A stretch of DNA of 57,324 nucleotides from a virus (taxonomy: Duplodnaviria; Caudoviricetes), in IMG/VR virus record IMGVR_UViG_3300029318_000006, positions 1-57,324 of that record. The stretch is one strand, 5' to 3'. Under the pieces are notes generated by a model, which searched no databases, had not been told where the DNA came from, and saw only the letters and a list, made by a program, of their open reading frames with translations. The translations under genes were made by a program, and so were the position numbers. Each line of letters begins with the position of its first letter. Position 1 is the first letter of the stretch. Of this stretch, positions 1-57,324 are shown in pieces.

Positions 1-930
1 CTTGTTGATACTAATGTATCTACACTAAATGGTATAAGCTCAGGAATGTCTCAAGCAAACCTTGTTCAAAGTGACTTACAAACAGTTGCGCCTTATAGTA
101 AATATGCTATGAATTTTGACTCTGCAGATAGTGATTATATAGATTGTGGTTCTTTTACTGCTTTAAATAGTGGAAATGCTATGACTGTCTCTTTATGGTT
201 TAAAGGTTCTACTTACATAACAAACGCAAGATTAATAAGGTGTGCACAATTTGAAATATACCAAAGTAATGGTAATGCTTCAAATACTCAAGGAAGATTG
301 TATTACAAACCAAGAAAAATCTATGCCAACCCGATTGTAACATTGGGCGGAACATCAGCTTCAGGAGTTGGTAATATGGTAGATGGTAACTGGCATCATA
401 TATGTTTAACTTTTGATAATTCAACAACTACTACTATAGCATACGAAGATGGCATTTCAGTTGTTAGCAACACAACAACAGGCGGAACTTTAAACCCGAC
501 TGCAACAAATTTATTTATTAGCTCAGGAGGAGCAACACTATACAATAGTGGTTCTATTTCAAATGTATCTGTTTGGAATACAGCTTTAACATCTGCACAA
601 GTATCAGAAATTTATAACGAAGGTCTTCCTGGTAATTTAAATTCTCACTCTGCATATTCTAATTTAATTTCTTGGTGGCAGCTAGGTGAAAATAGTTCTT
701 TTGATGGAAATGATTGGATTATAGCTGATGAAAAGGGAACAAACAATGGAACATCTGCAAATATGACTGAAGCAAACTTAACTAACGGTGTAGGTACAAC
801 AGCTAATGGAGTATCTAGCGGAATGTCAGAAGGTAATTTAGTAGGTGATGCGCCATATAGTACAGCAAACGCAATATCTAGTAATATGATAGTTACATCA
901 AGAGTTTCTGGAAGTGGTAATACTCCGTAA
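1..930 (+). CDS. LamG/concanavalin A-like lectin-domain virion protein, 5'-truncated
   Basis: Frame 1 is open from base 1 (LVDTNVSTLNGISSGM...), so the ATG at 46 is internal. LamG motifs YAMNFD, WHHICLTFD, GSISNVSVWNTAL, ISWWQLGE. Confidence 0.8.
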   Translation, partial: LVDTNVSTLNGISSGMSQANLVQSDLQTVAPYSKYAMNFDSADSDYIDCGSFTALNSGNAMTVSLWFKGSTYITNARLIRCAQFEIYQSNGNASNTQGRLYYKPRKIYANPIVTLGGTSASGVGNMVDGNWHHICLTFDNSTTTTIAYEDGISVVSNTTTGGTLNPTATNLFISSGGATLYNSGSISNVSVWNTALTSAQVSEIYNEGLPGNLNSHSAYSNLISWWQLGENSSFDGNDWIIADEKGTNNGTSANMTEANLTNGVGTTANGVSSGMSEGNLVGDAPYSTANAISSNMIVTSRVSGSGNTP

Positions 931-937
931 AAAATAT

Positions 938-945
938 TAACTTTG
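938..945 (+). promoter_or_regulatory. Bacteroidota sigma-A -7 element TAACTTTG
   Basis: Matches TAnnTTTG, intergenic, 14 nt before ATG 960. Confidence 0.65.
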
Positions 946-959
946 TAAAAAATCAAACA

Positions 960-1205
960 ATGGCAACAACTTATGTAGTAATCAACCTATCTGACACGAA
1001 CTCAGTTTTATTCAGCCAGGTGAACCAATCTTCTGCTCAAACAATGAGAAGAAATGTAGCAAACACTCAAGGGGTTTTATCATTCCAGGTAGAGCCTTCT
1101 TTTATCACTAACGGGTCATTAGTTCCAGTAGGAACCTATACTCACGAAGAGATATTAGTTTTATTAGCTACTCCAGAGTGGACACCAGCTGAACCAGGAG
1201 AGTGA
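960..1205 (+). CDS. Hypothetical phage protein, probably structural, linked to LamG genes
   Basis: 81-aa ORF after a promoter, with an A-rich start context. Confidence 0.7.
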   Translation: MATTYVVINLSDTNSVLFSQVNQSSAQTMRRNVANTQGVLSFQVEPSFITNGSLVPVGTYTHEEILVLLATPEWTPAEPGE

Positions 1206-1309
1206 AATACAGAAAGAAAATAACAACGAAAAGACCTGGGGTACATTCTAAGAATGCATCTAAAGGGCAGACGGCATACAAACCAAAATACCGTGGTCAA
1301 GGCAGATAA
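1202..1309 (+). CDS. Small basic peptide, 35 aa, ending YRGQGR
   Basis: GTG start overlaps the upstream TGA. MKYRKKITTKRPGVHSKNASKGQTAYKPKYRGQGR; the stop is followed 1 nt later by the next ATG. Confidence 0.65.
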   Translation: MKYRKKITTKRPGVHSKNASKGQTAYKPKYRGQGR

Positions 1310-1310
1310 T

Positions 1311-1559
1311 ATGGAAGAACCCCTCTTAATAGCTTTGATTTCAGCACTTGGAGTCAAGGAGATATGGAATATAATTAAGAAAAAGATTGACATCAACGCT
1401 AAAAAAGAAGATGATCAAATAGAGAGACTTACGGAAAAAATTACCAGTCTAGAACTAAAGATAGATGAGCTAATTAAAGAAAACCTAAACCTAAAAGTAA
1501 AGGTGGCTAAAATGGAAGAAAGAATATTGTTAACCGCTAAAAACAGAATTAAAAAATGA
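1311..1559 (+). CDS. N-terminal TM helix plus coiled-coil protein (holin/antiholin-like)
   Basis: Likely start ATG 1311 (MEEPLLIALISALGVKEIW), followed by heptad repeats; abuts the endolysin. Confidence 0.6.
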   Translation: MEEPLLIALISALGVKEIWNIIKKKIDINAKKEDDQIERLTEKITSLELKIDELIKENLNLKVKVAKMEERILLTAKNRIKK

Positions 1560-2053
1560 AACTATCTAAGAACTTATCTCTTTCTGAAATGCTAAAAAGC
1601 GGAACTGCTGAAAGAAAAGGTATAGCAAACTTACCTACAGAAGAACACATCGAGAATATGAAAGTATTAGCTGAGAACATATTTCAGCCGATTAGAGAGC
1701 ATTTTGGTGTTCCTTTTGGTATTAGTAGTGGGTATAGGTCAGAAGCGTTAAATAAAGCCATTGGGGGCGCTCACAAATACATAGATGGTAAGTACGTAGC
1801 CACTTCACAACACTGTAAAGGAGAAGCAATTGATTTAGATAGGGATTATTCCAATGCTCCTAACAATGCAGAAGTGTTTCATTTTATCAAAGACAACTTA
1901 AATTTTGATCAATTAATTTGGGAGTTTGGAACAGATGAAAACCCTTCTTGGGTACACGTTAGCTACAGCACTACCCGAACTCAAAGAAACAGAATATTAG
2001 TGGCGTATAAAGACGACGACAACAAAACCAAGTATAAAATCTATGGAAGATAA
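1556..2053 (+). CDS. Endolysin, peptidase M15 family (Zn peptidase)
   Basis: ISSGYRS...SQHCKGEAID...FDQLIWEF...WVHVSY motifs. Confidence 0.9.
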   Translation: MKLSKNLSLSEMLKSGTAERKGIANLPTEEHIENMKVLAENIFQPIREHFGVPFGISSGYRSEALNKAIGGAHKYIDGKYVATSQHCKGEAIDLDRDYSNAPNNAEVFHFIKDNLNFDQLIWEFGTDENPSWVHVSYSTTRTQRNRILVAYKDDDNKTKYKIYGR

Positions 2054-2231
2054 AATAAACCAACTTTTACAGGGTCAGGCGGTAATGCAGAGCCAGTTAA
2101 AAGAAATAAGCAAACAAAAGAACGATCACGAAAAAAGAATCCGTAGCTTGGAAAAAAAGTTTTGGACTTCGCTAGCAATGATTGTAACAGGAATAGGAAC
2201 ATTTATAGAAGGTTTATTTTTGCACAAATGA
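2043..2231 (+). CDS. Coiled-coil plus C-terminal TM protein (XhlA/holin-like)
   Basis: DHEKRIRSLEK followed by a hydrophobic helix; lies in the lysis cassette. Confidence 0.55.
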   Translation: MEDKINQLLQGQAVMQSQLKEISKQKNDHEKRIRSLEKKFWTSLAMIVTGIGTFIEGLFLHK

Positions 2232-2341
2232 TAGAAGAAAAGTCAGAGTTTGAAAAAATGTTAGAGAAGCTGGAGAAAGAACCAGTTCCAGAAAGAACTT
2301 GCAGTATAGATGATGAGAATTGCGAAAGTTGTTCAGGATGA
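2228..2341 (+). CDS. 37-aa acidic peptide ending CSIDDENCESCSG
   Basis: ATGA overlaps at both ends: MIEEKSEFEKMLEKLEKEPVPERTCSIDDENCESCSG. Confidence 0.65.
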   Translation: MIEEKSEFEKMLEKLEKEPVPERTCSIDDENCESCSG

Positions 2342-2787
2342 AAAAGAAACTAAAAGATACTAAAATAGGTGCGTTATTAAAAGAAAAAGCTCCTAAAGTA
2401 TTAGATGCTATTGGAGACATCCTTCCTTCTAGTGGAACCCTTGGAATTATTAAAAATGTCATCAGTCAAGAGCCAGACTTAACACCAGAAGAAAAAGAAG
2501 CACTTCACAAGCAAGTGGTAGAGCTTTATAAGTTAGAGGTAGATGATAGAGATTCAGCAAGGGAAAGAGAAGTTGAGTTAGCTAAAGCAAATCGTTTTGA
2601 CTTTATGTTTAATTTAACAGGTTTGGTCGGCCTTTCTTGTTTTGCCTTCTTGGTTTATGCTATTGTATTTTTAGAGGTTCCTGAGCATAATAAAGAAATT
2701 TGGATTCATTTAATCGGGGTAACAGAGGGAATCGTTTTGAGTATTTTCGGTTATTTCTATGGTTCTTCAGCATCAAGAAGAAAATGA
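2338..2787 (+). CDS. Holin-like membrane protein (3TM/GTA-holin-like)
   Basis: DRDSARERE motif followed by two TM helices ending GYFYGSS; start at ATG 2338. Confidence 0.7.
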   Translation: MKKKLKDTKIGALLKEKAPKVLDAIGDILPSSGTLGIIKNVISQEPDLTPEEKEALHKQVVELYKLEVDDRDSAREREVELAKANRFDFMFNLTGLVGLSCFAFLVYAIVFLEVPEHNKEIWIHLIGVTEGIVLSIFGYFYGSSASRRK

Positions 2788-2788
2788 T

Positions 2789-2796
2789 TATCTTTG
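2789..2796 (+). promoter_or_regulatory. -7 element TATCTTTG
   Basis: TAnnTTTG, intergenic. Confidence 0.6.
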
Positions 2797-2815
2797 TAAA
2801 GATAAATTAAATCAA

Positions 2816-3046
2816 ATGAAATTAGAAGAAAAAGAATTAAAATCTTTGAGAGATTTAAACTCAGAGTTTCAATCACTTAAAGTACAATTAGGAGAACTAG
2901 CAATACAAAAAAATTCAGTTCTTAAAAGAGTTGATTCAATAAGAGTTGAATTTGAATCACTAGAAAACGAATTGATAAAGAAATACGGAGAAAACTCTGT
3001 AATTAACTTAGAACACGGAACAGTAACACAAAAAGAAAATGGCTAA
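2816..3046 (+). CDS. Coiled-coil protein (possible fibre chaperone)
   Basis: Start at AATCAA-ATG 2816; heptads ending KYGENSVINLEHGT. Confidence 0.65.
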   Translation: MKLEEKELKSLRDLNSEFQSLKVQLGELAIQKNSVLKRVDSIRVEFESLENELIKKYGENSVINLEHGTVTQKENG

Positions 3047-4340
3047 AATAAGTAACACTACTAACTACCCAACTAAAGGAAGCCCTGCAGGTACAGATTA
3101 TGTAATAGGTACTGATGCATCATCTAAAGAAACTAAAAGTTTTACTTTACAAAGTATAGCTGATTTATATGCAGGATCTGGTTCAGGTACAGTTACTAGT
3201 GTTTCTTTAAGTGGTGGAACTACAGGATTAACAGTAACTGGCTCTCCAGTTACAAGTAGTGGAACAATTACTTTAGCAGGAACTTTAGCAACTACAAATG
3301 GAGGAACGGGCTTAACATCTATTGGAACAGCAGGTCAAGTATTGAAAGTTAACTCACTTGAAAGTGGATTAGAATGGGGAACTGCTGGTGGAAGCACTTC
3401 ACCTGATTCTCCAGTAAATTCCGTACAGTTTAATGAAGCTGGTGCTTTTGGTGGTTCTAATAATCTTACATATACCGACTCTAATAGAATTTTAGTAATA
3501 GGGGACCAAGATACATCTGGTGGTGTAGTTAATATTGCAGGAGGCCCAACAGGAGGTGCAGGCCAATTACGACTTGGTGATGATGGAACTTCAGGAAACG
3601 AAATTACATTAAAAGCTGCAGCAGATGTTACAGGTGCTTATAACATCGTATTACCAGGTGCAGCGCCAGGTGGAAATAATAAAATATTAGAGTCAGATTC
3701 TAGTGGTAATTTATCTTGGATAACAACACCTGGCTCAAGTGGGACAATTTCTGTTCAAGATAGTGGTGGCGCAGCAATAAGTGGTATTAATACTTTAAAT
3801 TTTAATACTAACTTGTCGGTAGTACACGCTTCAGGATCTACTACAGCAACAATAAACGGACCGAGTATTGCGAATGGTATTTCTCCTTTTCCTATTTATC
3901 AAGCTAAAGATTCTGTTGCTGTAGGTGGTCAAACTATAATAAGACAAAGTGTTTGTGAAACAGCAGGAACATACTCTAGATTAGAATACTTTTCAGTTGG
4001 AGCTTCTTCAAATCCTGTTTATTTTGCTATTTATACAGGAGCTATCACTGCCGCTGGTTCAGCTACAAAAAGACTTGAAGGCTTCAACTCAACATCATCT
4101 GCAGGTATTAATGTAATTAACTTTAGTAGTTCTTACAATTTTACAGCTGGTCAAGATATAGTGATAGTGGTTTCAGCAAACGATACTCTTAATTTAGCAG
4201 GAAGCGCTACATTATTGAGTCACGCAGATATATGCAGAGGCGCTGCAGTGTATACTAGTAGTTTTCCCTCTACTTTAGAAATATTACTTGATGGTATTAC
4301 AGATCCAGTAGCTACAGGTGTATGTACACATATTTATTAA
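3039..4340 (+). CDS. Tail/head fibre-like structural protein
   Basis: Gly/Thr/Ser-rich; GTVTSV, NGGTGLT and VQFNEAGAFGGS motifs typical of fibres. Confidence 0.7.
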   Translation: MAKISNTTNYPTKGSPAGTDYVIGTDASSKETKSFTLQSIADLYAGSGSGTVTSVSLSGGTTGLTVTGSPVTSSGTITLAGTLATTNGGTGLTSIGTAGQVLKVNSLESGLEWGTAGGSTSPDSPVNSVQFNEAGAFGGSNNLTYTDSNRILVIGDQDTSGGVVNIAGGPTGGAGQLRLGDDGTSGNEITLKAAADVTGAYNIVLPGAAPGGNNKILESDSSGNLSWITTPGSSGTISVQDSGGAAISGINTLNFNTNLSVVHASGSTTATINGPSIANGISPFPIYQAKDSVAVGGQTIIRQSVCETAGTYSRLEYFSVGASSNPVYFAIYTGAITAAGSATKRLEGFNSTSSAGINVINFSSSYNFTAGQDIVIVVSANDTLNLAGSATLLSHADICRGAAVYTSSFPSTLEILLDGITDPVATGVCTHIY

Positions 4341-4350
4341 ATCAAATGAA

Positions 4351-4569
4351 ATGGAAATTAGGAAAATATCAATTGGTCCTGACTATAAGTCTGGGGCAAT
4401 GCACTACCTTATCGGACAAGATGTTCTAGGAGGTAATTATACCATACATCATATAAGACAAGAAAAAGATTGTTTTAAAATTTGGATTATTAGAGACAAT
4501 GAGATTGTTCTTTGGAAAAGTTTTAATGCAACTATTCCCGTATCTGTAGAATATAATATTAACTTTTAG
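4351..4569 (+). CDS. Conserved hypothetical phage protein
   Basis: MEIRKISIGPDYKSGAMHY...; ATG 4351 has the better start context. Confidence 0.7.
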   Translation: MEIRKISIGPDYKSGAMHYLIGQDVLGGNYTIHHIRQEKDCFKIWIIRDNEIVLWKSFNATIPVSVEYNINF

Positions 4570-4570
4570 T

Positions 4571-5134
4571 ATGAAGTCACCTTTTGGTTTTATCGTGACA
4601 CCAGTGAAAAATACTAGGTACGATAATGTAAAAAAAATAGGAGATGTAGACTTTATTACTAGTTCTTCTAAGGAAGACCATACTGTCTCTAATCGTTTTG
4701 CTAATGTAGTAGCTACTCCAATAAACTATGATGGTGACATAAAAGTAGGTGACATATTAGTAGTTCACCACAATGTTTTTAAATATTATAATGATATGAA
4801 AGGCAGAGAAAGAAGTGGTAGAAGTTTTTTAAAAGACAACCTATTTATAGTAGAGCCTACTCAGTTTTTTATGTATAAGCAAGATGGTCAATGGAAGTCA
4901 CATTTAGATTATTGTTTTGTAAAACCATCTTCTAAAGAAAAGTCTGTTATATTTAATAACGATACTTATCAACCACTTACAGGAACCATTGAAGTTACCA
5001 ATGACGTACTTACTGAACTAGGTGTTAAAAAAGGAGATAAAGTTTGTTTTAAGCCAGAGTCAGAGTATGAGTTTAAAATAGATGATCAAACACTATACAG
5101 AATGAAATCTAAGAATATAACAATGACGTTATGA
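4571..5134 (+). CDS. Tandem GroES-like (Cpn10-fold) protein
   Basis: Two Cpn10-like halves: FIVTP...VVATP...IKVGDILVVH and CFVKP...GTIEV...GVKKGDKVCF...YEFKIDDQTLYRM. Confidence 0.6.
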   Translation: MKSPFGFIVTPVKNTRYDNVKKIGDVDFITSSSKEDHTVSNRFANVVATPINYDGDIKVGDILVVHHNVFKYYNDMKGRERSGRSFLKDNLFIVEPTQFFMYKQDGQWKSHLDYCFVKPSSKEKSVIFNNDTYQPLTGTIEVTNDVLTELGVKKGDKVCFKPESEYEFKIDDQTLYRMKSKNITMTL

Positions 5135-5397
5135 GTAAAGAAATTAAATTAAAAATAATAAAGGCAGGTAGAAAAGCAGTAGACCAACTAATTAAAGTAG
5201 CTGAAGAAAAAATTATTAAACCTGATCCAGATGATGAGCTAGCAGCAGACAGACTTAAAAATGCAGCAGCCACAAAAAAACTAGCCATCTTTGATGCGTT
5301 TGAAATATTAAATCGTATTGATGCAGAAGAAGAGGCTTTAAACAGTGTTAATAAAACTAGTACCAACCAAGGGTTTGCAGAAAGAAGATCGAAATAG
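5131..5397 (+). CDS. terS: Probable terminase small subunit
   Basis: Helical 88-aa protein directly upstream of and overlapping TerL; assignment is positional. Confidence 0.55.
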   Translation: MSKEIKLKIIKAGRKAVDQLIKVAEEKIIKPDPDDELAADRLKNAAATKKLAIFDAFEILNRIDAEEEALNSVNKTSTNQGFAERRSK

Positions 5398-7609
5398 TTT
5401 ATATAAAGTTGTACAAGATATTGTACCAAAAACAGCTATGGCTAAGAAAAACAAAGCCAAAAACTGGGAGTATGGCTACAATGAAAAGTATGATATTGTA
5501 GTTATTTCTAAAGATGGAACACTAGGTGACATATATGAAGTTCAAGGGTTAAAAATAGGACTACCTAAAACACCATCTAAGTTTTATTCTAATAAAGAAA
5601 AATGTTGGCAACCATTTGAGTATCCTAAAGCACTATCTAAAATAAAGTCTATATTTCAATGGAATGAAATGCCGTCTGCATTTAAAGATGCTTGGGTAAA
5701 TTATATAGAGCAAGAGTTTGATAGAAGAGAAGAAGGTTTTTGGTTTAACAATAACAATCTACCTACTTACATCACAGGTACTCATTATTGCTATTTGCAA
5801 TGGACTAAAATTGATGTAGGACATCCTGAATTTAGAGAAGCTAATAGAATATTTTTTTTGTTTTGGGAAGCTTGCAAAGCAGATAAAAGAAGTTTTGGAA
5901 TGTGTTATTTAAAAATAAGACGTTCTGGATTTTCATTTATGGGCTCAGCAGAAACAGTTAATACAGCTACTATATCTAAAGATGCAAGAATAGGTGTTCT
6001 ATCTAAAACGGGTACTGATGCCAAAAAAATGTTTACAGATAAAATAGTTCCTATATCTAATAACTACCCGTTCTTTTTTAAACCTATTCAAGATGGTATG
6101 GATAAACCAAAGACAGAATTATCCTATCGTGTTCCTGCTAGTAAGATTACTAAGCGTAATATGTATCTATCTGATAATCAAGAACTTGAAGGATTAGATA
6201 CCACTATAGATTGGCGTAATACTTCTGATAACTCTTATGATGGTGAGAAACTACAACTACTTATACACGATGAAAGTGGTAAGTGGGAAAAGCCTGAGAA
6301 CATACTTAATAACTGGCGTGTAACAAAAACTTGTTTGAGATTAGGTAGTAAAATTATTGGTAAATGTATGATGGGTTCTACGTCAAATGCATTAGATAAA
6401 GGGGGTAATAATTTTAAAAAGCTATACTACGATTCAGATACTAAATCAAGAAATGCAAATGGTCAAACTAAATCTGGTTTATATTCTTTATTTATTCCTA
6501 TGGAATGGAATTTTGAAGGATATATAGATAAGTATGGTATGCCTGTTTTGAATACTCCAGACAAACCTATTGAAGGAAACGATGGAGAGTATATTAATAC
6601 TGGAGCTATTAATTATTGGGAAAATGAAGTAGAGTCTTTAAAAAATGACGCAGATGCGCTTAATGAATTTTATCGTCAGTTTCCTAGAACAGAGTCTCAC
6701 GCATTTAGAGATGAAAGTAAACAATCGTTATTTAACTTAACTAAATTATACCAACAAATAGATTATAATGATGGTTTAGTTAAAGCCAGGTATTTAACAA
6801 GAGGTAGTTTCTTTTGGGAGAATGGTGTCCAAGATTCTAGAGTAATATGGAGTCCAAATAAAAATGGAAGATTTTTAGTTAGTTGGCTTCCTAAACAACA
6901 ATTACAAAACAGAAAAGAACAAAGAAACGGAAGGTATTATCCTGGTAATGAACACCTTGGTTCTTTTGGTTGTGATAGTTATGACATCTCTGGAACAGTA
7001 GGAGGAAAAGGATCTAATGGAGCTTTACACGGAATGACCAAGTTCCATATGGATGATGCTCCAACCAATGAGTTTTTTCTAGAATATGTAGCTAGGCCAC
7101 AAACAGCAGAGATATTTTTTGAAGAAGTATTGATGGCTTGTGTATTTTATGGTATGCCAATACTTTGTGAAAACAATAAACCAAGATTATTGTATCATTT
7201 TAAGAACAGGGGTTATAGAGGGTTTTGTATGAACAGACCTGATAAACAATTTAATAAACTATCTAAAACAGAAAGAGAATTAGGTGGCATACCTAACACT
7301 TCAGAAGATGTAAAACAATCTCACGCTTCAGCTATTGAATCTTACATAGAAAAATATGTTGGTTTAGATTTATCAGAACAGTTTAGACCAATGGATGAAA
7401 TGGGTTCAATGTACTTTACAAGAACCTTAGAAGATTGGGCTCGTTTTGATATCAATAAAAGAACTAAATTCGATGCTACAATTAGCTCAGGACTAGCTAT
7501 TATGGCCAATCAAAAACATTTATATACTCCTGTCAAAAAAGAGTCAAAAATAAGCATTAACTTTGCAAGATATGCTAATAAGGGGAATTTAAGCGAATTA
7601 CTAAAATAA
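5375..7609 (+). CDS. terL: Terminase large subunit
   Basis: Walker A-like KIRRSGFS, Walker B LLIHDESGKW, motif III MGST, RNaseH-like GCDSYD...KFDATIS. Start uncertain (TTG 5375 or ATG 5438). Confidence 0.9.
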   Translation: MQKEDRNSLYKVVQDIVPKTAMAKKNKAKNWEYGYNEKYDIVVISKDGTLGDIYEVQGLKIGLPKTPSKFYSNKEKCWQPFEYPKALSKIKSIFQWNEMPSAFKDAWVNYIEQEFDRREEGFWFNNNNLPTYITGTHYCYLQWTKIDVGHPEFREANRIFFLFWEACKADKRSFGMCYLKIRRSGFSFMGSAETVNTATISKDARIGVLSKTGTDAKKMFTDKIVPISNNYPFFFKPIQDGMDKPKTELSYRVPASKITKRNMYLSDNQELEGLDTTIDWRNTSDNSYDGEKLQLLIHDESGKWEKPENILNNWRVTKTCLRLGSKIIGKCMMGSTSNALDKGGNNFKKLYYDSDTKSRNANGQTKSGLYSLFIPMEWNFEGYIDKYGMPVLNTPDKPIEGNDGEYINTGAINYWENEVESLKNDADALNEFYRQFPRTESHAFRDESKQSLFNLTKLYQQIDYNDGLVKARYLTRGSFFWENGVQDSRVIWSPNKNGRFLVSWLPKQQLQNRKEQRNGRYYPGNEHLGSFGCDSYDISGTVGGKGSNGALHGMTKFHMDDAPTNEFFLEYVARPQTAEIFFEEVLMACVFYGMPILCENNKPRLLYHFKNRGYRGFCMNRPDKQFNKLSKTERELGGIPNTSEDVKQSHASAIESYIEKYVGLDLSEQFRPMDEMGSMYFTRTLEDWARFDINKRTKFDATISSGLAIMANQKHLYTPVKKESKISINFARYANKGNLSELLK

Positions 7610-10045
7610 ATGAAAGACGTTGAGATATTACTAAACCCCGCAGGTTTTCCAAATCAATTTGCCACTGATGCTGAAAAAGCAACAATGGAGTATGGATTAC
7701 AGGTAGGTCAGGCCATTCAATATGAGTGGTTTAGAAAAGGTGGAGGTAGCTGTAGATACTATAGTCAGCTCCAATCTTTTAATCAATTAAGAAGATATGC
7801 AAGAGGTGAGCAATCAGTAGCTAAATACAAAAATGAATTAGCTATTGATGGTGACTTATCTTATTTAAATTTGGATTGGACTCCAGTTCCCATCCTTCCT
7901 AAGTTTGTAGACATTGTTGTCAATGGAATGTCTAATAGATTATTCCACGTAAAAGCATATGCTCAAGATGCTTTGTCAAGCGAACACAGAAACAAATACC
8001 AGAAGTTAGTTGAAAGAGATATGCTTAATAAAGATATCTTTAGTGACTTCCAAGAGTCTTTTGGTATCAACCCATTTATGACAGATGTAGAAGATCTTCC
8101 AGAAAATGATGAAGAACTTCAATTGCATATGCAACTAAAATATAAGCCATCTATTGAAGTGGCTGAAGAAGAAGCTATTAATACCATACTAGATGAAAAT
8201 CACTACTTAGATGTAAAAAGAAGAGTAGATTATGATATGACTGTTTTGGGTGTGGGTATGGCTAAACACCAGTTTTTACCAGGCAGTGGTATTCAGGTAG
8301 ATTATGTTGACCCAGCCAACGTAGTGTATAGTTATACAGAGGATCCACATTTTAAAGATTGTTTTTATTGGGGTGAGATTAAAACAATGCCAATTGCAGA
8401 GCTTATTAAGATTAACCCTGATTTAACTAACGAAGATTTAAAAAAGATATCTCAATATAGTCAAGGTTGGTATGATTATTACAATATCAATAGGTTTTAT
8501 GAAAACAGTTTGTTTTATAAAGACACTGCTACACTATTATATTTTAATTACAAAACCACTAAAAAGTTTGTATATAAGAAAAAGATGTTAGAAGGTGGTG
8601 GAGAAAGAATGATTGAAAAAGACGATAGTTTCAATCCACCAGAAGAAATGATGAAGGAGGGTAAGTTTGAGAGAGTAGAAAAAACTATTGAGGTTTGGTA
8701 TGAAGGTATTATGGTAGCTGGCTCTAACATTATGTTAAAGTGGGAGATGGCTAAGAATATGGTTCGACCTAAGTCAGCATCTCAACACGCAATGCCTAAT
8801 TATGTGGCTTGTGCTCCAAGAATGTACAAAGGAAACATAGAATCTTTAGTAAGAAGAATGATTCCTTTTGCAGACCAAATACAAATTACACACTTAAAAC
8901 TACAACAGGTAGTAGCTAAAATGGTTCCAGACGGTGTATTTATAGACGCTGATGGATTAAATGAAGTAGACTTAGGTACTGGTCAAGCCTATAATCCTGA
9001 AGACGCTCTAAGGCTTTATTTCCAAACAGGTAGTGTAGTAGGTAGAAGTTATACTCAAGATGGTGAGTTTAACAATGCCAGAGTTCCTATACAGCAACTT
9101 AATACTAGTAGTGGTCAGTCTAAAATGGCTGCACTTATTGGAAACTACAATCATTATCTAGGAATGATTAGAGCAGTAACTGGACTAAATGAAGCTAGAG
9201 ATGGTTCTACTCCAGATCCAAATGCATTGGTAGGTGTTCAAAAATTAGCAGCACTAAACTCTAATACAGCTACTAGACATATACTAGAAGGTAGTTTATA
9301 TATAAGCAGAACCATTGCTGAAGGGTTGTCGCTAAGAATAGCTGATTTACTAGAGTTTGCTCCATTCAAAGAAGAGTTCGCTAATCAAATAGGAAAGTAT
9401 AATGTAGATAGAATAGAAGATATTAAAGACTTGTATTTATATGACTTTGGAATATTTATTGAAGTAGCTCCAGATGAGGAGGAAAAAGCAATGCTAGAGC
9501 AGAATATTCAAATGGCATTATCTAAAAACGATATTAATTTAGAAGACGCTATTGATATTAGAGAAGTAAGAAATCTTAAGATGGCTAATCAGTTATTGAA
9601 ACTGAAAAGAAAAAGAAAACAAGATGCTGATAGAGAGGCTGCTGCTTTACAACAACAGATGACTGCACAAACACAATTCCAGTCTCAGCAAATATCTGCT
9701 CAAGCAGCACAACAAAAAATACAGTTAGAGGGTGAGATGAAAATGAGAGAGAAACAAGCAGAAGTGGCCTTTGAGATAGAGAAGTTGAAAAACGAAGCAG
9801 CTCTTAAACAACAGCTAATGAGTTATGAGTTTCAACTTAATATGCAATTAAAAGGTGTTGAAGAAAGTCAGATAAACAAAAGAGAAGAAAGTAGAGAGAA
9901 AGCAAAGTCTGATAGAATAAGCCAACAAAACACGGAGCAGTCTCAATTAATTAATCAGAGAAAAAAAGATTTACCTCCAATTAATTTTGAGTCCAAAGAA
10001 GATAGTTTAGATGGGTTCGATTTAGCAGAGTTTGAACCTAGATAA
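7610..10045 (+). CDS. Portal protein
   Basis: 811 aa directly after TerL; PILPKFVDIVVNG, TGLNEARDG, Q-rich coiled-coil barrel (P22/crAss-like). Confidence 0.85.
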   Translation: MKDVEILLNPAGFPNQFATDAEKATMEYGLQVGQAIQYEWFRKGGGSCRYYSQLQSFNQLRRYARGEQSVAKYKNELAIDGDLSYLNLDWTPVPILPKFVDIVVNGMSNRLFHVKAYAQDALSSEHRNKYQKLVERDMLNKDIFSDFQESFGINPFMTDVEDLPENDEELQLHMQLKYKPSIEVAEEEAINTILDENHYLDVKRRVDYDMTVLGVGMAKHQFLPGSGIQVDYVDPANVVYSYTEDPHFKDCFYWGEIKTMPIAELIKINPDLTNEDLKKISQYSQGWYDYYNINRFYENSLFYKDTATLLYFNYKTTKKFVYKKKMLEGGGERMIEKDDSFNPPEEMMKEGKFERVEKTIEVWYEGIMVAGSNIMLKWEMAKNMVRPKSASQHAMPNYVACAPRMYKGNIESLVRRMIPFADQIQITHLKLQQVVAKMVPDGVFIDADGLNEVDLGTGQAYNPEDALRLYFQTGSVVGRSYTQDGEFNNARVPIQQLNTSSGQSKMAALIGNYNHYLGMIRAVTGLNEARDGSTPDPNALVGVQKLAALNSNTATRHILEGSLYISRTIAEGLSLRIADLLEFAPFKEEFANQIGKYNVDRIEDIKDLYLYDFGIFIEVAPDEEEKAMLEQNIQMALSKNDINLEDAIDIREVRNLKMANQLLKLKRKRKQDADREAAALQQQMTAQTQFQSQQISAQAAQQKIQLEGEMKMREKQAEVAFEIEKLKNEAALKQQLMSYEFQLNMQLKGVEESQINKREESREKAKSDRISQQNTEQSQLINQRKKDLPPINFESKEDSLDGFDLAEFEPR

Positions 10046-10063
10046 AATAAATAAAATAATTAG

Positions 10064-10071
10064 TAACTTTG
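10064..10071 (+). promoter_or_regulatory. -7 element TAACTTTG (capsid operon)
   Basis: TAnnTTTG before the scaffold gene. Confidence 0.65.
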
Positions 10072-10090
10072 CATAATAAAATCAAATCAA

Positions 10091-11236
10091 ATGGAAATTA
10101 AAGTAAAAGAGTACGATGCTGGACCGCAAAAGTCTAAGGCACAAGTAGAAGAAGAATTATTACAAAAGCACGAAGCCGAAGTAAGCGGTGAAACTGCAGA
10201 AGAAACTAAGGTAGAATCAGTTAAAGTAGAAGCAACTGGACAAACAGAAGAACCTACTAAAACTGAAGAAACCGTAAAAGAAGAACCCGTTGTGGAAGAA
10301 AAGCCACAAATGGGGGAACAAGAAGTTCTTTCATTTATTAGGGAAAAGTATAGTAAGGAAGTAGAGTCTATTGATGACTTATTTACTAAAAGAGAGCAAG
10401 AAGAGTTACCATCAGATGTAGCTACTTACTTACAATACAAAAAAGACACTGGTCGAGGATTTGAAGATTTTGCTAAAATTAGTAGAGATTATAGTAAAGA
10501 AAGTCCTGACCAAGTATTATCTATGTATTACGCAGAGATGGAAGAGGGTTTAGATAGGGATGAAATAGACTATCTACTTAACTCTAAGTTTGGAACTGAT
10601 CCAGAAGTGGATTCAGAAGATGACATTAAAAAGAAAAAAATAGATAAGAAAAAAGAGCTTGCGAAGGCTTTGAAATACTTTGAAGGTCAAAAAGAAAAAT
10701 ACAAAGTTCCTATTGAGTCAATGGGCACTAAAGTTTCTGATGAAGACCAACAAATGTTAAAAGCCTATCAAGAACAAATGGAGAAATCCAAGGAAGCTCA
10801 AAGCTTAGCCCAAAAGCGAGCAGAGAGCTTTCAGGAGAACACCAATAAATTGTTTACTGAAGAATTTAAAGGTTTTAAGTTTAACATCAGTGATAAAGAA
10901 TATGTTTATTCTCCTGGCGATTTCAACGAACTGAAGAAGTCTCAATCTGACATTATGAACTTTATATCAAAGTTTACTAATGATCAAGGAGAGATATCGG
11001 ATGTAGTTGGATATCACAAGTCGTTGTCAATGGCAATGAATCCTGAAAAGTTCGCAAAGTATTTTTACGAGCAAGGGGTGGCATCAGCGGTTAATGAGTC
11101 TGCTAAAAAATCTAAAAATATAAATTTAGATATGAGGCAAACTCCGCAAGTGACATCAAAACAAGGATTTAGTGTTAAAGCTACGACTCCCTCGTCTAGG
11201 CGAGGATTGACAATTAGGTCACCAAAAAATAAATAA
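10091..11236 (+). CDS. Capsid scaffolding protein
   Basis: Acidic E-rich N-terminus and coiled-coil; lies between portal and MCP. Confidence 0.7.
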   Translation: MEIKVKEYDAGPQKSKAQVEEELLQKHEAEVSGETAEETKVESVKVEATGQTEEPTKTEETVKEEPVVEEKPQMGEQEVLSFIREKYSKEVESIDDLFTKREQEELPSDVATYLQYKKDTGRGFEDFAKISRDYSKESPDQVLSMYYAEMEEGLDRDEIDYLLNSKFGTDPEVDSEDDIKKKKIDKKKELAKALKYFEGQKEKYKVPIESMGTKVSDEDQQMLKAYQEQMEKSKEAQSLAQKRAESFQENTNKLFTEEFKGFKFNISDKEYVYSPGDFNELKKSQSDIMNFISKFTNDQGEISDVVGYHKSLSMAMNPEKFAKYFYEQGVASAVNESAKKSKNINLDMRQTPQVTSKQGFSVKATTPSSRRGLTIRSPKNK

Positions 11237-11260
11237 GTTAAACATTAAAAATAAAAAACA

Positions 11261-12685
11261 ATGAGTTTAAATATACCAGGTTTCGCTCTACAGCCAAGTG
11301 CTACTAGAGTGCCAACCGCAACAAACTATATGACAAGTTTTGATTTTTTGAATCAATACTTGCCAGACACCTATGAAAAGGAGTTTGAAAGATATGGTAA
11401 TAGAACTATTTCTTCATTCCTTAGAATGGTGGGTGCTGAGATGCCTTCTAACTCTGACCTTATTAAATGGGCAGAACAAGGTAGATTGCACATTAAATAT
11501 ACAGACGTAAAAACTGCGGCTGCCGCTGCTGCTGACACTGTTGAATTTGAAGTAGATGATGTGTTAATCCCTGCTAATCAAGTTATGGCTCCAGCTACAG
11601 CATCTCAAATAGCTATTAGAGTAGGACAAACAGTTATGATATCTGGAAACGCTGGTTTTGCTAGTATTTCTAATAAAGGTATTGTCACAAGTCTTGATTT
11701 ACCAAATAACAAGTTTACAGTAAAACTTTTTGAAGCTGGTGGATATACTGGTGTTGGGACTGGCGTAACTGCAACTGAAAGAGTAAGTGTTTTCATTTAT
11801 GGTTCTGAATTTAACAAAGGAACTGACGCAATGGAAGGTTCATTAGAGCCATTTGACACTATTTTAGAAAACAGCCCTATTATCATAAAAGATAAATATG
11901 CTGTTAACGGTTCTGATATGGCTCAAATCGGGTGGGTAGAAGTATCTACTGAAGATGGAGCTGATGGATACCTATGGTATTTAAAAGCAGAGCACGAAAC
12001 AAGAATGAGGTTTGAAGACTATTTAGAAACTGCAATGGTAGAAGCTGTTAAAGCTGAAGCTGGATCAGGAGCTATTGCTGATGTCAAGGGATCTGAAGGG
12101 TTATTTGCTGCTATTGAATCAAGAGGTAATATTTTCACAGGAGCTATTACTGCTTTATCTGATTTTGATGCTATTATTGAAAGATTAGATAAGCAAGGAG
12201 CTATTGAAGAAAATGTTCTTTTCTTAAACAGACAAACATCTTTTGAGATTGATGATATGTTAGCTGCTCAGAATTCTTATGGTAATGGTGGTTCATCTTA
12301 CGGATTATTTGATAATGACGAAGAGATGGCTCTAAACCTAGGATTTACTGGATTCAGAAGAGCATATGATTTCTATAAGTCAGATTGGAAATATCTTAAC
12401 GATCCTACTATGAGAGGTGGTTTAGTTGGTGGAGCTATTGATGGTGTATTAGTACCAGCTGGTTCAACTAACGTTTACGACCAAGTATTAGGAAGAAACG
12501 CTAAGAGACCATTCTTACACGTAAGATATAGAGCTTCAGAAATGGAAGACAGACGTTATAAAACTTGGGTTACTGGTTCTGCTGGTGGTGCAAGAACGAC
12601 TGGAAAAGACGTGATGGAAGTTCATTTCTTATCAGAAAGAGCACTATGTGTTATGGGTGCAAACAATTTCGTATTGTTTAAATAA
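11261..12685 (+). CDS. Major capsid protein
   Basis: 474 aa after the scaffold; biased codon use; followed by a strong terminator; IKWAEQGRLH, GSEGLFAAIESRGN. Confidence 0.85.
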   Translation: MSLNIPGFALQPSATRVPTATNYMTSFDFLNQYLPDTYEKEFERYGNRTISSFLRMVGAEMPSNSDLIKWAEQGRLHIKYTDVKTAAAAAADTVEFEVDDVLIPANQVMAPATASQIAIRVGQTVMISGNAGFASISNKGIVTSLDLPNNKFTVKLFEAGGYTGVGTGVTATERVSVFIYGSEFNKGTDAMEGSLEPFDTILENSPIIIKDKYAVNGSDMAQIGWVEVSTEDGADGYLWYLKAEHETRMRFEDYLETAMVEAVKAEAGSGAIADVKGSEGLFAAIESRGNIFTGAITALSDFDAIIERLDKQGAIEENVLFLNRQTSFEIDDMLAAQNSYGNGGSSYGLFDNDEEMALNLGFTGFRRAYDFYKSDWKYLNDPTMRGGLVGGAIDGVLVPAGSTNVYDQVLGRNAKRPFLHVRYRASEMEDRRYKTWVTGSAGGARTTGKDVMEVHFLSERALCVMGANNFVLFK

Positions 12686-12698
12686 TAACATAATTTAT

Positions 12699-12726
12699 GG
12701 AGGGGAGCAATCCCCTCCTATTTTTT
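12699..12726 (+). terminator. Rho-independent terminator
   Basis: GGAGGGGA-GCAA-TCCCCTCC followed by TATTTTTT. Confidence 0.9.
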
Positions 12727-12745
12727 AAACTTTAAATTAAATCAA

Positions 12746-13489
12746 ATGAAAAAAAAGAAAGAATTAAAAGACCGTGTTTATAAATTAAAAAATGATAAAC
12801 AACCATTAAGTTTCACACTTAATTCTAGAAACACAAGAAGAAAGCCATTATTACATTTTGATGGCACTCACAATAGACCTTTACGTTACGCTTCTAATCA
12901 AAAAAGTCCTTTTGAGGATGAGCAGGACAGCAACGCTGTTTTAGAACCTGTTATATTTGAAGACGGAATGTTGTTTGTTGCTAAAAACAACCCTGTGTTA
13001 CAGGAATTTTTACATTACCATCCAGACAATGGTGTAATGTTTGAAGAAATAGATAAAGAAGCAGATGCTCAAAAAGAAGTAGAATATTTAGAAATAGAAT
13101 CTAAAGCATTCAAACAAGCGTCTGAATTAACTATAGATCAAATGGAAACATTAGCTAGAGTATATTTAGATTTAGACACTAGAATACTTACTACATCTGA
13201 GTTAAAAAGAGATGTCATATTATTTGCTAAAAATAATCCTGTTGACTTTTTAGATGCCATTAATGATCCAATGTTGGAATTACAAGATACTGTAGTTAAA
13301 ATATTTGAAAAAGGATTATTAAGTTTGAGAAACAATGGTAAAGATGTTTACTATAATCTTAAAACTAAAAAGACTAAATTATTGATGATTCCTTTTGGTG
13401 AAGACCACATACAAACAGTAGCTGGGTTTTTTCAAAGAGATGAAGGTGTTGAGATATACAAAGCATTTCAAGATATGTTAAAGAGTTAG
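12746..13489 (+). CDS. Conserved hypothetical protein downstream of MCP
   Basis: 247-aa ORF with AATCAA-ATG start. Confidence 0.75.
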   Translation: MKKKKELKDRVYKLKNDKQPLSFTLNSRNTRRKPLLHFDGTHNRPLRYASNQKSPFEDEQDSNAVLEPVIFEDGMLFVAKNNPVLQEFLHYHPDNGVMFEEIDKEADAQKEVEYLEIESKAFKQASELTIDQMETLARVYLDLDTRILTTSELKRDVILFAKNNPVDFLDAINDPMLELQDTVVKIFEKGLLSLRNNGKDVYYNLKTKKTKLLMIPFGEDHIQTVAGFFQRDEGVEIYKAFQDMLKS

Positions 13490-13529
13490 TAACGTATGTT
13501 AACACACTAACACAGTAAAAAAAATAGGC

Positions 13530-13537
13530 TATCTTTG
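13530..13537 (+). promoter_or_regulatory. -7 element TATCTTTG
   Basis: TAnnTTTG, intergenic. Confidence 0.6.
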
Positions 13538-13566
13538 CTTTTTATTAACACATAAATTTTTTTATT

Positions 13567-13842
13567 ATGAACAAGTATTTATCATTTACCACAGGAGATG
13601 GTGTAGAGTTAGTTAAAGTCTCCGCTATTTTATATGTAGAACTTGCTAGCGCTACACAAGTAGATTTACACGAGTTAACAGGAGCAAAAAAAGTAAGATT
13701 AACTTGTGTTGGCGCAACACAGGCTTTTGTTGATGCTATTAACGAAGCTTTGAAAACAGCCGCTGAAACAATGTGGACTAAAGCTGTTGTTGAGGTTCCT
13801 TTGACTGGAGTAACATCTATAACAAGTATCTCTATAGCTTAA
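13567..13842 (+). CDS. Small, probably abundant virion protein
   Basis: Has its own promoter and terminator; Ala/Val/Thr-rich. Confidence 0.65.
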   Translation: MNKYLSFTTGDGVELVKVSAILYVELASATQVDLHELTGAKKVRLTCVGATQAFVDAINEALKTAAETMWTKAVVEVPLTGVTSITSISIA

Positions 13843-13865
13843 TATATTTTATTAATCAATTTAAC

Positions 13866-13898
13866 AAGAGCTTCTATTACTAGAGGCTCTTTTTTTTT
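13866..13898 (+). terminator. Rho-independent terminator
   Basis: AAGAGCTTCTA-TTAC-TAGAGGCTCTT followed by a T-run. Confidence 0.8.
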
Positions 13899-13901
13899 GC
13901 T

Positions 13902-13909
13902 TATCTTTG
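13902..13909 (+). promoter_or_regulatory. -7 element TATCTTTG (tail operon)
   Basis: TAnnTTTG immediately after the terminator. Confidence 0.6.
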
Positions 13910-13925
13910 TATCAAAAGATTTTAG

Positions 13926-14855
13926 ATGATAAATTCTGTTAGAAATACTGTTCTTTCTATACTGAATAAAAATAATTACGGATACATATCTCCCAGTGAC
14001 TTTAACCTTTTTGCAAAACAAGCACAATTAGATATATTTGAAGATTATTTTTACCAGTATAATAATCAAATAAATAAAGAGAACAACAGACTTACTAGAC
14101 TATCTGGAACAGGGTATGCCGACATTACTAAAGGAATAGAAGAAGTAATAGATAGTTTTTCAGTTACGTCATTCTTAACTAGAGTTAATGCCAATATTTA
14201 TTCGCTTCCTACTGATTATTATTTAATTAATAAAATATTCTATTATCCTAATCAATTAACTTCAGGAACTACTACAGGAACTACTGCAGGAAAACTAGAT
14301 GATGTTGATGCTAACTTTTTAGGTGTTGTAAGTGTAGGTGACATAGTAATTAATACCACTGACTCAATATCTGCTTTTGTAACAGCAGTTGCTAATACTT
14401 CACTTACCTTAAGCAGTGACATAATAGTAAGCGGAGAAAATTATGCAATTTACAATAACAATAATATTGCAGAAGTGGAAAGAGTTAGTCAAGATAAAAT
14501 ATTTTATTTAACTAATTCTAACTTAACAGCTCCTACTACACAATATCCAGCTTATGTGTTAGAAGGGAATAATGTTACTGCTTACCCAACTACTATATCT
14601 GGAGTGTCTGATTTACAAACTCAATATGTTAGATATCCAAAAGACCCTAAATGGACTTTTACTTCTCTTAGCGGTGGTCAACCTCTTTTTGACCAATCTC
14701 AAGCAGATTATCAAGACTTTGAGTTACCACTGTCAGATGAAACGGATTTGGTAATAAGTATTTTAAAATATGCTGGTTTATCTATTAGAGAATCTGAAGT
14801 AGTTCAAGTAGCTGATGCACAGCAAAAAATGGAAATGGTACAAGAAAATAGTTAA
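13926..14855 (+). CDS. Tail ring/adaptor protein (P22 gp4/crAss ring-like)
   Basis: NKNNYGYISPSDFNLFAKQAQ...YVRYPKDPKW...ILKYAGLSIRE; synteny. Confidence 0.65.
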   Translation: MINSVRNTVLSILNKNNYGYISPSDFNLFAKQAQLDIFEDYFYQYNNQINKENNRLTRLSGTGYADITKGIEEVIDSFSVTSFLTRVNANIYSLPTDYYLINKIFYYPNQLTSGTTTGTTAGKLDDVDANFLGVVSVGDIVINTTDSISAFVTAVANTSLTLSSDIIVSGENYAIYNNNNIAEVERVSQDKIFYLTNSNLTAPTTQYPAYVLEGNNVTAYPTTISGVSDLQTQYVRYPKDPKWTFTSLSGGQPLFDQSQADYQDFELPLSDETDLVISILKYAGLSIRESEVVQVADAQQKMEMVQENS

Positions 14856-15778
14856 TGGCTTATATATCACAATATCAATATTATGAAAACAATGGTAATG
14901 TTCCTGAGAATGCTAACTGGGGTTCTTACCAATATGTTTCTTTACAGGATATCGTAAATAACTATATGTTAATGTACGTTGGCAACAACAAATTAATTAA
15001 CAATGTAGATAGATATCAAATTTTATTTCACGCTAAAAGAGCGATACAAGAACTAAACTACGATGCATTCAAGGAAATAAAAATATTACAGTTAAACGTA
15101 GGGGATAATCTAAGATATATATTACCATCAGATTACATAAACTGGGTGAGAGTATCTATATACCACAATGGTTATTTATTTCCTTTAACAGAAAATATTC
15201 AAACTAATTACGCAGAGGCTTATCTTCAAGATAATAATAATAATATTTTATTTGATCAAGACGGTAATGTATTAAAACCAGAAAACTCTACTATTGATTT
15301 AGAAAGAATTAATAATACTAAAAAAAGTATTTATTTAAATAAAAATAGCCCTTACGACAATATGGAAGGGTGGTGCATAGATGGATGCTGGTACTTTGAT
15401 TATGCTGTAGGAAAAAGGTTTGGTTTAAATACTGAGACTGCTAACGCACTACCTACATTTAAAATAGATAGTAAGGGTGGCGTTATTAATTTTAGTTCAG
15501 GAGCGGCCAATAGGTCTGTTATACTAGAATATGTTTCAGACGGGATGGAAAATGGTAATGACTCTTTAGTTACTGTAAATAAAATGTTTGAAGAGTTTTT
15601 ATACTCTTATATAAGTTATTCTATATTAAATACTAAACTAAACGAACCAGAATACGTTATAAACAGATACAGAAAAAGTAAGTCAGCACTATTAAGAAAT
15701 GCCAAAATAAGAATGAGTAACATTCACCCTGGAAGACTACTTATGAATTTAAGAGGCCAGGATAAGATTATAAAGTAA
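14855..15778 (+). CDS. Second tail ring/structural protein
   Basis: FHAKRAIQELNYD, LPSDYINWVRVS, ILEYVSDG; synteny. Confidence 0.65.
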   Translation: MAYISQYQYYENNGNVPENANWGSYQYVSLQDIVNNYMLMYVGNNKLINNVDRYQILFHAKRAIQELNYDAFKEIKILQLNVGDNLRYILPSDYINWVRVSIYHNGYLFPLTENIQTNYAEAYLQDNNNNILFDQDGNVLKPENSTIDLERINNTKKSIYLNKNSPYDNMEGWCIDGCWYFDYAVGKRFGLNTETANALPTFKIDSKGGVINFSSGAANRSVILEYVSDGMENGNDSLVTVNKMFEEFLYSYISYSILNTKLNEPEYVINRYRKSKSALLRNAKIRMSNIHPGRLLMNLRGQDKIIK

Positions 15779-15779
15779 T

Positions 15780-18700
15780 ATGCAATTAAATAGTTTATTC
15801 TTTAAAGGCGTAATGAATAAGTCTACTGACGAAAGGATACTACCTCCTGGAGAATATGTAGATGCATTAAATGCTAGATTAGGTTCCACAGAAGATTCTG
15901 AGATTGGAACTTTAGAGAATACCAAAGGAAATACTTTATTAACCAACATCACCAATCAAGGGGTGGCATTAAGTGCAAACGCTGTTTGTATTGGTTCTTA
16001 TGCAGATGACTCTGATGAAACTATTTATTGGTTTATTACTGATCCTGGAGTAGTTGACTTAATTGTTTCATTCAATGTCAAAACTTCTGCTACAATATAC
16101 CACGTTATATCTACTACTGTATTAAACTTTAACCCAAGTAATTTAATAACAGGAGTTGAGTTAATAGATAGGTTTTTAATATTTACTGATAATTTAAATC
16201 CACCTAGAAAAATAAATGTAGATAGGTCTTATGCTTTTCCTGTTGGTGGAGTAGACCAAATAACAGAAGAAGAAATTAATCTTATAGTTAAGCCACCTAT
16301 TAATCCTCCTACTTTTACTTTATCTAGTGCTGATAATGACGATCAAAGTTTTTTTACAGATAAGTTTATTTCTTTTGCTTATAGGTTCAAGTATGAAGAT
16401 GGAGAGTACTCTGCGTTATCCCCATTTAGCCTTCCTGCTTTTGAACCTGAAAATCCTGATTTAGTTGAAGTTGATTTTAATACCATCAAGAATGAATCAA
16501 TGGTTAATGCATATAATGCAGCAACTGTGTTTTTTAATACAGGCTCTTCTTTAGTGAAAGAAATAGAAGTTTGTTACAAAGAGAGTTCAAGCACTGTTAT
16601 TAAAGTAATTGATAAGTACAGTAAGTCTGACTTAGGTTGGGCTGATAATTCAACACAGTCTATATTTTTTAGAAACAAAGAAGTATTTAGGGTATTATCT
16701 GCTAATGAAAGTTTAAGACTGTATGATAATGTTCCTTTAAAAGCGAAAGCTTTAACTAGTTCTGGAAATAGATTAATGTTAGGTAATTATGTAGACGGAT
16801 ACGATATGAAGTCTGCTGACGGAAATGACGTTAAACTAGATTATGTTACAAGTTTAGTTGCTAATCCTGCAGTAAAATTAGACGACAATGAAAATGAAAT
16901 TATTTTAAGTGTAGATGGTGAGTTTGTTTCTTCAGATTATCAAGTTTTAAATGGTAGTGCTACGCCAAGTACAGTAAGTGTAGATAATTCAAAAGCTGTT
17001 TTTACTTTTGAAGACAGGTTGGGTAATCCTGTTAATTTTTTACAGGGAGATTTTATAACTTTTAATTGTGAACTTAAGAGTTACGCAACTGGTGGAAATA
17101 TATATAACCAAAACCCTGCTGTTTTAAATTTAACCAGACCAACAGGTGGCTTTACATTAAGTATAACCTCTACTGTTCAACTAACCAATACTTATGGAGA
17201 TTTAGCATCTTTTGTGGGAAGTAATGATTTTGAAAACTTAATTGGAACGGGATTAGCTACAGCAACACCCGTTTACAAGCCATTTAGTGATGCATCTACA
17301 GGGTCAACTGCAACAGATTTTATTAATAACAGTGTAATAAATAGTCCTGCTACTAATAGCGTAACTAGTAGTGCAGCAACTCCTGTAAATTCAGCTGTTC
17401 CAAATGCAGCAGCGGCAGGTTCAACTCCAGTGTCTCCTGCTTATCCAACTGGTCAAACAGGTTTATTAGAATCTTTTGATATTGCTACACCAACTCAAGT
17501 TACTTTACAATCTTTAATGATGGTTTACCAAACTGGGTCCACAAAATCATTTGAGGGGTTTGAATTTTTAAATGCTAATTTTTCGTTTGACTCAAAAAGA
17601 AACAAAGAGAGTTTACATAGTAATAGGGACTATGACTTAGCTATGGTTTATATGGATGACTACGCTAGATCAAGTACAGCTTTAGTTAGTTTAGATAGTA
17701 GTATTAATGTTCCTGCTTCTAATTCTATATTAATAAACAAAGCACAAGTAAATATACCAGTTAGTCAAAAAGCTCCATCTTGGGCTAAGTATTACAAATT
17801 TGCAATCAAACCATCTAAATTAAATTACGATACTATATTTATTATTAGAGCCGAACCAGACTTGGATGACACTACTCAGTTTTGGTGTCAACTAGAAGGA
17901 GAAACCGCACAAAAAATTGTTGAAGGAGAAACATACACTGTAAAAAGAGATATTGATGGTGCAAAAACATCTTATGTTGAAGCTACTTGTTTAGCTAAAA
18001 GTACATCTCCAAATATAGATGACCAATCTACTACTTATCCGGGGCCTGGGGTATATGCTAAGTTTTCTCCTGGAAACGAATACAGAATAGATCAACCTGG
18101 TAAAATAAATGAAAAAGGAATTAATAAAGAAAAAAACTCAATAGTTGCTAGCAGAGGTATTGACGCTACAGTTTCATTAATTGATAGTTTTACAGAAACC
18201 ACAATTGAAGAAGGCACTAATGTAACAATTAAAATAACTTGTGAAAGACCAGAAGCTCAAATAACATATACTACGAATCCAGAGAATAAAAATAAATTTA
18301 GTGAGTTAAATATAACTAGAACAGCCAATAAAACTTATAACACTGGGGCTAACCTTCAAGCAAATTTGCAGTTAATGGTTAATGATCAATTTGTAAATAG
18401 TCAAAACTTCTTTCCTTCTAATAGTATTGATTATGCTGGTAATCAAGGAGAAAAATTTAGATTTAGGTTAACAAATGACCTTATTAAAAATAATGACACA
18501 CCACAAGTTCCTGATATAGATTCTCAAAATTACGGAATTCACCAAGTAAGTTTTAATACTCAAGACGAAAACGGAAATACTCAACAAGCTCTAGGAATTA
18601 AGTCTAATTTTAGAATGAGAATTGGAACTACTACTCAAGGGAAATCTAAAGTCTCTATAAAGGTTAAATTAAGTAATATTCCAGACGGTTTGTTTGTTTT

Positions 18701-20840
18701 AGAAACAGATGGCGAAGATGCTCCAGATGATTTTTACTATGAAGGAAATGAAGTATTTAACATTAATGGTGACTTACACGATGGTAACCTACAAAACCAA
18801 AACACTTGGTCTTTTTATGACAATGCTCAAAACAATGCTTATAGAAGTTCTCAAGGGTTGCCTGCTTCACAATTTTATGGTGTAAACTTAGCACTTACAA
18901 GCACAGGAGGAACAGGTGATGACGCACCATTTTCTGTTGGTGATATTGTTAATGTGCAACAAACTAACTTATCTCCAACCAATCCACAATACAATGGTCA
19001 ACATACTGTATTAGAAAAACCAGATGCTAATACGATAGTGTTAGACGTTGCTTTTGGAACTGCAACTCCTGTTGAAGGAGGGTCAGTTAATGCAGATGCT
19101 ATTGTGCTTACTAACTTTTTTAACTGTTACTCTTGGGGTAATGGTATGGAAAGTTGTAAAATACAAGACTCATTTAAAGAAGATGCTCTTAATATTGGCG
19201 AAAGAGTGTTTACTTTATCTGAAGGTGAGTTTAGGCAAAAGCGAAGAAATGCTTCTATCACTTATAGTGGCATATATAATGATGAGACTAAACTAAATAG
19301 AACTAACGAATTTAATTTAGGCATACTTAACTTCAAAGATTTAAATGAAGACTTTGGAAATATTGAGTTGCTTAAAGCAAGACAAAATGATTTACTAGTA
19401 CTGCAAGAAGATAAAGTATCTTATGTTTTGGTAAACAAAAACCTACTTACTACTGCTGCTGGTCAATCTGATGTCACCTCTACACCAACAATATTAGGTA
19501 AGCAAATCACTCGACTAGAAGAATATGGCATTAGTCACAATCCAGAAAGTTATGCTGAGTTTGGTTATGATAAATATTTTACGGATGCAAAGCGTGGTGC
19601 AGTAATTAAGTTAAGCGGTAGTTCTTACTCTAATGAATCATTAGAAGTCATATCTCAGGCAGGGATGAGGTCATATTTTAGAGATTTATTTATAGATGAT
19701 TTTAATACTCAAAAAATAGGAGGTTATGACCCATATATGAATGAGTATGTTTTAAGTAGTAATAATAGAACATTACCAGTAGATCCTCAAACTGTAAACT
19801 GTGGGTCAGAGTTAGAGTTTAACAACCAAACTGAAAGCTTTACTTATACTGTTAAGCTAGGTGCTTCTATAGGAACTACCGATATTGATTACAATGTCAC
19901 CAGTGGAAATATAAACATATCAGTTACTTACAATGGAGCCACTACTAGTTCAGGAAGTGTTACAGGAAGTGGAACTTTTCAGTTTAACAAAAACATTCCT
20001 TCTGTTGAAACTGCTGTTGTTACAGTGTCTGTAGTGGGAGTATCTGCAAATTATTCAATCACCACTCAGTGCCCAGATGCTAATGTAATTAATGTATATC
20101 AAATATGTATCAATAGCGAGTTTACAGGATTGGCTCCAACTATACACAATCAATATGAATGGGTTTCTAGTAATTTAACACCTTCTGTGTCTAGCCCTTT
20201 AATTAACCAGCCTGTAACTTTTACTAACATTCCTACAGGTACTGGTAGTGGAACACAAAGAGTGGCTCAGTATCAAGTGTATTCTTCTCAAGTAGCTATT
20301 GGAACAACACCAACACCTGAGGCGGTTGTTACAGTTAAATCAGCTAAAATAGGCTCTGATTCATTTGATTTTAATACTAATAATGGAAATAGATTATTGC
20401 ACTTATTAAGTAACACTGTTTATGATAACACACAAACAGGTATCAATAATTTATTAACTGCAGCTGCAAGTAATAATTTAACTATATCTAACACATCTAC
20501 AGGAGTTTTTGAAGGTTCTTTTACTTATACTAATACTGGTACTACTCCAGTATCTAATCTATATTTAATATATGATTACAGAACTTCAACTGCAGTTAAC
20601 TTAGAGTTTGGTGCTACAGAAAGTATAGTTTGTGGTGGAAGTGGTGTATTACAAACTTATTATATAGATGCTGCTGTACCATCTGAAGCAACCGCTATTT
20701 ATAATGACGCTGCTATGACAGTACCTGCAGCGGCTGGTTATTATTTATATGTTAATCCAAACCCAACAGTAGTTGATACTTATTGGTTAAGACAAACAGC
20801 AGGTGGAGTTATTGGTCAAGTAAGTGAATGTTCAAGTTAA
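15780..20840 (+). CDS. Tail nozzle/stabilisation protein (P22 gp10/crAss muzzle-like), N-terminal main part
   Basis: GVMNKSTDERILPPGEYVDALN, IFTDNLNPPRKIN, YGISHNPES, YFTDAKRGAVIKL, GGYDPYMNEYVLS. Confidence 0.75.
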   Translation: MQLNSLFFKGVMNKSTDERILPPGEYVDALNARLGSTEDSEIGTLENTKGNTLLTNITNQGVALSANAVCIGSYADDSDETIYWFITDPGVVDLIVSFNVKTSATIYHVISTTVLNFNPSNLITGVELIDRFLIFTDNLNPPRKINVDRSYAFPVGGVDQITEEEINLIVKPPINPPTFTLSSADNDDQSFFTDKFISFAYRFKYEDGEYSALSPFSLPAFEPENPDLVEVDFNTIKNESMVNAYNAATVFFNTGSSLVKEIEVCYKESSSTVIKVIDKYSKSDLGWADNSTQSIFFRNKEVFRVLSANESLRLYDNVPLKAKALTSSGNRLMLGNYVDGYDMKSADGNDVKLDYVTSLVANPAVKLDDNENEIILSVDGEFVSSDYQVLNGSATPSTVSVDNSKAVFTFEDRLGNPVNFLQGDFITFNCELKSYATGGNIYNQNPAVLNLTRPTGGFTLSITSTVQLTNTYGDLASFVGSNDFENLIGTGLATATPVYKPFSDASTGSTATDFINNSVINSPATNSVTSSAATPVNSAVPNAAAAGSTPVSPAYPTGQTGLLESFDIATPTQVTLQSLMMVYQTGSTKSFEGFEFLNANFSFDSKRNKESLHSNRDYDLAMVYMDDYARSSTALVSLDSSINVPASNSILINKAQVNIPVSQKAPSWAKYYKFAIKPSKLNYDTIFIIRAEPDLDDTTQFWCQLEGETAQKIVEGETYTVKRDIDGAKTSYVEATCLAKSTSPNIDDQSTTYPGPGVYAKFSPGNEYRIDQPGKINEKGINKEKNSIVASRGIDATVSLIDSFTETTIEEGTNVTIKITCERPEAQITYTTNPENKNKFSELNITRTANKTYNTGANLQANLQLMVNDQFVNSQNFFPSNSIDYAGNQGEKFRFRLTNDLIKNNDTPQVPDIDSQNYGIHQVSFNTQDENGNTQQALGIKSNFRMRIGTTTQGKSKVSIKVKLSNIPDGLFVLETDGEDAPDDFYYEGNEVFNINGDLHDGNLQNQNTWSFYDNAQNNAYRSSQGLPASQFYGVNLALTSTGGTGDDAPFSVGDIVNVQQTNLSPTNPQYNGQHTVLEKPDANTIVLDVAFGTATPVEGGSVNADAIVLTNFFNCYSWGNGMESCKIQDSFKEDALNIGERVFTLSEGEFRQKRRNASITYSGIYNDETKLNRTNEFNLGILNFKDLNEDFGNIELLKARQNDLLVLQEDKVSYVLVNKNLLTTAAGQSDVTSTPTILGKQITRLEEYGISHNPESYAEFGYDKYFTDAKRGAVIKLSGSSYSNESLEVISQAGMRSYFRDLFIDDFNTQKIGGYDPYMNEYVLSSNNRTLPVDPQTVNCGSELEFNNQTESFTYTVKLGASIGTTDIDYNVTSGNINISVTYNGATTSSGSVTGSGTFQFNKNIPSVETAVVTVSVVGVSANYSITTQCPDANVINVYQICINSEFTGLAPTIHNQYEWVSSNLTPSVSSPLINQPVTFTNIPTGTGSGTQRVAQYQVYSSQVAIGTTPTPEAVVTVKSAKIGSDSFDFNTNNGNRLLHLLSNTVYDNTQTGINNLLTAAASNNLTISNTSTGVFEGSFTYTNTGTTPVSNLYLIYDYRTSTAVNLEFGATESIVCGGSGVLQTYYIDAAVPSEATAIYNDAAMTVPAAAGYYLYVNPNPTVVDTYWLRQTAGGVIGQVSECSS

Positions 20841-20843
20841 ATT

Positions 20844-21596
20844 ATGGCAGAAGTAACCTTATCATATAGCCCAGGAGTAAAAGGATGGCCTTCCTTTTAT
20901 TCATTTATACCAGAGTGTACTCAAGGTATGAATAACTATTTATATACTTTTAAAAACGGTCAATTATATAGGCATAATACTAATACTTTGAGAAATAATT
21001 TTTATGGTGTTCAATATAATACTACCATTAAAAGTGTATTTAATAAAGCGCCATTAGATACCAAGCTATTTAAAACAATAAGCTTAGAGTCAGATTCACC
21101 TTGGTCTGCTACTTTAGCTACTGACTTACCTCAAACAGGAAGTATTAGCTCTACCTTTTTTGAAAAGAAAGAAGGTAATTATTTTGCTTTCATTAGATTT
21201 TTAGAAACAGATATTAATTTGTTGATGAGGTATGCCAATGGTATAGCTAACGTAGGCACAGTTGATGCCACTACTCCATCTGCTACTACTCTTACTTTTG
21301 GTTCTTCTGTAGATATAGGTAGTATTATTAGTATAGGAGATATGGTTTATTATGGGTCTACTCCTAGTTTAGGTGGACAAGTAACAGCAATCTCTGGTCA
21401 AGTTATAACTATTGACACCACTATAAGTGGAGGCAGTGCCCCTAGTAATGGTGACTTTATATTATATGTCAAAAACACAGTAGCAGAGTCACACGGTGTA
21501 TTAGGTCATTATTGTGAGTATGAGCTCACTAACACCTCTACATCAAAAGTAGAATTATTTTCAGTAAGTTCTGAAACAATGAAAAGTTTCCCTTAA
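20844..21596 (+). CDS. Tail protein resembling the C-terminal part of nozzle proteins
   Basis: TLSYSPGVKGWPSFYSFIPE...KLFKTISLES...FEKKEGNY...GVLGHY; in frame with the upstream gene. Confidence 0.65.
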   Translation: MAEVTLSYSPGVKGWPSFYSFIPECTQGMNNYLYTFKNGQLYRHNTNTLRNNFYGVQYNTTIKSVFNKAPLDTKLFKTISLESDSPWSATLATDLPQTGSISSTFFEKKEGNYFAFIRFLETDINLLMRYANGIANVGTVDATTPSATTLTFGSSVDIGSIISIGDMVYYGSTPSLGGQVTAISGQVITIDTTISGGSAPSNGDFILYVKNTVAESHGVLGHYCEYELTNTSTSKVELFSVSSETMKSFP

Positions 21597-21601
21597 ATTA
21601 G

Positions 21602-21609
21602 TATATTTG
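21602..21609 (+). promoter_or_regulatory. -7 element TATATTTG
   Basis: TAnnTTTG, 3 nt before ATG 21613. Confidence 0.6.
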
Positions 21610-21612
21610 CAT

Positions 21613-22356
21613 ATGGATCCAGCTACAATGTTAATTATAAGCGGAATCACTAAAGGAGCAAGCGCTCTTTTTAGCCTAGACCAAGCCGCTAAAGCTAAAA
21701 GTGATTTAAAAACCGCTACAGATCAAGCTCAAAAATATATAGACAAAGCATATCAAAGTGCTGATGTAAACACTCAAACAATGAGAGCTATTGATACTAG
21801 TTTGTATGATACTGCTAGTGAACAAATAAGTCAAGACTTATCTACTGTATTAGATGTCACTGCAGGTGAAGACCCAAGATTGTCTGCAGCTCAAGGAAGT
21901 ATACTATCACAACAATCTGCAAAACAAAGACAAGCTTTGGAGATGCAGAAAAGAAAAGATATTCAAGAATTAGAAAAAGATATTGCAGAAGGTGAACAAG
22001 CTAGGTTAGCTAGGATACAAGCTTTAGATGTGGCTCAAGCACAAGGGTTTCAGCAACAAGCTGCCGAAGCACAACAAAGAATGACTCAAGGAAGGCAACA
22101 AGCTTTACAAGCTCCAGCATCTTTAGTAGGGGATTACACAGCAATGGTTACAGCAGGTGTTTCTCCAATGCAGATTCAAAAAGGTTTTGAAGGAATGTTT
22201 GCTGGAAGTCAGCAAGCTGGAGTATCACCGATTACTTCTCAGTTAGGAGCGCAAAGTCAATTATTAAACCCTAACTATCAACAACCATTAAATACATTTG
22301 GACTTTCTTTAACGGGTCAGCAGGTAAATCCAATATTAGCAGGACTAAAATTATAA
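21613..22356 (+). CDS. Probable internal virion/ejection protein 1
   Basis: MDPATMLI start, A/Q-rich helical sequence, located after the nozzle. Confidence 0.6.
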   Translation: MDPATMLIISGITKGASALFSLDQAAKAKSDLKTATDQAQKYIDKAYQSADVNTQTMRAIDTSLYDTASEQISQDLSTVLDVTAGEDPRLSAAQGSILSQQSAKQRQALEMQKRKDIQELEKDIAEGEQARLARIQALDVAQAQGFQQQAAEAQQRMTQGRQQALQAPASLVGDYTAMVTAGVSPMQIQKGFEGMFAGSQQAGVSPITSQLGAQSQLLNPNYQQPLNTFGLSLTGQQVNPILAGLKL

Positions 22357-22358
22357 GG

Positions 22359-23738
22359 ATGGCAGCACCAGGATTAGGTTATGTAAAGAGAGATGTTGAA
22401 AAGACTACCGTTGATTGGGGAGCAATTAGTGGTGGCTTGACCACAGCATTAGGTGGAGCATTTGCGGCAGGTGAAAAACAAAAAGCAGAGACAGCTTTAA
22501 CTGACCAAACTATGGCAGGGGAAATTCAAAAACTTCCAAAAGGGGTTACCCCAGACCAAAGTAAATATTTTTCATCCGCCATCCAAAACATTGGTGACGC
22601 CAATCAAAAAATAAAAGAGCAGTATGACAATGGTGAGATAAGTGCTACTCAATATAAAATTGCAGTAAACTCTTTAAATACTCAATACCAAATATTTAAA
22701 AACAACGCTACTACTTATCAAAAATCATATGAAGATTTTATCAAAAAAGTAACTGATGGGAAAAGTGGAGCTACTACACAATTGGTAGCTACCTGGGTTG
22801 ATCAAATGGCTGGTATGAATAAATCAGTTAGGTGGAACCCAGAAACACAAATATTAGAGTCTGTTTATATAGGAAACGGAAATGAAGCAGTTAGTCCTGT
22901 TTCAAACGATTTGAGTTTAATGAACTATTACAATACTGCTTTTGACAATGACTTGATTGTAAAAGGAAAACAAAGGTTTGGTCAAATGGTTTCTTCTACC
23001 GAAGGTATTGAAGGTGACTTAACGTATAGTAAGGGTTATAGAAAGAACAAAGCTTTTCAAAACTCTTTAACAGATTATGCTAGAGCAAGTGTTGCTGCTG
23101 ATAAAACAGGAATAGATGCTGCTGAATATTTAGCTGCTGAAAAAGGATATAAATTAGTTTCAGGAGTTCCTCAAAACGAAAACGAAATACAGGTAATAAA
23201 CAACAAAAATGGCATACCAGAAGTGGTAGATATTGAGAAATATCAAAAATTAGCTGTTGATGGGTTTAAAGAAAGTATTTTAGTTTCTTTAGATAATACC
23301 TATAAACAAAAAGAAGGTAGTAAACAATATGATGTTTTCTTAGAAAATAAGAAACAATTAAAAGAATATCAAGATAAACCAACTGAAGAAAATTTAAGGG
23401 GACTTTTAGATTATTTATCTAAATTTAATCCTACAAAATATGTTAGTAAGTCTCAGGGTATAAGAGACAACCTCCAGGTAACAGTAGAAAAACCTGACCC
23501 TACAACTGGAGTTATTGTTGAAGAAAAAATATCTTTTGCTGATTATATTAAAGATAGACCTGAAGCAATGTTTTTTGAAAGAGATAAACAAGGAAGATTT
23601 GTTCCTGTTCAAATTGATTCATATAATAAATTAGTAAATTATATGAATAAAGAAGCAGGAATTAGCAATGAAAAACTATCTTCTTTTGAGTCTCGATATT
23701 CAAAACAATTTGATGAATTTGGAGTTCCAATACAATAA
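22359..23738 (+). CDS. Probable internal virion/ejection protein 2
   Basis: 459 aa, helical, Gly-rich amphipathic N-terminus; synteny. Confidence 0.55.
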   Translation: MAAPGLGYVKRDVEKTTVDWGAISGGLTTALGGAFAAGEKQKAETALTDQTMAGEIQKLPKGVTPDQSKYFSSAIQNIGDANQKIKEQYDNGEISATQYKIAVNSLNTQYQIFKNNATTYQKSYEDFIKKVTDGKSGATTQLVATWVDQMAGMNKSVRWNPETQILESVYIGNGNEAVSPVSNDLSLMNYYNTAFDNDLIVKGKQRFGQMVSSTEGIEGDLTYSKGYRKNKAFQNSLTDYARASVAADKTGIDAAEYLAAEKGYKLVSGVPQNENEIQVINNKNGIPEVVDIEKYQKLAVDGFKESILVSLDNTYKQKEGSKQYDVFLENKKQLKEYQDKPTEENLRGLLDYLSKFNPTKYVSKSQGIRDNLQVTVEKPDPTTGVIVEEKISFADYIKDRPEAMFFERDKQGRFVPVQIDSYNKLVNYMNKEAGISNEKLSSFESRYSKQFDEFGVPIQ

Positions 23739-23741
23739 AAT

Positions 23742-26700
23742 ATGGCAAATTATAAAACACCAAATGGCACAATTGTAGAAGAATCTATTCTTAGAAAAAA
23801 GTATGGTTCTCGATTTGATGAACTAGTAAGTAATGGTACTTTTACTTTAGAGGAAGAAGAAGTTGTAAAAAAAAAAGATTTAGATTTTCCTGTTCAGGAG
23901 GAAGTTACGGAGTCTATTACAGAAACTCAAACAACACCTACTTCTTCGGAATCCTCAGAAAGAGTTATTGAAGTAGAATTAGAAGACCCCAAAAAATCAT
24001 TTGATTCTGAAGTCTTTAGAGAGATGACTCCAGAAGAAAAAATATCCACTGGAACTGATGATTACAATTATTTAGAAGAAATAAAAAATTCAGCTGTTGG
24101 TGGTTGGTATGCAGGAAGTAGTGTTGATGAAGCCTTTGACGTTTACAAAGAAGGTAAGGATATATCTAGTGAAGATTTACAAGAGTATATTAAAGCTGCT
24201 GATAAAATATCAAGTATTCCTCCAAGTAGAGATATGCAAGAATTTACAAAGATAAGTGATGAAGCAGGAGGAGGTGTTTGGGGTTTTGTAAAGGGAATAT
24301 CTCAAACTGGTAGTGCTGTTATCCCTCAAGTCATTGCTCAGTCTATGATAACAATGGGCAAGTCTTTTTTTGATTCAGAAGAAGTTGCTGGAACAGCTCT
24401 TTTGTCAGCTGGTGCTGGAGCTGCAACTGGAAGCGCTATTGGATCTACTGGTTTTAGCCTTGGCCCTTTAGGTGTTTTAACAACTGCAGGTGGAGCAATT
24501 GCTGGCACTATATCTGGTTTTATTGGTGGTTTAACAGGAACAATGGAAACTGGACTGGTTTTAACAGAGTTCTTAAAAGAAGAGCTAGGAGATAAAGAGT
24601 TTAATGAAGAAAACATTAGAGCCATACTAGAAGATGAAGAACTGTTTAATAAAATGAAACAAGATGCAGTTCGTAGAGGTGTTACTATTGGAGCAGTTGA
24701 AGCTGCTACTGCAGGATTATCTAGAGGTATAGCAACTAATTTAGCTAAAAAAGGATTAGATGCTCCTAAAATAGCTGCTAGAATCACTCCTCTTGAAATG
24801 GCAGGAGGGGGTCTTGGAGAAACAGGAGGTAGATTAGCTGCTGGTCAAGAATTAAGTGCTACAGAGATAGGTCTTGAAACTATTGCTGAGTCTAAAGGTT
24901 TGATAAATGTTTCAGATGTATTGTCTAAAGCTCAAAAACAACAACCTACATATACAATAAATGGAGGAAGAGCTTCAAAACAAAATGTTATAGATTTAAT
25001 TAATTCTTTAAATAAAGAAAATATTAAAGAAACGGTAGCAAAAATAAATATTAAAAACGACCCAGAAACATCTACACTGCTACAAGATAAATTAGATGAC
25101 ATTTCTTTAGAAACTCAAATACCTGATAATATTTCTAATCCTGAAACAAGGACAAAATTAGTTGAGTTAGAAAAAGAAAGAAAAAGTTTAGAGAATAAAA
25201 CAACTCAATCTGCAAAGAATAGAGTAATAGAAATAGATAACCAAATTAAAAACTTACAACAAGATGGCATTCAAGAGCAAGAAACAGGAGAAATACTTGA
25301 TGCTGAACCAGCCGAAAGTGTACAAGAAGTGGAAGAAGAAGTACGGGAGCCTTCTATCAAAACGGAAGAAGAAGCAGTAATAAAAGACTCTCAAATTCCA
25401 ACAAGTAAAGAGATATATACTATTGAAACAGAAGAAGGGGAAGGGGTTAGAACCGTAGAAATAACTATAAATAAAGATGGAAGCAGAAGTGTTGTGCAAA
25501 AAGTAGATGGTGATGTGGCTTCATCTGATAATATACCCGCAGCTAATACTTTAAATAATAATGAATATGTAGAAGGTTCCTTTGGTCCTATAGTTGGAGA
25601 GGTAGAAGTGTTATCAATGGAAAAGGTTATGAATCCTAAAATGAAGGAGAAATTAACTACCAAACAAAAACAAGAACTAGGTATAGATGAAGAGGTTAAG
25701 GTTTATGATAATATAAATGATAACTTAGAAGTATTTGGAGAGTTTACTAAAAATGTAGAGTCTGGAAAAGACTTAGCTAACATACCAATAGAGGTTCAAA
25801 ATATTATTGATTTAGGTCAAAGATTAGACGAACAAGGAGCTACTGTTGAAGTTACTAGAGACTTGGGTATTGTTGATGGAAGACAAATACTAGAAATTAC
25901 AGCAAGTAATGGAGAAAAGTTTTTAATGTATAAATCTAAAGGAACTGGAACAGGTGCGGCTTCTAAAGGTAAATGGGTTCCACTTCCAGGTTTTGCTAAA
26001 GACGGGTATTTTATTAAAGGCGCATTCAATCCTGAAACAGGAAAAACATTTATACCAACTGGACCACTAAGTGAGGTAAACAATCCTAAGTTTAACAAGT
26101 ATGGAAGTGAAACTTTTAAAAAGTTAGCAGAACAATTAGAGAGTGAAACTACTATTGAAGAAACTCCTACTGCTGAAGTGGTTGAAGAAGAAGTAGTTGA
26201 AGAGGTAGTAGATGATAAGGCAAAAGGGGAGACTAAACCTGTAGAAGCAGACATAGTTCTTCCAACGGGAAATAAATTTAAAGATGCTATTACAAGGTTT
26301 AAAAAAACTTATTTAACAGCTCGTAGGTTTTTACCTAAGGCTTGGTATGACATCATTCAAAATAAAACAGCTCAAGTTCAAGGAGATGTTGATGAATTTT
26401 CTAACTTAAATAGGGATTACAATAAAGCTATTAATAAAATAAAAGATAAAAACGAAAGACAAGCTACTGAAGAAGCTGCACAAAAATTATTAGTTGGAGA
26501 AGAAGTAGAAATAAATGAAGAAGTTAGAGATATTATAAATCAAATGAGAGAAATGATAGATTCTTTTTCAAGAAAACTATTAAACGACCCAACAATAAGT
26601 GAAGAAAATAAAGAAATTATAAAATCTAATTTAGGAACTTATCTTACTAGAGCTTATAAGATATACGATAATAATAACTGGAGAGCACAAGTACAAATGG

Positions 26701-28847
26701 GTCTTCAGAATGACATACTAAATTCTGCTAAAGATTATTTAAGAGGTCAAATAAAAAGAGAAAACCCTGGATATTCAGAAGCTCAAGTAGAAAACGATGT
26801 AGAGCTAGCAGTACAAGAGATATTAAGAGGAAAAGAAGGTTCTAAATGGTTGTTTGGAACTGAAGTTCAAGGAAAAAATCTTAAAATATTAACTCAAAAA
26901 AAACAAATTCCTCTTCAAATAAGAATGTTGATGGGTGAGTATACTGACGTAGCTCAAACTTTTGCAAAAACAATTATTAATTTATCTTCCTTAACAAACA
27001 CAAGTCAAATGTTAAGAGATTTAACTGCGGTTGGTTTACAGACTGGAATATTAAAAACAAAAGACCAAAGAACACCTGAATTTAACTATCAAATAAAAGG
27101 AGACGGAAGTAAAGCTTTTGAAGAAATAGCAGGTCTTTATACCACTAAAGAAATAGCTGATCAATTTAATGAAATGACTGAGCAAAAACCTGTTCCTACA
27201 GGACTTGCTCTTTGGTACAAGATTGTGTCACTTAATAAATACGGAAAAACAATATTATCTCCCCAAACACACGCTGTAAACTTTTTTAGTAACGTAGGAT
27301 TTGCGTTTGTTAACGGTTATGGAAATGTGCAAGAGCTTTCAAAAGCATATGAAGCTTTTAGAAACTTAACAAGAGGTAAAAAATTTAATAAAGAATTATA
27401 TAATAAATACATTAGACTTGGTTTAATAGATAAAAGTGTAGGTCTTTCTGAAGCTAGAGAGTTATTTAGTGATGAAACTTTTGAAAGTGCAGTTCTTAGA
27501 AATATAGATAAAAAAGGAAATAATGTATTAAGTAAAATAACTTCAAACCTTAAAAAAGGATTTAAAAAATTTGCTGAAAATCCTTATCAAGCTGAAGATG
27601 ATTTTTGGAAAATATATGCTTTTGAAAATGAAAAAATAAGATATTCTAATTCTCTCTATAATAAAAAACCAAGTGAGTTAACTGAATCAGAACTTTCTGA
27701 GGTAGAAAAAATAGCAGCAGAAAATGTTAAAAAAGTTTTACCCTCTTATGATCAAATACCAGTTGGTATAAAAAAATTAAGAAGTATTCCTATAGTTGGT
27801 TCATTCGTTTCTTTTCAATACGAATCTTATAGAACAGCATTAAATACTATAAAATTAGGTATGTCTGAATTGAAGGATCCAAAACTAAGATCAGCTGGAG
27901 CAAAAAGAGTTGGGGGCTCAATAACATATGTTGCAGCTAGAAACGCACTATTAGGTTATTTTGGCAAAGCTGCAGGAATAGGTATAGCTGGAATAGTAGG
28001 TTCTTTAAAGGCTGAAGATGATGAAAAAGATAAAAAGAGATTAATGAAAAGGTATTTATTTGAATGGCAAAAGGAATCTGATATACTTCCTTTAGACATA
28101 AAGGATGGTAAATTTTCTTTTATTGACATATCGGGATCAGACCCACACGGAGCTATAAACAAAACTATTAATGGAATGACAGACGCTAAATCTCTTGGAG
28201 ATGCGGCTATAATAGGATTTACAGAATCGACAATAAAACCATTTTTAGGTGGAGAAATGACAGCTATTTTACTAGCAGAAGTTCTTAGTAATAAGAAAAG
28301 TAAAGGAGGGAAAATATATGATAATGGTGATCCAGATGATGTAAAGTATGAAAAACAAGTGGAATACATAATGAAACAAGTTTCACCTAGCGCTTGGAGG
28401 CAATACAATAAAATTATAGAGTCTGACGAAAAACTAAGCACAGCAGGTCAAATGGCTTTTGGTTTAAAAAAATATAACTTAGACATTAATAAACAGTTTG
28501 GTTTTAAAGCTTCTTCATTTAAATATGATGGACCTTCTAAAACTAAATCTGCTTACAAAAAAGCATATAATAAAGCTATTGAAAAGAATGCATCACAGGA
28601 AGAGTTAAACGAACTATATGAAAAATATAAAAAAGAATATGATGAAAGATATAATGAGTTTTATTTAGACTATATATCTGCTAGAGATATTTTTGGGGTA
28701 GAACCTAAAAAGCTAGTCAATACAATGACTAACAGAGGAGTTAGTAAAACTAAAATTAGAGAAATAGTTTATGGAAATCTCCCTACTTTACTTAAAGACC
28801 CAAATAAAAAAGCTACAAAAAGAAAGTCTAGAGTTACTGCTTTTTAG
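23742..28847 (+). CDS. Large internal virion/ejection (polyvalent-type) protein
   Basis: 1701 aa; Gly/Ala hydrophobic segment, acidic linkers, helical C-terminal body (KTILSPQTHAVNF, YQAEDDFWKI, GSFVSFQYE). Confidence 0.6.
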   Translation: MANYKTPNGTIVEESILRKKYGSRFDELVSNGTFTLEEEEVVKKKDLDFPVQEEVTESITETQTTPTSSESSERVIEVELEDPKKSFDSEVFREMTPEEKISTGTDDYNYLEEIKNSAVGGWYAGSSVDEAFDVYKEGKDISSEDLQEYIKAADKISSIPPSRDMQEFTKISDEAGGGVWGFVKGISQTGSAVIPQVIAQSMITMGKSFFDSEEVAGTALLSAGAGAATGSAIGSTGFSLGPLGVLTTAGGAIAGTISGFIGGLTGTMETGLVLTEFLKEELGDKEFNEENIRAILEDEELFNKMKQDAVRRGVTIGAVEAATAGLSRGIATNLAKKGLDAPKIAARITPLEMAGGGLGETGGRLAAGQELSATEIGLETIAESKGLINVSDVLSKAQKQQPTYTINGGRASKQNVIDLINSLNKENIKETVAKINIKNDPETSTLLQDKLDDISLETQIPDNISNPETRTKLVELEKERKSLENKTTQSAKNRVIEIDNQIKNLQQDGIQEQETGEILDAEPAESVQEVEEEVREPSIKTEEEAVIKDSQIPTSKEIYTIETEEGEGVRTVEITINKDGSRSVVQKVDGDVASSDNIPAANTLNNNEYVEGSFGPIVGEVEVLSMEKVMNPKMKEKLTTKQKQELGIDEEVKVYDNINDNLEVFGEFTKNVESGKDLANIPIEVQNIIDLGQRLDEQGATVEVTRDLGIVDGRQILEITASNGEKFLMYKSKGTGTGAASKGKWVPLPGFAKDGYFIKGAFNPETGKTFIPTGPLSEVNNPKFNKYGSETFKKLAEQLESETTIEETPTAEVVEEEVVEEVVDDKAKGETKPVEADIVLPTGNKFKDAITRFKKTYLTARRFLPKAWYDIIQNKTAQVQGDVDEFSNLNRDYNKAINKIKDKNERQATEEAAQKLLVGEEVEINEEVRDIINQMREMIDSFSRKLLNDPTISEENKEIIKSNLGTYLTRAYKIYDNNNWRAQVQMGLQNDILNSAKDYLRGQIKRENPGYSEAQVENDVELAVQEILRGKEGSKWLFGTEVQGKNLKILTQKKQIPLQIRMLMGEYTDVAQTFAKTIINLSSLTNTSQMLRDLTAVGLQTGILKTKDQRTPEFNYQIKGDGSKAFEEIAGLYTTKEIADQFNEMTEQKPVPTGLALWYKIVSLNKYGKTILSPQTHAVNFFSNVGFAFVNGYGNVQELSKAYEAFRNLTRGKKFNKELYNKYIRLGLIDKSVGLSEARELFSDETFESAVLRNIDKKGNNVLSKITSNLKKGFKKFAENPYQAEDDFWKIYAFENEKIRYSNSLYNKKPSELTESELSEVEKIAAENVKKVLPSYDQIPVGIKKLRSIPIVGSFVSFQYESYRTALNTIKLGMSELKDPKLRSAGAKRVGGSITYVAARNALLGYFGKAAGIGIAGIVGSLKAEDDEKDKKRLMKRYLFEWQKESDILPLDIKDGKFSFIDISGSDPHGAINKTINGMTDAKSLGDAAIIGFTESTIKPFLGGEMTAILLAEVLSNKKSKGGKIYDNGDPDDVKYEKQVEYIMKQVSPSAWRQYNKIIESDEKLSTAGQMAFGLKKYNLDINKQFGFKASSFKYDGPSKTKSAYKKAYNKAIEKNASQEELNELYEKYKKEYDERYNEFYLDYISARDIFGVEPKKLVNTMTNRGVSKTKIREIVYGNLPTLLKDPNKKATKRKSRVTAF

Positions 28848-28916
28848 TTTGTTTAACTTTTTTTAACAAATCTTAGTCATAGGTATCACAAAGTAGTATT
28901 ATAACTAAATTAAAGG

Positions 28917-29297
28917 ATGAAGATTTGCAATGTCTGCAATCAAGCACATCCTGAATCAAACTTTCCTACTGCTGGAGTAAAAAACGGTAAGAGATATTCA
29001 AGGCATCAATGTACTCAATGCTACGGTAAAAAGAAAAGACATCGTAGATATGTCAATAAACAATGGCTTAAGGATTTAAAAGAAACAATGGCCTGTGAGT
29101 CCTGTGGATACTCTAAAGAAACACATCCTAGATTTTGCACTCAAGCTCTTGAGTTTCACCACTATGAAGACAATAAAAAGTTTGAAGTAAGTAATGGGGT
29201 CCATAGAGGAATGGCTATTAAAAAACTTCAAGAAGAAATAGACAAATGTAAAGTTCTTTGTTCAAGATGTCACGTAGAAGAACATTATTCCTCCTGA
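28917..29297 (+). CDS. HNH endonuclease with Zn-binding CxxC motifs
   Basis: CESCGY...ALEFHH...IDKCKVLCSRCHVEEH. Confidence 0.8.
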   Translation: MKICNVCNQAHPESNFPTAGVKNGKRYSRHQCTQCYGKKKRHRRYVNKQWLKDLKETMACESCGYSKETHPRFCTQALEFHHYEDNKKFEVSNGVHRGMAIKKLQEEIDKCKVLCSRCHVEEHYSS

Positions 29298-29446
29298 TCA
29301 ATCAGCTCATTTAGTATTTTAATTAAGTCTTTGCAAGATTTGTTGACGTTTTCTTGGTTTTGATCCATCAAATTTTCATATATGTCATCAGTAGTGTCAT
29401 TAATCATTTTAGTTATAAAGTTGACATATGTGAGGTGATGTCTCAT
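29285..29446 (-). CDS. Hypothetical protein, 53 aa
   Basis: MRHHLTYVNFITKMINDTTDDIYENLMD...; start overlaps the upstream stop. Confidence 0.55.
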   Translation of the reverse strand: MRHHLTYVNFITKMINDTTDDIYENLMDQNQENVNKSCKDLIKILNELIDQEE

Positions 29447-29682
29447 TGTTTTAAATCTTCTGAGTATAATAACTCATCACCAAGTTTTTTATCTATTGTT
29501 TTAATTGTTCTGTATATTTCAATACTTCTTCTCTTAACTTCTTCTTTTTCTAATTTTGTAGAGTCAATACCTAAATGAGCATACAAACCACAATCAATCT
29601 CTAACAATTTATCTATTTTATCTTTGTCAGTCCAGGTCTTGAACTCTAATATCTTTTCTATATCTTCAAATTTATATCTCAT
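29443..29682 (-). CDS. Hypothetical protein
   Basis: 79-aa ORF in a tightly overlapping operon. Confidence 0.7.
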   Translation of the reverse strand: MRYKFEDIEKILEFKTWTDKDKIDKLLEIDCGLYAHLGIDSTKLEKEEVKRRSIEIYRTIKTIDKKLGDELLYSEDLKQ

Positions 29683-29992
29683 TTAAAATTGATTTAAGTT
29701 TATATGTGTTATACGCTTCTATTTCTGCTTTATTTAAATCCTCTTCTTTGTATTGAGGAGTGAAACCATAATCCATTTCGTTTGTGTAATAAGGTTCATT
29801 CTTGCTTCCTAAATAACATCTACAACTAGCGTTGTTAACAGCATAAATATAAAAATTTCTTTTGATAAAAGAAACTGTAAATCCATATCTATTTGCTACT
29901 CTTTCTAAGCTTACACCTCTCACTAAAGAATGTCTTATCTTTTTAATATCTTCTTCTGAGGTGTGGTATTTTAATTTATAATCAGATTTCAT
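29672..29992 (-). CDS. Hypothetical protein with possible HTH
   Basis: GVSLERVANRYGFTVSFIK resembles an HTH. Confidence 0.6.
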   Translation of the reverse strand: MKSDYKLKYHTSEEDIKKIRHSLVRGVSLERVANRYGFTVSFIKRNFYIYAVNNASCRCYLGSKNEPYYTNEMDYGFTPQYKEEDLNKAEIEAYNTYKLKSILNEI

Positions 29993-30290
29993 TTAAAATT
30001 AATTTTTCGTTTATTAAATCTAAGTAATCATCACAATCTATTTCCCTAATATCTGTAAAAGAGTACACTTTATTAGATAGCTTTATGCAGTCTACAGAAA
30101 AAAATGTAGGGTCTGGAGTATGTACAACTCCACCATAAGTACAACTATGTTTTGGAGTTAAAGTTTTTAGATTCTTATTAATTAACTTAGCTATTTTCAA
30201 AGATTCTGTCATAGGAAATTCATCCTGGAGCTTAATAATAAAATTATCCTGGACTTCGTATAAATTACCCTTTGTAGACTTCTGTGTCAA
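29982..30290 (-). CDS. Hypothetical protein
   Basis: 102-aa ORF in the operon; start uncertain. Confidence 0.55.
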   Translation of the reverse strand: MTQKSTKGNLYEVQDNFIIKLQDEFPMTESLKIAKLINKNLKTLTPKHSCTYGGVVHTPDPTFFSVDCIKLSNKVYSFTDIREIDCDDYLDLINEKLILNEI

Positions 30291-30501
30291 ATCCTTGTTT
30301 TTTAAGTTCTTGTATTCTATACTCTTGTAGTTTAGTTAATTTAGTGTTTGGTCTTTTAACCTCCAAAAATAATGCCTTTCCATCTTTTAAAGCTAATAAG
30401 TCAGGTATTCCCATTTTATTAGTTAAGACTAGTTTCACAACAAAATAACCCTCTTCTTCAAGTTGTTTTATTTTCTTGTTTTGTATTTGACTTTCTTTCA
30501 A
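30265..30501 (-). CDS. VRR-NUC domain nuclease (Holliday junction resolvase-like)
   Basis: ESQIQ...GIPDLL...FLEVKRP...LTKLQEYR. Confidence 0.85.
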   Translation of the reverse strand: MKESQIQNKKIKQLEEEGYFVVKLVLTNKMGIPDLLALKDGKALFLEVKRPNTKLTKLQEYRIQELKKQGFDTEVYKG

Positions 30502-30589
30502 AATATAATTTACGCAAACTACTTCCTAATTCGTAGTCATTAGGATACTTTTTAATAAAGTCTTTTAATAACTTCAAGCAGTCTTTCAT
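30458..30589 (-). CDS. Small hypothetical protein (YPNDYELG motif)
   Basis: MKDCLKLLKDFIKKYPNDYELGSSLRKLYF...; ATGA-coupled. Confidence 0.5.
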   Translation of the reverse strand: MKDCLKLLKDFIKKYPNDYELGSSLRKLYFERKSNTKQENKTT

Positions 30590-30993
30590 TTCAGTAAATT
30601 TACGGAATTATATTTATGTAGTTCATAAAAATATTTAGTAATTTTTTTGTTGTTGTTAAACTCAGTTCTGTATGGAGCAAACTTTGGAACAATATCAGAT
30701 GTAATAATTTCTTCTTTTAATTCGTTTAAATCATACATATATATTCCAGAAGAGTCTTTTACTAAGTAAAAAGGTTTTTTTTCTAAAGCTTCTCCAATCA
30801 TTAGTAAATTATAGAACTTATCTACTTGTATATAATGAGTGTCATAAACAACATCCCTAACTTTAATTTCTATGATAGAGATGTCGTTGTAGGCATCGTA
30901 AGCTTCATATTGATTTTCAGTAGGTTTCAAACCTCGATCGTATTTAAGATTTAATTCTTTAATTAACTGAAGCTCTTTATTTTTCATTTCCAC
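30586..30993 (-). CDS. PD-(D/E)XK-like nuclease
   Basis: YDAY...IIEIKVR catalytic pattern. Confidence 0.55.
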   Translation of the reverse strand: MEMKNKELQLIKELNLKYDRGLKPTENQYEAYDAYNDISIIEIKVRDVVYDTHYIQVDKFYNLLMIGEALEKKPFYLVKDSSGIYMYDLNELKEEIITSDIVPKFAPYRTEFNNNKKITKYFYELHKYNSVNLLK

Positions 30994-31316
30994 TGGTTTC
31001 TACCAACCAACATTCCAATTATGCCATAGTTAGCTATATCAATAAATGTATCCTCTTGACCTTCACCAGGAACATAATTCTTTCCATTCTTGATTAAGTT
31101 CTTTAATCTACTTATCTTGTCAGTTAATCTAATCGACAAACCTGTCAAAGCAAACTTTTTATCTTCAGGCTTCTTTAAATCACCACCCAATGCGATATTA
31201 TTTAATCCATAATCCATTTGCTTTCTTGCAAATAATTTATACATCTCCTGCTGTATCTCCTTGAATTCTTTAGATAACTCAGGATATTGTTTTTCAAACG
31301 TCTCTATTTCTGTCAT
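30984..31316 (-). CDS. DUF1599/nucleotide-modification-associated domain protein
   Basis: KQMDYG...IRLTDKISRLKNL...EDTFIDIANYGIIG. Confidence 0.8.
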   Translation of the reverse strand: MTEIETFEKQYPELSKEFKEIQQEMYKLFARKQMDYGLNNIALGGDLKKPEDKKFALTGLSIRLTDKISRLKNLIKNGKNYVPGEGQEDTFIDIANYGIIGMLVGRNQWK

Positions 31317-31522
31317 TTTATTTTATTTTTATAATTTAAGTAAGCTCCTTCAATATTGAATCCGCATCCGCATTTTTTATGATTACCCTCAAAGTAATTA
31401 ACATACTCTTCTCTTGGTATGCAATACCAGTTATTATTATAGGGGTTGAAATGATATATTAAGTTAAATTGCTCCATATTGTTATTATTTTTTGACATCC
31501 AATACCATTCCTTTTTAATCAT
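31313..31522 (-). CDS. Hypothetical protein
   Basis: FHFNPY-type motif (YHFNPYNNNWYCIPRE). Confidence 0.6.
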   Translation of the reverse strand: MIKKEWYWMSKNNNNMEQFNLIYHFNPYNNNWYCIPREEYVNYFEGNHKKCGCGFNIEGAYLNYKNKIK

Positions 31523-32745
31523 ATTAAATAGTCTCTTTTAAAATGTCTTAATGTGTAATCCTTTTTTTTGTTCACAGCCTTGTATATCATTTTCTCAATA
31601 CCTTTCTCAGAAAAGACCCAATATATTTTATTATACAACCTGTCTTTAGTAGTCATACGATCACGACTCTGCCAATAGCTTGTAGCACTAAAGTCAATAT
31701 TGTAATATACTAAATACTTGGCATTCCTTAGTGAGATTCCTTCTCTACCACTTACAATTTGTAATGCAATGTTTTTATCTGTACTGTCAAACTCATCTAA
31801 AGTAGTACATAAACTTTCTCCAAACACTTCTTTCAATGCTTTTAACTCTGCTTGAAACTTATAAAAAATACCAATCTTTATTCCTTTAAATTTTTCTTTT
31901 ATAAACTTAGCTTTACTTAAATCTAAAACCGTTGAGGTGCCATTCTCAAACTTAACTGTGCCACTACATAACTGATGAATTTTACTCATCAATTTTACTG
32001 GTGTATCGCCAAGTATAAATTCTCCATTCATTTCAAAAACCTTGTCTTTTTGTAAGATTTTTGTAATTTCTTGAACTTTTTCGTCAATTTTTACTAATAA
32101 AACCTCTTCGTCTACTTTTGATTTAAACCCTGCTTGTTGCTGAGTATAAGACAAAGTATATGGCTTCATCAAATCTATAATCTCTTGCTTGCCCTTACTG
32201 TAATCATTGATGTCATAACCATTTATTTTCTTTTTAGTTACGTTGACGTATCTATGAGCAAACTTGTAAAAGTTTTTACAATCGTAAAAAGGATTGGATT
32301 TAGCTCCATAAACCTGATGATACATTTGAGAATAACTCTCTGGAGTAGGTGTCCCTGACATTAGTATTAAGTAAGGATTGTGTGATTGAACTAGCTCCTT
32401 GACATTCTTGGCTCTTTTGCTAGGCTTGGGAAAGGCAGCAATAGAATGTGCTTCGTCACAAATAACAACATCCCAGTCACAAACTTCTATTTTATGTAAG
32501 CTCTCATAGTTAATAACTTGAAGGTTGAAACCAGGATTTAACATAGTATAGTCTGATTCAATACTACTAATGGCTTTTTTCTTAGTTATGAATAACACAT
32601 TGTTAATACCAATCTCCTTACATATTCCTAAAGAAGTTAATGTTTTTCCTGTTCTAACCTCCATAGATAGATACAATAGCTTATATCTATTTAATATATC
32701 TAAACCTTTATTAATAATATCTATTTGATAATCCCTAAACTTCAT
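31519..32745 (-). CDS. SF2 (SNF2-like) helicase
   Basis: FRDYQ Q-motif, MEVRTGKT, ICDEAH, MSGTP, SGREGISL, WQSRDR. Confidence 0.85.
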   Translation of the reverse strand: MKFRDYQIDIINKGLDILNRYKLLYLSMEVRTGKTLTSLGICKEIGINNVLFITKKKAISSIESDYTMLNPGFNLQVINYESLHKIEVCDWDVVICDEAHSIAAFPKPSKRAKNVKELVQSHNPYLILMSGTPTPESYSQMYHQVYGAKSNPFYDCKNFYKFAHRYVNVTKKKINGYDINDYSKGKQEIIDLMKPYTLSYTQQQAGFKSKVDEEVLLVKIDEKVQEITKILQKDKVFEMNGEFILGDTPVKLMSKIHQLCSGTVKFENGTSTVLDLSKAKFIKEKFKGIKIGIFYKFQAELKALKEVFGESLCTTLDEFDSTDKNIALQIVSGREGISLRNAKYLVYYNIDFSATSYWQSRDRMTTKDRLYNKIYWVFSEKGIEKMIYKAVNKKKDYTLRHFKRDYLI

Positions 32746-32987
32746 AATAATTTTTGAATTTCAGAACACTTTTCATAATCTTCTAAGTCCATAAAGTGGT
32801 CAAACATCATTTCTATTACATATTTATCGTTGGGACTCTCTGGATCGTGAGCAAATAATATATCTAGATTTACTACATCAAATTCAATTTCATCTATAAT
32901 ATCTTCAACAGTCATTCCTTTTACTATTATCTTATAACTATTTAAAAATGCTTGATGAATTCTATCTGGGTCAGTTAATCTTTTCAT
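32742..32987 (-). CDS. Hypothetical protein with UVR-like C-terminal motif
   Basis: EDYEKCSEIQK resembles the UvrB/C coiled motif. Confidence 0.6.
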   Translation of the reverse strand: MKRLTDPDRIHQAFLNSYKIIVKGMTVEDIIDEIEFDVVNLDILFAHDPESPNDKYVIEMMFDHFMDLEDYEKCSEIQKLL

Positions 32988-35389
32988 ATATCTAATTTAC
33001 TATTATATTCTGCTTCGTGTTTACTTCTCATTCTTATCCATTTTCCTTTATGATCCTTGCCTTCATCAGGACTAACTCCTGTTTTAAATACTGCGTAAGA
33101 GTTTAGCCATTGATAAAACTTAGTTCTAGAAACAGTCATTTTGGCTTTTGGAGCAAAGTCTGGATTCTCAGAAATAAAATCCATATATAGTTCTTGTTTG
33201 TATATTTTATGACCATTATCAAAATCTTCATTAGGACTCTTCCCGTCTAATAATCCACACCACTCAATAAATTCGTGACAAGTTTCAGCAGATAACTGAC
33301 GTATCTTAAGATTAACAAAAGAGCTTTTAACTAGTCCTTTATTCATATAAAACTGTAGGCAATATATCATATAGTTATCAAACCTGCACCACTCATCAGC
33401 ACTCCAGTCACCAAACATTAACTTACCAAACTCATCATAAGGAGTAAATGACTTGTTATAATATTGATTAAGCTCTAGCTCCCACTTCCTTCTTTCAAAA
33501 GAGTTACCCTTTCCTTTTATTGCATAGTTAGTAGTGATAGCTACCTTTGGTGACTTTTTAAAAGGAATCTTAATAGCATCCTTGTTTTTCTTCTCTAGTG
33601 TCAATCCTTCTGTAATCACACTAAACAATCTCTCAAAGTCAAAGTGTTTTCTAACATCATCAAAACAAAGTATTTGAGTGTCTGCTGATACTAATTGATA
33701 AGCAAAAGATTTTTCGAAGTTGAATCCTTTTCCATCAATAACTACTAATTTTTTCATATGTTGTAAAGCATTCATAAATAAACCCTTACCCGTTCCTCCT
33801 TCTGGATTATCACTAATTACCTCATCATTTAAAATCACTGCTGGGCAGTAAGATAAATTCTTATAACCGTGCATTAAATAACCTATAGTACTTTCAGTAG
33901 ACTCTATTCTTTTGTCATCTTTAGCACATATGTTAGATACAAATTTTTTGTAATCACACTCAATAGACTCGCAGTCTGTGTAATCTCTATCAATAACGTG
34001 GTCTTTCCAAACGTACCCACCTAAATCAATATAGTCTATTGGTGTTACGGTATCGTTGGTTATTTTAACTGCACAGTTTTTATAATATATGTAAGACTCG
34101 TTCTTGGTGTCTTCAATAAAGAATACATCTATAGAGTCTAGTAGAGTTAAAAATTCTTCTCTAAAATATTTAGTGTGCTCAGCAAAATAATTATACACCT
34201 CTATGTCATCAACAGTTAGTAAGTGTTTTAATATGAAATCTTTAATCTGCTTTTCAGATGCGTGATCTATTAGGTTGTTGGTAACTTTTACAAATACATA
34301 GTTTTTACTTCCTTCAGGATTGTACTTATAAAAACCATTTTCTTCTAAAAACATTTTAAATTTTAAATGAAATATTTTTATAACACCCTTTTTGTTTTTG
34401 GTCCAAAACTTATTATCAAAACCTTCCTCTTGGATTTTATCTATTACATTATCTAAAACCTCCTCATCTATGTCCTCAAAGTATTTTTTAATATCTGTCT
34501 TAGATTTACCTTTTAATATGTTTGATTTAATAGCATTCAACGTATCTGAGTCTTCGTAAACTCTTGTTCCAAAATTAGCTATGTTGGAATACGCAGAGTC
34601 AATAGTCCTTTTAATCTCATTTAAATTAAAATCTTGAGACTGAAATCCATTTAGCACATACTCTGCAAGTGACTTTTCAATACCAAAGTCATTAAATGAT
34701 GAAGCCAATATGAAAGCATTTTGGTTTCTTTGACCCTCATTCATTGGATACTTTTTCTCCCACCACTTAATTAGTATATCCACTATCTTAGTTTGATCGG
34801 TAATAGGTATGGTAATTTCTTTTTTATCTATTGCATTAGGTGTTTCTATTATTTTATCCCACAATAAAGATTCTTCATTAACGTGAATAATAGGATCATA
34901 GCTCTCATAACATACTCTTGATATGTTTTTAGAAGTGCTATCAAAAAAAGGTGAATCAAAGTATTGTTGAAGTGATGCAAAATATTTCACGTGCATATCA
35001 ATATCAGAAGGGACCCTGATTAAAACCTTGAGTCCCTTTCCTGATGGAGAGATGAAAACACAATAAACATACTCATCCTTGATTAATTTATCTCTATGCT
35101 GATGTAATTTCTTTTGGGTATCGTACTGGTCGAAGTCCAAACATATCAAACCACTATGCTCTAAAATAGAGTCATCATTTCTTTTATTAAACTTACCACT
35201 AAAACAAATAGCAGGTAGTTGTTGTTTTAATTCGTTTATTTTTTTCTTATCTTTCTCGGTTCTAATCTTTTTTATCAACTCTTCAGAACGACCATCTCTT
35301 ATTCTATCAATGATGTCATTTACTGGTAAATGAAAAGGCTGGGTGGTGTCTTTTATGTTTTTAAATATTGTTATGACGTTTTGTGACAT
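32984..35389 (-). CDS. Primase-helicase (BT4734/VirE-N primase + PriCT + P-loop helicase)
   Basis: KQQLPAICFSG, HSGLICLDFD, FISPSGKGLKV, SRVCYESYDP, EGQRN (PriCT), Walker A GGTGKG, LCFDD. Confidence 0.85.
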   Translation of the reverse strand: MSQNVITIFKNIKDTTQPFHLPVNDIIDRIRDGRSEELIKKIRTEKDKKKINELKQQLPAICFSGKFNKRNDDSILEHSGLICLDFDQYDTQKKLHQHRDKLIKDEYVYCVFISPSGKGLKVLIRVPSDIDMHVKYFASLQQYFDSPFFDSTSKNISRVCYESYDPIIHVNEESLLWDKIIETPNAIDKKEITIPITDQTKIVDILIKWWEKKYPMNEGQRNQNAFILASSFNDFGIEKSLAEYVLNGFQSQDFNLNEIKRTIDSAYSNIANFGTRVYEDSDTLNAIKSNILKGKSKTDIKKYFEDIDEEVLDNVIDKIQEEGFDNKFWTKNKKGVIKIFHLKFKMFLEENGFYKYNPEGSKNYVFVKVTNNLIDHASEKQIKDFILKHLLTVDDIEVYNYFAEHTKYFREEFLTLLDSIDVFFIEDTKNESYIYYKNCAVKITNDTVTPIDYIDLGGYVWKDHVIDRDYTDCESIECDYKKFVSNICAKDDKRIESTESTIGYLMHGYKNLSYCPAVILNDEVISDNPEGGTGKGLFMNALQHMKKLVVIDGKGFNFEKSFAYQLVSADTQILCFDDVRKHFDFERLFSVITEGLTLEKKNKDAIKIPFKKSPKVAITTNYAIKGKGNSFERRKWELELNQYYNKSFTPYDEFGKLMFGDWSADEWCRFDNYMIYCLQFYMNKGLVKSSFVNLKIRQLSAETCHEFIEWCGLLDGKSPNEDFDNGHKIYKQELYMDFISENPDFAPKAKMTVSRTKFYQWLNSYAVFKTGVSPDEGKDHKGKWIRMRSKHEAEYNSKLDI

Positions 35390-35563
35390 ATTTATGACGA
35401 TTTTATGACGATTTAATTTTATATAACTTATTGATATATAGTTATTTATATATATTTATGACGGTTTTGACGATTTTAATAAGAAAAAATAATAAAAAGA
35501 ATAGTATAGTATACCCTATGAAGTTTATTACAAAATATTTTAAAAAAATCGTCATTTCCGTCA
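35374..35563. repeat. Origin-like element A: TGACG iterons, IHF-like site, A-rich spacer, inverted CGTCA
   Basis: TGACG at 35374, 35395, 35406, 35459, 35468; CGTCA at 35550, 35559; TAACTTATTGATA at 35424-35436. Confidence 0.7.
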
Positions 35564-35574
35564 TAATTATAAAT

Positions 35575-35814
35575 TTAGAAAGTAACTTCTTCTGTTGCTT
35601 TCTTTTTAGTAGGCTCAAAAGTGTCTAGCTCCACATATTGTTTTCCAGACTTAGATGTGTTAATATTTAAATTAACCCAACCATTTTTTGCGTTTTCTTT
35701 TAAGAACACTACTGCATCCTCAACTTTAACCGACATTGAACCAACAACCCAATCAGGTTGATTTTCACGAGTTTTAAATAAAAACCCGTCAGCAAAAATT
35801 TTCTCTTTGCTCAT
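35575..35814 (-). CDS. ssb: Probable small single-stranded DNA-binding protein
   Basis: Beta-rich 79 aa with acidic tail ending in F (EEVTF); follows the SSAP and exonuclease genes. Confidence 0.6.
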   Translation of the reverse strand: MSKEKIFADGFLFKTRENQPDWVVGSMSVKVEDAVVFLKENAKNGWVNLNINTSKSGKQYVELDTFEPTKKKATEEVTF

Positions 35815-35835
35815 AACTATATATATTTAAATTAT

Positions 35836-35868
35836 GTCTACAATATAACCTAGTGTAGACTTCTAGGT
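35836..35868 (-). ncRNA. Predicted cis-regulatory H-type RNA pseudoknot in the SSB leader
   Basis: mRNA: ACCUAG-AA-GUCUACA-CUAGGU-UAUAU-UGUAGAC (S1 6 bp, L1 2 nt, S2 7 bp, L3 5 nt, all Watson-Crick). Confidence 0.6.
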
Positions 35869-36606
35869 AAGCTCTTCCTTGATGAAAAATTCATCTATAT
35901 TCTCCGTAGCATCTTTACTAAAGAATTTATTATAAATCTCCAATGCTCTCTCTACTTTTTCTTCTCCGCTTTGAATAAAAGAATCAGTAGGCTCATAGAC
36001 ACCTAACATCTTTGTGTTCTTGTCTATTACATAAAAAACTACTGGAACACCAAATATTTGTTGGTATATATAAGACTGACTATCATAATTATACTTTTTG
36101 GCAGAGTACTTGAATTTAGATATGTCAGAAGTTGTTTTAAGATCAATAATGTAATCTGATGCTAATATATCTGCTTTTCCTTTCCACTTAGCACCCTTTA
36201 TAGTTTTAATTCCAGGAACCTCATACATATTAAACTTACTATATATAAACTCATAAAAATTAAAATTACTTTTCATAACAGAAACTAAACTATCTATGTG
36301 TTCTGCTTCTGACTTTAGTAAAGCAATAGACAAACCGTGTTCTTGTATTTGATTCTTATAGTTTTTTGTATTCCTAGATGTTGAGTCTATAATAACAAAC
36401 TCATCTTTTTTATGTGGCTCTATCATAGACACGTGGAAGTATCTACCCTCTACCATAGCTTTGGTTTCTCCTTTAGTTTTTCTAAAAGAGCGTGGATCAT
36501 TTAGTAAACTGTATATATCAGAGTTAGATAAAAACTGCTTACCAAAGTCACCATAGTATTCTTTATCTTCTTGTAACTTGTATAAAGTTTCTTGTTTACT
36601 AAACAT
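35863..36606 (-). CDS. RecE/ExoVIII-like PD-(D/E)XK exonuclease (DUF3799-like)
   Basis: LSNSDI, GRYFH, KGKADIL...IDLKTT...YNYDSQSYIY. Confidence 0.8.
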   Translation of the reverse strand: MFSKQETLYKLQEDKEYYGDFGKQFLSNSDIYSLLNDPRSFRKTKGETKAMVEGRYFHVSMIEPHKKDEFVIIDSTSRNTKNYKNQIQEHGLSIALLKSEAEHIDSLVSVMKSNFNFYEFIYSKFNMYEVPGIKTIKGAKWKGKADILASDYIIDLKTTSDISKFKYSAKKYNYDSQSYIYQQIFGVPVVFYVIDKNTKMLGVYEPTDSFIQSGEEKVERALEIYNKFFSKDATENIDEFFIKEELT

Positions 36607-37192
36607 AAGTCTTGATTGTTTTAAGAGCTTCTGATGTTAATTCATACTTCTGCTTCAATCTTTTTACTACACCATCAAAACCTAAATGTTTATTATCCAC
36701 TACATACTTCAAGCAATCTTCCCACTTATCATCTCCAAGATCTAAACTAGCTTTTTCACTAGCTTTCTTGCTAGTGCTTTTAGCAGGGGTTGATACCTTG
36801 GATTCAGACTCTGGTAAATCTTCACCTGCATATATATAAAGACCTAATCCGTGTCTTGCTATGGCTTTAGTTAAACTTCTTTGAATACTTTTATTAACAT
36901 CAAAAGAAGTAATTTTATCTATAGTAATTGACTTATTTCTATAGTCCATAACTGGAAGATATTCAATAAGCTCCATACCTCCGATCGTAACACCTGTTTT
37001 TACCCAAGCTGTTTTACCATCGTGATGGTAGCATAATCCATCTGCATTCTCATAAATAGTATAAGTAGCATCAGGACACGTCTTTTTAGTTTCGCTCCAA
37101 GCCCAAGCCCACGATAGGTAAGTCAAGCCATTTTTATTCTCAACGTGTTCATTTACGTTGATGGATGATAATTTTTCAAATGTGTTTTTCAT
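36599..37192 (-). CDS. Single-strand annealing protein, Sak3/DUF1071 family
   Basis: GLTYLSWAWAW, LPVMDYRN, NKSIQRSLTKAIARHGLGLYIYAGEDLP. Confidence 0.85.
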   Translation of the reverse strand: MKNTFEKLSSINVNEHVENKNGLTYLSWAWAWSETKKTCPDATYTIYENADGLCYHHDGKTAWVKTGVTIGGMELIEYLPVMDYRNKSITIDKITSFDVNKSIQRSLTKAIARHGLGLYIYAGEDLPESESKVSTPAKSTSKKASEKASLDLGDDKWEDCLKYVVDNKHLGFDGVVKRLKQKYELTSEALKTIKTYV

Positions 37193-37580
37193 TTTTGATT
37201 TGATTTAATTGTTTATTTAATTTACTGTACTTACTTAGCACATTCTCTTTTTGGTTTTTATAATGCCTAACTTGTCTGGTGTTGCCATCTTGATATGCAT
37301 TTCTTGTTCTTATAAATAGTTTATCCAATTTATATTCCAAGTCATTCATTAGTACGTTTATTCTGCCTACTACCCATCCTTCTTCATAAAATATTTGATA
37401 CTCTTCATCCATTATCTCTTGATAGTTTTCTCGATGACATCTAAGTATAAAATACTTATCTCTATCTTTCTCTATCTTAACACCTTTGTGCATAATAGCT
37501 TTGTTAGTCTTGCTATTATCCATATATATGGCAGATCGAATGTTTTTAGCTTGATACCAGAGGTCTTCTATACTGAACAT
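37176..37580 (-). CDS. Hypothetical protein
   Basis: 134-aa ORF overlapping both neighbours. Confidence 0.65.
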   Translation of the reverse strand: MFSIEDLWYQAKNIRSAIYMDNSKTNKAIMHKGVKIEKDRDKYFILRCHRENYQEIMDEEYQIFYEEGWVVGRINVLMNDLEYKLDKLFIRTRNAYQDGNTRQVRHYKNQKENVLSKYSKLNKQLNQIKNEKHI

Positions 37581-37870
37581 TTTAATTCTTTTACAAGATC
37601 TCTTAAGTCACTATCTACTCGCATTTCATTCTTAATTTTCTCTTGTCCATATAATATATTGGAATGAGCCATTTTGTGATTATGCTCACTAAGAATATAG
37701 TCTTGGATGTAACAAGGTCTTATATTTCTATCCTTACATAGATAGAAGTAAATCTGTCTAGCATCAATATGATTTCTCTTTTTAGATTTGTTAAATAGAC
37801 TCTCGACTGGTACTTGTAGCTTTTCTACTACTACCTTCTCTATTTTCTGGAGTGCTTCTTCTTTTGTCAT
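37568..37870 (-). CDS. DnaA domain IV-like HTH DNA-binding protein
   Basis: KSKKRNHIDARQIYFYLC...HSNILYG matches the Bac_DnaA_C pattern (xSRxxxxxxARQIAMYL...DHTTVLH). Confidence 0.7.
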   Translation of the reverse strand: MTKEEALQKIEKVVVEKLQVPVESLFNKSKKRNHIDARQIYFYLCKDRNIRPCYIQDYILSEHNHKMAHSNILYGQEKIKNEMRVDSDLRDLVKELKCSV

Positions 37871-37970
37871 TTGATTGTATTAAATTGTAGTATTCATAGT
37901 CATAAAAATCTTGACTATTCATTATAATTAAATTTTCGAATTCTCTTTTACTTTGTCCCATTTTAGTTTG

Positions 37971-38002
37971 CTAATATAATATTTGTCAATGAAATATCCA
38001 AA
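37971..38002 (-). promoter_or_regulatory. Leftward promoter TTTG-N20-TATATTAG(C)
   Basis: -33 TTTG plus a variant -7 element at Bacteroidota spacing. Confidence 0.55.
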
Positions 38003-38003
38003 T

Positions 38004-38144
38004 TTAGTCAGACATTTTATCTAAAAATATTTGTAATCTTCTGATTTTTTGTTGGTTAGGTCTATTTTTTAATTTTTCTTTTAAAATTAAGTCAGTTACC
38101 CAATTTACTTTGCCTCCCATTGTGGTGTTGCTTTCGTATTCCAT
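38004..38144 (-). CDS. Hypothetical protein, 46 aa
   Basis: MEYESNTTMGGKVNWVTDLILKEK... Confidence 0.45.
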   Translation of the reverse strand: MEYESNTTMGGKVNWVTDLILKEKLKNRPNQQKIRRLQIFLDKMSD

Positions 38145-38242
38145 TTTTTTATAATTTGTTCATTAGTTGAATCGTCAATATAATAAATATATCCATTCAA
38201 TTCAACATACAAACTTTCTTTTGATCTTACATCTATTTTCAT
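38105..38242 (-). CDS. Hypothetical protein, 45 aa
   Basis: MKIDVRSKESLYVELNGYIYYIDDSTNEQII... Confidence 0.55.
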   Translation of the reverse strand: MKIDVRSKESLYVELNGYIYYIDDSTNEQIIKKWNTKATPQWEAK

Positions 38243-38263
38243 AATTTATGTTTTAACTGTTAA

Positions 38264-38366
38264 AAAGTGGTCAGAAAGTGGTCGGACTGTAAAAAAGTGT
38301 ACAAAAAGTGATCTATTTTTAAATAAATAGTTTGGGTTAGCCCAAACCACCCCAAACAACCCAAAC
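38264..38366. repeat. Intergenic repeat cluster (AAAGTG x4; CCCAAAC x3 plus an inverted copy)
   Basis: AAAGTG at 38264/38275/38294/38305; GTTTGGG at 38330; CCCAAAC at 38341/38351/38360. Confidence 0.7.
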
Positions 38367-38367
38367 T

Positions 38368-39036
38368 TTATTTCAATACTTCTATACATAGTTCGTGAGG
38401 GATTTTACTTCTTTCGTGGTTTCCTTTTAATTTTTGTGTACCTCCATTTTGAGTGCCTCTTGGTGAGGCATCGTGATGGCAATGTCTATCTATAACCTCT
38501 CCTTCAGGGTTAGAGCTGTAGTCATATTTAAAAGGTTTACACATTGGTTTAGGTTGCCAATTTAAGTTGTTGGTCCATATATCCGTTGGTTTCATTCTAG
38601 TATCTCCATACTTACAATAACTTACTGTGTGTCTTATGTGTTTTATTTCATCCCAATGAGGAGCTTTTCTCATCTTACCTCTTGGATTCTCTATATACCA
38701 TATTAAATTAGGATTAATACTTTTATATAAGTTTATTATATATAAAGTTGCTTCTAATAATTCTATTCCTAGTTGTGCAGAAGGAGTTTTAGGAGTAAAT
38801 ACTTCACCTTGCACCCAATTTCTACCTATACAAGCTACTGAGAACCCTGTACAAGGTGGACTTGCCCATAGAATATCAGGAACAAAAGGAACTTTATCTA
38901 CATCAAAATCCCTTATGTCTATAACATAGTCTATACCTGGGAAAGGATTTATGTCTGAAGAATAAACTTCATAACCTAACTCTTCACAAGCCTTACCCAC
39001 ACTTCGTGATCCTGCAAATAATTCTAATACTTTCAT
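38368..39036 (-). CDS. C5-cytosine DNA methyltransferase (short form)
   Basis: Motif I LELFAG, motif IV WASPPC, motif VI IENP. Confidence 0.85.
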   Translation of the reverse strand: MKVLELFAGSRSVGKACEELGYEVYSSDINPFPGIDYVIDIRDFDVDKVPFVPDILWASPPCTGFSVACIGRNWVQGEVFTPKTPSAQLGIELLEATLYIINLYKSINPNLIWYIENPRGKMRKAPHWDEIKHIRHTVSYCKYGDTRMKPTDIWTNNLNWQPKPMCKPFKYDYSSNPEGEVIDRHCHHDASPRGTQNGGTQKLKGNHERSKIPHELCIEVLK

Positions 39037-39338
39037 ATTGTTAATCTTTCTTCTAGTTCGTTTATTAAGTCTAAGTCTTCAATCAAGTCTTCACTTACAT
39101 ATACCTCAATGAATTCTTCACCAGCTATAAAGTCATCTACTAATATCTCAACTAAATTCTCTTGGTACATAAAGACATTTTCTTCATTGTCCATATTTTT
39201 TACGTGACCATTTTTATCTGTCCAACCTAATATATATATCTCATAACCATCTGCTGTCTCTGAGGTATACATTACTACATCTGGAGTTCCTACCCATTCG
39301 TCGGTAAGCTCCACATAATCTGCTATTATTTTTCTCAT
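39033..39338 (-). CDS. Acidic hypothetical protein
   Basis: 101 aa, very D/E-rich. Confidence 0.65.
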   Translation of the reverse strand: MRKIIADYVELTDEWVGTPDVVMYTSETADGYEIYILGWTDKNGHVKNMDNEENVFMYQENLVEILVDDFIAGEEFIEVYVSEDLIEDLDLINELEERLTI

Positions 39339-39622
39339 ATCAATTCAAGTTTATTTAATAATTCTTTAGATTTGTACTTTAACATATGCTCTCCGTGATT
39401 ATTCATTAGCATTCTATGTAGTATGGTATTAACCTTGTTAATACCGTCTACGTGAAACTCTGCACCTTCATTAGTGCTATATTCTTTAAAGTCATAAAAT
39501 ATATTTCCTCCATACTTATCGGATATATTTTTTACATCATCGGTGAAACTGTCCACTATGTCTTTAAGTTCTTTACTTATTTTTTGTTTGAGTGCTTTCT
39601 CAATTGCGTTTGTATCTTTCAT
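39335..39622 (-). CDS. Hypothetical protein
   Basis: 95-aa ORF with A-rich start context. Confidence 0.65.
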   Translation of the reverse strand: MKDTNAIEKALKQKISKELKDIVDSFTDDVKNISDKYGGNIFYDFKEYSTNEGAEFHVDGINKVNTILHRMLMNNHGEHMLKYKSKELLNKLELI

Positions 39623-39638
39623 TTTATTTTATTTTAGT

Positions 39639-39728
39639 TTAGTATTCTCTTGGTTCTGTGTGTTCTCCACACTCGGTGCATATATCTGTCCATTTTATTT
39701 CTGCACCACAACATTCTGATTCTTCCAT
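39639..39728 (-). CDS. Tiny Zn-ribbon peptide, 29 aa
   Basis: MEESECCGAEIKWTDICTECGEHTEPREY. Confidence 0.55.
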   Translation of the reverse strand: MEESECCGAEIKWTDICTECGEHTEPREY

Positions 39729-39733
39729 TTTAT

Positions 39734-39898
39734 TTATTTTAATTTATGATTATACTTAAGTAGCAACTCTCTTTTTAGTGGGTCTACCTTTCCATAAAGT
39801 ATGGCATCCCTGCAAATTTCATTTCTAAGATCTGTTACTCTTTTTTCTACATATCTTTTATGTAGTAAACATCTATTGTATTTTTTAAAATATTTCAT
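39734..39898 (-). CDS. Hypothetical protein
   Basis: Likely start MKYFKKYN at 39898. Confidence 0.5.
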   Translation of the reverse strand: MKYFKKYNRCLLHKRYVEKRVTDLRNEICRDAILYGKVDPLKRELLLKYNHKLK

Positions 39899-40118
39899 CT
39901 CTTTCTTTTTGGTCTGCATACTCGCAGGATTCATTATACATATTTATATTATTGGTTTCTAAGTAATCAGCAAAGTTGTTAAACCATTCTAATTCCTTTA
40001 TTAATCTTTCCATTTTAGTTCTATCTATTTCTTTCATATCGCTGTCATTATAAGCATAACTCCAATTAAGGCACATATGCAAAACATTATTAATAATCTC
40101 TCTTTCATATCTCTGCAT
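39885..40118 (-). CDS. Hypothetical protein
   Basis: Likely start MQRYERE. Confidence 0.5.
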   Translation of the reverse strand: MQRYEREIINNVLHMCLNWSYAYNDSDMKEIDRTKMERLIKELEWFNNFADYLETNNINMYNESCEYADQKERDEIF

Positions 40119-40464
40119 CAAATCTACATTCATCACAGTCTGGATTGTCGTCAAAGAATTCTTTTAACTGCATCCCTATCTCATAATCTGCATACTCTGA
40201 CAAATCCTTTTCACTCACACCAAACTCCTTTTTGATTTCATCATTGTATCCTCCCTCTTGATTGAACATTTTATCTACCTTTTCAATAGATGATTTGTCT
40301 ATACTGTCAAGCTCTGCACATATCTCGGCATAACTATCTCTATACACTACATAATTTATGTAGTTTGATTGTTCTTCGACTGCACCAAATCTTTCGTGTG
40401 CATCGCTACCTTGAATGGCAAACATAAATTTACCATTCACATCTCCATTATAATATCTTCCCAT
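40105..40464 (-). CDS. Conserved early phage protein (MGRYYNGD..GKF.F family)
   Basis: MGRYYNGDVNGKFMFAIQGSDAHERFG...CRFDAEI. Confidence 0.7.
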   Translation of the reverse strand: MGRYYNGDVNGKFMFAIQGSDAHERFGAVEEQSNYINYVVYRDSYAEICAELDSIDKSSIEKVDKMFNQEGGYNDEIKKEFGVSEKDLSEYADYEIGMQLKEFFDDNPDCDECRFDAEI

Positions 40465-40675
40465 AATTTCTATTGTTTTTTAAGTTAAATTTTTGACAGA
40501 ATTCTTCTGCTTTTTCTTTTGTTTCAAAATAACTCCAATCTGAGCCACTTTCTAAAAAATTATTATTTAAATCATACACATCAAGACAAACTCCATAAGG
40601 CGAATCTCCATACTGCTTATCACCAACCATATCAAAGTCAGGGACTCTTACTGCTTTTAATTTATATTTACTCAT
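40448..40675 (-). CDS. Hypothetical protein
   Basis: 75-aa overlapping ORF. Confidence 0.6.
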   Translation of the reverse strand: MSKYKLKAVRVPDFDMVGDKQYGDSPYGVCLDVYDLNNNFLESGSDWSYFETKEKAEEFCQKFNLKNNRNYGKIL

Positions 40676-40902
40676 AATCCTAAGTCTAGTTTATATTCAT
40701 TTGAAATTTCATTAATTGTTTGAAATATTTGCTCAGTTATCCATTCATTTGTTAAAGAACTGTTTAATATTTTCTGAGCTTCTTCTGGCTCACAATTATA
40801 CTTTTGAAATACATCGTTTACGTGCCATAAGTTTTCAGTGTAATAACCTCTTAATTCTAGTTCATTTCTCAAGTCTTCACTTGATATATTTTTTAAATCC
40901 AT
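40672..40902 (-). CDS. Hypothetical protein
   Basis: ELRGYYTENLWHVNDV. Confidence 0.65.
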   Translation of the reverse strand: MDLKNISSEDLRNELELRGYYTENLWHVNDVFQKYNCEPEEAQKILNSSLTNEWITEQIFQTINEISNEYKLDLGL

Positions 40903-40903
40903 T

Positions 40904-41056
40904 TTAATTTAATTTAAGTTTATATTCATTTGCTACTTTCTTAAGTAGTATTTCAACTGCCCATTTTTGATCCCTTGACATATCTTCAATAAATCCTTGT
41001 CCATATAGATATTCAATGGCATCTAGGCATTCTTCTTTTGTTACTCTATTTATCAT
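40904..41056 (-). CDS. Hypothetical protein, 50 aa
   Basis: MINRVTKEECLDAIEYL...; AATCAA-ATG start. Confidence 0.55.
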   Translation of the reverse strand: MINRVTKEECLDAIEYLYGQGFIEDMSRDQKWAVEILLKKVANEYKLKLN

Positions 41057-41072
41057 TTGATTTTATTTTAAT

Positions 41073-41786
41073 TTATATTACAAATCCCGTTGTGTCTTTT
41101 TTAGCATCTCCTTTGGCTTTTAATCCCAATACAACATTTTTATATTTAGTCATCTCTAAATCTGTTTTGTCTCCATCTACTACCCTATAACCTTTGTATG
41201 TTTTGGGTAAATCCTTAAATACTATGGCAACATTACCACCCATTTCAAGAGCTTCCATCACATCTTGCTCATTATCTTCTTTCCTGGATAGTGTTAGATG
41301 GTATCTTGTTCCAAGATATTTTTTAACTTTTCCAATAATAGCAGTATAATCATAGACAATAATATTTTTGTAAGTATCATCATTTAATAAGTCTAAATCA
41401 CAATACTTTTTAAGTTGATAAACAAAATCAACATCACTCAATGTATTTAACCTAAGGGCAAATTTTTCGTTTGTGATTGTGGATTTTAAAGCTATTTTAT
41501 TTATTTCTTTTGCTAGTTGATCCATAAACTTTTGTTTGTCAAATAAATAATAATTCGTTTTATTTATTCGTGCTTGCTGTACGTTGGTAAACTTTCCACG
41601 TCCAGCAGTAAACAAACAAGCTAATGCACATCCTTTAGATGCTTTTGGGCATAGGTTTATACCTTTTGCATTTTGTGTGTGTGGAGCAAGAGACAAGTTG
41701 AATGTCGTGATTTCATTCTTATTTATCTTTGCGTTACCTCCTTTGGATAGGAGATTTTTTACGTCTTTATATTGTTGGATTTCCAT
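41073..41786 (-). CDS. Gp88-like protein with Cys cluster
   Basis: NLCPKASKGCALACL, RLNTLSD, YDYT, VDGDKTD...VLGLKAKG. Confidence 0.7.
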   Translation of the reverse strand: MEIQQYKDVKNLLSKGGNAKINKNEITTFNLSLAPHTQNAKGINLCPKASKGCALACLFTAGRGKFTNVQQARINKTNYYLFDKQKFMDQLAKEINKIALKSTITNEKFALRLNTLSDVDFVYQLKKYCDLDLLNDDTYKNIIVYDYTAIIGKVKKYLGTRYHLTLSRKEDNEQDVMEALEMGGNVAIVFKDLPKTYKGYRVVDGDKTDLEMTKYKNVVLGLKAKGDAKKDTTGFVI

Positions 41787-41956
41787 TTGATTTGATTTTT
41801 AATTAATACCTCTCTTTTAAACCATCTCTCAGACTCTAGTAATTGATTCATTGTAAAACCATTTAGTCTGTCGGTTGAATAATGCATTTTTGCAACTTCT
41901 TTATTAAATAGCTTGCCTGCTAAATGCTGTACATTTTGTATTATATTTGATTTCAT
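41759..41956 (-). CDS. Hypothetical protein
   Basis: 65 aa, just downstream of a promoter-like motif. Confidence 0.55.
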   Translation of the reverse strand: MKSNIIQNVQHLAGKLFNKEVAKMHYSTDRLNGFTMNQLLESERWFKREVLIKNQIKWKSNNIKT

Positions 41957-41966
41957 AATTTATTAA

Positions 41967-41983
41967 TTTCGTCAGCTAATATA
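41967..41983 (-). promoter_or_regulatory. Leftward promoter-like TATATTAGCTGACGAAA
   Basis: 13-mer TTAGCTGACGAAA is identical to the one at 43475-43487. Confidence 0.55.
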
Positions 41984-41993
41984 GTAAAATTTT

Positions 41994-42212
41994 TTATATA
42001 GTATCTAGAGCTTTTAATTCTTTTACTCTGTGATGTATCCAACTATGTTCGAACCACACTTCAACAACTGTCCATATTTCCAGCTTTTCAGCTGCTTTCA
42101 GATCTGCTTCCTCAAAAGTTTTGAATTTAGCTGTTTTATTTCCTTTCCCTTTCATTGTGTTGAGTGTATGCTCATCTAACACAATGTATAATTTAGTTTC
42201 TAATTTTTTCAT
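41994..42212 (-). CDS. Hypothetical protein
   Basis: 72-aa ORF. Confidence 0.6.
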   Translation of the reverse strand: MKKLETKLYIVLDEHTLNTMKGKGNKTAKFKTFEEADLKAAEKLEIWTVVEVWFEHSWIHHRVKELKALDTI

Positions 42213-42228
42213 TTGTTTTTAAGTTTAA

Positions 42229-42369
42229 TTATTTATATTCTTTTAAAGTTCCTTTGTCATTTGATTTCATAAACTCTGTTCCAAAAGCTAATTCAAATAG
42301 TCTTTTTTCTTCTTGTTTAGTTATTGTTTTATTTATGAGTTTGGTATATAGTAAATTATATTCTTTCAT
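42229..42369 (-). CDS. Hypothetical protein, 46 aa
   Basis: MKEYNLLYTKLINKTITKQEEKRLFELAFG... Confidence 0.55.
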   Translation of the reverse strand: MKEYNLLYTKLINKTITKQEEKRLFELAFGTEFMKSNDKGTLKEYK

Positions 42370-42389
42370 TTGTATTTAATTTAATTAAT

Positions 42390-42413
42390 AAAAAAGGGAG
42401 CTCTTTGCTCCCT
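42390..42413 (-). terminator. Rho-independent terminator
   Basis: Minus strand GGGAGC-AAAGA-GCTCCC followed by TTTTTT. Confidence 0.8.
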
Positions 42414-42431
42414 AGTTGTTTAAGTTGGGTT

Positions 42432-42827
42432 TTATTTTGCTAACTCTTTTAATAATTCAGCCGTTGTAATTTCTTCGTCTTGTCCCATTGTGCAAACTAA
42501 ATCTTTGATAAATTCGCCCATAAAAGAAGAAAATTTAGTTTTGCTTTTCTCATTGTTTACTAAAGTTAGTTTAACTCCGAATTGTTCACCATTTAAGGAA
42601 ATTCCGTTAAATGATTTGATTTCTTTGTTATCCTGCAAAAATTGAACATCAAATTTTCGAGCAAATTTAAAACCGATTTTTTGATTGTATTTTCTCATTA
42701 AAGTAATAAATTTTACTACTTTGTTTGACAATGTGCCTGCAATTAAATTAATGTTTTTTTCATTCGTGTTAATGTCGATTTCAAAACTGTTGTTATCAAC
42801 ATCGGTAAAAATTAAAGTATATTTCAT
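42432..42827 (-). CDS. Early hypothetical protein
   Basis: 131 aa, followed by a terminator. Confidence 0.7.
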   Translation of the reverse strand: MKYTLIFTDVDNNSFEIDINTNEKNINLIAGTLSNKVVKFITLMRKYNQKIGFKFARKFDVQFLQDNKEIKSFNGISLNGEQFGVKLTLVNNEKSKTKFSSFMGEFIKDLVCTMGQDEEITTAELLKELAK

Positions 42828-42958
42828 TTTTGTGTTTTTTTAATAGTTATACAAGGACAATTTAAATTGTTTCTGCTTATTAGCTTTGTTCAACTTGCAA
42901 TAAACTATTATTTGCGTATCCGTTTTGCGTGTGGTCTCCACGTGTTTAAATATGTGTT

Positions 42959-43147
42959 TTATCTTCTTTTGGCTCTCCTTCTGTCTCTTTGCTTTTCGGC
43001 TCTATCTGCTTTAAATATAGCCGTATCAATGTTTTTTATTTGGTTATCTATAATAGTTTGAATACGTACAATTTTAGAGCCTTTCTTATGCTTGTTAGCT
43101 ATATTAGGTTTAATACCGTGTTGCTTATTGTCTTTAATTCTTATCAT
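42959..43147 (-). CDS. Basic early hypothetical protein
   Basis: 62 aa, R/K-rich C-terminus. Confidence 0.55.
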   Translation of the reverse strand: MIRIKDNKQHGIKPNIANKHKKGSKIVRIQTIIDNQIKNIDTAIFKADRAEKQRDRRRAKRR

Positions 43148-43157
43148 AATCTAGTTT

Positions 43158-43185
43158 TAAATGGGGCTAATTAAAGCCCCGTTTT
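43158..43185. terminator. Intergenic hairpin (terminator or processing site)
   Basis: AAATGGGGCT-AATTAA-AGCCCCGTTT. Confidence 0.55.
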
Positions 43186-43191
43186 AATATT

Positions 43192-43434
43192 TTAACTGTT
43201 TCTAAATATGTTTAAAAATCTTTTTAAAGTTCTAATATTTTCTTCTAATATGTCAACATCTATCATAATTTTATTATCTCTTATAAAGTTATCGTTGAAG
43301 TCTGTTAATTCTTCAATTGAAATTTTCCCTTTTATTATTTGTAAACTTACTTCAATCTCTTTTAACTCTGTTTTGACTTCATTAAATAAAGCCTTTCTAA
43401 GTTTTATATTTTCTAAATCTTTTGATACATTCAT
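43192..43434 (-). CDS. First early gene, hypothetical
   Basis: 80 aa, immediately downstream of the leftward promoter. Confidence 0.6.
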   Translation of the reverse strand: MNVSKDLENIKLRKALFNEVKTELKEIEVSLQIIKGKISIEELTDFNDNFIRDNKIMIDVDILEENIRTLKRFLNIFRNS

Positions 43435-43474
43435 AATTTTAAATTTAAGTTTAATTGTATTATTTATTTATTGT

Positions 43475-43514
43475 TTTCGTCAGCTAAGTAAAAACAAGTA
43501 AATGAGACTACAAA
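43475..43514 (-). promoter_or_regulatory. Leftward early promoter TTTG-N19-TTACTTAG(CTGACG)
   Basis: -33 TTTG at 43511-43514, variant -7 element at 43484-43491. Confidence 0.5.
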
Positions 43515-43540
43515 ATCTGTTTAACTTTTAAAATCTTGGA

Positions 43541-43641
43541 TTAACAGAGGAGCTCCAGAGGAGAAAAAAACTTTAGCAACGTTAAACAAAAACTATTACT
43601 TTTTACACCATTTTAACAGAGGACAAACAGAGGAAAAAAAA
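43541..43641. repeat. Two pairs of CAGAGGA direct repeats
   Basis: CAGAGGA at 43545/43556 and 43617/43628; each pair is preceded by TTAA and followed by an A-run. Confidence 0.75.
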
Positions 43642-43762
43642 TATTTTTATTTATTTGGTCTAAATGGGGTTAGGGTTTTATTCCCTTTGTAAGGGTGTTT
43701 AAATACTTTTAACCATTTATAAACGTTTTAAAACGGATAATTTAAGTTGAAAAAATTACATT

Positions 43763-43968
43763 ACGCAGGCGCAGACGCACGCACGTAGGCGCATACTGGC
43801 GCGCGCGCGATCGCCCAGGCGCGTACACGTAGGCGCGTACACGTAGGCAACCACTACCACAAAAACGGCAAAAAATCCACAAGCAACGACCAAAACAACA
43901 CCCCACACCCCAAAAAAAATATCACTTTTCTATGCGCGCGTGTGTGTGTATAATAGTATATAGCCCCC
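43763..43968. repeat. GC-rich island with 14-bp tandem repeat and alternating purine/pyrimidine tracts (candidate genome end/packaging site)
   Basis: AGGCGCGTACACGT x2 (43817-43844), GCGCGCGCGCG (43799-43809), TATGCGCGCGTGTGTGTGTATA (43931-43952), TATATAGCCCCC. Confidence 0.65.
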
Positions 43969-44092
43969 AACTTATATATATTTCGTAAATTTATTTGGCT
44001 GTGTTACCAGTCTAAACACCGATTGTATTATGTTGTTATTAGTGAAAAGTTACGATGGTTAAAGCCCAGATATAACAACGATCGGTTAAATA

Positions 44093-44378
44093 TGACGATT
44101 ATCGTCAAAATTATGACGGAAATCTGACGAACCTTTACTTTATATAATTTACTCTAACTTACTGTAAATCAACTATATATTATTAATAGCTGACGATTTT
44201 GACGATTTTTAGTATAAAAAAAATAAAAAAGTAAATAAAGAAAAAGAAGAAAGTATATAGTGCTGATTTTTTGAGAAAAAACCGTCAAACCGTCAAACTA
44301 CTTGATAATCAGGCAGTTAGCTAAAAACAAACCGTCAGGTTATTTCTAACTTATTGATAATCAAATAGTTGTGCGTCA
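44093..44378. repeat. Origin-like element B: TGACG iterons, A-rich spacer, CGTCA, IHF-like sites
   Basis: TGACG at 44093, 44114, 44125, 44191, 44200; CGTCA at 44103, 44283, 44291, 44333, 44374; TAACTTATTGATAATCAAATAGTTG at 44347-44371. Confidence 0.7.
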
Positions 44379-44401
44379 AAACAATAAAAAAAATTAGTTT
44401 A

Positions 44402-44432
44402 TTTGTATGACTTAAAATAATTTATATATTTG
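44402..44432 (+). promoter_or_regulatory. Full consensus Bacteroidota promoter TTTG-N19-TATATTTG for groEL
   Basis: -33 element at 44402-44405, -7 element at 44425-44432. Confidence 0.75.
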
Positions 44433-44448
44433 GAGAAAATTTAATCTA

Positions 44449-46038
44449 ATGTCATACAATCCAAAAGAGCTCGTCTTGCACGAGCAAGCCAGAACTAAAC
44501 TAAAAGCTGGCATCAATAAAATTAGCGAAGCGGTAAAGAGCACGCTAGGTCCAGGCGGAAACACAGTCGTTATTGAATCACCAGCCCACACCCACGGAAT
44601 CACAGTTACCAAAGATGGTGTTACAGTAGCTAAGGCAGTTCAGTTACTTGATCCAGTAGAGAACCTTGCAGTTCAAATGCTTAGAGAGTCATCTCAAAAC
44701 ACTGCGAATGTAGCAGGAGACGGAACAACAACAGCTATTGTTTTGGCTGAATCCATAGTAAAAGAAGGGTTAAAACACTTAGATGAAAATAACATTAGTT
44801 CTAACAAATACATCAAGTCAATTAATGAATATACTAGAAGAGTTATTCAAAACTTAGAAGCAACGTCTAAAAAGTTATCTAAGAGAGGTTTGTTAGACGT
44901 GGCTACTATATCGGCAAATAACGATAAAGAGCTAGGAAAAATAATTGCAGATACTTATTTAGAGGTAGGTACTGATGGCGTGGTTACGGTAGAGAATTCT
45001 CAGAATGACCAAACCTTTAGTGAGGTTCATAAAGGTATTCAATTAAAGAGAGGGTGGGGCGCTAACTCTTTCGTGAATAACCAAAAAAAGGATGAGTGCA
45101 TATTGGACGATTGTTATGTACTTTTATCGGACCACGTTATTAGTAACGTACTTCAAATTGAGAACGTACTAAAACCAATTATCAATGGTGGACACAAACT
45201 ACTGATCATTGCTTCGTGCAGTGCGAATGTAATGAACACACTATCGGCTAATGTAGTTAGAAACGGATTGAAGCTGTGTCAAATTGAGCCACCACAGTTT
45301 GGTTACAAACGACACGAGCTAATGAATGACATAGCAGTAGCAACTGGTGGTAAGTATTTCGCTGAAGAAACTGGTGATGACCTCAACCTAATTAGAATGG
45401 AGGATTTAGGCAAGGTAGATAAGGTGGTAGTAGGTAGAGATGAAACCATTATGTTAGGTGGTCACGGTGATGAAGAGATAATTAAAGAAAGAGTAAAAGA
45501 GTTAAAAGTTCAAAAGGACAATACCAAGTCTAAGCCAGATGTAGTATTTATGAGTGAGCGAATAGCTTGTTTGAATGGAGCTATTGGCGTAATATATGTT
45601 GGTGGCAACTCAGACATTGAGCAGAAGGAAAAGTACGATAGGGTAGATGATGCGGTTTGTGCAGTTCGTTCAGCACTAGACGAAGGTATACTTCCTGGCG
45701 GTGGTGTGACATTATGGAGAGAAGGCCACAAACTATTAGATGGAGATGACCAGTTGGCTGGAGAAAACTTATCTGAGTCTATGAAAGCTCCTTTTAGAAC
45801 TATTATGAAAAATGCTGGACTGTCTGAAGGAGATGTTATGGAGATAGAGGGATTGGTAAGCAACACAGACTCAAAGATGGGCTACGATGTGAAGGATGGT
45901 ATGTTTGGAGATATGTACAAGATGGGAATATTAGACCCATTGAAAGTAACTAAGAACGCACTTAAGAACGCAGTGTCAGTAGCAACAACCATATTAAGTA
46001 CTAACGCCATCATTACAATGGCACGAGAAATAAAATAA
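44449..46038 (+). CDS. groEL: Phage chaperonin GroEL (Cpn60)
   Basis: STLGPGG, TKDGVTVA, AGDGTTT, GILPGGG, GILDPLKV; lacks the GGM tail. Confidence 0.95.
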   Translation: MSYNPKELVLHEQARTKLKAGINKISEAVKSTLGPGGNTVVIESPAHTHGITVTKDGVTVAKAVQLLDPVENLAVQMLRESSQNTANVAGDGTTTAIVLAESIVKEGLKHLDENNISSNKYIKSINEYTRRVIQNLEATSKKLSKRGLLDVATISANNDKELGKIIADTYLEVGTDGVVTVENSQNDQTFSEVHKGIQLKRGWGANSFVNNQKKDECILDDCYVLLSDHVISNVLQIENVLKPIINGGHKLLIIASCSANVMNTLSANVVRNGLKLCQIEPPQFGYKRHELMNDIAVATGGKYFAEETGDDLNLIRMEDLGKVDKVVVGRDETIMLGGHGDEEIIKERVKELKVQKDNTKSKPDVVFMSERIACLNGAIGVIYVGGNSDIEQKEKYDRVDDAVCAVRSALDEGILPGGGVTLWREGHKLLDGDDQLAGENLSESMKAPFRTIMKNAGLSEGDVMEIEGLVSNTDSKMGYDVKDGMFGDMYKMGILDPLKVTKNALKNAVSVATTILSTNAIITMAREIK

Positions 46039-46055
46039 AAATAAAATAAAATAAA

Positions 46056-46274
46056 ATGGAAGATAAAAAAATAATAAAAGAAATACTTGAATTAGAACGT
46101 TATTTAATTGAAGAATTTTCAGACATTGAAATAACCCCTGCAAAAATTTTAGATTTAACTGTTAAGATATACAGAGCAGAACAAGAGCATTCTTTTCAGC
46201 TTAATTTAAATAATCATTTAACAAATATTACGAATAAATTAGATGAAATATCATCTAAACTAAAACAAAAATGA
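46056..46274 (+). CDS. Hypothetical protein
   Basis: 72 aa, preceded by an (AAAAT)n tract. Confidence 0.6.
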   Translation: MEDKKIIKEILELERYLIEEFSDIEITPAKILDLTVKIYRAEQEHSFQLNLNNHLTNITNKLDEISSKLKQK

Positions 46275-46426
46275 GAAGATTAGCAATAATAGGTGGCTTA
46301 AGTTTGATGACAGCATCTGGAGCCAATATGATTTGGAATAATCAACAACTTGGAATGAATCCCAATACCTATGCCTTGGCGTCTGGTGGGTTTTTTGTAA
46401 TGGTTGGAATAAGTTATAGACTATGA
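46271..46426 (+). CDS. 51-aa membrane/secreted peptide with beta-signal-like C-terminus
   Basis: MRRLAIIGGLSLMTASGA...GGFFVMVGISYRL; overlaps both neighbours. Confidence 0.6.
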   Translation: MRRLAIIGGLSLMTASGANMIWNNQQLGMNPNTYALASGGFFVMVGISYRL

Positions 46427-46587
46427 AAGAAAGTAAGCTAATTGAAATGCAAAATAAAATAAAATCTCTAAATGCTGCTGTGCAGCATTTAGTTACACTA
46501 TCAGTCGGCACAGCCGAACTAATTAAACATATGCCAGACTATGACGAGGCTCTTAAAAAAATGAAAGAGAATGAAGCCAATAAATAA
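46423..46587 (+). CDS. Hypothetical protein, 54 aa
   Basis: MKESKLIEMQNKIKSL...MPDYDEAL. Confidence 0.6.
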   Translation: MKESKLIEMQNKIKSLNAAVQHLVTLSVGTAELIKHMPDYDEALKKMKENEANK

Positions 46588-46828
46588 ATACATTATCATT
46601 ACTCCAGCTCAAGAAGAACTAAAAACTAAATCGGGTTTGCTTTTATCTCAAACAGATGCGTTTGCTTTTAGATATAAGAAAGCTACGGTAGTAAAACCAG
46701 GTACTGAGGTTAGTACAATTAAAGAAGGAGATGTTATTTATTACGACAAGGCACAAGCACACGAGGTAATCATCAACGATCAGTCGTATGTTGTTATTCA
46801 AGAGCGGGACGTTGTGGTTGTTTTATAG
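46571..46828 (+). CDS. groES: Co-chaperonin GroES (Cpn10)
   Basis: MKPINKYIII...KTKSGLLL (mobile loop)...VVKPG...IKEGDVIYY...VIQERDVVVVL. Confidence 0.9.
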   Translation: MKPINKYIIITPAQEELKTKSGLLLSQTDAFAFRYKKATVVKPGTEVSTIKEGDVIYYDKAQAHEVIINDQSYVVIQERDVVVVL

Positions 46829-47267
46829 ACTTGTTTAATTCTAGTATAGCATTACGATAAACTTTATCCATATACCTTACATCGTCTTTAAATATAGGGT
46901 TTATTTCAGCTGACTCAGCTATTGCCTCACCATTTAGTTTCTTATATATATTATTAATAGCTCTTTTACCTTTGAAAGTAACTTCATAAAGAGCAGCTTC
47001 TTTACCTTGTTTTTCTCTCCATATGTGAATATATCCACGTTCTATCAAGCTTTTAAAACGAGTTGGGTCCCAAGACATAATATTTCCATACTTATGAAAA
47101 TGTGTTTTAGTAAACAATCTTTCTGAGTACAGAAAGAACATTATATCTAAATCAGCTACGGTAAATCCGTATTGTTTCTTAGCCCAGTACCTAATAATTC
47201 TCCAGTACTTGAGGTAATCGTGAGATGGTTGTATTCTATCGTGAGGTCTCCTTACAATCTTTTTCAT
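46794..47267 (-). CDS. Winged-helix (MarR-like) DNA-binding protein
   Basis: FTVADLDIMFFL...LIERGYIHIWR...LYEVTFKGKRAI; likely start ATG 47267. Confidence 0.6.
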   Translation of the reverse strand: MKKIVRRPHDRIQPSHDYLKYWRIIRYWAKKQYGFTVADLDIMFFLYSERLFTKTHFHKYGNIMSWDPTRFKSLIERGYIHIWREKQGKEAALYEVTFKGKRAINNIYKKLNGEAIAESAEINPIFKDDVRYMDKVYRNAILELNKSIKQPQRPALE

Positions 47268-47274
47268 ATCTTTG
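47267..47274 (+). promoter_or_regulatory. -7 element TATCTTTG overlapping the divergent start codon
   Basis: TAnnTTTG, 8 nt before ATG 47283. Confidence 0.6.
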
Positions 47275-47282
47275 CTAAATAT

Positions 47283-47423
47283 ATGGCAAAAAGAAAGAAA
47301 AACAAAATATGTCCAGCTGGTATAGCTTGGGCAAAAAGAACTTTTGATAAGTATCCAAGTGCTTATGCAAATATGGCTGCAAGTAAATATTGCAAAGACC
47401 CTAACTACGGAAAAGGAAAATAA
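47283..47423 (+). CDS. Small basic protein (PSAYAN motif)
   Basis: MAKRKKNKICPAGIAWAKRTFDKYPSAYANMAASKYCKDPNYGKGK. Confidence 0.7.
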   Translation: MAKRKKNKICPAGIAWAKRTFDKYPSAYANMAASKYCKDPNYGKGK

Positions 47424-47539
47424 TGGATTCAAAAAAATTAAAAGAGATATCCTCTCAACTAAAAAAAGCTTCTGCTATGCACAAAGCACAAGCAAATAAA
47501 ATAGACCGTCTTATTAAATCTATTAAAAAGAAAAAATGA
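47423..47539 (+). CDS. Small basic protein, 38 aa
   Basis: MDSKKLKEISSQLKKASAMHKAQA...; TAATG coupling. Confidence 0.6.
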   Translation: MDSKKLKEISSQLKKASAMHKAQANKIDRLIKSIKKKK

Positions 47540-47661
47540 GTAAGTTAAGTGCCAAACAAAGAAAGATTGCTAGGTTAGCAATGCCCTTTGATAAAATAAC
47601 GGGAGCAGATTTTAAATTATTAAAAAAGAAAAAAAATGCCAACAGTAAAAGTAAAAGGTAA
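47536..47661 (+). CDS. Small basic protein, 41 aa
   Basis: MSKLSAKQRKIARLAMPFDKITGADFKLL...; ATGA coupling. Confidence 0.6.
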   Translation: MSKLSAKQRKIARLAMPFDKITGADFKLLKKKKNANSKSKR

Positions 47662-47788
47662 AAAAAGAGTATTTCCATACAATGCTGTGGGAAAAGCTCA
47701 AGCAGATTCATTTGCTAAGATGTCAGGTGGAAAAAAGAAAAACAACCCTGGTTACGGAATGGAAAAGAAAACTAAGTCTGGATATTAA
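47636..47788 (+). CDS. Small basic protein, 50 aa
   Basis: MPTVKVKGKKRVFPYNAVGKAQA... Confidence 0.6.
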   Translation: MPTVKVKGKKRVFPYNAVGKAQADSFAKMSGGKKKNNPGYGMEKKTKSGY

Positions 47789-48021
47789 TGGGCGAGCTAA
47801 AAAAATGGCGAGACCAGAAATGGGTTCGTATTGGTACCGATGGCGAAATAAAAGGCGCTTGCGGTACTAGTAAAAATAAAAAGAATCCAGATAGATGCTT
47901 GCCATTAGCAAAAGCAAGAAGTTTAAGCAAAAGACAAAGAGCGGCTACCGCTAGAAAGAAGAAAGCATCTGGTGGTAAAAAACAATTTGTTGCAAATACC
48001 AAAGCAGCTAAAAATGCCTAG
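47788..48021 (+). CDS. Small basic Cys-containing protein
   Basis: MGELKKWRDQKWV...CG...CLP. Confidence 0.7.
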   Translation: MGELKKWRDQKWVRIGTDGEIKGACGTSKNKKNPDRCLPLAKARSLSKRQRAATARKKKASGGKKQFVANTKAAKNA

Positions 48022-48112
48022 AGATAAACAATGGTACATTGATCAATACAATCGCAATAGAGAATATAGTGATTGGATATTTGATTATGAAGAAATAGAA
48101 GAAAATGGCTGA
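48014..48112 (+). CDS. Small protein, 32 aa
   Basis: MPRDKQWYIDQYNRNREYSDWIFDYEEIEENG. Confidence 0.5.
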   Translation: MPRDKQWYIDQYNRNREYSDWIFDYEEIEENG

Positions 48113-48395
48113 TAAAAGTAAAATGAAGTGTAACTCGGTCCGACCTAGTGACAGGGCTGGTAAAAAGAAAATGGTCAAAGCTTGTGAAGGTGGTAAAGAG
48201 AAGTTGATTCACTTTGGCGCAAAAGGATATGGTCATAACTATAGTGCTGCGGCACGAAAATCTTTCCGAGCCAGACATAAATGTGACACAGCCAAGTCGA
48301 AGTTGACAGCTCGATATTGGGCCTGCAAACATCTATGGGCTGGCAAGGGAGGTTCAACAAAAAGCTCTCCAAAAAGTCGAAGAGGAAAATATTAA
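48105..48395 (+). CDS. Small basic protein (RKSFRARHKC...YWAC..LW)
   Basis: KLIHFGAKG...ARKSFRARHKCD...ARYWACKHLW. Confidence 0.75.
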   Translation: MADKSKMKCNSVRPSDRAGKKKMVKACEGGKEKLIHFGAKGYGHNYSAAARKSFRARHKCDTAKSKLTARYWACKHLWAGKGGSTKSSPKSRRGKY

Positions 48396-48396
48396 T

Positions 48397-48404
48397 TATA
48401 TTTG
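48397..48404 (+). promoter_or_regulatory. -7 element TATATTTG
   Basis: TAnnTTTG, intergenic. Confidence 0.6.
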
Positions 48405-48419
48405 TAAAAATTAAAAATT

Positions 48420-49481
48420 ATGGCTGAAATACCTGCAGGCACTAAGTTTCAAGGAATAATTCCTGGTAATGATTATAAGAATAAAAAATCTGCATTATTA
48501 AATTCGTTAGCCCCAATATATACTATTGAAGATATAGCTGCCGCATCAGGTGGCGGAGCGCTAACTGTTCAAACCTTAACACTTCAAGGGACTGATGCAA
48601 CTACTACATCTCAAGCTATATACGGAATCAATGTTATAGATACCGCTACTACATCAAATTTAGCAACTAGACTGCCTGCGCCAACCACAGGAAAGCAAAC
48701 TACTTTTGTAAATACTTCATCAATGTCTATTTTAGTCTTCCCTTCTGTTACGGGAGGCGAGATAAACGGAGTTGTTGATGGATACGCATCAATACCCAAT
48801 GACGGTCAACCTTATGTGTTTAGCTGTGTAGAGAATCCATTACCTGGAGCTTGGGTATGGAGCCCACCTGCAACAGGTCAAATTCAACTACCAACAATAT
48901 CAGTTGCTCATACTAACGGGACTGGAACAAGTGCTTGGGGTGTTGGTAAAGCTGGAGCGCAATTAATAAACCCTACTGGAGCAAATTGGTATGACAACTT
49001 ATCTGTATCAGGTTTTCCTACTTTAACATTTAATGTAATTTCAGGATCAGCTCCTGGTGAAGATTATTGGTCATCTTTAACAAATATAGTTGGAACTAGG
49101 CAATTAGTTAACACAAAAGTGTATTCTAACTTTTTAGAAACAGACTCTCCAGCTCCTAGTGCTATAAGACCAACAATTGGGAGGTTTGTAGCTTATCAAT
49201 CAACTCCTAATTCATATGCTAATTATACTGCTTCAGGTGTAAATTTAAGTACTAATCCTGCTGATGGTGGTGTAGCTACGCCTGTTGGTCCATTACACAA
49301 TCCTGTAGAAGTAGGTGATGTTGGAACAGTTTACAATATACAACCAGCTAACCTAGTTCAGGTTTCCCCAGTTCAAACCGATGATATGGGGCCTAATAAC
49401 TATTTTACATTTAACATAGGAATACACCCTTTAATGGCTACTAAAACTTACAAGTTCGACATATTTTTAGAGCACACTTAA
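48420..49481 (+). CDS. Probable virion structural protein
   Basis: 353 aa, T/G/P-rich and beta-rich. Confidence 0.6.
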   Translation: MAEIPAGTKFQGIIPGNDYKNKKSALLNSLAPIYTIEDIAAASGGGALTVQTLTLQGTDATTTSQAIYGINVIDTATTSNLATRLPAPTTGKQTTFVNTSSMSILVFPSVTGGEINGVVDGYASIPNDGQPYVFSCVENPLPGAWVWSPPATGQIQLPTISVAHTNGTGTSAWGVGKAGAQLINPTGANWYDNLSVSGFPTLTFNVISGSAPGEDYWSSLTNIVGTRQLVNTKVYSNFLETDSPAPSAIRPTIGRFVAYQSTPNSYANYTASGVNLSTNPADGGVATPVGPLHNPVEVGDVGTVYNIQPANLVQVSPVQTDDMGPNNYFTFNIGIHPLMATKTYKFDIFLEHT

Positions 49482-49489
49482 AATATTAG

Positions 49490-49497
49490 TATATTTG
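49490..49497 (+). promoter_or_regulatory. -7 element TATATTTG
   Basis: TAnnTTTG, intergenic. Confidence 0.6.
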
Positions 49498-49511
49498 TAA
49501 AAAAAAGAATT

Positions 49512-49685
49512 ATGGATGGTTTAGAAATGAAATTTGGTCGTGAAATCAATATGCGACCAGACTCTAGAATGGGTATCACCAAGCTAGTGGATATGAAAAG
49601 AATGCAAAAAAGATTTGATAAAGTCAGAATGATTGCCGAAGGCAACGAGATGGCAAATGATAACATTAATTTATTTAAAAAATGA
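49512..49685 (+). CDS. Small Met-rich protein, 57 aa
   Basis: MDGLEMKFGREINMRPDSRMG... Confidence 0.55.
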   Translation: MDGLEMKFGREINMRPDSRMGITKLVDMKRMQKRFDKVRMIAEGNEMANDNINLFKK

Positions 49686-49894
49686 AACAAGGATACAACG
49701 ACAGACTAGATGAGTCATTAGGAATGAAGCACAAAGGGTCACACAAACAATCTATGAAAGATAGAAGAGACGAGTCTAAGGCTATGTCTAAAAAAGATTA
49801 TGGTCACGCTTATGGTGGAGACCACTCTATGAAATATGAAAAGCACTATCCATCTAGTGTAAAAGGTCACTTAGGCAAATTGATTAAAAAGTAA
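49682..49894 (+). CDS. Small basic protein
   Basis: MKQGYNDRLDESLGMK...DRRDESK. Confidence 0.65.
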   Translation: MKQGYNDRLDESLGMKHKGSHKQSMKDRRDESKAMSKKDYGHAYGGDHSMKYEKHYPSSVKGHLGKLIKK

Positions 49895-50034
49895 TGGGTA
49901 AAGCTTTAGTAAAATTAGGTTTATGGATTCAAAACACTTGGATTAAAATGCAGTGTAAATGGAACTGGCTTATATCTAAGTTAATGTTTAATGTGGCTTC
50001 TTGTCCTAACAAATTATGCAAATGCAAGGATTAG
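49894..50034 (+). CDS. Small Trp/Cys-rich protein, 46 aa
   Basis: MGKALVKLGLWIQ...CPNKLCKCKD. Confidence 0.55.
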   Translation: MGKALVKLGLWIQNTWIKMQCKWNWLISKLMFNVASCPNKLCKCKD

Positions 50035-50171
50035 GAGATTTAGTAGAAGGAGTAACCAAGGTCACTGGTATTAAAAAAGTAGTAGACACTGTTTCAAAAG
50101 CTACGGGCAAACCGTGTGGTTGTGCCGAAAGACGAGATTCATTAAATAGAAAATTTCCTTTTAAAAAATAA
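50022..50171 (+). CDS. Small protein, 49 aa (GLGD...TGIK...CGC..R...LN motif)
   Basis: MQGLGDLVEGVTKVTGIKKVV...PCGCAERRDSLNRKFP. Confidence 0.7.
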   Translation: MQGLGDLVEGVTKVTGIKKVVDTVSKATGKPCGCAERRDSLNRKFPFKK

Positions 50172-50174
50172 AAT

Positions 50175-50657
50175 ATGGCATACCAAAGATTACAAGTCAC
50201 AAGAGCTTTACCAGTTTATTCAACTACAACTGGTATTAATATACCTGATCCAGATTTTGCTGGTATTAGCGGAACTAGCGCTACTTCAGGAGCTAACAAA
50301 TTAACTGTAGCTGCTGCGAATACATTTACTGCTGATACTGTTCAAACAGGATTTATTGTAGAAAATGTATCAACTGGAGCTTATGCTAGGGTTACCGCAA
50401 TAGACAGTGGGACACAACTAAGTTTAAGTGGTAACATATTTACTGCTTCTGGAGATAATTATCAAATATATTCTCAAAGCACTAGAGGGTGTATATTATA
50501 TTGTGGAGGAGCTGGAGACATTAAATTGGTTACCGCTGCAGGAGACACAGTAGAGTATATTGGATTACAAGCTGGACAATTTTTACCTATTCAAGTAGTA
50601 AGGATAGAAGCTCCCACTGGTTCAGATATTGCTTCAAACTTTATAGCACACTGGTAG
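50175..50657 (+). CDS. Probable virion structural protein
   Basis: LYCGGAGDIKLVT...AGQFLPIQVVRI. Confidence 0.65.
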   Translation: MAYQRLQVTRALPVYSTTTGINIPDPDFAGISGTSATSGANKLTVAAANTFTADTVQTGFIVENVSTGAYARVTAIDSGTQLSLSGNIFTASGDNYQIYSQSTRGCILYCGGAGDIKLVTAAGDTVEYIGLQAGQFLPIQVVRIEAPTGSDIASNFIAHW

Positions 50658-50658
50658 A

Positions 50659-53163
50659 ATGAATATAGGAGCTGGAATAGGTATTGGATTCCAGGAACTA
50701 TTTGGTAAAGCTTTTAGGTATAATACAACTATAGCTTGTCAAAATGGTTCTGATGTAACTCCTGTTATAAAATTACCAGGTGGTACTTTCTCTGCAACTC
50801 CTGCTGGACTTTCTTTAAATTCAACTACAGGTGTTATTGATGTTAGTGCTTCCACTGTAGGGACTTATACAGTTACTTATAGTATTGGTCCTACTGAAGA
50901 CACCATAACTATTCAAGCTCCTGATGATGCTTCTTTTTCTTATTCATCAACTAGTTTTAGACAAAACGCTTCTAACCCTGCTCCAACAATAACAGGATTA
51001 GCAGGTGGTGTATTTAGCGGACCTACTGGAATCATATTTGCAGATAGCGGAACGAACACCAATAGCTCAAGTGGTATTATTAATTTAGCTGCTTCTACGG
51101 TAGGTGGTCCTTACACCATTACTTACACTACTACAGGAAACTGTCCTACTTCAAGAAATTTTGATTTAAGTATACAAGTTGGATTATCTATAACTTATTC
51201 TGCTACTTCTTTCTGTGAAGATGGTGGCAATACTGCTGCTCCTACTGTTGTTGGTGATCCAGGAAGTGGAACTTTTGCTTCAACAACTGGCTTGACTATT
51301 AATTCTACTACGGGTGTTATCAATACCGATACATCTACACCAGATGAGAACACACCTTATACAGTTACTTATACTGCTTCTACTGGAGAAACAGCTACTA
51401 CTCAAGTAACCATAAAGAATTTACCAACTATTGTTATTACTCCTAACCCATCTTTATCTGTTTGTGATGGTTCTTCAGCTACACTTACTGCGTCAGGAGG
51501 TGCTTCTTATCTTTGGTCTACGGGAGCAACATCAGCTCAGATAACAGTTAATTCTTCTGGCACATATTCCGTTACTGGTACAGGTAGTAATGGTTGTCAA
51601 AATACAGCTAGTGCTGCATTTACTGTTAATCCATTACCAACTATTTCTATTAGTGCATCTAGCACCTCTATTTGTGCTGGAGATAGTGTAACTCTTACTG
51701 CTAGTGGCGCTGGTGCTGGTGGAAGTTATTCTTGGAGTGATGGACAGACTACAGCTGCAATCACTGTAACTCCAGGAGCTACTATAACTTATTCCGTTAC
51801 TGGAACAGACGCTAATGGATGTTTTAATACTGCTAGCCAACAAATAACAGTTACTGCTACAGATACAGCTACTGTACAATACGCTGCAGCTAGCTACTGT
51901 ATAATGCCAACTGTACCAGGTGCTCAAAATGTAAATGGTTACTATCCAATGTTTACTAGTCAGACTGATGCTAATGCTTATAGTAACGATGGTCAAAGTC
52001 ATTCTCATTATATAGGAGGAACCAATTATTATATGCCTGGAGCTTCTGCTGCTTCTACTCCAGGAGTTGTTTTATTCCACGGCACTTATGCAACAAGCAC
52101 TGATGAACCAACAGTAACTGGAGCTACTGGAGGAACATTTACCAAGCACGCTGGCTCAGGAACATTAAGTATTAATTCAACAACAGGTGTAATTAATTTA
52201 CAAGCATCTGACGCAGGTACTTATACCGTAAGATATACAAGTGCAGGAACTTGTCCTGTTAATGTGGACAACACTATTACTGTTAAACCGCTAGACCAAA
52301 CTACATTTGCTTATAGTGGAACTAGTTTCCCTAAAGTTGGAACAGCTAGCGTGACAAGTGCTCCAGGAACAAGTGGAGGTACTTATAGTGCTACTCCAGG
52401 ATTGAGTATTAATTCATCCACTGGTGAGATTGACTTAGCTAACTCTACTATTGGGACTTATAAGATTTTCTACCAAACTGCTGGTTCTAGTACTAGTTGT
52501 GCTAATAATGGTATTATAGAGAACTTCGGAGTTACTGCTGCTAATTTAACATTGCTAGATAACAATGCAGCTATGTCATTTAATGGAACAGATTCTTATG
52601 TAGATGCTGGAAACTTAAGTGCTATAAATGGCTTGCAAAAAGTTACTTATTCATTTTGGATGAACGATAGTTCTGGTGTTGCTTCTTATCCAATAGGAAC
52701 AGATGGGCAACTTATTTTAATGCCTTTAATCAATAGTGATAGGTTTGATGTATATTTAGCTGGTTCAAGAATTTACAATAATCAAACTTTAACTGTTTTA
52801 AACACAAATCAATGGCACCATATTGTTTTAGTTATTGATAGTACTTTATCAACAGCAAATCAAAGAACTAAACTTTATATTGATGGAAATTCTTATACAG
52901 ACGTATCTGGCACAGCAATAACTCAGAATGCTACTATAGGAACTGTCACAACTGATACAAACATAGGTAGAGCAAGTGGAAGCACTCCAGCTTATTTTAC
53001 TGGTAAAATAGACGAAGTAGCAGTATTTAACAAAGCCTTATCTTTGTCAGAGGTTGAGTTGATTTACAATGCAACGAATGATAATCCAGGCAAAACAGGT
53101 GATTTATTCACAGGTGGATTAGGTTCATCGCTTGTATATTGGAATAGAATGGGAGATAGTTAA
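50659..53163 (+). CDS. Multi-Ig-like repeat plus C-terminal LamG adhesin/fibre protein
   Basis: Repeated SINSTTGVI..YTVTY units, ICAGDSVTLTASG..YSWS units, LamG at the C-terminus. Confidence 0.75.
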   Translation: MNIGAGIGIGFQELFGKAFRYNTTIACQNGSDVTPVIKLPGGTFSATPAGLSLNSTTGVIDVSASTVGTYTVTYSIGPTEDTITIQAPDDASFSYSSTSFRQNASNPAPTITGLAGGVFSGPTGIIFADSGTNTNSSSGIINLAASTVGGPYTITYTTTGNCPTSRNFDLSIQVGLSITYSATSFCEDGGNTAAPTVVGDPGSGTFASTTGLTINSTTGVINTDTSTPDENTPYTVTYTASTGETATTQVTIKNLPTIVITPNPSLSVCDGSSATLTASGGASYLWSTGATSAQITVNSSGTYSVTGTGSNGCQNTASAAFTVNPLPTISISASSTSICAGDSVTLTASGAGAGGSYSWSDGQTTAAITVTPGATITYSVTGTDANGCFNTASQQITVTATDTATVQYAAASYCIMPTVPGAQNVNGYYPMFTSQTDANAYSNDGQSHSHYIGGTNYYMPGASAASTPGVVLFHGTYATSTDEPTVTGATGGTFTKHAGSGTLSINSTTGVINLQASDAGTYTVRYTSAGTCPVNVDNTITVKPLDQTTFAYSGTSFPKVGTASVTSAPGTSGGTYSATPGLSINSSTGEIDLANSTIGTYKIFYQTAGSSTSCANNGIIENFGVTAANLTLLDNNAAMSFNGTDSYVDAGNLSAINGLQKVTYSFWMNDSSGVASYPIGTDGQLILMPLINSDRFDVYLAGSRIYNNQTLTVLNTNQWHHIVLVIDSTLSTANQRTKLYIDGNSYTDVSGTAITQNATIGTVTTDTNIGRASGSTPAYFTGKIDEVAVFNKALSLSEVELIYNATNDNPGKTGDLFTGGLGSSLVYWNRMGDS

Positions 53164-53173
53164 ATTATAGAAT

Positions 53174-56100
53174 ATGTCAGCAAAGTATAAAAGTCCAAGT
53201 TTTTTATTACCTAACGAGTTAAATACCTCAGCTAACCCTAGTTTGTCAGCAAATAGAGCTAGTAACTATTCTATGGATTTTAATGGAAGTTCAGATTATA
53301 TAAATGCTGGTCAAAGTTTAAATATATATGGCTCACAACCAAGAACTATTTCTTGTTGGTTTAATATAAATTCTTTTGCAACAACATCTGCTGGAGATGG
53401 TTCAAACTTACTTGGCTATGGCACTGCAACTAATTCATCAGCATTTTCTCTTGCAGTTGCAAAATATCCAAACAATCCTACTCATAGAATTTTTTTACAC
53501 GTTTATAATAGTACTAATGATATTTCAGGCACTACTCAAATTTTAGAAAATAATTGGTATTTAGCAACAGCAACTTATGATGGCTCAACTTTAAAACTTT
53601 ACTTAAATGGTAATTTAGAAGGTAGTTCAAGCACTTCAAGTTTAAATACAGCAACATCAGATTTTATTATTGGACAAGGTGTTTTTAGTACTTGGAATAC
53701 TTTAAATGGCAAAATAGACGAAGTAGCTATATTTAACAGAGCTTTAGATTCTACTGAAATAGCTGCACTATATGATGGTTCAGGGTCTAATATAAGACCT
53801 TCTAACTTAATGGCTACAGATTTAAATCCTATAGCTTATTATCCATTAGGTGAGCAAGCGCAAATGCAGGGTTACTTAGGTAATGAAGCAAGTAGTGAAT
53901 GGCAATTTCCAAATGGTGTATTGCAAGATTATGTAATGGATTTTGATGGATCAAACGATTTTATAGATGTTTCTAACTTTTCAAGTGTTATAACTAATGG
54001 TAATATTACACTGTCAATGTGGTTTAAAACTTCTTCAACATCACAACAATATTTAATAGCAACTTCTCAAACATACGGAACATCTTGTAGTTTATTTATG
54101 CCGAGTAATGGTTCGGGTCAATTATGGTTTAGAAGAGGTAACAACACAAGTGGCGGTGAAGTTACTTGTAAAACATCCAGTGGTTATAATGATGGAAAAT
54201 GGCATAATGTAATTTGTACTTCAGATTCAAATATGAAAATTTATGTTGATGGAGCGCTAGACATTCAAGCAACTACTTCTACTCCAACAGTTTCTGATAG
54301 TCAGTTTTTAACTATTGCTGGAAATGGAGGCTCAGGTACTTATTTTTTTGATGGTGAAATTTCTAATGTAGCTATATGGAAAACAGCAATTACAGACTCT
54401 GCTGAAATAGCTAACATATACAACAACGGATTTCCTCAAACAACTTATACAGTTACTCCACAAAACTGGTGGAAACTAAATGCAGATTCTGTTTATACGC
54501 CTAGTGCACCTAATTATATAACGGCTTTAGATTTTGATGGTCAAAGCACTACAAATGTAGTAGTAAGTAACTCTACATCTCAAGTAAATGCTTTGTCTAT
54601 GTGGTTCAAGCCTGATTCTACTATAACAAATTCATCTGGAATGGAGCATTTAATAAGTTTTAATAGCTCTATATATACTCCTGGCGGTATTAAAGTAGGT
54701 CTACCTTCACACATTCTAGGGGTACAGCCTGTAACTACTGGAACAGGAACATCAACAGGAAGCTTCTATAATCAAAATAACATATCTGCAGATTGGCATC
54801 ATTTAGTTATTAATTGGGATGGTACAAAATATGCAATATATTTAGATAACCAAAGTTTAACTATAAGTCTTACTGGTAATCAAAGTTTGCTTACTCTTAC
54901 TGATGGCTTAGTAATAGGTAATAGAACTAATTTAACCAATCCTTTTAATGGTGAAATTTCAAATGTTGCTATATTTAATTCTAGTTTAACAGATTCTCAA
55001 ATTTCAACTTTATTTAATTTTGGTACTCCAGAAACTAATATATCTTTTTCTCCAACTGCTTGGTGGAAACTAGATAATACAACAACTGGAATACAAGATA
55101 GTTCAGGTAATGGAAATAACGGAACTAATAACGGTGCAACACAAGTAAGTAGCTCTGTCGCTGTCGTTCCATCTTGGAAAATACCAAGTGTATTACCTAT
55201 TACATCTACACCTAATTATACAACAGCTTTAGAGTTTAACTATAAAGATAGCATAGCATTTGGAAACTCAATAGGTAATTTAATAGGAGACAATTACACA
55301 GGAGGTCTTAGTTTTTCATTTTGGTTAAACCCATCAACAACTAACAGTGATGATGGTGTTTTTAATTTCGCAAACAATCGAATATCTTTTGTAGTAAGAG
55401 CTAATAAATTCATACTATATTCATCAAGTTGTACTAATGGGCAGTGTTTTAGTTATAATTATACTAATCCAAACAATGAATGGGCACATTGTGTTATTTC
55501 TTTTTTACCTTCTGGTTCATCATTTTACTTAAATGGTAAGTCTGTAGCAAATTGGACTTATACTGATTTAAATATTAATGGAAAAGATTTTCACATGGGT
55601 TGGTATTCTAGCATAAATTATTATTATGTTGGTAAGTTAAGTAATTTTCAAATATGGAATACAAATTTGTCTGAAACAGATGCGCAAACACTCTATAATG
55701 CCGGCACGCCAATAGCCAACTTATCTGGTATACCTCAAAACTCTAATCTTATTTCTTGGTGGAAATTAAATGATGCAGGCTCTACAATAATAGATTCTGC
55801 TGGAAATAATAATGGAAGCTATAGTTATAATTCAGCTACACTAGTTGCATCTGATGTATTAACTCCTCAACCATTAAATGGAGTAAGTACAACTTTACCA
55901 AGCACAGCTTTACAACAAAGTAATTTACAATTTGATTCACCTTATAGTAACTATAGTTTAAGTTTTGATGGAGCAGGAGATTATATAAGCGCAAGTGCTT
56001 CTAACTTACCTACATCAGATTATACTTTTTCTGCTTGGGTTAAAATTAGTTCTTTTGGTGATTATGGTATTTTAGGTTATGGAGATTATAGTTCTGTAAG

Positions 56101-57324
56101 AGGTTCAAATGCTTTTAGATTTTCATCTACAGAATTAAAAAATTATTGGTACGGAGATGATTTTAATCATACCGTAAAAAACAACCAGGATCCTGATATA
56201 TATGGAATTTTAAATAATTGGACTCACGTTGTTGTAACTTACGACAGTTCAATAGGAACTTATGGGCAGCGAGTAATGTATTTAAATGGCAATCAAATAG
56301 CTACAAATAACCCTACTGGAGCGGCAGCATTTAATTTACAAAATTTTACTATTGGTAGAACAAGACATCCAAGCTCTCCTGAAGATTTTAATGGAAAAAT
56401 TGATGAAACTTCAATATTTAATTATGCATTATCACCTGCTCAAGTACTAGAAATATATAATAATGGTAAACCAAACGATTTAAGTGCTCTCTCTGGAACT
56501 GCACCTATTTCTTGGTGGAGACTTGGTGAAAATGCTTATTTTGACAACAACTCATTTGTTGTACCTAACTCAATACCTGGAGCACCTAATGGAACTGGAG
56601 CTGGAACTACTACCACAATGATTTCAGCTGATGCACCTGGAACTTATGCAAATGGTATAGGAGAAAATTTAGATATCCTAGATCGTGTAGGAGATGCTCC
56701 TTTGTCAACCTCTAACTCCCAGAGTTATAATATGATTCCAGATGATAAAGTACCTTATGTACCTGGATATGTTGGTTTGCAAACTAGCAATATTTATTCG
56801 ATGTCATTTGATGCGGCTAGTAATACTTCTTTTAATGCTGGTAATTCAAGCATTTTAAGTTTTGAAAGAACAAATGCATTTACTATTTCAGCTTGGGTAA
56901 AAACTAACGCTACCTCTACACAAGTGATATTAAATAAATTAATTTCAAACGTTGGTTATCAATTTTTTATTAATAGTGCTGGTAATTTAGGGTTTTATGC
57001 TCAGCAATCAGCAAGTGTTTATATACAGAAAAATTCAACAGCAACATTTAATAATAATTCTTGGCATCACGTAGTAGTTACTTACGATGGTTCATCTAAT
57101 AGAAGTGGAATTTTACTATATGAAAATGGTAACGCAGCAGCGACAACAGATATTGGTTCTGCTTCTTTGAATGCTACTATAATTAATACAGCCAGCGTAA
57201 ATATAGGTAGTTCATTTACTGGCGAAATAGACGAAGTAGCAATATGGGATACAGCTTTAAATGCTGGACAAATATTTAATGATTTATACCAACCGACTGC
57301 AACTGCAACTAATAAAACAGCAGA
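53174..57324 (+). CDS. Giant multi-LamG lectin-domain protein (at least 6 domains), 3'-truncated
   Basis: ATG 53174 (MSAKYKSPSFLLPNE); frame appears open to the window end (1383 codons; no stop-terminated ORF listed here). Six SMDFDG...WxH...GxIDEVAIFN...WWKL-type units. Confidence 0.8.
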   Translation, partial: MSAKYKSPSFLLPNELNTSANPSLSANRASNYSMDFNGSSDYINAGQSLNIYGSQPRTISCWFNINSFATTSAGDGSNLLGYGTATNSSAFSLAVAKYPNNPTHRIFLHVYNSTNDISGTTQILENNWYLATATYDGSTLKLYLNGNLEGSSSTSSLNTATSDFIIGQGVFSTWNTLNGKIDEVAIFNRALDSTEIAALYDGSGSNIRPSNLMATDLNPIAYYPLGEQAQMQGYLGNEASSEWQFPNGVLQDYVMDFDGSNDFIDVSNFSSVITNGNITLSMWFKTSSTSQQYLIATSQTYGTSCSLFMPSNGSGQLWFRRGNNTSGGEVTCKTSSGYNDGKWHNVICTSDSNMKIYVDGALDIQATTSTPTVSDSQFLTIAGNGGSGTYFFDGEISNVAIWKTAITDSAEIANIYNNGFPQTTYTVTPQNWWKLNADSVYTPSAPNYITALDFDGQSTTNVVVSNSTSQVNALSMWFKPDSTITNSSGMEHLISFNSSIYTPGGIKVGLPSHILGVQPVTTGTGTSTGSFYNQNNISADWHHLVINWDGTKYAIYLDNQSLTISLTGNQSLLTLTDGLVIGNRTNLTNPFNGEISNVAIFNSSLTDSQISTLFNFGTPETNISFSPTAWWKLDNTTTGIQDSSGNGNNGTNNGATQVSSSVAVVPSWKIPSVLPITSTPNYTTALEFNYKDSIAFGNSIGNLIGDNYTGGLSFSFWLNPSTTNSDDGVFNFANNRISFVVRANKFILYSSSCTNGQCFSYNYTNPNNEWAHCVISFLPSGSSFYLNGKSVANWTYTDLNINGKDFHMGWYSSINYYYVGKLSNFQIWNTNLSETDAQTLYNAGTPIANLSGIPQNSNLISWWKLNDAGSTIIDSAGNNNGSYSYNSATLVASDVLTPQPLNGVSTTLPSTALQQSNLQFDSPYSNYSLSFDGAGDYISASASNLPTSDYTFSAWVKISSFGDYGILGYGDYSSVRGSNAFRFSSTELKNYWYGDDFNHTVKNNQDPDIYGILNNWTHVVVTYDSSIGTYGQRVMYLNGNQIATNNPTGAAAFNLQNFTIGRTRHPSSPEDFNGKIDETSIFNYALSPAQVLEIYNNGKPNDLSALSGTAPISWWRLGENAYFDNNSFVVPNSIPGAPNGTGAGTTTTMISADAPGTYANGIGENLDILDRVGDAPLSTSNSQSYNMIPDDKVPYVPGYVGLQTSNIYSMSFDAASNTSFNAGNSSILSFERTNAFTISAWVKTNATSTQVILNKLISNVGYQFFINSAGNLGFYAQQSASVYIQKNSTATFNNNSWHHVVVTYDGSSNRSGILLYENGNAAATTDIGSASLNATIINTASVNIGSSFTGEIDEVAIWDTALNAGQIFNDLYQPTATATNKTA

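Follow-up and report, generated by a model that had tools for sequence, protein, structure and literature searches.

An RNA pseudoknot in the leader of a putative SSB-like gene of marine phages and its resemblance to the T4 gene 32 operator

The locus and its small gene

The window, meaning the whole stretch of DNA that was analysed, is the complete virus record IMGVR_UViG_3300029318_000006, with a length of 57,324 bases. On the minus strand, the genes for a Sak-type annealing protein and a PD-(D/E)XK exonuclease are followed by a 79-aa ORF and a large primase/helicase-like gene, and 48 nt of intergenic sequence separate the exonuclease stop from the ATG of the 79-aa ORF. The genes and the pairing elements at this junction, in the order in which they are read, are as follows:

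36599..37192, minus strand: gene for a Sak-type single-strand annealing protein (PF06378, E 6.2e-43; phrog_659, E 1.6e-62)
35863..36606, minus strand: gene for a PD-(D/E)XK exonuclease (PF12684 DUF3799, E 8.7e-18; phrog_412 'exonuclease VIII', E 4.1e-28)
35863..35868, minus strand: stem 1, 5' strand, ACCUAG, pairing with 35848-35853 and containing the exonuclease stop UAG (35865-35863)
35861..35862, minus strand: loop 1, AA, as read from the sequence
35854..35860, minus strand: stem 2, 5' strand, GUCUACA, forming 7 bp with 35836-35842
35848..35853, minus strand: stem 1, 3' strand, CUAGGU, directly after the 5' strand of stem 2, with no loop 2
35843..35847, minus strand: loop 3, UAUAU, as read from the sequence
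35836..35842, minus strand: stem 2, 3' strand, UGUAGAC, with U in place of the final C, and hence a G-U pair, in 21 of 42 close loci
35815..35835, minus strand: AU-rich unpaired spacer and translation initiation region, 21 nt, with A at -12, -13, -14 and -6
35814-35812, minus strand: ATG of the 79-aa gene, as read from the sequence
35575..35814, minus strand: 79-aa gene, putatively SSB-like, of an uncharacterised family (core of about 65 aa, tail ...EEVTF)
32984..35389, minus strand: large primase/helicase-like gene, downstream of the 79-aa ORF

A search with the primase-helicase gene returned matches in phages of Flavobacterium, Polaribacter, Cellulophaga and Maribacter, and the cultured relatives of the phage have Flavobacteriia as hosts. 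A scan of genome contigs for relatives found none, and hence provides no prophage or host link for the phage. In RNA libraries, two metatranscriptome runs of one sample yielded one contig each, covering 35557-35760 within the 79-aa gene; lying inside the gene, these contigs say nothing on the knot or on transcript ends. The motif ATAAACTTAAAT, located upstream of several early genes, had 6 matches against 3.77 expected, a number reached in 16 of 100 shuffles and not significant.

The initial annotation had named the 79-aa ORF an SSB gene and had assumed an OB fold for 35575..35814. The protein has no Pfam family at E<=0.1 and no PHROG match, and sequence and profile searches of the PDB with it returned nothing usable. 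One relative gave a weak, tail-driven match to phrog_4932 'single strand DNA binding protein' (E 0.0038), PF00436 was found in none of the 29 family members scanned, and the matches in the ESM Atlas and BFVD were restricted to uncharacterised viral proteins. Nor does the whole 57-kb phage contain any match to PF00436, PF08804 (gp32) or PF10991 (Enc34/T7-type). The family itself is extensive, with 2032 representatives at E<=0.001 (50% identity), mostly from marine phage contigs, and 3588 clusters whose source names are all 'hypothetical'. Its members share a conserved core of about 65 residues, after which come a linker that varies in sequence but is rich in P, Q, G and A, and an acidic tip. 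Among the best 150 representatives, the tail ends in F in 124, in PF in 111, in [LIVM]PF in 102 and in [DE]x?[LIVM]PF in 93, typically as DDLPF or DDIPF, a type of tip described for E. coli SSB as the docking motif for partner enzymes (10.64898/2026.04.29.721553; PMC10164576). The copy in the window carries the degenerate tail EEVTF, and its nearest relatives carry EEVPF.

Structural models of the protein were also compared with solved folds. AF2 models from 29 and 101 sequences (pLDDT 84.2 and 87.3, respectively) both have a predicted strand-strand-helix-strand-strand arrangement, for which Foldseek gave no match in the PDB at E<=0.001. VIA-align against solved chains reached best Z scores of only 2.3 (rmsd 4.0, 52 aligned) and 2.1 (rmsd 7.9, 74 aligned), so that the assumed OB fold was not confirmed and no other fold was matched either. 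The two-copy model predicts a symmetric dimer in which strand 25-31 pairs with strand 45-51 of the other chain. The homodimer model scored 0.60, whereas the best of 3 controls scored 0.00; among proteins of solved structure, 20 of 30 one-chain pairs and 1 of 23 single chains reached this mark. The dimer runs agree in 100% of contacts, with partner pLDDT of at least 77. A swapped dimer of this kind would explain the lack of a fold match for the monomer model. From architecture and context, including the family tail, the gene position after the Sak and exonuclease genes, the dimer prediction and the fact that the phage has no second recognisable SSB, we infer that the 79-aa protein is SSB-like, which retains the original assignment in this respect.

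The pseudoknot in the window and its relatives

Positions 35868-35836 of the minus strand form a perfect H-type pseudoknot with a stem 1 of 6 bp, a loop 1 of 2 nt, a stem 2 of 7 bp, no loop 2 and a loop 3 of 5 nt. All 13 pairs of the knot are Watson-Crick, and the two helices abut. The knot begins on the exonuclease stop codon, and its 3' end lies 21 nt before the ATG of the 79-aa gene. The coordinates, letters and loop lengths given in the initial annotation for a perfect H-type pseudoknot before the small gene were all reproduced, as were the 21 nt of AU-rich RNA between the knot and the start codon (35835-35815) and the location of the exonuclease UAG (35865-35863) within stem 1, as part of ACCUAG. 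The stack sums are -10.5 kcal/mol for stem 1 and -12.3 kcal/mol for stem 2, and either hairpin alone gives -5.3 and -6.1 kcal/mol, ViennaRNA being unable to score knots. A candidate alternative pairing between the stem 2 loop and positions -8 to -1, with 3 G-U among its 8 pairs in the window, was rejected, as it is absent from the relative L004.

This is the only perfect 6+7 bp knot of its loop range in the window, with both strands scanned. Two interleaved inverted repeats without function could nevertheless arise by chance, an explanation that is in line with the dinucleotide shuffles of the whole window, which contain such knots at a mean of 0.29 per shuffle, with one or more equally perfect knots in 33 of 150 cases, so that the whole-window find alone is not significant. 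Likewise, nested folding gives the leader an ordinary stability (z -0.51). When the knot was required to end 10-25 nt before the ATG, the observed score was reached by 47 of 4000 shuffles of the 100-nt leader of the window, and in the same test by 0 of 4000 for L061 and 3 of 4000 for L062, two relatives described below. The sequence of the window alone does not settle the reality of the knot, and the support comes from comparison.

Searches with the 79-aa protein fetched 31 viral loci, 80 metagenome loci and one GenBank phage. The relatives are metagenomic contigs with duplicates between the collections, and many contigs are present in both, as judged by their equal lengths, indicating that the loci are not independent. 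The group of the window consists of 42 loci, nine of which have the same knot as the window, while another nine carry stem 1 as ACUAG/CUAGU, in which a C-G pair is replaced by A-U and the register is shifted by one base. A further 21 loci combine the ACUAG/CUAGU stem 1 with UGUAGAU, so that the outer pair of stem 2 becomes G-U; the same C-to-U variant at position 35836 is also present in one public run. The C-G to A-U exchange in stem 1 occurs in the L004/L008 type, and the closest clade of the window holds only two informative changes. In one close relative (L006, 1 of 42), the knot has been lost via a 32-nt deletion, leaving 16 nt between the stop and the ATG.

The remaining two loci of the group, L061 and L062, are informative relatives, with small proteins 83% and 76% identical to that of the window, respectively, upstream exonucleases at 60% identity and leaders that are 54-62% identical to the leader of the window. 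The knot of L061 has a stem 1 of 13 bp (two G-U), a loop 1 of 1 nt, a stem 2 of 7 bp, no loop 2, a loop 3 of 9 nt and a spacer of 21 nt, and that of L062 has a stem 1 of 10 bp, a loop 1 of 3 nt, a stem 2 of 7 bp, a loop 2 of 1 nt, a loop 3 of 13 nt and a spacer of 20 nt. Because MAFFT did not align the leaders of L061 and L062 in register (alignment A3) and shifted the 3' strand of stem 2 in another group of relatives, clade B (A2), the pair tables of the window lineage and of clade B were produced by script, those of the window lineage in a register set by hand and not taken from an aligner. Across the variants, position 1 of stem 2 occurs as G-C, G-U, C-G and A-U, positions 2, 3 and 4 exchange U-A/C-G, C-G/U-A and U-A/C-G, respectively, and positions 5-7 are constant (ACA/UGU), with four of the seven stem 2 pairs altered on both sides in L061 and L062. 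The covariation check in relatives that had been proposed with the initial annotation thus revealed compensatory change, with 35 of 35 stem 2 cells and 39 of 39 stem 1 cells paired over the window, L004, L008, L061 and L062, compared with a maximum of 19 of 35 and 24 of 39 when the 3' strand was slid by 1-3 nt as a control.

Knots were also found in more distant members of the family. In clade B, with 11 distinct leaders, a hairpin starting on the exonuclease stop is accompanied by a knot with a stem 1 of 7-9 bp and a stem 2 of 5-6 bp, ending 12-14 nt before the ATG. Its hairpin and stem 1 are paired in 99.4% of 165 cells, with none of 500 shuffles matching the pairing or the covariation score, and its stem 2 occurs in at least 4 letter sets (UUCCCU/AGGGAA, UCCCCU/AGGGGA, CCUCCA/UGGAGG and UCCCUC/GAGGGA). 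In clade C, with 12 distinct leaders, stem 1 is invariant (GGAG/CUCC), and in the 7-bp stem 2 both partners differ at four pairs, in 16 cells, with a covariation of 0.369 against 0.085 in shuffles, none of 500 being as high. A profile search of viral contigs provided 476 relatives, of which 80 were kept, and with scan settings fixed earlier, 16 of the 65 distinct leaders among them scored at least 12. The lineages newly found with knots are L155 (6/2/8/0/7, ending 18 nt before the ATG), L221 (16/1/7/0/8, ending 20 nt before the ATG), L159/L170, L194, L201 and L219.

The pooled survey covered 190 loci with at least 100 nt upstream, including the window and excluding loci with less, and these comprise 97 distinct leaders that fall into 23 clusters at 72% identity by single linkage. 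The pooled scan was somewhat looser, with 300 shuffles for each leader and thresholds partly chosen after the data had been seen, and the scan for new lineages used the pre-fixed settings. A knot was detected in 11 of the 23 upstream clusters (a member at p<=0.007) and in 43 of the 97 distinct leaders at p<=0.02, compared with 2 of 132 control gene starts from the same loci and the window in the same test. The scan found no knot in the other 12 of the 23 clusters, and none in nine further loci that were scanned apart; the knotless cases are mostly those where the small gene abuts or overlaps the upstream ORF. The L021 type has a knot-like pairing inside the coding end of the exonuclease gene that is almost invariant, and was counted as a weak case. 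On the basis of these leader comparisons, the pseudoknot appears as a family-wide hallmark of the leader of the small gene in many marine phage lineages. Both the conservation of the architecture by compensatory change and the excess of 11 of 23 clusters over 2 of 132 controls speak against chance, leaving it next to no probability.

In many viruses, recoding is promoted by a pseudoknot that adjoins a stop codon. The knot described here is likewise close to such a codon, so that a recoding signal (readthrough or -1 frameshift) must be weighed together with an intrinsic terminator and a DNA site (operator or origin), all of which are highly improbable. The stop lies inside stem 1 with no slippery heptamer 5-9 nt upstream, and readthrough would add 12 residues that are not conserved, with L061 and L062 using UAA in a different context. 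For termination, no U-run follows stem 2, and the terminator scan returned nothing at the site on the gene strand. For a DNA site, the G-U pairs of the L008 type, L061 and clade B fit the sense-strand RNA only, which argues, along with the strand-specific covariation, against pairing at the DNA level, and the promoter scan showed no excess (8 found vs 8.2 expected). Recoding, termination, DNA-level roles and chance are therefore largely excluded, and the element is very probably an RNA pseudoknot on the sense strand that is under selection and acts on the start of the small gene. Rfam covariance models gave nothing at the site at E<=10 within positions 34000-38000, and no match at E<=1 at the knot sites of 12 representative loci. 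Whether or not the protein binds it, the knot is a well-supported cis-regulatory RNA motif that is new and has no Rfam entry.

Position of the knot and its possible roles

Across the knot lineages, the 3' end of the knot lies about 12-23 nt before the ATG, whereas the exonuclease stop ranges from +4 (inside stem 1) to -70 relative to the start of stem 1. The knot thus keeps its distance to the ATG and not to the stop, indicating that the element is tied to the start of the small gene. An exonuclease homolog (47-75% identity) stands upstream in every knot lineage tested; as this is always so, a role at the exonuclease-SSB junction is inseparable from a role tied to the SSB-like gene.

The initial annotation had suggested that ribosomes terminating on the exonuclease gene would melt stem 1, and the knot could accordingly be a coupling device in which ribosomes ending at the stem 1 UAG open the knot and set the initiation of the small gene. 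The stop codon is indeed inside stem 1 in the window, L004/L008, L062 and L170 and lies 3 nt before it in L061, and the stop codon is also where the first helix begins in clade B and in the L029 type. However, the stop precedes stem 1 by 6-7 nt in clade C, 12 nt in L209, 19 nt in L155, 25 nt in L221, about 34 nt in clade B and 70 nt in L187, and over the 6-70 nt that apply to clade C, L209, L155, L221, L218 and L187, a terminating ribosome would not extend as far as both stems. In addition, the initiation region lies outside the knot and is not sequestered. Melting by termination is thus real for the window but not general, with a stop that moves between +4 and -70 against an ATG held at 12-23 nt, and coupling as the main role of the element is quite unlikely.

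The spacer between the knot and the ATG is 20-24 nt long in the A, L061 and L062 lineages. UUAAA is present in 31 of 41 unique 30-mers of the family, compared with 21 of 56 ORF starts of the window, and was initially a candidate for a gp32-like operator repeat. It was dropped, as it is common at the starts of the phage (at -18..-13 in 16 of 80 ORF starts) and agrees with the A-12/A-13 signal of the host group: Flavobacterium and Bacteroidia starts are described as generally having A at -12/-13 and -6 together with an unpaired window from -20 to +20 (PMC6847099). The AU-rich tract, which had been regarded as a feature of the operator, is accordingly the ordinary start-site context of the phage and of Bacteroidia and is not specific.

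A mechanism resembling that of T4 gene 32 can be proposed for the small gene. The intergenic RNA between the exonuclease gene and the small gene folds into a compact knot of two stacked helices at the upstream edge of an unstructured initiation region, and selection preserves this fold, with a stem 2 of 6-8 bp and its spacing from the ATG, across many phage lineages as the letters change. In the proposed mechanism, the knot would serve as the translational operator of the downstream gene, whose product would be an SSB-like dimer ending in an acidic tip of the host-SSB type. Protein in excess of the available single-stranded DNA would nucleate at the junction of knot and single strand and spread over the 20-nt AU-rich initiation region, thereby blocking 30S binding, as gp32 does on the T4 leader. 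In the window lineage, where the stop lies in stem 1, a terminating ribosome would have to melt the knot, which would be a lineage-specific extra and not the core of the mechanism. Gene 32-type autoregulation by the SSB-like protein is plausible, if somewhat short of probable, and would account for the geometry, the type of protein encoded, the constant spacing from the ATG, the free letters of the stems and the tolerated loss in L006. Several observations weigh against it, namely that the protein is not a gp32 homolog, that its tail in the window is degenerate, that the tract is short, that 12 of 23 clusters are knotless and that L006 persists with its knot deleted.

The knot could alternatively act in cis only, as an insulator or standby element that locks the G/C-containing junction and keeps the AU-rich initiation region (about -20 to the ATG) single-stranded with a defined 5' edge, which would set, and probably raise, the level at which the small gene is initiated independently, compared with the exonuclease gene. 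With its end at -12 to -23, the knot borders on the unpaired window of about -20 to +20 described for Bacteroidia starts, lying just outside it (PMC6847099), and it is present where the start of the small gene is free-standing after a gap and absent where the start overlaps the upstream ORF. Its stem letters vary freely, as expected when no sequence-specific partner is involved. However, a simple hairpin would do equally well, which leaves the recurrent pseudoknot topology unexplained, and the clade B knot, located only 12-14 nt before the ATG, should hinder ribosome binding. L006 also lives without a knot. A purely cis-acting insulator fits most of the facts that the operator reading fits, but is rather unlikely.

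A role in mRNA stability or processing may be considered in the same range, as an unlikely but not far-fetched reading. Once the polycistronic early transcript had been cleaved, the knot would shield the 5' end of the SSB-like mRNA or the 3' end of the exonuclease mRNA as a barrier, and a stoichiometric SSB-like protein would, with similarly modest likelihood, obtain a longer-lived mRNA than a catalytic exonuclease. The knot is situated precisely where two genes meet whose products are expected at different dosage, and in T4, where the knot starts at -67, RNase E cuts just upstream, at -71, after which the upstream RNA is quickly degraded and the gene 32 mRNA is unusually stable (PMC3014915). 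However, a stabiliser needs no fixed distance of 12-23 nt to the ATG, which is the property that the knot keeps across its lineages.

Comparison with known systems

A geometry nearly identical to that of the gene 32 operator, placed before a non-homologous SSB-like gene, recurs across lineages of abundant marine phages. To our knowledge, the gene 32 operator has been a near-unique case for decades. A review from 2010 considers the gene 32 knot as possibly the sole viral case of its kind (PMC3014915). The literature search found no paper joining pseudoknots with flavobacterial phages, and on SSB and pseudoknot translational operators in phages it returned only the T4/RB69 work and otherwise unrelated systems. 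The family may, as a tentative reading, represent a novel type of SSB with translational self-control via a knot 12-23 nt before the start, so that the gene 32 circuit would have been reinvented in hosts that do not use Shine-Dalgarno sequences; the protein would then read the shape of the RNA and not its sequence, leaving the stems free to drift. If the protein binds the knot, this would represent convergent evolution of a whole regulatory circuit, provide a handle on translational control in Bacteroidia-type systems, which ignore Shine-Dalgarno sequences, and explain what thousands of phage proteins of one family, so far named 'hypothetical', do.

Among cellular systems, bacterial SSB resembles the family in its general layout, as the family has a core of about 65 aa, a low-complexity linker, a DDLPF/DDIPF tip, a location in a recombination/replication module and a predicted homodimer. 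Unlike bacterial SSB, which has an OB-fold core and a ...DDDIPF tip, the family has no PF00436 match and a predicted strand-strand-helix-strand-strand core, and the copy in the window ends in EEVTF. In E. coli, the rpsO (S15) leader is described as containing a pseudoknot for autogenous translational control (PMC3985624, PMC3014915). The small gene shares with rpsO and other ribosomal-protein operators a pseudoknot in the leader and, if the operator reading holds, autogenous control. However, the rpsO knot includes the initiation region and traps the ribosome, whereas the start and about 20 nt before it are outside the knot here, and the proteins are unrelated.

The closest parallel is the T4 gene 32 operator, which is described as a knot of about 28 nt followed by a less structured stretch of over 40 nt with UUAAA/UAAA repeats; repression requires both parts, and the operator overlaps segG (PMC535899, PMC3014915). 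In the T4 leader, the same scanner found a stem 1 of 4 bp, a loop 1 of 1 nt, a stem 2 of 7 bp, no loop 2 and a loop 3 of 5 nt, in 28 nt, ending 39 nt before the AUG and followed by a tail with three UUAAA and a Shine-Dalgarno sequence. The tract in the window differs in being 21 nt long (20-24 in the lineage), with one UUAAA and no Shine-Dalgarno sequence. Also unlike T4, the system has no sequence similarity to the operator, no PF08804 protein and no recognised OB fold, its host has a Bacteroidia-type translation system, and self-repression is here what we infer. The view that the phage is unrelated to T4 holds in that the stems are dissimilar in sequence and the protein has no gp32 homology.

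Despite these differences, the likeness in geometry to the T-even gene 32 operator, as proposed in the initial annotation, holds closely (4/1/7/0/5 in T4 and 6/2/7/0/5 in the window). As in gene 32 of T4, T2 and RB69, an H-type knot is located 5' of the A+U-rich, unstructured initiation region of an SSB or putatively SSB-like gene. The window and T4 share a short loop 1 across a 7-bp stem 2, abutting stems and a short loop 3, in knots of 33 and 28 nt, respectively. In both, the stop codon of the upstream ORF is embedded in the knot, that of the exonuclease gene in the window and that of segG in T4, where the 5' strand of stem 2 ends with these three bases. The T4 and RB69 operators are described as keeping their structure while their sequences diverge (PMC535899), and the same holds here, the architecture of the knot being conserved in the relatives of the phage despite sequence divergence.

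Leader architectures in clades B and C

Upstream of the small SSB-like gene (79-aa product in the window, identity inferred), two clades of related loci, designated by L-numbers, carry leaders of their own type, as follows:

L024, L068, L073-L089, L184, L201 and L219 (clade B): two-part leader, approximately 100 nt before the small gene
L162-L198 (clade C): knot (H-type RNA pseudoknot), approximately 55 nt upstream of the small gene

The first part of the clade B leader is an 8-bp hairpin that begins on the stop codon of the upstream exonuclease gene and in which a U-A to C-G exchange is seen, and the second part is a pseudoknot of a second kind, whose 3' end lies 12-14 nt before the ATG. Covariation was found in both the hairpin and the pseudoknot. 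In addition, a local CCUUUU/AAAAGG hairpin competes with stem 2 of this pseudoknot. In the clade C knot, stem 1 (GGAG/CUCC) is invariant and loop 1 (UCAG) is conserved. Shine-Dalgarno-like purine-rich strands (GGAG, UGGAGG, GAGGGA, AGGGAA) are located within the knots of several lineages, 12-21 nt before the ATG. The anti-SD sequence of Bacteroidia ribosomes is hidden, and these strands may bear some relation to it.

Relatives lacking the knot

A single contig, represented by both L006 and L146, is otherwise a close relative (87% protein identity), but only 16 nt separate its exonuclease stop from the ATG. A natural 32-nt deletion has taken out all of stem 2, half of stem 1 (its 3' strand) and some of the spacer between knot and ATG; unless the deletion is an artefact of assembly, this contig provides a knock-out variant ready to hand. 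L029, L097-L103 and L110 harbor, instead of the knot, a short G/C hairpin (UAGGG...CCCU) between the exonuclease stop and the small gene, the stop codon forming its first bases. Six or seven U come directly after it; judged from its sequence, this arrangement is terminator-like. The knot is also absent from the lineages comprising L087-L096 and L136-L138, in which the gap between the exonuclease and small genes extends to 146 nt and seems to contain a conserved small ORF that encodes a peptide of the ...FEVPMDC... type and runs up to where the SSB-like gene begins.

Other gene starts in the window

A second knot-like pairing precedes a 381-aa ORF starting at 10091:

10013-10076, plus strand: knot-like pairing with a 9-bp stem 1, a 7-bp stem 2 including G-U pairs and a 25-nt loop 3

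Its 3' end lies 18 nt before the ATG, and it received the top score among the non-family gene starts in the window. Its identification as a tRNA was ruled out. Strings resembling ATAAACTTAAAT occur 10-25 nt before several start codons of early genes, all on the minus strand:

43434, 42212, 40902, 29682 and others, minus strand: early-gene starts preceded by a ATAAACTTAAAT-like string

The number of such occurrences in the window (6, versus 3.77 expected) is not above chance.

RNA-library matches and intergenic repeats

Two metatranscriptome runs from one marine sample each yielded one contig (204 and 198 nt) that matches an internal part of the SSB-like gene with 0 differences (window 35557-35760). 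These contigs show presence in an RNA library only and are no proof that the gene is transcribed. The SSB-like gene is separated from the primase/helicase gene by a repeat-bearing region:

35390-35575: AT-rich intergenic region

A 14-nt unit of the TTATGACGATTTTA type occurs here four times in direct orientation on the plus strand, at 35392, 35403, 35456 and 35465, and inverted copies at approximately 35546-35566 give rise to a 35-nt inverted repeat with 80% complementarity. By their sequence arrangement, these repeats look like iterons, and the region may serve as an origin of replication or as an operator ahead of the primase/helicase gene.
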